From IMG/VR virus record IMGVR_UViG_3300015157_000063, positions 1 through 13,930 of that record: a DNA stretch of 13,930 bases. One strand, written 5' to 3'. The position numbers and the translations under genes are program-made. Positions 1 to 13,930 of the stretch are shown here, in pieces. Positions within the stretch are counted from its first letter, which is position 1; the number at the start of each line of letters is the position of its first letter. The notes beneath the pieces are model-generated. The model was not told the origin of the DNA, searched no databases, and saw only the letters and a list, made by a program, of their open reading frames with translations. The DNA comes from a virus. Taxonomy: Duplodnaviria; Heunggongvirae; Uroviricota; Caudoviricetes.

Positions 1-22
1 ACGGGGTCGTTTTTGTGCGGAA

Positions 23-148
23 TTAAAAACGATATCCTGCTGAGAACATAAACACCCACGGATCGAGGCGTACGCTATCGTGTTGCTGTGCACCGCCCAG
101 CTTATAATTGGCGGTGGTATCGATATCCATGTACCACACTGGTAGGTT
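23..148 (-). pseudogene. C-terminal remnant of a Lom/Ail/PagC-family outer-membrane protein (41 codons, in-frame TGA immediately upstream)
   Basis: Minus-strand frame reads NLPVWYMDIDTTANYKLGGAQQHDSVRLDPWVFMFSAGYRF then stop; ends in the GYRF aromatic C-terminal beta-strand typical of Lom/Ail barrels. Not in the ORF track because it is under 60 aa. Confidence 0.3.
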
Positions 149-451
149 TCAAAAAACACAATAACCAATTGTATTTGAAGCAAAAAACAAGACTTTGAGA
201 TGTTTTTTTTGTACCTTTTTTTATGTTTTTAACTGTCTGATTTTATTGAAATCTTTTTTAGTTTTGCAGAAGGAATTTTTTACTTGATTGTAACTTTTTC
301 GTTTTTTTGGGGCTAATTGACGCGCAATGCTGGGCGGGGAGCGCACAGCCAAAAAAACCGAAATTGACCGCTAATTACTGCCAATCATCATCGCTCTGAT
401 TGAGCGTAAATCATTCAGGTTATTCAGTTCTTCCTTCTGCTCTCGCTGACG

Positions 452-622
452 TCAATAAATCCCATCATTGCGATCAACCTCATCCTTAACCATTGATGCG
501 AGCAGTTCTTCCAGTTTCTGCGCTGACAGCTTTACCTGGTGATCTTCAGCATCTTCCCGGGCTATTGTGGTTCGCGCAGTGGCTGATTTTGCTGACATCA
601 CCACAGGGGGCAGACGGACCAT
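452..622 (-). CDS. hypothetical small acidic protein (56 aa from internal ATG at 622)
   Basis: ORF track 452..733; upstream part of that ORF overlaps the hairpin at 689-722, so the internal start MVRLPPVVMSAKS... with GGAGG about 10 nt upstream is more plausible. No recognisable motif. Confidence 0.3.
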   Translation of the reverse strand: MVRLPPVVMSAKSATARTTIAREDAEDHQVKLSAQKLEELLASMVKDEVDRNDGIY

Positions 623-686
623 TGAACCATGGCCTCCGGAACAAATAAGGGCAAAAATAACAACCACTATCGAAAGCTCACAAACT

Positions 687-823
687 AACCGCAGCACGTT
701 CCTGCATACGACGTGTCTGCGGCATAATCCCAATGATTACTCCCTGACAGGATTTGCAGGCCACTCAATATCAGGTACAGTTGATGTATCAACACGATTC
801 AACAATACCCGATATTTATTCCA
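687..823. repeat. direct repeat copy A (~137 bp; tfa 3' end plus hairpin)
   Basis: Near-identical by eye to 1737..1872 (aaccgcagcacgtt...cataatcccaatgattactccctgacagg...ccactcaatatcagg.cagttgatgtatcaacacg.ttca...); one indel inside the hairpin loop. Confidence 0.8.
689..722 (-). terminator. hairpin just downstream of the tfa-fragment stop (copy A of the repeat)
   Basis: Inverted repeat CCGCAGCACG ... CGTGTCTGCGG directly 3' of the stop at 737-739, followed on the minus strand by a T-containing tract. Confidence 0.4.
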
Positions 824-1006
824 TGCCTCCAGCAACGATCTTTCTTCCTCCGTTGCGATTTCCAGATCTACAGCATCCTGCAGTGGCGCAATATACTCAC
901 TGAATTCCTGGATGTGGAACTGTGTGGTGACGGTCTTCCAGTCATTCGGCTCCTGCTGTATCGAAGCATACCAGGCTATTTCAATATCGCTATGCTGCGG
1001 CAGCAT
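737..1006 (-). pseudogene. tfa: tail fibre assembly protein (Tfa) C-terminal fragment, 5'-truncated
   Basis: Translation ...[54 protein letters not shown] aligns with the C-terminus of the Tfa at 3691..4218 (...[45 protein letters not shown]). Only about half a Tfa is present; the upstream part is replaced by the methyltransferase gene. Confidence 0.6.
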
Positions 1007-1062
1007 TTAACCCCTTGTAATTCATCGCCATAATTGATTTAATTCACAAATAAAACTATAAC

Positions 1063-1731
1063 ATGGTGAAATCAATGAAAAAAAACACAGATGATGGGGC
1101 TAAAATTTACACACCACTTACCCTAAAGCTTTATGACTGGTGGGTTTTGGGAGTATCAAATCGGCTTGCATGGGGATGTCCTACAAAGGAACACCTTCTT
1201 CCACACTTTCTGGAACATGTAGGTAACAACCATCTGGATATTGGTGTTGGAACTGGGTTTTACCTTACTCACGTACCTGAGAGTAGTCTGATATCTTTAA
1301 TGGATTTGAACGAAGCTAGCCTGAACGCGGCATCTACAAGGGCTGGGGAATCAAAAATTAAACATAAAATTAGCCATGATGTTTTTGAACCTTATCCCGC
1401 GGCGTTACATGGTCAATTTGATTCCATTTCCATGTTTTACCTTCTTCACTGCCTGCCTGGAAATATATCTACAAAAAGCTGTGTAATACGCAATGCGGCG
1501 CAGGCCTTAACTGACGATGGAACTCTATACGGAGCCACAATTCTTGGCGATGGAGTTGTGCACAATAGCTTCGGTCAAAAACTGATGCGCATTTACAATC
1601 AGAAAGGCATCTTTTCAAACACAAAAGATTCCGAAGAAGGCTTAACACATATACTCTCAGAGCATTTCGAGAATGTTAAAACCAAGGTTCAAGGTACTGT
1701 AGTAATGTTTTCCGCTTCAGGGAAAAAATAG
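1063..1731 (+). CDS. class I SAM-dependent methyltransferase (Rossmann fold), substrate unknown
   Basis: Motif I HLDIGVGTGFYL, acidic residue at the end of beta-2 (LMDLNE), motif FDSISMFYLLHCLPG. No DPPY or PCQ DNA-methyltransferase motifs. Likely true start is the ATG at 1075 (MKKNTDD), preceded by GGTGA. Coding sequence is visibly AT-rich compared with the structural genes. Confidence 0.7.
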   Translation: MVKSMKKNTDDGAKIYTPLTLKLYDWWVLGVSNRLAWGCPTKEHLLPHFLEHVGNNHLDIGVGTGFYLTHVPESSLISLMDLNEASLNAASTRAGESKIKHKISHDVFEPYPAALHGQFDSISMFYLLHCLPGNISTKSCVIRNAAQALTDDGTLYGATILGDGVVHNSFGQKLMRIYNQKGIFSNTKDSEEGLTHILSEHFENVKTKVQGTVVMFSASGKK

Positions 1732-1736
1732 CATCC

Positions 1737-1872
1737 AACCGCAGCACGTTCTTGCTTAAGACGTGCTGCGGCATAATCCCAATGATTACTCCCTGACAGG
1801 GTTCGTAGGCCACTCAATATCAGGTGCAGTTGATGTATCAACACGGTTCAGTAACACCCGATACTTTTTCTA
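1737..1872. repeat. direct repeat copy B (tfa 3' remnant plus hairpin)
   Basis: Matches 687..823. Contains hairpin CCGCAGCACG...CGTGCTGCGG at 1739-1771 and, on the minus strand, 26 codons [27 protein letters not shown]-stop equal to a Tfa C-terminus. Confidence 0.8.
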
Positions 1873-2136
1873 GGCTTCCACCACCAGCACGACAAGATGC
1901 CGCATACAGTGAACCAGTCAGTCCAGTTTTCAGACAACCAGTGCGTCACCTTTTTGAAGGCGCTTTAAAGCACGTTTTAATCCAGGTCGGCCTGTCCTTG
2001 TTCCGCTTAATTTATCTTCAAATATTTGTTCATATCCTGCACAAACAAGAGCGTTTCGTTGCAGATCTGTATTCTGGTCATTTGTTGATACCCTTACATA
2101 GCCAATCAGCACGCTGAATCTCCCGTCCAAAAGCAC
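1786..2136 (-). pseudogene. pin: Din-family serine DNA invertase (Pin/Gin/Hin-like), inactivated: two nonsense codons, 3' deletion, fused to a tfa 3' remnant
   Basis: ORF 1930..2136 (GTG start) encodes ...LIGYVRVSTNDQNTDLQRNALVCAGYEQIFEDKLSGTRTGRPGLKRALKRLQKGDALVV then stops where family members read VVWKLDRLGRS. In-frame continuation reads stop-KLD-stop-LVHCMRHL..., i.e. TGG->TGA and CGA->TGA. After about codon 85 the frame runs into Tfa C-terminal codons. Confidence 0.8.
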
Positions 2137-2166
2137 AAATCATGCCATGCAGGCCAGAAACCGCCA

Positions 2167-2192
2167 TTATCTAAAACCTCGGTTTACGAGAA
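2167..2192. other. gix/hix-like 26-bp invertase crossover site (right of pin)
   Basis: TTATCTAAAACC-TC-GGTTTACGAGAA; close match to the Gin/Hin crossover site as recalled from memory, and inverted relative to the site at 5248..5273. Confidence 0.7.
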
Positions 2193-3125
2193 CTCGGCAC
2201 AAGCGGGGAGAAAATACCGTTACTCAGTACAGCGAATACCTGGACTAATCGACAAACATTCAGCGGTGGCCTTTCTGGTGAACTATCCGGCAATGCTTCT
2301 ACAGCTGCAAAATTAAAAACTGCCAGGAAAATAAGCAATGTGGTTTTTGATGGTTCCTCCGATATCACATTAAAAGCAAGTCATGTTGGTGCGTTTGCCT
2401 TAGGGAAAACAGGAAGCACCGTTGCGAATGATAAAGCAGTTGGATGGAACTGGAGTAGCGGAGCCTATAACGCAACTATTAGTGGTGCATCAACGTTAAT
2501 TATTCATTTTTATATGGGAGAAGGAAGTTGTCCTGCAGCTCAGTTTCGGATTAATTATAAAAATGGCGGTATTTTTTATCGTTCAGCCCGTGATGGTTAT
2601 GGTTTTGAAGCCGACTGGTCCGAATTTTACACCACCACCAGAAAACCTTCAGCAGGAGATGTTGGTGCACTGCCGTTATCTGGTGGTCAACTGAATGGTG
2701 CACTGGGTATCGGAACATCCAGTGCTCTTGGCGGTAATTCGATTGTATTGGGTGATAATGACACGGGCTTTAAACAAAATGGCGATGGTAATCTGGATGT
2801 TTATGCTAATAACGTCCATGTTATGCGCTTTGTCTCCGGAAGCATTCAAAGTAATAAAACCATAAATATTACAGGGCGTGTTAACCCCTCGGATTACGGT
2901 AACTTTGATTCCCGTTATGTGAAAGATGTTCGACTTGGTTCACAGCAATATTATGGAGTGAACAACTGGCAAACATGGAATTTCCGGTGCCCTTCAGGTC
3001 ATGTATTGTCTGGTATTAATGTTCAGGATACAGGGTCTAACTCTGCCGATAATATAGCGGGCGTTTATTACAGACCCGTTCAAAAGTATATAAATGGCAC
3101 CTGGTATAATGTAGCGAGCGTTTAA
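2175..3125 (+). CDS. alternative tail-fibre C-terminal cassette (stf' variable part), start-less, expressed only after inversion
   Basis: Open in frame from the crossover site (ORF track 2340..3125 is the downstream part). Translation [62 protein letters not shown]... ends with ...[17 protein letters not shown], sharing the [20 protein letters not shown] and QKYI.G.WYNV motifs with the stf at 4234..5892. Confidence 0.7.
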
Positions 3126-3126
3126 T

Positions 3127-3660
3127 ATGATGCACTTAAAGAACATAAAAGCGGGTAATGCTAAAACACTGGAACAGTATGAGTTAACAAAGAAACACGG
3201 AGTTATCTGGCTTTACTCTGAGGACGGAAAAAACTGGTATGAGGAAGTGAAAAACTTTCAGCCAGACACCATAAAGATTGTTTACGATGAAAATAATATT
3301 ATTGTTGCCATAACCAAAGATGCCTCCACACTTAACCCTGAAGGTTATAGCGTCGTTGAGATTCCTGATATTACCGCCAACCGGCGTGCTGACGACTCAG
3401 GTAAATGGATGTTTAAAGATGGCGCAGTCATTAAACGTGTATATACCGAAGAAGAGTTGCGCCTACAGACGGAAAACCAGAAAAAAATATTATTACAGCA
3501 GGCCAGAGAAAAAACGCAGTTCTGGCAAACACAGCTTACTTTGGGGATTATCACTGATTCAGACAGACAGCAACTGATGAACTGGATGCGATACGTGCAA
3601 CAGGTTGAGACAACTGATACCTCGGTTCTTCCTGTAACATTCCCGGAACCACCAGAATAA
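3127..3660 (+). CDS. tfa: tail fibre assembly protein, alternative copy (tfa')
   Basis: 177 aa; [44 protein letters not shown]... is a paralogue of the minus-strand Tfa ([44 protein letters not shown]...). Start overlaps the stf' stop. Confidence 0.85.
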
Positions 3661-3663
3661 GAA

Positions 3664-3681
3664 AAGGCCCGTACGGGCCTT
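3664..3681. terminator. perfect palindrome between the convergent tfa' and tfa genes (bidirectional terminator candidate)
   Basis: AAGGCCCGTACGGGCCTT lies in the 30-bp gap between the two stop codons. Confidence 0.5.
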
Positions 3682-3690
3682 AATTTGTTG

Positions 3691-4218
3691 TTATTCTGGT
3701 TTCTGTGGCCATTCAGGCTTTGCAGTATCCACACGGCTGACCATAACGCTGTAGCGTTCCCATGATTCCAGTCGTGTGCGTTCCTCATCAGTTGCCATAT
3801 TCAGTCTGACAGCACGTTCCAGCGGTTGAATCACAGACTCCGCTTCGGAAAGCAAAGCGGCTTTTTGTAACTCTGCCTGCTGTTGCAGTTCCTGTTTTGT
3901 ATATTCCCGCTTTACTACTTTACCATCCAGAAACTTCCAGTTTCCCGAGATATCGGCGCGACGGTTGGCTGTTATATTCGGTAACTCAACAACACTTAAC
4001 CCGTCAGGGTTAAGTGTTGATACGTCTTTCTCAATACAACGAATAATCCCCTTCTGGTCATAAGCTATTTTTAAAGTATCATCCTGAAAGTTTTTTAATT
4101 CGTCATACCAGTTTTTACCGTCTTCTGTATATAGCCAGATAACGCCAGCTTTTTTCGTAAGCTGATACTGCTCAATGGTTTTGGGGTTTCCGGCGGTAAT
4201 ATTTTTCAGATGTTGCAT
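3691..4218 (-). CDS. tfa: tail fibre assembly protein Tfa
   Basis: 175 aa, lambda Tfa / Mu U-like; AGGAGA Shine-Dalgarno upstream; immediately downstream of stf. Confidence 0.9.
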
Positions 4219-4233
4219 ATATTCTCCTGATGG

Positions 4234-5892
4234 CTATGCCTGTTCAACGTTATACCAGTTACCAGAAATGTATTTTTGTAGTGGTCGTGACACCATCCAG
4301 TCATCTCCATCAACCTCACCAATAATTTGCAATCCTGTTGTCACATGACCATTACCTGGTTCGCAAAGTCCTCCGCGATATAATGTGTCAGAACGTCTGC
4401 CTCCCAGACGCACATTTCTGATAAAAGAACTATTCAGGTAATCATTTAAGTTTGAACCCCAGCACCCACCAAATATATTTCCATCGGTGTTATAACGGAC
4501 GCCACCCGCAATAAGAGCACCCGGTGAAATAAAGGATTTATCGTTCGGGTTAAAATACCATAAAGCATCATTACCTCCATCGCCACGCATATGAATACAT
4601 GGAACCGGAAATCCATACTGTTCTGTCAGTAAATACCCAAAGCTGACCGCGCCGGGATAGCCCTGTCCATTGCGAATGGACAAGCCCTTAACTATCGGCA
4701 CGTAATGACCACCAGGAGTGGGATTCCAGGCAAACTGCGTCTGAACAAAAGGCGCGGTGGCATTATTCAACTGGTCTGCAAATGCGCCACTTCCATCAGG
4801 AATTATTCCCTGATGAATATATGCAACCCGCTTATAAAAATCAGCAGATGCGGGTTGAAGCCCAAATGCCAGTTGTCCATTTGAATAGAATAAAAGGACA
4901 CCGTCGCCGCCCTGTTTAATACCAGTGTCGTTATCTCCGAGAGTAATGGAATTACCGCCCAGTGCGTTATCTGTACCAAGCGCCAGCCCACCATCAATTT
5001 TGGCCCCGTGGCTGACAGATATAGCACCTGTTCTCAGATTTATAGCGAATGGCCTTAATGGGCCGATATCACCGTTTTCGCCTTGTCCTTCAGCCGTCGG
5101 AATGAAATGAAGAAAATCTTCTGAACGACGGAAAATAAGACCGAAGGCATCATTGAAAATTCGCAGCGCATTCACCGTGCCAATTTTCAGTTCTCCGGTC
5201 ATTTTATCGCCGGAACGCTGAACGGCGTTACCAGCCTTGTTTACCGTTTCCTGTAAACCGAGGTATTCGATAACGGCGGCAACGGTCGATTTCGCAAGAA
5301 TATCCCGCCCAACTTTTGTCAGGGTTGCCAGACTGGCAACATCATTCCCCGTAAAATACGGAAACCTGTCTGCCGCAGTAGCAAGCCCGGCCAGCGCCGT
5401 CAGGGTGGCATCTTTCGGTTGCTTACCCGCAAGCGCGTTAGTCATGGTGGTCGCAAAATTCGGGTCGTTGCCCAACGCCGCAGCCAGCTCGTTCAGCGTA
5501 TTCAGTGCGTCAGGCGACGAGTCCACGAGGGCAGCGATCGCAGCCATAACATAAGCCGTGCTTGCGATTTGGGTATTATTCGTTCCCTGTCGCGCAGTTG
5601 GTGTTGTTGGCGTTCCGGTCAGTGCAGGACTATTTAAGGGCGCTTTCTTGTTCGTTTCACCCATTACCGCCTTAACCGCTTTTGGCGTTGCCGCCAGTGA
5701 CTCGGAAGTGCTGTTGGTCGCACTGCTGAGCTGTACTATCCCCTTTTTCGTCGTGCTCGCATCCTCCAGCGCCACGGCGGATGCAATATCCTCTGACCGC
5801 CATATTGTCCAGGTACAGGTTCTGGCCGTTGCGCCACCAGTCATCCTCGCGATGAAAATCCGGCATATCAATTCCCGCCAGATGGTATGCAT
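4234..5892 (-). CDS. stf: side tail fibre protein (lambda Stf-like), 5'-truncated; Stf-homologous part is about 4234..5800
   Basis: ...EDIASAVALEDASTTKKGIVQLSSATNSTSESLAATPKAVKAVMGETNKKAPLNSPALTGTPTTPTA...NTLNELAAALGNDPNFATTMTNALAGKQPK... matches the middle region of lambda Stf as recalled. The first ~30 codons of the ORF are K-gene sequence read out of frame. Confidence 0.85.
   Translation of the reverse strand: MHTIWRELICRIFIARMTGGATARTCTWTIWRSEDIASAVALEDASTTKKGIVQLSSATNSTSESLAATPKAVKAVMGETNKKAPLNSPALTGTPTTPTARQGTNNTQIASTAYVMAAIAALVDSSPDALNTLNELAAALGNDPNFATTMTNALAGKQPKDATLTALAGLATAADRFPYFTGNDVASLATLTKVGRDILAKSTVAAVIEYLGLQETVNKAGNAVQRSGDKMTGELKIGTVNALRIFNDAFGLIFRRSEDFLHFIPTAEGQGENGDIGPLRPFAINLRTGAISVSHGAKIDGGLALGTDNALGGNSITLGDNDTGIKQGGDGVLLFYSNGQLAFGLQPASADFYKRVAYIHQGIIPDGSGAFADQLNNATAPFVQTQFAWNPTPGGHYVPIVKGLSIRNGQGYPGAVSFGYLLTEQYGFPVPCIHMRGDGGNDALWYFNPNDKSFISPGALIAGGVRYNTDGNIFGGCWGSNLNDYLNSSFIRNVRLGGRRSDTLYRGGLCEPGNGHVTTGLQIIGEVDGDDWMVSRPLQKYISGNWYNVEQA
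5248..5273. other. gix/hix-like 26-bp crossover site inside stf at the constant/variable boundary
   Basis: TTCCTGTAAACC-GA-GGTATTCGATAA; its reverse complement matches 2167..2192 at 22 of 26 positions; lies at stf codons ~207-215 (VIEYLGLQE). Confidence 0.7.
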
Positions 5893-6271
5893 CCCGGAAC
5901 AGCGTGTAACAGTCCGTCACCCCGTGCTCAAAGCGCCGTCCTGTCAGATGTGGCACACAGCGGAATTTATGAATTTCCCCCCGGCAGACCAGCCACCAGG
6001 GCAGTGCGCTTTTTATCTGCAGCCGCCGGTCAGCCTCGCTCAGCCAGGGCAGCTCACCGGGATGACTGTGGACCAGTGCCACAATCTCCCCCTGCATCTC
6101 TGCCCGCAGCCAGTCTTCCGGTGCGATACGAAAATACGCCTCCGGCTCTGCGGAAATATTCACACAAGGGATATACCGCTCCCCCTCCGGCGTGCTTATC
6201 ACGAAGCCGCACGACTCCGCAGGCGCACACCGCCGGGCATGCGCCAGAATCGCTGATTCAGTCTGTGTCAT
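5672..6271 (-). pseudogene. K: tail-tip assembly protein K (JAB/MPN + NlpC/P60), homologous only over 5804..6271, 3' end replaced
   Basis: MTQTESAILAHARRCAPAESCGFVISTPEGERY...VALVHSHPGELPWLSEADRRLQ...DCYTLFRDAYHLAGIDMPDFHREDDWWRNGQNLYLDN matches lambda K; after codon ~156 the frame reads unrelated sequence that is stf in another frame. Confidence 0.8.
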
Positions 6272-6281
6272 AAACCGGGAT

Positions 6282-6980
6282 TTACTGCGAAAGTTTATTA
6301 ATGGAAAGGAAACCGCCAAAATTGCCGACATTCCTGCGCAGTTCACACCCGCGCATGCACTTGCTGCATCTGTCCTTACGGATATCCGTGGTGGGTTTAT
6401 CGAACTCATCCGCCACAGCCCCGCCCGTGTAACCACACTCATCAGAGCGGTAGGTCCACATACAGGTGTTCGCCAGCATGATACGACCGGGAAACTGCGC
6501 TCCGTCCGTCTCGGTCGGTGTGGCCAGCACAAACGAGGCCGTCATGGCTGTCAGCTGCGACATCTGCTCCACCACCCAGCGGTCGCTCAGCTCCTGCTCC
6601 GGGTCCGCTTCCGGATTGCCCGCCACAAAATTCACCGCATCCAGAAAACGGGCATACACCCGGCGGCGGACCACCGTGGCCCCCACCAGACTCTGCAGGT
6701 CTTCCGCCATCCCGGTGACAAGGCCGAACAGATTGGACACCGTCAGCGACGGTCTGGCACTGCTGCCTTTCCCGTTCATTTCAAAGCCGCTGCCATCAAT
6801 CGGGTACGCCTCATACTTACGCCCCTGCCAGGTGACCGGCTCCCCTTTTTCATTCAGCTCATTACAGAAAAAATACCGCTCACCGCCCTGTACCGTCAGG
6901 TCGATTTCCCAGAGTACCACCCGCGGTGACTGCTCTGATTTAACCGACTCGTTCAGACTTTCTTCGTGAATATCCTGCAT
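6282..6980 (-). CDS. L: minor tail protein L
   Basis: 232 aa; MQDIHEESLNE...VVLWEIDLT..GGERYFFCNE.NEKGEPVTWQGR.Y..YPI.GSGFE.NGKG...GNFGGFLSINKLSQ is near-colinear with lambda L. Confidence 0.9.
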   Translation of the reverse strand: MQDIHEESLNESVKSEQSPRVVLWEIDLTVQGGERYFFCNELNEKGEPVTWQGRKYEAYPIDGSGFEMNGKGSSARPSLTVSNLFGLVTGMAEDLQSLVGATVVRRRVYARFLDAVNFVAGNPEADPEQELSDRWVVEQMSQLTAMTASFVLATPTETDGAQFPGRIMLANTCMWTYRSDECGYTGGAVADEFDKPTTDIRKDRCSKCMRGCELRRNVGNFGGFLSINKLSQ

Positions 6981-7321
6981 CAGTTCACCACCTGCTCAAT
7001 CGTACAACTGAAATCACTGTACCTGGCGTTATCTGTGACGCTCCACTCCCGGCATACCACCCTCACCGTCCGGTTATGTTTCGGCGGTCGCCACAAAAAG
7101 GCACGGTAACCACCATGCCACGATAAAAACTCTTCCAGCCATCGCCGGGTCGCCTCATCCGTCACCCGGAACACCGCCTGAAACGTCTTCAGTCGGGCAT
7201 TAAGTCCCGTCGGGCGGCGCTGTTCATAACCGTCACCAAACCGTACCCTCGCCACCGACGGTTTCTCACTCACCTGCATCCCTTCACGCGGGACCAGATG
7301 CAGCGTTTTTATCTCAGCCAC
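6980..7321 (-). CDS. M: minor tail protein M
   Basis: 113 aa, GTG start; ...VRFGDGYEQRRPTGLNARLKT......FLWRPP...EQVVN resembles lambda M; overlaps the L start. Confidence 0.85.
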   Translation of the reverse strand: MAEIKTLHLVPREGMQVSEKPSVARVRFGDGYEQRRPTGLNARLKTFQAVFRVTDEATRRWLEEFLSWHGGYRAFLWRPPKHNRTVRVVCREWSVTDNARYSDFSCTIEQVVN

Positions 7322-7411
7322 TCAGCATTCCTCCGTCACGTCGCATGGACAGCATCACCGCCTGCACCCGCTGGTCAATCAGTTGCACAAGGCTGCCCGC
7401 AGCTTCCGGCC

Positions 7412-13930: not shown

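What the first reader, a model, noticed from the sequence alone, without database searches (positions are those of the whole stretch)
687..1872. AT-rich methyltransferase cargo gene framed by 137-bp direct repeats
A plus-strand SAM-dependent methyltransferase gene, opposite in orientation to all surrounding late genes and visibly lower in GC, sits exactly between two direct repeats that each consist of a Tfa 3' end plus a hairpin. The left repeat is attached to a 5'-truncated tfa, the right to the dead pin. This looks like a cassette inserted or exchanged by recombination at the tfa terminator region, and the repeats could allow its precise loss. The motifs are those of a small-molecule/RNA/protein methyltransferase, not a DNA methyltransferase, so its function in a prophage is open.
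Basis: partly seen in the sequence, partly recalled or inferred. Interest (0 to 1): 0.6.

Follow-up and report, generated by a model that had tools for sequence, protein, structure and literature searches.

The report
Known prophage methyltransferase gene ybcY
The flagged gene is ybcY, a methyltransferase of unknown substrate that lambda-like E. coli prophages carry as cargo next to their tail-fibre assembly gene; the repeats around it are two copies of that neighbour's 3' end, and the arrangement is already annotated in E. coli K-12 and occurs in about two thirds of E. coli genomes.

Summary
Window 687-834 and 1737-1883 are direct repeats of about 148 bp and 88% identity, each made of a tfa 3' end plus a hairpin. 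They flank an intact class I SAM-methyltransferase ORF (1063/1075-1731, + strand).

It is not new. The gene is ybcY, and the layout matches tfaD'-ybcY'-tfaX in the K-12 DLP12 prophage. ybcY occurs in 3836 of 5426 complete E. coli genomes. At least 80% of the 687-1883 module is found in 3423 of them. Viable lambdoid phages carry it as J-lom-stf-tfa-<ybcY-tfa relic-hydrolase-ompT-int.

The right repeat is the stump of the resident tfa. That gene is full length in strain S88 at the same ompW site; here it is cut at 1883 by a junction with a dead pin gene. The left repeat belongs to an older tfa relic.

"Precise loss through the repeats" is not supported. I found no empty site, and every loss or variant allele is an illegitimate deletion or insertion.

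The substrate remains unknown. Fold and profile matches point to small-molecule methyltransferases and not to DNA methyltransferases. Interest is low.

The parts
23..148 (-). 3' fragment of host ompW, marking the prophage/host junction
   Evidence: Annotated as 'OmpW family, missing N-terminus' in the 99.9% identical strain TOE17 (L001 13724-13849).
372..640 (-). DUF4376 / tail-fibre-related pseudogene fragment downstream of the left tfa relic
   Evidence: RefSeq annotation. PHROG 7703 and 1141 matches for ORF 452-733.
687..834 (.). Left direct repeat: imperfect hairpin (~689-722) plus the last ~100 nt of the tfa relic
737..1006 (-). tfaX-like 5'-truncated tail-fibre assembly gene (89-aa ORF)
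   Evidence: Caudo_TAP profile positions 75-130 of 131, E = 1.7e-24. PHROG 2341 matched over its full length, E = 1.4e-60. Translation. It corresponds in position to the tfa remnant on that side of ybcY in K-12, which a K-12 study names tfaX.
1034..1062 (+). Likely ybcY sigma-70 promoter, TTGATT-17-TATAAC
   Evidence: This motif is listed for the ybcY/tfaX divergent spacer in K-12 by RpoD genomic SELEX, with an H-NS mark there (PMC3946193). The motif is read directly in the window. A second consensus match lies at 1007-1034.
1063..1731 (+). ybcY, class I SAM-dependent methyltransferase (222 aa as annotated; 218 aa if it starts at ATG 1075)
1737..1883 (.). Right direct repeat: perfect hairpin (1739-1771) plus the last ~100 nt of the resident tfa, now a stump
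   Evidence: In S88, PhiR26_1 and K-12 the same sequence continues as a longer or full tfa.
1885..2136 (-). Dead pin-type invertase gene: N-terminal ~84 codons, GTG start, two in-frame stops, joined to the tfa stump at 1883/1884
   Evidence: Resolvase profile positions 2-69 of 145. Translations.
2340..3660 (+). Frozen invertible segment: alternative tail-fibre C-terminus (2340-3125) and its tfa (3127-3660)
   Evidence: Pfam gp37_C and Caudo_TAP. RefSeq annotation.
3691..5892 (-). Expressed-orientation tfa (3691-4218) and tail-fibre gene (4234-5892) of the defective prophage
   Evidence: Pfam. Annotation.

Best explanation
This is the ybcY-tfaX module of lambda-like (DLP12-type) E. coli prophages.

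ybcY is a cargo gene, a 'moron', lying where the phage b region meets the tail-fibre genes. It has its own promoter and runs in the int/ompT direction, converging on the tail-fibre assembly gene tfa. A strong hairpin sits between the two genes.

The two 'framing repeats' are two tfa 3' ends. The right one is what remains of the resident tfa. The left one belongs to a relic of an older tfa allele (tfaX), probably left behind when a tail-fibre module, possibly with ybcY attached, was swapped in by recombination. In this window's lineage a later illegitimate junction with a now-dead pin gene cut the right tfa down to its last ~100 nt.

The protein is most likely a small-molecule methyltransferase, possibly an O- or carboxyl-methyltransferase, made in the lysogen. 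It is dispensable for the phage.

Shown: the gene's identity, the synteny, the origin of the repeats, the fold and the breakpoints. Inferred: the order of historical events, expression in the lysogen and the substrate class.
For: Identity and distribution.
- K-12 DLP12 has tfa'-ybcY(frameshifted)-tfa'-appY-ompT.
- ybcY is in 3836 of 5426 complete E. coli genomes. At least 80% of window 687-1883 is present in 3423.
- Fourteen deposited lambdoid phage records carry at least 80% of the gene region. PhiR26_1 shows J-lom-stf-tfa(full)-<ybcY-tfa relic-hydrolase-ompT. 2G7b shows the same b region followed by int.

Origin of the repeats.
- Strain S88 has a prophage at the same yciE/ompW site that matches window 1-1883 at 99.2%. 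It then continues as a full 585-bp tfa and a 3.1-kb tail-fibre gene.
- The window-type pin junction is found in 377 genomes.
- Direct tfa repeats flank ybcY in every reference locus, but their extents differ (75-157 bp) and identity is 85-88%. The left relic's 3' end differs between lineages. This looks like relics of different tfa alleles, not a target-site duplication.

Cargo status.
- In 80 IMG/VR prophage loci, ybcY usually lies 0.3-1.3 kb from the predicted prophage end.
- GC is 41% against 55.5% for the structural genes.
- An RpoD-SELEX promoter and an H-NS mark are reported in the K-12 ybcY/tfaX spacer (PMC3946193).

Likely function retained.
- The ORF is 98.8-100% identical across unrelated contexts, with dN/dS of 0.09-0.29, though on only 2-8 substitutions.
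- It stays intact in the minimal ompT-ybcY-tfa'-int' remnant of UPEC strains.
- SAM-binding motifs are invariant across homologues of 56-90% identity from many genera.

Enzyme class.
- Pfam Methyltransf_12, _23, _25 and _11.
- A family profile's best solved relatives are juvenile-hormone acid O-methyltransferase (E = 5e-6) and UbiG.
- One distant homologue is fused to a cytochrome P450.
Against: - No substrate evidence exists. The literature I could search contains no functional study of ybcY.
- The hairpin has no T-tract on the ybcY strand, so it is not a canonical intrinsic terminator for ybcY.
- The K-12 copy is frameshifted, so the gene is dispensable in the laboratory.
- The dN/dS estimates rest on very few substitutions.
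- The order of events (module replacement versus insertion into a duplicated tfa) is inferred, not shown.
Confidence: 0.8

Rival explanations
1. One reading: an excisable or insertable cassette, in which the ~148-bp repeats are the functional ends of a unit that enters and leaves the tfa terminator region by recombination between them.
For: The repeats are real and direct. They share one 35-nt perfect run, long enough in principle for RecA-dependent recombination by established knowledge of minimal homology. The module occurs at several prophage sites and in up to 4 copies per genome. Some breakpoints lie inside tfa homology.
Against: The one-repeat junction query returned only filled sites, as two-piece hits; no single-piece hit ranked at or above them. 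Known loss or variant alleles use other breakpoints: 1036|1696, 980, ~510|934, and an insertion at 1777. Repeat extent differs between lineages, and the left arm is absent in UPEC remnants. The right 'repeat' is simply the resident tfa gene in intact phages. No dedicated recombinase is present; pin is dead and acts on a different site.
Confidence: 0.1
2. YbcY is a nucleic-acid or protein methyltransferase that serves the phage, for example in anti-restriction, epigenetic marking, or tRNA/rRNA modification during infection.
Against: No DNA-methyltransferase family was matched and there is no target-recognition domain; the protein is 218 aa. No defence-system match reaches significance; the best is mad2 at E = 0.009. 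Close homologues are stand-alone chromosomal genes in Salmonella and Enterobacter with no phage context. The gene points away from the late operon and sits in the non-essential b region.
Confidence: 0.12
3. It is decaying junk: a hitch-hiking ORF with no current function, kept only by linkage to ompT or tail-fibre DNA.
For: The K-12 copy is frameshifted. Phage Ayreon and strain CH4797 have deleted it. H-NS binding suggests silencing. A ybcY mutant showed no effect in the one screen that mentions it (PMC2408971).
Against: The ORF is intact, with invariant catalytic-type motifs, across thousands of genomes and across genera. The coding sequence is more conserved than its flanks (98.8% against 96.2% for the module in UPEC). 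It is retained in a prophage remnant that has lost almost everything else.
Confidence: 0.15

Closest known systems
E. coli K-12 DLP12 prophage locus tfaD'-ybcY'-tfaX (b0561-b0563; the b-numbers are from my own knowledge)
   Same: Same gene (98.9% nt identity over window 1007-1736), same orientation, same tfa-derived sequences on both sides and the same hairpin.
   Different: The K-12 copy is frameshifted. Its right tfa piece is longer (438 bp) and joined to a terminase remnant, not to pin. Its left relic has a different 3' end and lacks the hairpin. It sits at argU rather than ompW.
b-region cargo of viable lambdoid phages PhiR26_1, 2G7b (Nesevirus), ev243, Turner and Kati
   Same: ybcY is 99.3-99.7% identical over the same stretch and lies between the tail-fibre genes and a tfa relic, in the same direction as hydrolase-ompT(-int).
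   Different: In PhiR26_1 the right-hand tfa is full length and functional. The left relic has a divergent 3' end, so the flanking repeat there is an internal 75-132-bp stretch without the hairpin.
Lambdoid-phage 'morons' in the sense of Hendrix and colleagues (from my own knowledge), e.g. lambda lom and bor, or prophage sodC
   Same: An accessory gene with lower GC, its own promoter and a flanking hairpin, placed between phage modules at the prophage end and dispensable for phage growth.
   Different: Expression from the repressed prophage was not tested here. The hairpin is not a canonical terminator on the ybcY strand.
Small-molecule class I SAM methyltransferases: juvenile-hormone acid O-methyltransferase, UbiG, RebM, BelI
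   Different: Only 12-21% identity. The family-specific YDWWVL..SN..AW.C and YN.KGIFSN..DS motifs have no counterpart of known function. Substrate unknown.
The 'putative SAM-dependent methyltransferase' next to rmpA on Klebsiella pneumoniae virulence plasmids and ICEKp1 (BAH65943.1 on pK2044)
   Same: A homologue: 67% nt identity, and about 64% aa for the Klebsiella protein cluster P0068. It is likewise a lone gene among virulence-linked cargo on mobile DNA.
   Different: It is plasmid- or ICE-borne with no tfa flanks, and lies divergent from rmpADC. It is also uncharacterised.

Membership tests
Class I (Rossmann-fold) SAM-dependent methyltransferase | Motif I, the glycine-rich SAM-binding loop (GxGxG) | tested here: met
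   LDIGVGTG at residues 58-65. D59, G61, G63 and G65 are invariant in 36 homologues.
Class I (Rossmann-fold) SAM-dependent methyltransferase | Acidic residue at the end of strand beta-2 that binds the SAM ribose | tested here: met
   D81 (LMDLN) is invariant and lies at the end of predicted strand 76-81.
Class I (Rossmann-fold) SAM-dependent methyltransferase | Seven-stranded beta-sheet fold with flanking helices | tested here: met
Class I (Rossmann-fold) SAM-dependent methyltransferase | Score above a curated family threshold | tested here: met
   Methyltransf_12: 37.5 bits against a cut-off of 30. Methyltransf_23, _25 and _11 are also above their cut-offs.
YbcY family (PHROG 2132; K-12 ybcY) | Full-length sequence match | tested here: met
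   PHROG 2132, E = 4.2e-157, profile positions 1-218 of 218. 98.9% nt identity to the K-12 locus over window 1007-1736.
YbcY family (PHROG 2132; K-12 ybcY) | Synteny: convergent with tfa, with a tfa relic upstream | tested here: met
DNA methyltransferase (N6-A, N4-C or C5) | Catalytic motif IV (DPPY or PCQ type) and a target-recognition domain; match to a DNA-methyltransferase family | tested here: not met
   No DNA-methyltransferase family appears in the Pfam or NCBIfam scans at E <= 0.01. The protein is a single 218-aa domain.
Phage 'moron' | Own promoter | tested here: inconclusive
   TTGATT-17-TATAAC at 1034-1062 is the motif reported from RpoD SELEX for K-12 ybcY. The consensus scan gave one other weak site, and promoter-like sites were not enriched over shuffled sequence. 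Activity in this strain was not measured.
Phage 'moron' | Own terminator | tested here: inconclusive
   A strong hairpin lies 7 nt after the stop codon (z = -5.4), but no T-tract follows it on the + strand.
Phage 'moron' | Base composition unlike the neighbouring phage genes | tested here: met
   41.1% GC against 55.5% for 5893-13930. The adjacent tail-fibre accessory genes are also low, at 41.6-50%.
Phage 'moron' | Expressed from the repressed prophage; dispensable for lytic growth | not testable with these tools
   Dispensability is suggested by phage Ayreon, a deposited phage that carries a ybcY deletion. Expression needs RNA-seq.
Repeat-bounded excisable cassette | Existence of empty sites with one repeat copy and otherwise identical flanks | tested here: not met
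   The synthetic junction query returned only two-piece (filled) hits at the top of the ranking among 5426 genomes.
Tail-fibre assembly protein (Caudo_TAP) for ORF 737-1006 | Full-length match to the domain | tested here: not met
   Only profile positions 75-130 of 131 are matched. The first 30 residues are unrelated to tfa. It is a relic.
Pin/Gin/Hin serine invertase for 1885-2136 | Intact resolvase catalytic domain plus a C-terminal DNA-binding domain | tested here: not met
   Only profile positions 2-69 of 145 are matched. There are two in-frame stops and no C-terminal half. It is a pseudogene.

The most novel reading that the evidence does not exclude
YbcY-family enzymes could be a recurrent lysogenic-conversion or virulence-island methyltransferase of Enterobacteriaceae. 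They travel with ompT in E. coli phages. In Klebsiella they sit next to rmpADC, iro and peg-344 on hypervirulence plasmids and ICEKp1. In Citrobacter and Salmonella they lie near sodC, sopA and perC-type cargo. On this reading they methylate one specific small molecule or envelope-related metabolite, perhaps a carboxylate as JHAMT does, and this changes how the bacterium deals with its host. A secondary reading is that the tfa-derived arms act as portable homology that moves the gene between lambdoid phages.
Probability: 0.15. Interest if true: 0.55.

Novelty: already known. Interest (0 to 1): 0.2.

Why it matters
As a genome feature it adds little. The gene, its tfa-derived flanks and its position are already annotated in the K-12 reference genome and in thousands of others.

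What remains open is biochemical. YbcY is an intact, strongly conserved methyltransferase with no known substrate. It is present in about 70% of complete E. coli genomes, including ST131, O157:H7, UPEC and Nissle 1917. A homologue lies beside the hypermucoviscosity locus of hypervirulent Klebsiella. Identifying the substrate would assign a function to a very widespread prophage cargo gene.

The locus also illustrates how tail-fibre module swapping leaves tfa relics, and how the tfa-proximal end of the b region collects cargo and deletions.

Tried and rejected
- Empty-site search. A synthetic junction (window 300-834 joined to 1884-2400) found no precise-excision product.
- Genomic context of homologues for functional clues. 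Salmonella and Enterobacter copies are lone genes with no conserved partner. Citrobacter and Salmonella variants lie in prophage or island cargo without tfa. No operon-based inference was possible.
- Domain fusions among distant relatives. One P450 fusion and one RCC1 fusion; the rest are plain extensions. Not decisive.
- Curated and defence libraries. NCBIfam gave only far-sub-threshold hits (CpaM, RquA, PmtA). PADLOC gave nothing significant.
- Sequence search of solved structures. Only weak JHAMT and UbiG matches.
- Foldseek against afdb50 was not available.
- Rfam and tRNA scans of the window found nothing.
- Whether the hairpin is a high-copy repeat element. It is not: median 2 places per genome. 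It is also found beside a dinI-like gene in the CH4797 prophage. It looks like an ordinary lambdoid inter-module hairpin.
- Literature. The papers that mention ybcY do so only in gene lists or tables.
Full report
**What is in the sequence**

The window carries a direct repeat at 687-834 and 1737-1883. It is 148 aligned positions long with one 1-nt indel, 87.8% identical, and has a self-BLAST E of 2.6e-49.

Each copy holds the last ~100 nt of a minus-strand tail-fibre assembly gene (tfa). The stop codons are at 737-739 and 1786-1788. The encoded C-termini are ...[12 protein letters not shown](V/A)PDIEWP(A/T)NPVRE*.

Each copy also holds ~50 nt of downstream sequence with a hairpin. The right hairpin (1739-1771) is perfect and much more stable than shuffled sequence (-23 to -28.5 kcal/mol, z about -5.4). 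The left one is imperfect.

Between the copies lies an intact + strand ORF, 1063-1731, of 222 aa. It exceeds the Pfam gathering scores of Methyltransf_12, _23, _25 and _11.

The left copy continues into an 89-aa ORF (737-1006, minus strand). Only its C-terminal 56 residues are Tfa-like, matching Caudo_TAP positions 75-130 of 131.

The right copy stops at 1883/1884 against the N-terminal ~84 codons of a pin-type invertase gene. That remnant has a GTG start and two in-frame stops.

- The repeat is ~148 bp, not 137.
- It abuts the gene only on the right.
- The gene's 41% GC is low against the window (51%) and the head and tail genes (55.5%), but similar to the adjacent tail-fibre accessory genes (41.6-50%).
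- The start codon is probably ATG 1075. All homologues begin there, and GGTGA precedes it.

**What it is**

The window is a defective lambdoid prophage of E. coli, integrated in ompW next to yciE. Strain TOE17 matches at 99.9%.

The methyltransferase gene is ybcY. In K-12 the DLP12 prophage reads terminase remnant-tfa'-ybcY(frameshifted)-tfa'-appY-ompT. This is the classical tfaD/ybcY/tfaX arrangement; the gene names are from my own knowledge and from PMC3946193.

ybcY is found in 3836 of 5426 complete E. coli genomes, with up to four copies per genome. At least 80% of window 687-1883 is present in 3423 genomes.

Sixteen deposited phage records match, and fourteen of them hold at least 80% of the gene region. 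PhiR26_1 reads J-lom-stf-tfa(full length)-<ybcY-tfa relic-hydrolase-ompT. 2G7b has the same b region followed by int.

ybcY therefore belongs to the phage b region and points the same way as int, ompT and the hydrolase gene. That is why it opposes the late genes. PHROGs has it as family 2132, function unknown.

**Where the repeats come from**

Strain S88 has a prophage at the same yciE/ompW site. It matches window 1-1883 at 99.2% and then continues as an intact 585-bp tfa and a 3.1-kb side tail-fibre gene.

So the right 'repeat' is the stump of the resident tfa. In the window's lineage (377 genomes, including ST131) an illegitimate junction with a pin-bearing tail-fibre module cut it at 1883.

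The left repeat belongs to the tfaX-like relic. Three observations bear on its origin:
- Its first 30 codons are unrelated to tfa.
- Its 3' end differs between lineages. It resembles the right copy and includes the hairpin in the window and S88. It is divergent and lacks the hairpin in PhiR26_1, 2G7b and K-12.
- Direct tfa-derived repeats do flank ybcY in all four reference loci, but they cover different stretches (75-157 bp) at 85-88% identity.

This pattern fits relics of different tfa alleles left by successive tail-fibre module replacements. It does not fit a target duplication made when ybcY was inserted. That reading is an inference.

**Cassette behaviour**

Comparison with 12 reference loci and 80 IMG/VR prophage loci shows a conserved core (window ~760/782-1883) in varied flanks.

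| Side | Recurrent breakpoints | Position relative to features |
|---|---|---|
| Left | 665 | just beyond the left hairpin |
| Left | 759/760, 782 | inside the conserved tfa C-terminal coding sequence |
| Left | 934, 980 | inside the relic's non-tfa part |
| Right | 1771/1777 | at the edge of the right hairpin |
| Right | 1883 | the pin junction |

Breakpoints inside tfa homology support exchange by homologous recombination between tfa alleles.

The proposed precise loss through the repeats is not seen. A synthetic one-repeat junction retrieved only filled sites, as two-piece hits. No single-piece hit ranked at or above them.

The loss or variant alleles I found were all made in other ways:
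- Phage Ayreon and the prophage in strain CH4797 join window 1036 directly to 1696. This deletes 659 bp of ybcY and keeps its last 36 nt.
- UPEC-type DLP12 remnants read ompT-ybcY-tfa'-int'-tRNA-Arg with no left arm at all.
- Locus L065 has lost ~510-934.
- O157:H7 has yciGFE-like genes and a manganese-catalase gene inserted at 1777, between the hairpin and tfa.

The repeats share only one perfect run long enough for efficient RecA recombination, 35 nt.

**The hairpin**

It occurs in 5119 of 5426 genomes at a median of two places per genome. It is also found beside a dinI-like gene in the CH4797 prophage.

It looks like an ordinary lambdoid inter-module hairpin. It is not a high-copy element and not specific to ybcY. 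It has no T-tract on the ybcY strand. Rfam and tRNA scans of the window are empty.

**The protein**

Homologues of 56-90% identity occur in Citrobacter, Salmonella, Enterobacter, Klebsiella, Erwinia, Yersinia, Aeromonas and others. Almost all are ~218 aa.

Invariant residues include motif I (DIGVGTG) and D81. They also include two family-specific blocks, YDWWVL..SN..AW.C near the N-terminus and YN.KGIFSN..DS near the C-terminus.

A family profile finds juvenile-hormone acid O-methyltransferase (E = 5e-6) and UbiG as the nearest solved relatives. No DNA-methyltransferase family and no defence-system family is matched at a significant level.

Genomic context of the chromosomal homologues gives no conserved partner.

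Across E. coli contexts the ORF is 98.8-100% identical. dN/dS is 0.09-0.29, on only 2-8 substitutions.

In K-12 an RpoD-SELEX promoter (TTGATT-17-TATAAC, present at window 1034-1062) and an H-NS mark are reported in the ybcY/tfaX spacer (PMC3946193).

I found no functional study of ybcY.

**Most likely mechanism**

ybcY is a moron-type cargo gene. It probably encodes a small-molecule (possibly O- or carboxyl-) methyltransferase made in the lysogen, and it is dispensable for the phage. The tfa repeats are historical by-products that also provide homology for module exchange.

Confidence is high for identity and architecture, moderate for enzyme class, and low for any specific substrate.

**Comparison with what is known, and novelty**

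The feature is the same as the K-12 tfaD-ybcY-tfaX locus and the b-region cargo of deposited lambdoid phages. I rate it already known.

The only open question is the enzyme's substrate and its benefit to the host.

A homologue (67% nt identity) lies beside and divergent from rmpA-rmpD-rmpC on Klebsiella virulence plasmids. It is listed as a marker gene of liver-abscess and hypervirulent strains, but is uncharacterised (PMC5126061 and PMC12525063). This makes the family somewhat more interesting than the locus itself.

Overall interest is 0.2.

Noticed in passing
L005 8041-8748 (K. pneumoniae pKCTC2242); 603 Klebsiella plasmid records: A ybcY homologue (67% nt identity) lies immediately beside and divergent from rmpA-rmpD-rmpC, near peg-344 and iroN, on hypervirulence plasmids. 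The listed Klebsiella records show two matching places each. Papers list it as an hvKp or liver-abscess marker of unknown function.
   Followed up: partly
L011 3388-3688 (phage Ayreon); L012 3388-3688 (E. coli CH4797): A ybcY deletion allele. Window 920-1036 is joined directly to 1696-1883 (junction CATAA|CTGTAG), leaving the last 36 nt of the ORF next to the hairpin and tfa.
   Followed up: yes
window 1885-3660: A frozen tail-fibre inversion switch. The pin gene has a GTG start, two in-frame stops and no C-terminal half. The alternative tail-fibre C-terminus and tfa (2340-3660) are locked on the + strand.
   Followed up: partly
L013 4772-7556 (E. coli O157:H7 FRIK2455): Second copies of yciG-, yciF- and yciE-like stress genes, plus a manganese-catalase gene, are inserted as prophage cargo between the ybcY hairpin and tfa. 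An ISEc8 lies on the other side.
   Followed up: no
L015 and L016 2872-5854 (UPEC 26-1, FY10): A minimal DLP12 remnant at tRNA-Arg keeps only ompT-ybcY-tfa'-int', with ybcY intact. A paper on OmpT-like proteases reports the same ompT context, 272 bp upstream of ybcY, for CFT073, UTI89, 536 and other strains.
   Followed up: partly
window 1676-1813 (-): RefSeq annotates a 45-aa ORF that overlaps the ybcY 3' end, the hairpin and the tfa stump. It is called 'hypothetical protein' here and 'nucleocapsid protein' in K-12 strains. This is almost certainly a spurious call and name.
   Followed up: no
window 5786-9016: The prophage is defective. By the annotation of the 99.9% identical strain TOE17, the tail protein, a C40 peptidase, the tape-measure gene and the major capsid gene are all truncated, with pairs of remnants abutting one another. 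This indicates large internal deletions.
   Followed up: no
window 23-148 and 149-371: An ompW 3' fragment marks integration within ompW. An AT-rich (35-39% GC), gene-free stretch follows, between it and the DUF4376 fragment.
   Followed up: no
L022/L023 5001-10657 (Citrobacter braakii); L020 (Salmonella enterica): More distant YbcY homologues (68-79% aa) sit among other prophage or island cargo (sodC, dinI and sopA; perC and an autotransporter), not next to tfa.
   Followed up: no

What the first reader, a model, noticed from the sequence alone, without database searches (positions are those of the whole stretch)
1786..2136. Pin-type invertase decays into a Tfa tail: two nonsense codons then a junction
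The N-terminal 68 codons are near-identical to Pin/Gin/Hin (catalytic Ser in YVRVSTNDQ), then TGA replaces the conserved Trp (VVW-KLDRLGRS) and a second TGA replaces the Arg four codons later. Recognisable recombinase codons continue for ~15 more residues before the frame runs directly into 26 codons of a Tfa C-terminus (repeat copy B). This records both point inactivation and an illegitimate or homologous fusion.
Basis: partly seen in the sequence, partly recalled or inferred. Interest (0 to 1): 0.5.

Follow-up and report, generated by a model that had tools for sequence, protein, structure and literature searches.

The report
Dead prophage invertase fused to Tfa
This is the broken remnant of a phage DNA-flipping enzyme gene, cut off at codon 79 and joined to the tail end of a tail-fibre assembly gene; it sits beside a 3.1-kb tail-fibre segment that related strains carry in both orientations, a situation already published for the E. 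coli ST131 prophage Phi4.

Summary
On the minus strand, 2112→1876 encodes the first 79 codons of a Gin/Pin-type serine invertase. TGA replaces Trp61 (1930-1932) and TGA replaces Arg65 (1918-1920). The remnant is fused in frame, within a TGGAA microhomology (1876-1880), to the last 29 codons of a lambdoid tfa gene (1875→1786). The homologous start is GTG 2112, not 2136, so 60 codons precede the first stop, not 68. The half encoding the rest of the catalytic domain and the DNA-binding domain is absent from the 26 kb examined.

The remnant keeps its cis elements. The crossover site is 2167-2192 (partner 5248-5273), and the region homologous to the annotated P1 cin enhancer is 2023-2094. An otherwise identical prophage (AST46) has exactly 2188-5252 inverted. 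Among genomes with this dead gene, 239 have one orientation and 144 the other, so an invertase must act in trans.

This locus is prophage Phi4 of ST131 strain EC958. Forde et al. 2014 already reported the same sites, the "severely truncated" invertase and inversion in trans. It is real, ordinary and already known.

The parts
1876..2112 (-). Remnant of a Gin/Pin-type serine DNA invertase gene, codons 1-79. The start is GTG 2110-2112 and the catalytic Ser9 codon is 2086-2088. Codons 1-60 are gin-type and codons 61-79 are pinE-type.
   Evidence: Pfam Resolvase E 6e-19, profile 2-92 of 145. 173/180 nt identical to D108 gin and 171/180 to the EC958 Phi1 invertase for codons 1-60. 49/57 to O157 pinE for codons 61-79. 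PGAP annotates a recombinase pseudogene at 1933-2112.
1930..1932 (-). First nonsense codon: TGA in place of Trp61 (TGG).
   Evidence: All intact homologues and the H9Ecoli sister allele have TGG here.
1918..1920 (-). Second nonsense codon: TGA in place of Arg65, the Arg of the conserved DRLGRS motif. It is one C-to-T step from CGA.
   Evidence: Intact genes have CGN, and O157 pinE has CGA. The stop is shared with the H9Ecoli allele, whose annotated 64-aa product ends here.
1876..1880 (-). Fusion junction. The pentanucleotide TGGAA is compatible with both parents: pin codons 78-79 and tfa L164-E165.
   Evidence: pin-type identity runs to 1882 and tfa identity starts at about 1880. No further homology exists between the parents.
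1786..1875 (-). 3' remnant of a lambdoid tail-fibre assembly gene, codons A166-E194 plus the TAA stop, in frame with pin. It contains TAG at 1870-1872 in place of Trp167.
   Evidence: Pfam Caudo_TAP profile 105-130 of 131, E 2e-10. Near-identical to the 3' end of the full-length 194-aa tfa of another lambdoid prophage at potB in TOE17, with identity continuing downstream into the methyltransferase module.
2023..2094 (-). Region homologous to the recombinational enhancer that lies inside Din-family invertase genes (nt 19-90 of the coding sequence).
   Evidence: The P1 record annotates the cin enhancer at nt 19-90 of cin. The window stretch is 70/72 identical to D108 gin and to the Phi1 invertase gene, and 55/72 to P1. 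Function here is inferred by homology only.
2167..2192 (-). Invertase-proximal 26-bp crossover site, TTCTCGTAAACC GA GGTTTTAGATAA. It is part of the 32-nt inverted repeat 2161-2192.
   Evidence: Inverted repeat I1. Identical to Phi4_3prime in Table 3 of Forde et al. 2014. Half-site exchange is seen in AST46.
5248..5273 (+). Distal 26-bp crossover site, TTCCTGTAAACC GA GGTATTCGATAA. It lies inside the tail-fibre gene, and the inverted-repeat arm is 5248-5279.
   Evidence: Identical to Phi4_5prime of Forde et al. 2014.
2180..5260 (.). Invertible tail-fibre segment of about 3.1 kb. It holds the silent Sv' (2232-3125, +), Tfa U' (3127-3660, +), Tfa U (3691-4218, -) and the expressed Sv (4234 to about 5260, -).
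   Evidence: AST46 has exactly 2188-5252 as the reverse complement, and the exact-reverse-complement relation still holds when the interval is widened into the shared site core to 2179-5261. The rest of the 13.9 kb is identical apart from 2 SNPs. Pfam Caudo_TAP, gp37_C and Phage_fiber_2.
1737..1883 (.). Copy B of a direct repeat (tfa 3' end plus about 50 bp downstream). Copy A is at 687-834. The two copies bracket a class I SAM-dependent methyltransferase gene (1063-1731, +).
   Evidence: Repeats D1/D2, 88-90% identity. The same tfa-hyp-MTase-'tfa module follows a full-length tfa in the TOE17 potB prophage.

Best explanation
Window 1786-2112 (minus strand) is a non-functional chimeric pseudogene.

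Origin. A tail-fibre cassette of the P2/Mu type (constant fibre part, invertible segment, gin-type invertase) was grafted into the stf-tfa locus of a lambdoid prophage integrated in ompW. The left joint lies where both parents are homologous, in the fibre gene. The right joint is an illegitimate, in-frame join at a TGGAA microhomology. It links invertase codon 79 to tfa codon 166. This removes the rest of the catalytic domain and the whole DNA-binding domain.

Decay. Point decay accompanied or followed the truncation; its order relative to the junction is unresolved for the changes shared with the sister allele. R65*, R68H and S69C are shared with that allele. W61*, C27Y, G67V and W167* in the tfa tail arose later in this lineage.

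What remains functional. The remnant makes no active invertase, but it keeps the cis elements needed for inversion. These are the proximal crossover site and, by homology, the intragenic Fis-dependent enhancer. The neighbouring 3.1-kb segment can therefore still be inverted by a related Din-family invertase supplied in trans. In ST131 the proposed donor is the P2-like prophage Phi1.

Shown: the anatomy, the junction, the relative order of the lineage-specific mutations, exact site-specific inversion between otherwise identical prophages, and both orientations being common.

Inferred: enhancer function, the identity of the trans enzyme, and whether the source strain of this window still flips the segment.
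For: - Translation and domain hits.
- Codon-level alignments to seven homologues.
- Junction and the identity of the downstream module.
- No invertase C-terminus and no tfa N-terminus in 26 kb.
- Mosaic of EC958 Phi4: 97% to a lambdoid stf N-terminus, then 92-96% to the P2-like Phi1 fibre, segment and invertase 5' end, then 99.5% to the lambdoid tfa-MTase module.
- The sister allele at another locus shares the junction and R65* but keeps TGG at codon 61 and at tfa codon 167.
- The exact sequence is present in EC958, an O121 strain and DLI.5a. 426 of 5426 complete genomes carry the junction region.
- AST46 equals the window except for an exact inversion of 2188-5252, with the inner half-sites swapped.
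- 239 genomes have the window orientation and 144 the flipped one. The queries required tfa', pin' and the segment end together.
- Forde et al. 2014 (PMC4134206) report identical 26-bp sites, a 3106-bp segment, alternative-orientation PacBio contigs from the single EC958 assembly, and a 'severely truncated' Phi4 invertase. They propose inversion in trans, possibly by the Phi1 invertase.
- The enhancer position is taken from the P1 annotation and the region is 70/72 identical to gin.
Against: - No trans-acting enzyme was identified for the window's own source. The nearest record, TOE17, has no e14 at icd. It also has no second gin-type 5' region at megablast sensitivity: all 5 places are accounted for. 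A more sensitive count was ambiguous (8 places).
- Enhancer function rests on homology only. One of the two differences from gin (GAC to GAT at codon 16) lies inside that region.
- In this window the fibre gene itself is truncated at its 5' end and the prophage is heavily deleted. Flipping here would probably have no phenotype.
- Codons 61-79 differ from the best intact allele at 8 of 57 positions. Part of the apparent decay may instead come from an unsampled parental allele.
Confidence: 0.9

Rival explanations
1. The junction arose by a local inversion between a convergent tfa and pin, as in the Rac or Qin arrangement, rather than by deletion or replacement.
For: In Rac and Qin, tfa and pin are adjacent and convergent. 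An inversion with ends in both genes would give a pin5'-tfa3' fusion in the same orientation.
Against: Such an inversion predicts a reciprocal tfa5'-pin3' joint nearby. tblastn finds no invertase C-terminus and no tfa N-terminus (residues 1-131) anywhere in 26 kb. The invertase 5' end is gin/P2-type with its own segment, not pinR/Q-type.
Confidence: 0.04
2. The two orientations seen among genomes come from RecA-dependent homologous recombination between the inverted repeats, or from separate acquisitions, and not from a trans-acting invertase.
For: No trans enzyme was demonstrated here. TOE17 lacks a close paralogue.
Against: The repeats are only 32 nt and 84% matched. The exchange falls exactly in the 9-bp core of canonical 26-bp Din sites. 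AST46 and the window differ by 2 SNPs in 13.9 kb outside the flip. PacBio assembly of the single EC958 culture yielded a separate contig with the Phi4 segment in the alternative orientation (Forde 2014).
Confidence: 0.04
3. The truncated product is a functional small protein. It would be 60 aa here, or 64 aa in the sister allele where it is annotated as a protein. A possible role is a dominant-negative modulator of related invertases.
For: The 5' part is well conserved: 173/180 nt to gin, against 49/57 for the following codons. The fragment is present in about 8-10% of complete E. coli genomes. The start codon and upstream region are the same as in intact genes.
Against: The remnant carries three substitutions at positions invariant in the intact homologues compared (C27Y, D41G, T57A) plus successive, lineage-specific stops, which is the pattern of neutral decay. 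The fragment ends at about profile position 92 of the 145-position Resolvase domain and has no later domain; from established knowledge of serine recombinases, the missing part includes the long dimerisation helix. Conservation of the DNA is explained equally well by the cis-acting enhancer and site, and by the youth of the clone.
Confidence: 0.03
4. The stop codons are sequencing or assembly errors in one record.
For: None.
Against: The identical 407-nt sequence 1786-2192 is present in independent assemblies (EC958, an O121 strain, DLI.5a). The remnant is at least 99% identical in about 370-420 records.
Confidence: 0.005

Closest known systems
Prophage Phi4 of E. coli O25b:H4-ST131 strain EC958 (Forde et al. 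2014, PLoS One 9:e104400, PMC4134206)
   Same: It is the same element. The 407 nt at 1786-2192 are identical in EC958. Both 26-bp crossover sites are the same, the invertible segment is the same size (about 3.1 kb), and the chromosomal site is the same (ompW, next to trp). The paper already states that the Phi4 invertase is severely truncated and that inversion must occur in trans.
   Different: The window's prophage is more deleted: J, lom, most of stf and the tape-measure gene are missing. It also lacks the ash/Rha genes next to ompW'. The text retrieved from the paper mentions truncation only; the nonsense codons, the tfa fusion partner, the microhomology and the gin/pinE mosaic appear to be added here.
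Gin of phages Mu and D108, and the invertases of P2-like prophages (EC958 Phi1; P88-like phages)
   Same: Codons 1-60 are 94-96% identical at nucleotide level, with the same GTG start. The proximal outer half-site GGTTTTAGATAA is the same as in D108. The layout is the same: invertase next to an Sv-U/U'-Sv' segment and transcribed away from it.
   Different: Those genes are intact at 196-199 codons. This one stops being invertase at codon 79 and has two in-frame stops before that.
PinE of e14 (E. coli K-12 and O157) and Cin of P1
   Same: Codons 70-77 (MRHLVVLV) are identical to pinE, and the O157 allele also matches at most positions of codons 61-69. From established knowledge (Plasterk and van de Putte; Iida; Sandmeier 1994), these Din-family enzymes substitute for one another on each other's sites.
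   Different: The first 60 codons are only about 70% identical to pinE or cin at nucleotide level. The remnant therefore descends from a gin/pinE hybrid, not from pinE itself.
PinR and PinQ of the Rac and Qin cryptic prophages
   Same: They are serine recombinase genes next to tfa genes in defective lambdoid prophages.
   Different: They are too divergent to align outside the catalytic motifs and were not detected by blastn. They are intact, convergent with tfa, and have no invertible segment.

Membership tests
Din family of serine DNA invertases (Gin/Pin/Cin/Hin) | N-terminal resolvase-type catalytic domain with the active-site Ser in the YxRVST motif | tested here: met
   Pfam PF00239, E 6e-19. 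GYVRVST is present with Ser9 (codon at 2086-2088). Only profile positions 2-92 of 145 are covered.
Din family of serine DNA invertases (Gin/Pin/Cin/Hin) | Uninterrupted reading frame of about 185-200 codons that includes the C-terminal helix-turn-helix DNA-binding domain | tested here: not met
   In-frame TGA at codons 61 and 65. Invertase sequence ends at codon 79. No C-terminal part is found in 26 kb (tblastn). It is a pseudogene descended from a family member, not a functional member.
Din family of serine DNA invertases (Gin/Pin/Cin/Hin) | Adjacent DNA segment bounded by inverted 26-bp crossover sites that share the same central dinucleotide | tested here: met
   Sites at 2167-2192 and 5248-5273, both with central GA. 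They match the published Phi4 sites and the consensus.
Din family of serine DNA invertases (Gin/Pin/Cin/Hin) | Segment actually inverts by exchange at the site cores | tested here: met
   AST46 shows an exact inversion with swapped inner half-sites. 239 genomes have one orientation and 144 the other. An alternative-orientation contig was assembled from the single EC958 culture (Forde 2014). This shows the site system works, not that this gene does.
Din family of serine DNA invertases (Gin/Pin/Cin/Hin) | Fis-dependent recombinational enhancer inside the 5' part of the invertase gene | tested here: inconclusive
   The homologous stretch 2023-2094 is retained. It is 70/72 identical to gin and 55/72 to the enhancer annotated in P1 cin. 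Fis binding and enhancer activity cannot be tested with these tools.
Tail-fibre assembly proteins (Caudo_TAP, lambda Tfa type) | Full Caudo_TAP domain (131 profile positions) in a protein of about 175-200 aa | tested here: not met
   Only profile positions 105-130 are present, from 29 codons that contain an internal TAG. The full-length parent type is the 194-aa Tfa of the TOE17 potB prophage.

The most novel reading that the evidence does not exclude
The 5' stump of the invertase gene is retained because it is a working cis module: crossover site plus intragenic enhancer. This would let a defective lambdoid prophage use the invertase of an unrelated P2-like prophage, coupling tail-fibre switching of two prophages in one cell. 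A more speculative variant is that the 60-64-aa N-terminal peptide modulates that foreign invertase.
Probability: 0.2. Interest if true: 0.3.

Novelty: already known. Interest (0 to 1): 0.12.

Why it matters
Its value is mainly for annotation. It explains a cluster of small "recombinase family" and "tail fiber assembly" pseudogene calls that recurs in about 8-10% of complete E. coli genomes, including the pandemic ST131 clone.

It also warns that the neighbouring 3.1-kb segment can appear in either orientation in assemblies even though no local invertase exists.

As biology, it is a clear example of modular exchange between P2/Mu-type and lambdoid tail-fibre regions, and of cross-talk between prophages through a shared recombinase. 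Both ideas are established (Sandmeier 1994; Forde et al. 2014).

Tried and rejected
1. Finding the trans-acting invertase in the closest record, TOE17.
- The icd site has no e14.
- The potB prophage has no invertase.
- The megablast place count leaves no room for a second gin-type gene.
- A chimeric anchor-plus-pin' query in sensitive mode returned 8 places in TOE17, whose nature could not be resolved. This is inconclusive.

2. Searching for an intact allele closer than gin or pinE over codons 52-79.
- None is better than about 87% (O157 pinE).
- The 90-95% identity band consists, in the rows inspected, of partial gin-type matches.

3. Local inversion as the origin of the junction. Rejected because no reciprocal joint exists.

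4. Homologous recombination at the pin/tfa joint. Rejected because the parents share only TGGAA.

5. Promoter scan of 1650-2300. It found nothing. The single terminator-like hit is just the palindromic core of the crossover site.

6. My first assumption that the window is exactly TOE17 was wrong. It differs at 96, 916 and 942, and from DLI.5a and AST46 at 916 and 942.

Full report
**Where the window comes from.** The window is an E. coli chromosomal segment: the tail and head end of a heavily deleted lambdoid prophage integrated in ompW, next to yciEFG and trp. The closest complete record, strain TOE17, matches over all 13,930 bases with three mismatches at 96, 916 and 942. DLI.5a and AST46 differ at 916 and 942 only. 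For the finding's region, NCBI's annotation of TOE17 lists:
- a "recombinase family protein" pseudogene at window 1933-2112 (-), missing its C-terminus;
- a "tail fiber assembly protein" pseudogene at 1786-1869 (-), missing its N-terminus;
- a methyltransferase gene at 1063-1731 (+);
- another tfa fragment at 737-913 (-).

**Check of the observation.** The minus-strand translation reads [105 protein letters not shown]. Pfam assigns residues 3-83 to the Resolvase N-terminal domain (E 6e-19, profile 2-92 of 145). It assigns residues 80-105 to the last 26 positions of Caudo_TAP (E 2e-10).

I made a codon-by-codon alignment with D108 gin, the EC958 Phi1 invertase, a second P2-like prophage invertase, K-12 and O157 pinE, and P1 cin. 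It shows:
- Codon 61 is TGA where every intact gene has TGG.
- Codon 65 is TGA where they have CGN (CGA in O157 pinE, one transition away).
- Invertase codons continue to codon 79.

- The real start is GTG 2112, shared with the intact genes. That makes 60 codons before the first stop, not 68.
- The tfa part is 29 codons, not 26.
- A third stop, TAG at 1870-1872, replaces Trp167 of Tfa.
- There are missense changes at positions invariant in the intact homologues compared: C27Y, D41G, T57A, G67V, R68H and S69C.

**The junction.** A second lambdoid prophage in TOE17, at potB/potC, carries the uninterrupted module stf, full-length tfa (194 aa), a small ORF, the same methyltransferase, and a 'tfa fragment. 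From about window 1880 downstream through the methyltransferase, the window is practically identical to that module. Upstream of 1882 it is invertase. The parents share only TGGAA: pin ...GTG GAA and tfa ...CTG GAA GCC TGG. The join is therefore illegitimate, with at most 5 nt of microhomology, and happens to be in frame. tblastn with the invertase C-terminal 120 residues and with Tfa residues 1-131 finds nothing in 26 kb around the site. There is no reciprocal joint, so a local inversion is not the origin.

**The larger mosaic.** I compared the less deleted EC958 copy with other elements. Its tail-fibre region consists of:
- a lambdoid stf N-terminus (97% to the potB prophage);
- then P2-type fibre, invertible segment and invertase 5' end (92-96% to the P2-like prophage Phi1), with the switch falling where both parents are homologous;
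- then a short pinE-type stretch covering about codons 65-77, which matches neither of those two parents;
- then the lambdoid tfa-methyltransferase module (99.5%).

The invertase itself was a hybrid. Codons 1-60 are gin-type (173/180 to D108 gin). Codons 61-79 are pinE-type (49/57 to O157 pinE, 34/57 to gin).

**Order of events.** A sister allele about 96% identical sits in a different prophage remnant beside ybhB in strain H9Ecoli. It has the same junction, the same R65*, R68H and S69C. It keeps TGG at codon 61 and at tfa codon 167, Cys27 and Gly67. The junction and R65* are therefore old. W61*, C27Y, G67V and the tfa TAG are later decay in the window's lineage.

**Distribution.**
- 426 of 5426 complete genomes carry at least 80% of 1740-2240.
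- With an 85-nt probe of codons 52-79, 371 records are at least 99% identical and 166 are 95-99% identical, the sister type.
- Many carriers are ST131 (EC958, JJ1886 and others). The same sequence also occurs in an O121 strain and in DLI.5a.

**What surrounds it.** A 32-nt inverted repeat (2161-2192 and 5248-5279) contains two canonical 26-bp Din-family crossover sites with central GA. Between them lie a silent fibre C-terminus, two opposed tfa genes and the expressed fibre C-terminus. This is the classic Sv-U/U'-Sv' invertible segment.

Strain AST46 is identical to the window except for two SNPs and an exact reverse complement of 2188-5252. The inner half-sites are swapped and the exchange lies inside the shared core.

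I used two 641-nt probes that each require the tfa stump, the pin stump and one or the other segment end. With them, 239 genomes have the window orientation and 144 the flipped one. Two isolates of one study series, 4/1-1 and 4/0, differ in orientation. Because all of these carry the same dead gene, the flips postdate its inactivation and need an invertase supplied in trans.

**Retained cis elements.** The stump retains the proximal site and the stretch 2023-2094. This corresponds to the enhancer annotated at nt 19-90 of P1 cin, and it is 70/72 identical to gin and to the Phi1 invertase gene. Enhancer function here is an inference from homology.

**Comparison with the literature.** Forde et al. 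2014 (PMC4134206) described this element as prophage Phi4 of EC958. They list crossover sites identical to the window's and a 3106-bp invertible segment. Their PacBio assembly produced separate contigs carrying alternative orientations of the Phi1, Phi2 and Phi4 tail-fibre segments. [quoted passage not shown] The exchangeability of Gin, Cin, Pin and Hin is established knowledge. The text retrieved from the paper mentions truncation only. What this analysis appears to add is detail: the three nonsense codons and their order, the fusion partner and microhomology, the gin/pinE hybrid ancestry, and the population split of orientations.

**What remains open.** I could not name a trans-acting invertase for the window's own background. 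TOE17 has no e14. It has no second gin-type 5' region at megablast level. A more sensitive count was ambiguous. In this window the fibre gene is also truncated and the prophage lacks most tail genes, so any flipping here is probably without consequence.

**Verdict.** It is an ordinary prophage pseudogene and already described in its essentials. Interest is low.

Noticed in passing
window 687-834 and 1737-1883, with 1063-1731 between them: Direct repeats (88-90% identity) made of a tfa 3' end plus downstream sequence bracket a class I SAM-dependent methyltransferase gene. The same tfa-hyp-MTase-'tfa module, with a full-length tfa, sits at the end of another lambdoid prophage at potB/potC in TOE17 (L010 11132-12762). 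It looks like a mobile cargo module bounded by tfa ends.
   Followed up: partly
window 916 and 942 (also 96): The window has G at 916 and T at 942, where TOE17, AST46 and DLI.5a all have A and C. It also differs from TOE17 at 96. The window's source is therefore a close relative of these records but is none of the three compared base by base.
   Followed up: partly
window 5786-5799 and 7314-7427: These are deletion scars. A tail-fibre gene lacking its N-terminus abuts a C40 peptidase (gpK-like) fragment. A 114-nt tape-measure remnant abuts a truncated major capsid gene. Compared with EC958 Phi4 and the O121 prophage, J, lom and most of stf are gone.
   Followed up: partly
window 23-400: An ompW 3' fragment (23-148) marks the prophage integration site. 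The ash/Rha genes that lie between ompW' and the DUF4376 pseudogene in EC958 and O121 are absent here.
   Followed up: no
window about 1920-1945 (invertase codons 57-64): The invertase remnant switches from gin-type to pinE-type sequence inside the conserved LVVWKLD stretch. The ancestral gene was therefore already a recombinant between two Din-family lineages.
   Followed up: yes
L003 (E. coli H9Ecoli, NZ_CP029180.1 1394973-1400362): A sister allele of the same pin'-'tfa fusion lies in a different prophage remnant beside ybhB. Its segment is cut by IS1, and a 64-aa 'recombinase family protein' is annotated as a real gene. The 85-nt probe finds 166 records in the 95-99% identity band, which matches this type.
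   Followed up: partly
window 1676-1813 (-): A 45-aa ORF annotated as a hypothetical protein (WP_001309429.1) overlaps both the tfa stump's stop codon and the 3' end of the methyltransferase gene. It has no Pfam match and recurs wherever the module occurs.
   Followed up: no
window 2177-2191: The only terminator-like hit in the region is the palindromic core of the crossover site followed by its T-run. It is a pattern-scan coincidence, not an independent feature.
   Followed up: yes

What the first reader, a model, noticed from the sequence alone, without database searches (positions are those of the whole stretch)
2167..5273. Invertible tail-fibre host-range switch whose invertase is dead
Two 26-bp gix/hix-like sites in inverted orientation (2167-2192 and 5248-5273, 22/26 identical) bracket stf variable part, tfa, tfa' and a start-less stf' cassette. 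Crossover at the central dinucleotide would join stf codons 1-211 in frame to the stf' cassette (...[16 protein letters not shown]...), giving a second fibre. The adjacent invertase gene carries two stop codons and a 3' deletion, so the segment is probably locked unless a Din invertase elsewhere in the genome acts in trans.
Basis: partly seen in the sequence, partly recalled or inferred. Interest (0 to 1): 0.6.

Follow-up and report, generated by a model that had tools for sequence, protein, structure and literature searches.

The report
Prophage tail-fibre switch flipped in trans
This is a Mu-G-type invertible tail-fibre cassette in a decayed E. coli prophage whose own invertase gene is dead, but it still flips, almost certainly through an invertase encoded elsewhere, and this same element was published in 2014 as prophage Phi4 of strain EC958.

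Summary
Two 26-bp gix-like sites (2167-2192 and 5248-5273) are 22/26 identical in inverted orientation. They bracket stf-variable/tfa and tfa'/stf' cassettes. An exact in-silico crossover at the central TC/GA dinucleotide gives an in-frame hybrid fibre. The adjacent invertase is a stump of about 79 of ~190 codons, with two TGA stops, fused to a tfa fragment.

The inference "probably locked" is wrong. Inverting 2179-5261 in silico reproduces E. coli AST46 over 11,799 nt with two mismatches, both outside the segment. AST46 has the same deletions and the same dead invertase. Flipped EC958 equals JJ1886 exactly (0/5,411). Clonal serial blood isolates p11A and p11B differ by this inversion. Among complete genomes carrying the dead-invertase junction, 239 have one orientation and 143 the other.

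Forde et al. 2014 (PMC4134206) described this element as EC958 prophage Phi4. They listed the same sites and the truncated invertase, found both orientations in PacBio reads, and proposed the Phi1 invertase acting in trans.

Two points are added here. The stump keeps the region homologous to the Fis-dependent enhancer. In this window the fibre gene has also lost about 447 N-terminal codons, and the prophage lacks its tail genes, so flipping here changes no virion. Already known; low interest.

The parts
2167..2192 (.). Left 26-bp crossover site (gix-like). The central TC lies at 2179-2180.
   Evidence: It is 23/26 identical to Mu gix and identical to 'Phi4_3prime' in Table 3 of PMC4134206.
5248..5273 (.). 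Right 26-bp crossover site, inverted relative to the left site. The central GA lies at 5260-5261, inside the stf reading frame.
   Evidence: It is 24/26 identical to Mu gix and identical to 'Phi4_5prime' in PMC4134206.
2179..5261 (.). Invertible segment, 3,083 bp between the crossover points (3,107 bp including both sites).
   Evidence: Inverting this interval in silico reproduces AST46 (2 mismatches in 11,799 nt, both outside the segment). The equivalent inversion of EC958 reproduces JJ1886 (0/5,411).
1876..2112 (-). Invertase pseudogene stump: codons 1 to about 79 of a Gin/Pin-type serine invertase. It has TGA stops at 1932-1930 and 1920-1918. The rest of the catalytic domain and the HTH domain are deleted.
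   Evidence: RefSeq annotates it as 'recombinase family protein, incomplete, missing C-terminus'.
2023..2094 (-). Stretch homologous to the recombinational (Fis-dependent) enhancer, invertase nt 19-90. It lies 86-157 bp from the centre of the left site.
   Evidence: The P1 record annotates the 'enhancer of Cin-mediated C-segment inversion' at cin nt 19-90. The window stretch is 70/72 identical to Mu gin there. Function is inferred, not tested.
1766..1883 (-). tfa 3'-end fragment fused to the invertase stump. It marks the 3' deletion joint.
   Evidence: It is a direct repeat of 717-834 (88%). The stump reads into ...[27 protein letters not shown].
2181..3125 (+). Start-less alternative fibre C-terminal cassette (stf').
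   Evidence: The frame is open from the site to 3125. It hits gp37_C. It forms the 3' end of a 941-aa fibre in JJ1886 and p11A.
3127..3660 (+). tfa', the assembly chaperone cognate to stf'.
   Evidence: Caudo_TAP, E = 6e-32.
3691..4218 (-). tfa, the assembly chaperone cognate to the currently joined fibre end.
   Evidence: Caudo_TAP, E = 9e-35.
4234..5261 (-). Variable C-terminal part of stf, currently joined to the constant part.
5262..5799 (-). Remnant of the constant part of stf: the last ~179 of ~626 constant codons.
   Evidence: Phage_fiber_2 repeat. Homology to EC958 stf stops at 5799. RefSeq annotates it as 'phage tail protein, missing N-terminus'.
5786..6271 (-). Truncated tail gene K (C40 peptidase) abutting stf. 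This is the deletion joint that removed the K 3' end, I, J, lom and the stf 5' end.
   Evidence: Annotation. The same joint is present in AST46.

Best explanation
This is an orphan Din-family invertible tail-fibre segment of the Mu G-segment type, sitting in a heavily deleted lambdoid prophage at the trpA/yciE-ompW locus of E. coli.

Mechanism. A serine DNA invertase encoded elsewhere in the cell binds the two 26-bp sites. A dimer on each site synapses with a Fis-bound enhancer. The enzyme cuts at the central TC/GA dinucleotide and rotates the strands, which inverts 2179-5261. That swaps which C-terminal fibre cassette and cognate chaperone (stf/tfa or stf'/tfa') is joined in frame to the constant part of stf.

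The resident invertase gene is dead: two TGA stops and loss of everything after about codon 79. Its retained 5' end still carries the enhancer-homologous DNA at about the native distance from the left site. That would explain why the segment remains a good substrate in trans.

What is shown: the sites, the frame, the pseudogene, and both orientations with the exact predicted recombinant half-sites in lineages carrying the same dead invertase.

What is inferred: the identity of the trans-acting enzyme and the function of the retained enhancer. The leading candidate is the P2-like 'Phi1-type' invertase, whose own sites are 25/26 and 26/26 identical to these.

In this particular window the switch has no virion output. 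stf lacks about 447 N-terminal codons, and the J, tail-tube and most tape-measure genes and the capsid 3' end are gone.
For: Sites and frame.

Pseudogene anatomy.

Flipping after the invertase died:
- AST46 equals the window with 2179-5261 inverted, with 2 mismatches in 11,799 nt at positions 916 and 942. It has the same K-stf and capsid-TMP deletion joints and the same stump. Its sites are the predicted hybrids TTATCTAAAACCTCGGTTTACAGGAA and TTCTCGTAAACCGAGGTATTCGATAA.
- EC958 flipped in silico is identical to JJ1886 (0/5,411).
- p11A and p11B are clonal recurrent-bacteraemia isolates. Their flanks are 100% identical and the 3,119-nt segment is inverted.
- The dead-invertase junction joined to orientation A occurs in 239 genomes, and to orientation B in 143.
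- DLI.5a (orientation A) and AST46 (orientation B) share an IS5-like insertion next to the prophage that TOE17 lacks.

Crossover position: it maps to the 12-bp identical core between the site mismatches. That is too short for RecA-dependent recombination (established knowledge).

Published: PacBio reads of EC958 show both orientations of this 3,106-bp segment with these exact sites. The authors note the truncated invertase EC958_1582 and propose Phi1 acting in trans (PMC4134206).

Enhancer: P1 annotation, alignment, and the ~100 bp native hixL-to-Fis-site distance (PMC3798978).

Candidate enzyme: an intact 199-aa invertase in a P2-like prophage has sites 25/26 and 26/26 identical to the window's. 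TOE17 and DLI.5a each have one close match to its C-terminal half. TOE17, DLI.5a and AST46 have 4, 4 and 2 extra distant invertase-like places over baseline.
Against: - No read-level data were available for the window's own strain, so ongoing flipping in that strain is inferred from sister genomes.
- AST46 has no close (megablast) match to the Phi1-type, pinE, gin or cin C-terminal halves. It has only 2 weaker places whose intactness and location I could not see. The enzyme that flipped it is therefore unidentified; it could have been a plasmid, a superinfecting phage or a lost prophage.
- Enhancer function rests on homology only. The G-N13-C Fis-like 15-mers (invertase nt 22-36 and 71-85) are 49 bp apart rather than the 48 bp I recall for hin. 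One carries a G-to-A change relative to gin.
- Differences in orientation between assemblies could partly reflect which subpopulation the assembler chose. That still implies both states exist.
Confidence: 0.87

Rival explanations
1. Locked fossil. With the invertase dead, the segment is frozen in the orientation seen, and any orientation polymorphism predates the loss of the invertase.
For: The invertase is certainly non-functional. Megablast finds no close pinE, gin or cin C-terminal half in the TOE17, DLI.5a or AST46 chromosomes.
Against: Clonal serial isolates p11A and p11B differ only by the inversion. EC958 and JJ1886 differ only by the inversion. DLI.5a and AST46 share later events (deletions, an IS insertion) yet differ in orientation. 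A single EC958 culture held both orientations (PMC4134206). More distant invertase homologues are present in these chromosomes.
Confidence: 0.07
2. The inversion is produced by RecA-dependent homologous recombination between the short inverted repeats, or between the homologous stf/stf' and tfa/tfa' coding sequences. On this reading it is not site-specific recombination.
For: Inverted homologous sequences exist inside the segment, for example 3073-3112 / 4247-4286 (40 nt, 73%).
Against: The observed recombinants have the exchange exactly within the 12-bp identical core of the 26-bp sites, with outer and inner half-site mismatches partitioned as predicted. Twelve bp of identity is below the roughly 25 bp needed for efficient RecA recombination (established knowledge). 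The internal repeats are only 73% identical, and recombination there would give different junctions, which were not seen.
Confidence: 0.03
3. Assembly artefact: the two orientations reflect mis-assembly across inverted repeats rather than real molecules.
For: Inverted repeats can confuse assemblers, and Forde et al. first noticed the variants as 'spurious contigs'.
Against: The repeats are only about 32 bp, far shorter than any read. The segment is 3.1 kb of unique sequence. Hundreds of independent complete genomes show each state with perfectly formed hybrid sites. Forde et al. excluded adapter and hairpin artefacts.
Confidence: 0.02

Closest known systems
Prophage Phi4 invertible tail-fibre segment of E. 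coli ST131 EC958 (Forde et al. 2014, PLoS One 9:e104400, PMC4134206)
   Same: It is the same element. The two 26-bp sites are identical. The segment sizes agree (3,106 bp in the paper; 3,107 bp here, counting both sites). The truncated invertase lacks the HTH domain in both. The chromosomal locus is the same. The window is 99.65% identical to EC958 over positions 374-5799.
   Different: The window's copy is further decayed. A deletion joins tail gene K to the middle of stf, removing about 447 stf codons together with I, J and lom. Another deletion joins the capsid gene to the end of the tape-measure gene. The left end lacks the ash/Rha genes of ST131. The paper does not discuss the enhancer.
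Bacteriophage Mu G segment (gin, gixL/gixR, S/U and S'/U')
   Same: The architecture is the same: the invertase gene reads away from the segment and sits next to the start-less S'-type cassette. The sites are 23-24/26 identical and share the same GA core. The invertase 5' 180 nt are 174/180 identical to gin. The closest phage is the Mu-like Yersinia phage vB_YpM_3, at 96.4% over the invertase 5' end, stf', tfa' and tfa.
   Different: The host element is a lambdoid prophage remnant, not a Mu-like phage. The invertase is a stump. Inversion depends on an enzyme encoded elsewhere.
e14 P segment / pin and P1 C segment / cin
   Same: They belong to the same Din family: 26-bp sites, Fis-dependent enhancer inside the invertase gene, and alternative fibre ends with chaperones. 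Cross-complementation among Gin, Cin, Pin and Hin is established knowledge.
   Different: The sites are more diverged (pix 18-20/26). In P1, cin reads towards the segment and cixL overlaps its 3' end. Both systems have intact invertases.

Membership tests
Din-family (Gin/Cin/Pin/Hin) invertible tail-fibre segment | Two 26-bp imperfectly palindromic crossover sites in inverted orientation with identical central dinucleotides | tested here: met
   L and R are 22/26 identical to each other and 23/26 and 24/26 identical to Mu gix. Both have a TC/GA core. There are 2 hits against 0 expected.
Din-family (Gin/Cin/Pin/Hin) invertible tail-fibre segment | Adjacent functional serine invertase gene (Resolvase catalytic domain plus C-terminal HTH) | tested here: not met
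   Only codons 1 to about 79 remain, with TGA stops at codons 61 and 65. Pfam Resolvase matches residues 3-60 only and there is no HTH. The element is therefore an orphan substrate, not an autonomous system.
Din-family (Gin/Cin/Pin/Hin) invertible tail-fibre segment | Cis-acting Fis-dependent recombinational enhancer within the 5' end of the invertase gene | tested here: inconclusive
   The homologous stretch (2023-2094) is present and 70/72 identical to Mu gin. It corresponds to the enhancer annotated in P1 cin at nt 19-90 and lies about 95 bp from the site centre. Fis binding and enhancer activity were not testable here.
Din-family (Gin/Cin/Pin/Hin) invertible tail-fibre segment | Fibre gene split into a constant 5' part outside the segment and two alternative in-frame 3' cassettes, each with a cognate assembly chaperone, inside it | tested here: met
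   Both junctions are in frame. There are two Caudo_TAP genes in mirror arrangement.
Din-family (Gin/Cin/Pin/Hin) invertible tail-fibre segment | Both orientations occur, with exchange at the central dinucleotide | tested here: met
   AST46, JJ1886 and p11A carry the predicted hybrid sites and are otherwise identical to the in-silico flipped models. The genome counts are 239 against 143. PacBio evidence is in PMC4134206.
Working phage host-range switch | A complete fibre gene and tail genes, so that either orientation yields an assembled fibre on a virion | tested here: not met
   stf is missing about 447 N-terminal codons. The K 3' end, I, J, tube genes, most of the tape-measure gene and the capsid 3' end are deleted. 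Relatives such as EC958 and JJ1886 keep full-length stf (968 and 941 aa).

The most novel reading that the evidence does not exclude
The retained 5' stump of the dead invertase may be kept because it carries the enhancer. On that reading these are maintained orphan invertons, slaved to one master invertase (for example that of a P2-like prophage) that co-flips the fibre cassettes of several prophages and remnants in one cell. Even virion-incompetent remnants would then stay as a flipping reservoir of fibre ends for recombination with incoming phages.
Probability: 0.12. Interest if true: 0.4.

Novelty: already known. Interest (0 to 1): 0.15.

Why it matters
It matters little beyond housekeeping. 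The element, its sites, its dead invertase and its flipping in trans were described in 2014.

Practical value:
- It explains recurrent orientation differences and 'spurious contigs' in E. coli assemblies at the trpA-ompW prophage.
- It explains the shifting annotation there. The displaced cassette is called 'hypothetical protein' or 'tail fiber protein, missing N-terminus' depending on orientation.
- It cautions against inferring that a switch is locked from a dead neighbouring recombinase.

The modest new point is that the stump preserves the enhancer-homologous DNA. That would be a testable reason why orphan segments stay flippable.

Tried and rejected
1. Locating the trans-acting invertase in the window's host. 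The genome search lists only the best place per record. I therefore attached invertase C-terminal halves to a single-copy trp/yci anchor and read 'places_in_record'. This gave counts: 0 close pinE/gin/cin matches; one close Phi1-type match in TOE17 and in DLI.5a and none in AST46; and 4, 4 and 2 distant matches over baseline. It gave no coordinates and no information on intactness, so the enzyme stays unidentified. Plasmids of these strains were not examined.

2. Pinning down the Fis sites by motif. G-N13-C 15-mers at invertase nt 22-36 and 71-85 are conserved with gin and pin but not fully with cin. They are spaced 49 bp apart, and an alternative pair at nt 46 and 94 is 48 bp apart. The motif is too degenerate to decide, so I rely on homology to the annotated P1 enhancer.

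3. Using P1 as an architectural template. This was rejected because cin faces the opposite way relative to its segment. Mu is the proper template.

4. RecA-mediated inversion and assembly artefact were considered and rejected (see the rival explanations).

5. The eLife Hin paper gave the ~100 bp distance but no enhancer sequence in its text.
Full report
WHERE THE WINDOW COMES FROM

The window is E. coli chromosome. It is 100% identical over positions 1-6600 to strain DLI.5a, and it differs at 3 of 13,930 positions from strain TOE17. It lies next to trpA-yciG-yciF-yciE and a remnant of ompW, so it is a prophage inserted at ompW.

The prophage is a wreck. RefSeq annotation of the identical TOE17 region shows a capsid gene missing its C-terminus, joined to the last 114 nt of a tape-measure gene. 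It shows tail genes M and L, then a C40-peptidase (K) gene missing its C-terminus, joined directly to a 'phage tail protein missing N-terminus'. No portal, tube or J gene, and no integrase or immunity gene, appears in the stretch examined.

CHECKING THE OBSERVATION

The repeat finder reports inverted arms at 2161-2192 and 5248-5279 (32 nt, 84%). They are 22/26 identical, and both have a central TC.

Mu's gix sequence was read from the Mu record at the two annotated G-segment boundaries. It is TTATCCAAAACCTCGGTTTACAGGAA. Searching the window with it at up to 3 mismatches finds exactly these two sites, while 200 shuffles gave none.

Between the sites lie four features:
- the variable part of stf (4234-5261, - strand);
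- tfa (3691-4218, - strand);
- tfa' (3127-3660, + strand);
- a start-less stf' frame (2181-3125, + strand).

Both tfa genes are Caudo_TAP. The constant part of stf carries a Phage_fiber_2 repeat, and stf' hits gp37_C. Joining the reverse complement of 5260-5892 to 2181-3125 gives an open frame reading ...[22 protein letters not shown]... through to the stop at 3125.

THE INVERTASE

On the - strand from GTG at 2112, the sequence reads VLIGYVRVSTNDQNTDLQRNALVCAGYEQIFEDKLSGTRTGRPGLKRALKRLQKGDALVV. Then comes TGA, where Gin, Pin and Cin have W61. Then KLD, then TGA where they have R65. About 14 more homologous codons follow, after which the sequence switches to the 3' end of a tfa gene (...[27 protein letters not shown]).

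Roughly 79 of ~190 codons survive, with two stops among them. Pfam sees only Resolvase residues 3-60 and no HTH domain.

The stump is a mosaic. Its nt 1-180 are 174/180 identical to Mu gin. Its nt 181-236 are closer to e14 pin (45/56) than to gin (32/56).

IS IT LOCKED? NO

I built the exact inversion product (2179-5261 reverse-complemented) and compared it with public genomes.

1. Strain AST46 matches the flipped model without gaps over 11,799 nt. The only two mismatches are at 916 and 942, outside the segment. It carries the same K-stf and capsid-TMP deletion joints and the same invertase stump. Its two sites are exactly the predicted hybrids: the outer half-sites stay with the flanks and the inner half-sites travel with the segment.

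2. Within ST131, EC958 has the window's orientation and JJ1886 the opposite. EC958 flipped in silico is identical to JJ1886 at all 5,411 compared positions.

3. p11A and p11B are clonal isolates from recurrent bacteraemia in one patient (bioRxiv 10.1101/616961). Their chromosomes are 5,295,151 and 5,295,156 bp. The flanks here are 100% identical and the 3,119-nt segment is inverted.

4. I used a 961-nt probe spanning the invertase-tfa deletion joint and either orientation of the segment. It matches at 80% coverage or more in 239 complete genomes for orientation A and in 143 for orientation B. The stf-constant/variable junction gives 239 (A) and 325 (B).

5. DLI.5a (A) and AST46 (B) share an IS5-like insertion beside the prophage that TOE17 (A) lacks. 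The flip is therefore recent even within the remnant lineage.

The exchange always falls in the 12-bp identical core between the mismatches at site positions 9 and 22. That fits cleavage at the central dinucleotide by a serine invertase. It does not fit RecA-dependent recombination, which needs longer identity (established knowledge).

THIS IS ALREADY PUBLISHED

Forde et al. [quoted passage not shown] Their Table 3 lists the Phi4 sites as ccgccgTTATCGAATACCTCGGTTTACAGGAA and ccgccaTTATCTAAAACCTCGGTTTACGAGAA, with a 3,106-bp invertible segment. Those sites are identical to the window's.

They note that Phi4 encodes a truncated invertase (EC958_1582) lacking the HTH domain. [quoted passage not shown]

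I confirmed the substance of this on an ST131 genome. A P2-like prophage there carries an intact 199-aa invertase. Its sites are TTATTTAAAACCTCGGTTTACGAGAA (25/26 to the window's left site) and TTATCGAATACCTCGGTTTACAGGAA (26/26 to the right site).

WHAT FLIPS IT IN THE WINDOW'S OWN HOST?

The search tool shows only one place per record. I therefore attached invertase C-terminal halves, the part missing from the stump, to a single-copy anchor and read the number of places per record.

- By megablast, TOE17, DLI.5a and AST46 have no close match to the pinE, gin or cin C-terminal halves.
- With sensitive blastn, they have 7, 7 and 5 places against an anchor-only baseline of 3, so 4, 4 and 2 extra invertase-like places.
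- With the Phi1-type C-terminal half by megablast, TOE17 and DLI.5a each gain one place and AST46 gains none.

So candidate enzymes exist in these chromosomes. I could not see where they lie or whether they are intact, and plasmids were not examined. This step remains inference.

WHY A DEAD INVERTASE GENE CAN STILL MATTER IN CIS

Din invertases need a Fis-bound enhancer, which lies inside the 5' end of the invertase gene. The P1 record annotates the 'enhancer of Cin-mediated C-segment inversion' at cin nt 19-90. In Salmonella the proximal Fis site lies about 100 bp from hixL (PMC3798978).

The homologous stretch of the stump (window 2094-2023) is intact and 70/72 identical to Mu gin. It lies 86-157 bp from the centre of the left site. 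The deletion that killed the gene stopped about 145 nt beyond this stretch.

I infer that the orphan segment remains a competent substrate because it kept both sites and the enhancer. This was not tested. The Fis motif is too degenerate to confirm by sequence, and Forde et al. do not mention the enhancer.

WHAT THE SWITCH DOES HERE

In relatives such as EC958 and JJ1886, the fibre gene is full length (968 and 941 aa), and flipping swaps the receptor-binding end and its chaperone. This is the classical host-range switch of Mu, P1 and e14.

In this window, homology to stf begins only at 5799. About 447 N-terminal fibre codons and the genes for the rest of the tail are gone. Flipping here therefore changes no virion. 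It is residual activity on a fossil substrate, possibly relevant only as a reservoir of fibre ends for recombination with other phages, which is speculation.

ORIGIN OF THE CASSETTE

The closest phage match is the Mu-like Yersinia phage vB_YpM_3. It is 96.4% identical over the invertase 5' end, stf', tfa', tfa and the end of stf, and it has an intact invertase. Mu, D108, P1, P7 and P2-like phages follow at 72-80%. The cassette is thus a Mu-G-type module mosaically carried by a lambdoid prophage.

VERDICT

The element is already known and of low interest. The small additions are the enhancer retention, the within-patient flip, the 239/143 orientation census, and the continued flipping in a virion-incompetent remnant.

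Noticed in passing
window 687-834 and 1737-1883, flanking 1063-1731: Two directly repeated tfa 3'-end fragments (88-90% identical) flank an intact class I SAM-dependent methyltransferase (222 aa). The right-hand fragment is the sequence fused to the invertase stump. The same tfa-methyltransferase-tfa module matches the K-12 chromosome at about 577-578 kb, which I recall as the DLP12 tfaD-ybcY-tfaX region, and thousands of other E. coli genomes.
   Followed up: partly
window 1876-2112 (- strand): The invertase stump is a mosaic. Its nt 1-180 are gin-like (174/180 to Mu gin). Its nt 181-236 are closer to e14 pin (45/56 against 32/56). This suggests past recombination between invertase alleles.
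   Followed up: partly
window ~7412-7427 and ~5786-5799: Two internal deletion joints. The first fuses the protease/capsid ORF (7412-9016, missing its C-terminus) to the last 114 nt of the tape-measure gene. The second fuses tail gene K (C40 peptidase, missing its C-terminus) to the middle of stf. Both joints are shared with TOE17 and AST46, and DLI.5a shares at least the K-stf joint. ST131 copies keep a full-length stf together with lom and J; their capsid/tape-measure region was not examined.
   Followed up: partly
L003 (AST46) 8594-9562; L004 (JJ1886) 8594-9562; L001 (TOE17) 11232-12125: Annotation changes with orientation. The displaced fibre cassette is called 'hypothetical protein' (969 nt) in one state and 'tail fiber protein, missing N-terminus' in the other. 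This is a source of spurious gene-content differences between near-identical genomes.
   Followed up: no
NZ_CP035819.1 (strain WS3294A), record 12264-13343 and 4991965-4993044: One circular chromosome holds both the flipped and the unflipped stf junction about 16 kb apart across the record origin (hits H36 and H65). This may be a duplicated or alternative-allele contig merged into the assembly, the artefact Forde et al. warned about, or it may be two related prophages.
   Followed up: no
window 12617-13195 with 12706-12891 (- strand): An Rz-like lysis gene contains an embedded out-of-frame 61-aa ORF with a lipoprotein-type signal ([15 protein letters not shown]...). This is the usual Rz/Rz1 nested arrangement. 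Upstream, an HNH endonuclease (11590-11955) sits next to the small and large terminase genes. Both features are ordinary.
   Followed up: no
left of window position 1 (DLI.5a and AST46 records): DLI.5a and AST46 carry an IS5-like (ISKpn26 family) insertion between yciE and the ompW remnant. TOE17 lacks it. This gives a relative order of events within the remnant lineage.
   Followed up: partly

What the first reader, a model, noticed from the sequence alone, without database searches (positions are those of the whole stretch)
5672..6271. Deletion scar fusing tail-tip gene K to the middle of stf
K homology stops at codon ~156 (...NLYLDN, about position 5804) and within a few bases lambda Stf homology begins in another frame (EDIASAVALED..., from about 5800). 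In lambda the intervening genes are the rest of K, I, J, lom and the first third of stf, so several kb including the central tail fibre gene J appear to have been lost at one junction.
Basis: partly seen in the sequence, partly recalled or inferred. Interest (0 to 1): 0.45.

Follow-up and report, generated by a model that had tools for sequence, protein, structure and literature searches.

The report
Deletion scar in defective ompW prophage
A decaying lambda-like prophage of E. coli has lost about 6.8 kb of tail genes in a single cut-and-join event that butts the front of tail-tip gene K against the back half of the side-tail-fibre gene; this is real but ordinary prophage decay.

Summary
Genes lie on the minus strand. 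Identity to intact tail-tip gene K runs from 7415 down to 5794. Identity to intact side-tail-fibre gene stf runs from 5795 downwards. The two parents share only the dinucleotide TG (5794-5795).

K keeps 159 of 247 codons, then reads 40 out-of-frame stf codons to a stop at 5672. Its JAB domain survives and its NlpC/P60 domain is lost. stf keeps codons 449-968 of 968. The missing genes are the K 3' end, I, J, lom and the stf 5' 46%. That is 6,825 bp against strain EC958 net of an IS, or 6,073 bp in lambda coordinates.

No I, J or lom homologue remains in the window or in the whole prophage of two carrier genomes. The element is a prophage integrated at ompW (PPompW), a type reported as always defective.

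The junction occurs in 3 of 5,426 complete E. coli genomes, and the exact chimeric K' protein on 27 contigs. RefSeq already marks both genes as incomplete pseudogenes in two of the three genomes. The same three genomes carry a second scar at 7413-7415, where the capsid gene joins the tape-measure 3' end.

Best explanation: one illegitimate-recombination deletion inherited by a small lineage. Interest is low.

The parts
5795..6271 (-). K' : first 159 codons of tail-tip assembly gene K (247 codons when intact). The Prok-JAB domain is retained and the NlpC/P60 domain is lost.
   Evidence: 159-aa prefix identical to Ecol_316 K. Pfam finds only Prok-JAB in the window copy, against JAB + NLPC_P60 in the intact copy. 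PGAP: 'C40 family peptidase, incomplete, missing C-terminus'.
5672..5794 (-). Out-of-frame tail of the K' ORF: 40 codons read from stf DNA in the wrong frame, then a stop.
   Evidence: Translation. The tail matches an out-of-frame translation of lambda stf DNA.
5794..5795 (.). Deletion junction. The 2-bp microhomology TG is shared by both parental sequences. It sits within a 10-bp stretch (5790-5799) where the parents agree at 7 of 10 positions.
   Evidence: Three-way base alignment of the window with stf parents (EC958, EC21Z-078) and K parents (Ecol_316, EC958).
4234..5795 (-). stf' : 3' part of the side-tail-fibre gene (codons 449-968 of 968). The N-terminal 448 codons are missing.
   Evidence: tblastn of the 968-aa EC958 Stf matches residues 448-968 at 99.2%. 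Phage_fiber_2 repeat found. PGAP: 'phage tail protein, missing N-terminus'. In DLI.5a PGAP calls it a 513-aa CDS from an internal GTG at 5775.
3691..4218 (-). Tail fibre assembly gene (tfa) downstream of stf'. Intact.
   Evidence: ORF. Annotated as tail fiber assembly protein WP_001164137.1 in the matching genomes.
6282..6980 (-). Minor tail protein L. Intact.
   Evidence: Pfam Phage_tail_L, E = 1.4e-92.
6980..7321 (-). Minor tail protein M. Intact.
   Evidence: Pfam Phage_min_tail, E = 8.2e-29.
7314..7415 (-). Last ~100 nt of the tape-measure gene (H'), a remnant of the second deletion.
   Evidence: 100% identity to the 3' end of the Ecol_316 tape-measure gene, ending at 7415. PGAP pseudogene.
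7413..7415 (.). Second deletion junction, with 3-bp microhomology TAT. The truncated protease-capsid gene is joined to the 3' end of the tape-measure gene.
   Evidence: Base alignment. Present in the same three complete genomes.
7413..9016 (-). Prohead protease-major capsid fusion gene. About 111 C-terminal codons are missing.
   Evidence: Pfam Peptidase_S78 + Phage_capsid, with the capsid profile covered only to position 186 of 280. The intact gene is 1,938 nt in Ecol_316. PGAP: 'missing C-terminus'.

Best explanation
The window is the late region of a defective lambda-like prophage integrated at the E. coli ompW locus (PPompW type). One illegitimate-recombination event joined K after codon 159 to stf codon 449. 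It used only 2 bp of shared sequence (TG) and deleted about 6.8 kb.

The deleted genes are the K 3' end, I, J, lom and the stf 5' 46%. Because the two frames differ, no K-Stf fusion protein is made. K' ends after 40 nonsense codons. The stf remnant has no native start codon.

The prophage therefore cannot build a tail tip. With the second deletion at 7413-7415 it also lacks the capsid C-terminus, portal, connector, tail tube and tape measure.

Shown: the breakpoints, the gene content lost and the shared inheritance. Inferred: the molecular route. Candidates are replication slippage, microhomology-assisted end joining or a gyrase-type illegitimate exchange.
For: - Breakpoint mapped to TG 5794-5795 against intact relatives.
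- Intact K-I-J-lom-stf order at the same locus in EC958 and Ecol_316.
- Deletion size is 9,411 bp in EC958 coordinates. Subtracting a 2,586-bp ISEc12 insertion gives 6,825 bp. The lambda equivalent is 14607-20679.
- No I, J or lom remains in the window or in the whole prophage of TOE17 and AST46.
- K' has lost the NlpC/P60 domain.
- No IS and no invertase-site similarity at the breakpoints: 13-14 of 27 matches against a random mean of 12.9.
- Identical junction in 3 of 5,426 complete genomes, from Hong Kong sediment, Myanmar and Japan. All three share flanking alleles and the second junction.
- The exact K' protein occurs on 27 contigs.
- PPompWs are reported to be universally degraded by deletions and IS insertions (PMC8112680).
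Against: - Two bp of microhomology is weak evidence for any particular mechanism. By my own calculation with P(k) = (k+1)(1/4)^k(3/4)^2, about 16% of random joins show 2 bp or more.
- No single genome examined is the exact parent. The K side is 100% identical to Ecol_316 but only 95% to EC958. The stf side matches EC958 and EC21Z-078 but not Ecol_316. The deletion size is therefore an estimate from a mosaic of relatives.
- The order of the two deletions is unknown, and so is whether they arose together.
Confidence: 0.95

Rival explanations
1. Assembly or chimeric-contig artefact: the K and stf sequences are not adjacent in the real genome.
For: Lambdoid tail genes are repeated, with a median of 3 places per genome. 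Such repeats can mislead assemblers.
Against: The identical junction is found at 100% identity across 1 kb in three complete genomes from different laboratories and countries. The same is true of the second junction. The exact K' protein occurs on 27 contigs from several sources.
Confidence: 0.01
2. Site-specific deletion catalysed by the Pin/Gin-type invertase that flips the neighbouring tail-fibre segment, acting on a pseudo-site in K.
For: An invertible segment with 27-bp gix-like inverted repeats (2161-2187 and 5253-5279) lies only ~520 bp from the junction. It has flipped in AST46.
Against: The parental sequences within 40 bp either side of both breakpoints match the 27-bp site at only 13-14 positions. 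Random 81-mers of the window average 12.9. The junction lies outside the repeats. The local invertase gene is a ~60-codon stump.
Confidence: 0.02
3. IS-mediated deletion. An IS in the lom/J region (relatives carry ISEc12 in lom) generated an adjacent deletion, or two IS copies recombined.
For: EC958 carries ISEc12 in lom and Ecol_316 carries ISEc10 in the portal gene. IS-mediated deletions are reported in PPompWs (PMC8112680).
Against: No IS sequence or IS end remains at the junction. Window bases switch directly from stf to K within 2 bp. IS-mediated adjacent deletions and IS-IS recombination leave an IS copy behind.
Confidence: 0.02
4. A natural, functional variant: a mosaic phage whose tail tip uses a short K and an N-terminally short fibre instead of J.
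For: In DLI.5a PGAP calls the stf remnant an intact 513-aa CDS. L, M and tfa are intact.
Against: - K is cut inside its NlpC/P60 domain and runs into out-of-frame stf codons.
- The K cluster members listed are mostly 247 aa.
- I, J, tape measure, tail tube and portal are all missing.
- The sequences either side are 99.6-100% identical to full-length genes, so the cut is recent rather than an evolved architecture.
Confidence: 0.01

Closest known systems
PPompW, the lambda-like prophage integrated at ompW in E. coli (Nakamura et al. 2021, PMC8112680)
   Same: - Same integration site. An ompW' fragment lies at window 23-148, by mapping the annotated ompW' fragment of the TOE17 locus onto the window.
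- Same late-gene order and near-identical sequence to PPompWs of EC958, Ecol_316 and the O145:H28 PPompW records.
- Like the described PPompWs it is defective through deletions.
   Different: This K::stf breakpoint and the capsid::tape-measure breakpoint are specific to a small lineage, 3 of 5,426 complete genomes. Other PPompWs carry other lesions, for example terS::J in EC21Z-078, and IS21-family insertions in EC958 and Ecol_316.
Cryptic lambdoid prophages of E. coli K-12 (Qin, Rac, DLP12), in which internal deletions have joined remote late genes (own knowledge)
   Same: Internal deletions of morphogenesis genes leave truncated stf/tfa/pin modules next to unrelated late-gene fragments.
   Different: Different integration site, different breakpoints, and a younger scar. 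The flanks here are still 99.6-100% identical to intact genes.
Phage lambda K-I-J-lom-stf region (NC_001416)
   Same: Collinear and ~80% identical at DNA level on both sides of the junction. Window 6999-5797 matches lambda 13410-14606. Window 5795-5258 matches lambda 20680-21216.
   Different: Lambda has the 6,073 bp between those points, and the window has none of it.

Membership tests
Lambda gpK family (tail tip assembly protein, JAB + NlpC/P60, 'C40 family peptidase') | N-terminal Prok-JAB/MPN domain | tested here: met
   PF14464, E = 9e-16, residues 3-105.
Lambda gpK family (tail tip assembly protein, JAB + NlpC/P60, 'C40 family peptidase') | C-terminal NlpC/P60 domain and full length of ~247 aa | tested here: not met
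   There is no PF00877 hit in the window copy. The intact Ecol_316 K has one at residues 111-224. Only 159 native residues remain. The window copy is a pseudogene of the family, not a functional member.
Lambda Stf-type side tail fibre | N-terminal 'prophage tail fiber N-terminal' domain that anchors the fibre to the tail | tested here: not met
   Residues 1-448 of the 968-aa relative have no counterpart in the window.
Lambda Stf-type side tail fibre | Phage_fiber_2 repeat, distal receptor-binding part and downstream Tfa chaperone gene | tested here: met
   PF03406, E = 1.9e-18. Residues 448-968 match at 99.2%. An intact tfa lies at 3691-4218.
Illegitimate (short- or no-homology) deletion | No extended homology between the parental sequences at the breakpoints; at most a few bp of microhomology | tested here: met
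   2-bp TG overlap. The parents agree at 7 of 10 positions around it and are unrelated beyond.
Illegitimate (short- or no-homology) deletion | No mobile-element end or site-specific recombination site at the junction | tested here: met
   The sequence switches directly from stf to K. gix-like site similarity is at background level.
PPompW defective prophage | Integration at ompW with lambda-like late genes | tested here: met
   The window maps to the ompW'...int-ompW interval of TOE17 at 99.98% identity.

The most novel reading that the evidence does not exclude
The truncated stf'-tfa module with its invertible segment may still be kept in use. The segment has flipped since the deletion, driven by an invertase encoded elsewhere. 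The module could act as a reservoir of receptor-binding domains that superinfecting lambdoid phages pick up by recombination, or it could be expressed from an internal start. In that case the position of the scar, just upstream of the Phage_fiber_2 repeat, would be selectively tolerated rather than purely accidental.
Probability: 0.07. Interest if true: 0.35.

Novelty: already known. Interest (0 to 1): 0.08.

Why it matters
It matters little beyond annotation. The scar shows that this prophage cannot make tails or heads, and that the K and stf ORFs should be treated as pseudogenes. The 552-aa ORF from this junction is deposited as a 'Baseplate wedge protein' of a Caudoviricetes MAG. That suggests such fragments can be mistaken for viral genomes.

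The two precisely mapped junctions, with 2-bp and 3-bp microhomology, are clean markers for a small E. coli lineage. They are also a small data point on how lambdoid prophages decay.

Tried and rejected
1. Assembly artefact. Rejected: three complete genomes and 27 contigs share the junction.
2. I/J relocated within the prophage. Rejected: tblastn found none in the window or in the 41-kb loci of TOE17 and AST46.
3. A naturally short K. Rejected: relatives are 247 aa with an NlpC/P60 domain.
4. Invertase-mediated deletion. Rejected: there is no gix-like site at either parental breakpoint.
5. IS-mediated deletion. Rejected: no IS remnant at the junction.
6. Ecol_316 as a single parent for both sides. 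This failed. Its stf distal part is a different module with no match to window 4234-5799. EC958 was used for the deletion size, and EC958 and EC21Z-078 for the stf-side alignment.
7. Identifying the window's source genome. None of the three complete genomes is identical. TOE17 differs at 3 positions, DLI.5a at 2 positions over 10.7 kb, and AST46 has the segment inverted.
8. A literature search for this specific junction found only the general PPompW description.

Full report
**What is in the window.** The window carries the late region of a lambda-like prophage, with nearly all genes on the minus strand. Reading from high to low coordinates, the genes are:
- lysis genes, an HNH endonuclease, terS and terL (9080-10741)
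- a prohead protease-capsid fusion ORF (7412-9016)
- M (6980-7321) and L (6282-6980)
- a K-like ORF (start 6271) and a Stf-like ORF (to 4234)
- tfa, then an oppositely oriented tfa and stf C-terminal cassette
- a stump of an invertase gene and a methyltransferase gene

Pfam confirms Phage_min_tail, Phage_tail_L, Prok-JAB, Phage_fiber_2, and Peptidase_S78 + Phage_capsid.

**Where it comes from.** The whole window is 99.98% identical to E. coli TOE17, lying between a remnant of ompW and an integrase next to intact ompW. It is therefore a prophage at the ompW locus, the PPompW type. Nakamura et al. found PPompW in 44% of 767 complete E. coli genomes. They reported that all copies appear defective through deletions, IS insertions and gene inactivation (PMC8112680).

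**Checking the observation.** I searched window 5300-6300 against 5,426 complete E. coli genomes.
- Only three genomes cover the whole query, all at 100% identity: DLI.5a, TOE17 and AST46.
- The other listed hits match only from window 5794 upwards, under genes annotated 'C40 family peptidase' and L.
- A search with 4900-5900 gave the mirror image. Many genomes match 4900-5799 under a 'prophage tail fiber N-terminal domain-containing protein' and stop there.
- Phage records behave likewise, with K-L-M-H identity starting at 5790-5800.

Base-level alignment places the crossover. The stf-parent sequence (EC958, EC21Z-078) is followed up to 5795. The K-parent sequence (Ecol_316 at 100%, EC958 at 95%) is followed from 5794. 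The bases at 5792-5793 are stf-specific and the base at 5796 is K-specific. The exchange therefore lies in the shared TG at 5794-5795. Around it the parents read CCTCTGCCCG and CCGGTGACCG, agreeing at 7 of 10 positions.

**Consequences for the two genes.**
- K retains 159 of 247 codons (...NLYLDNMAV). It then reads 40 codons of stf DNA out of frame to a stop at 5672.
- That out-of-frame tail matches an out-of-frame translation of lambda stf.
- Pfam finds only the JAB domain in K'. The NlpC/P60 domain, at residues 111-224 of the intact protein, no longer scores.
- The intact Stf of EC958 is 968 aa. The window holds residues 449-968 at 99.2% identity.
- The two reading frames differ, so there is no fusion protein.
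- An ATG at 5892 inside K DNA opens a 552-aa ORF whose first 32 residues are out-of-frame K. In DLI.5a PGAP instead calls a 513-aa CDS from GTG 5775.
- In TOE17 and AST46 PGAP marks both K and stf as incomplete pseudogenes.

**What was lost.** EC958 carries the full K-I-J-lom-stf series at the same locus, with ISEc12 inserted in lom. Ecol_316 carries K-I-J-lom with a different distal stf.
- In EC958 locus coordinates the missing interval is 14897-24307, which is 9,411 bp.
- Subtracting the 2,586-bp IS and its target duplication gives 6,825 bp. The IS was mapped against the uninterrupted lom of EC21Z-078.
- Against lambda the join is 14606 | 20680, a gap of 6,073 bp. That gap covers the K 3' end, I, J, lom and the first 343 codons of stf.
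- tblastn with EC958 I and J, the EC958 lom fragment and EC21Z-078 lom finds nothing in the window. It also finds nothing in the 41-kb loci of TOE17 and AST46.

**Mechanism.** The parents share no homology beyond 2 bp. No IS end sits at the join. The 27-bp gix-like repeats of the adjacent invertible segment have no counterpart at either breakpoint: 13-14 of 27 matches against a random mean of 12.9.

This is the signature of illegitimate recombination. The exact route is inferred, not shown. It could be slippage, microhomology-assisted end joining or a gyrase-type exchange. By my own calculation, 2 bp or more of microhomology arises in about 16% of random joins. The TG alone therefore says little.

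**A second scar.** A second junction lies at 7413-7415 with 3-bp microhomology (TAT). It joins the protease-capsid gene to the last ~100 nt of the tape-measure gene.
- The capsid gene lacks about 111 C-terminal codons.
- In Ecol_316 coordinates the gap is 11,677 bp, including an ISEc10.
- The gap covers the portal, connector, tail tube, chaperones and nearly all of the tape measure.
- The same three genomes carry this junction.

**Inheritance.** The three carriers share flanking trp-region protein alleles and the terL allele. They have diverged since:
- AST46 and DLI.5a have an ISKpn26 next to yciE, which is not annotated at that site in TOE17.
- TOE17 and AST46 differ in the early region of the prophage.
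- AST46 has the tail-fibre segment inverted.

The exact 199-aa K' protein is recorded on 27 contigs. A single ancestral event inherited by a small lineage is the simplest reading. Other PPompWs carry different lesions, for example a terS::J join in EC21Z-078.

**Verdict.** The observation and its interpretation are both right, with minor corrections to the breakpoint and to the share of stf lost. The feature is an ordinary deletion scar in a prophage type already known to be degraded. Public annotation already marks K as a pseudogene in all three carriers, and stf in two of them. Interest is low.

Noticed in passing
window 7413-7415 (context 7314-9016): A second deletion scar with 3-bp microhomology TAT. 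The protease-capsid fusion gene has lost ~111 C-terminal codons and joins the last ~100 nt of the tape-measure gene. About 11.7 kb is missing relative to Ecol_316, including an ISEc10. The lost genes are portal, connectors, tail tube, chaperones and tape measure. It occurs in the same three complete genomes as the K::stf scar.
   Followed up: yes
window 2161-5279 (inverted repeats 2161-2187 and 5253-5279): A ~3.1-kb invertible tail-fibre segment holds the stf distal part, tfa, and an opposed tfa and stf C-terminal cassette. It is bounded by 27-bp gix-like inverted repeats. It lies in the opposite orientation in strain AST46, which is otherwise almost identical. The adjacent invertase gene (1930-2136, minus strand) is only a ~60-codon stump, so inversion must be driven by an invertase encoded elsewhere.
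   Followed up: partly
window 687-834 and 1737-1883, flanking 1063-1731: Two ~148-bp direct repeats (~88% identical) of tail-fibre-assembly gene fragments flank a class I SAM-dependent methyltransferase gene on the plus strand. It looks like a cargo gene inserted among tfa remnants at the prophage end.
   Followed up: no
L003 (E. coli EC21Z-078) 15060-17341: The same ompW prophage in another strain carries a different large deletion that joins terS to the C-terminal part of J. Independent deletion scars therefore arise in this prophage type.
   Followed up: partly
L005 (lambda NC_001416) 1134-1615, i.e. genome 14133-14614: Relative to this 247-aa K, the lambda reference sequence encodes the first 45 residues in a different frame from the rest. 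Lambda K is annotated as only 199 aa, starting at 14276. This is either a frameshift or an annotation issue in the reference.
   Followed up: no
window 4237-5892 (minus strand): The exact 552-aa ORF that starts in out-of-frame K DNA and runs into stf' is deposited as DAL01957.1 'MAG TPA: Baseplate wedge protein [Caudoviricetes sp.]'. This defective prophage fragment has apparently been catalogued as a viral metagenome-assembled genome.
   Followed up: no
window 7412-9016 and L002 21753-28507: In this phage type the prohead protease and major capsid protein are one fused gene (645 aa when intact). It lies directly after terL, with the portal gene downstream of it. That order differs from the HK97 order as I recall it (terL, portal, protease, capsid).
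   Followed up: no
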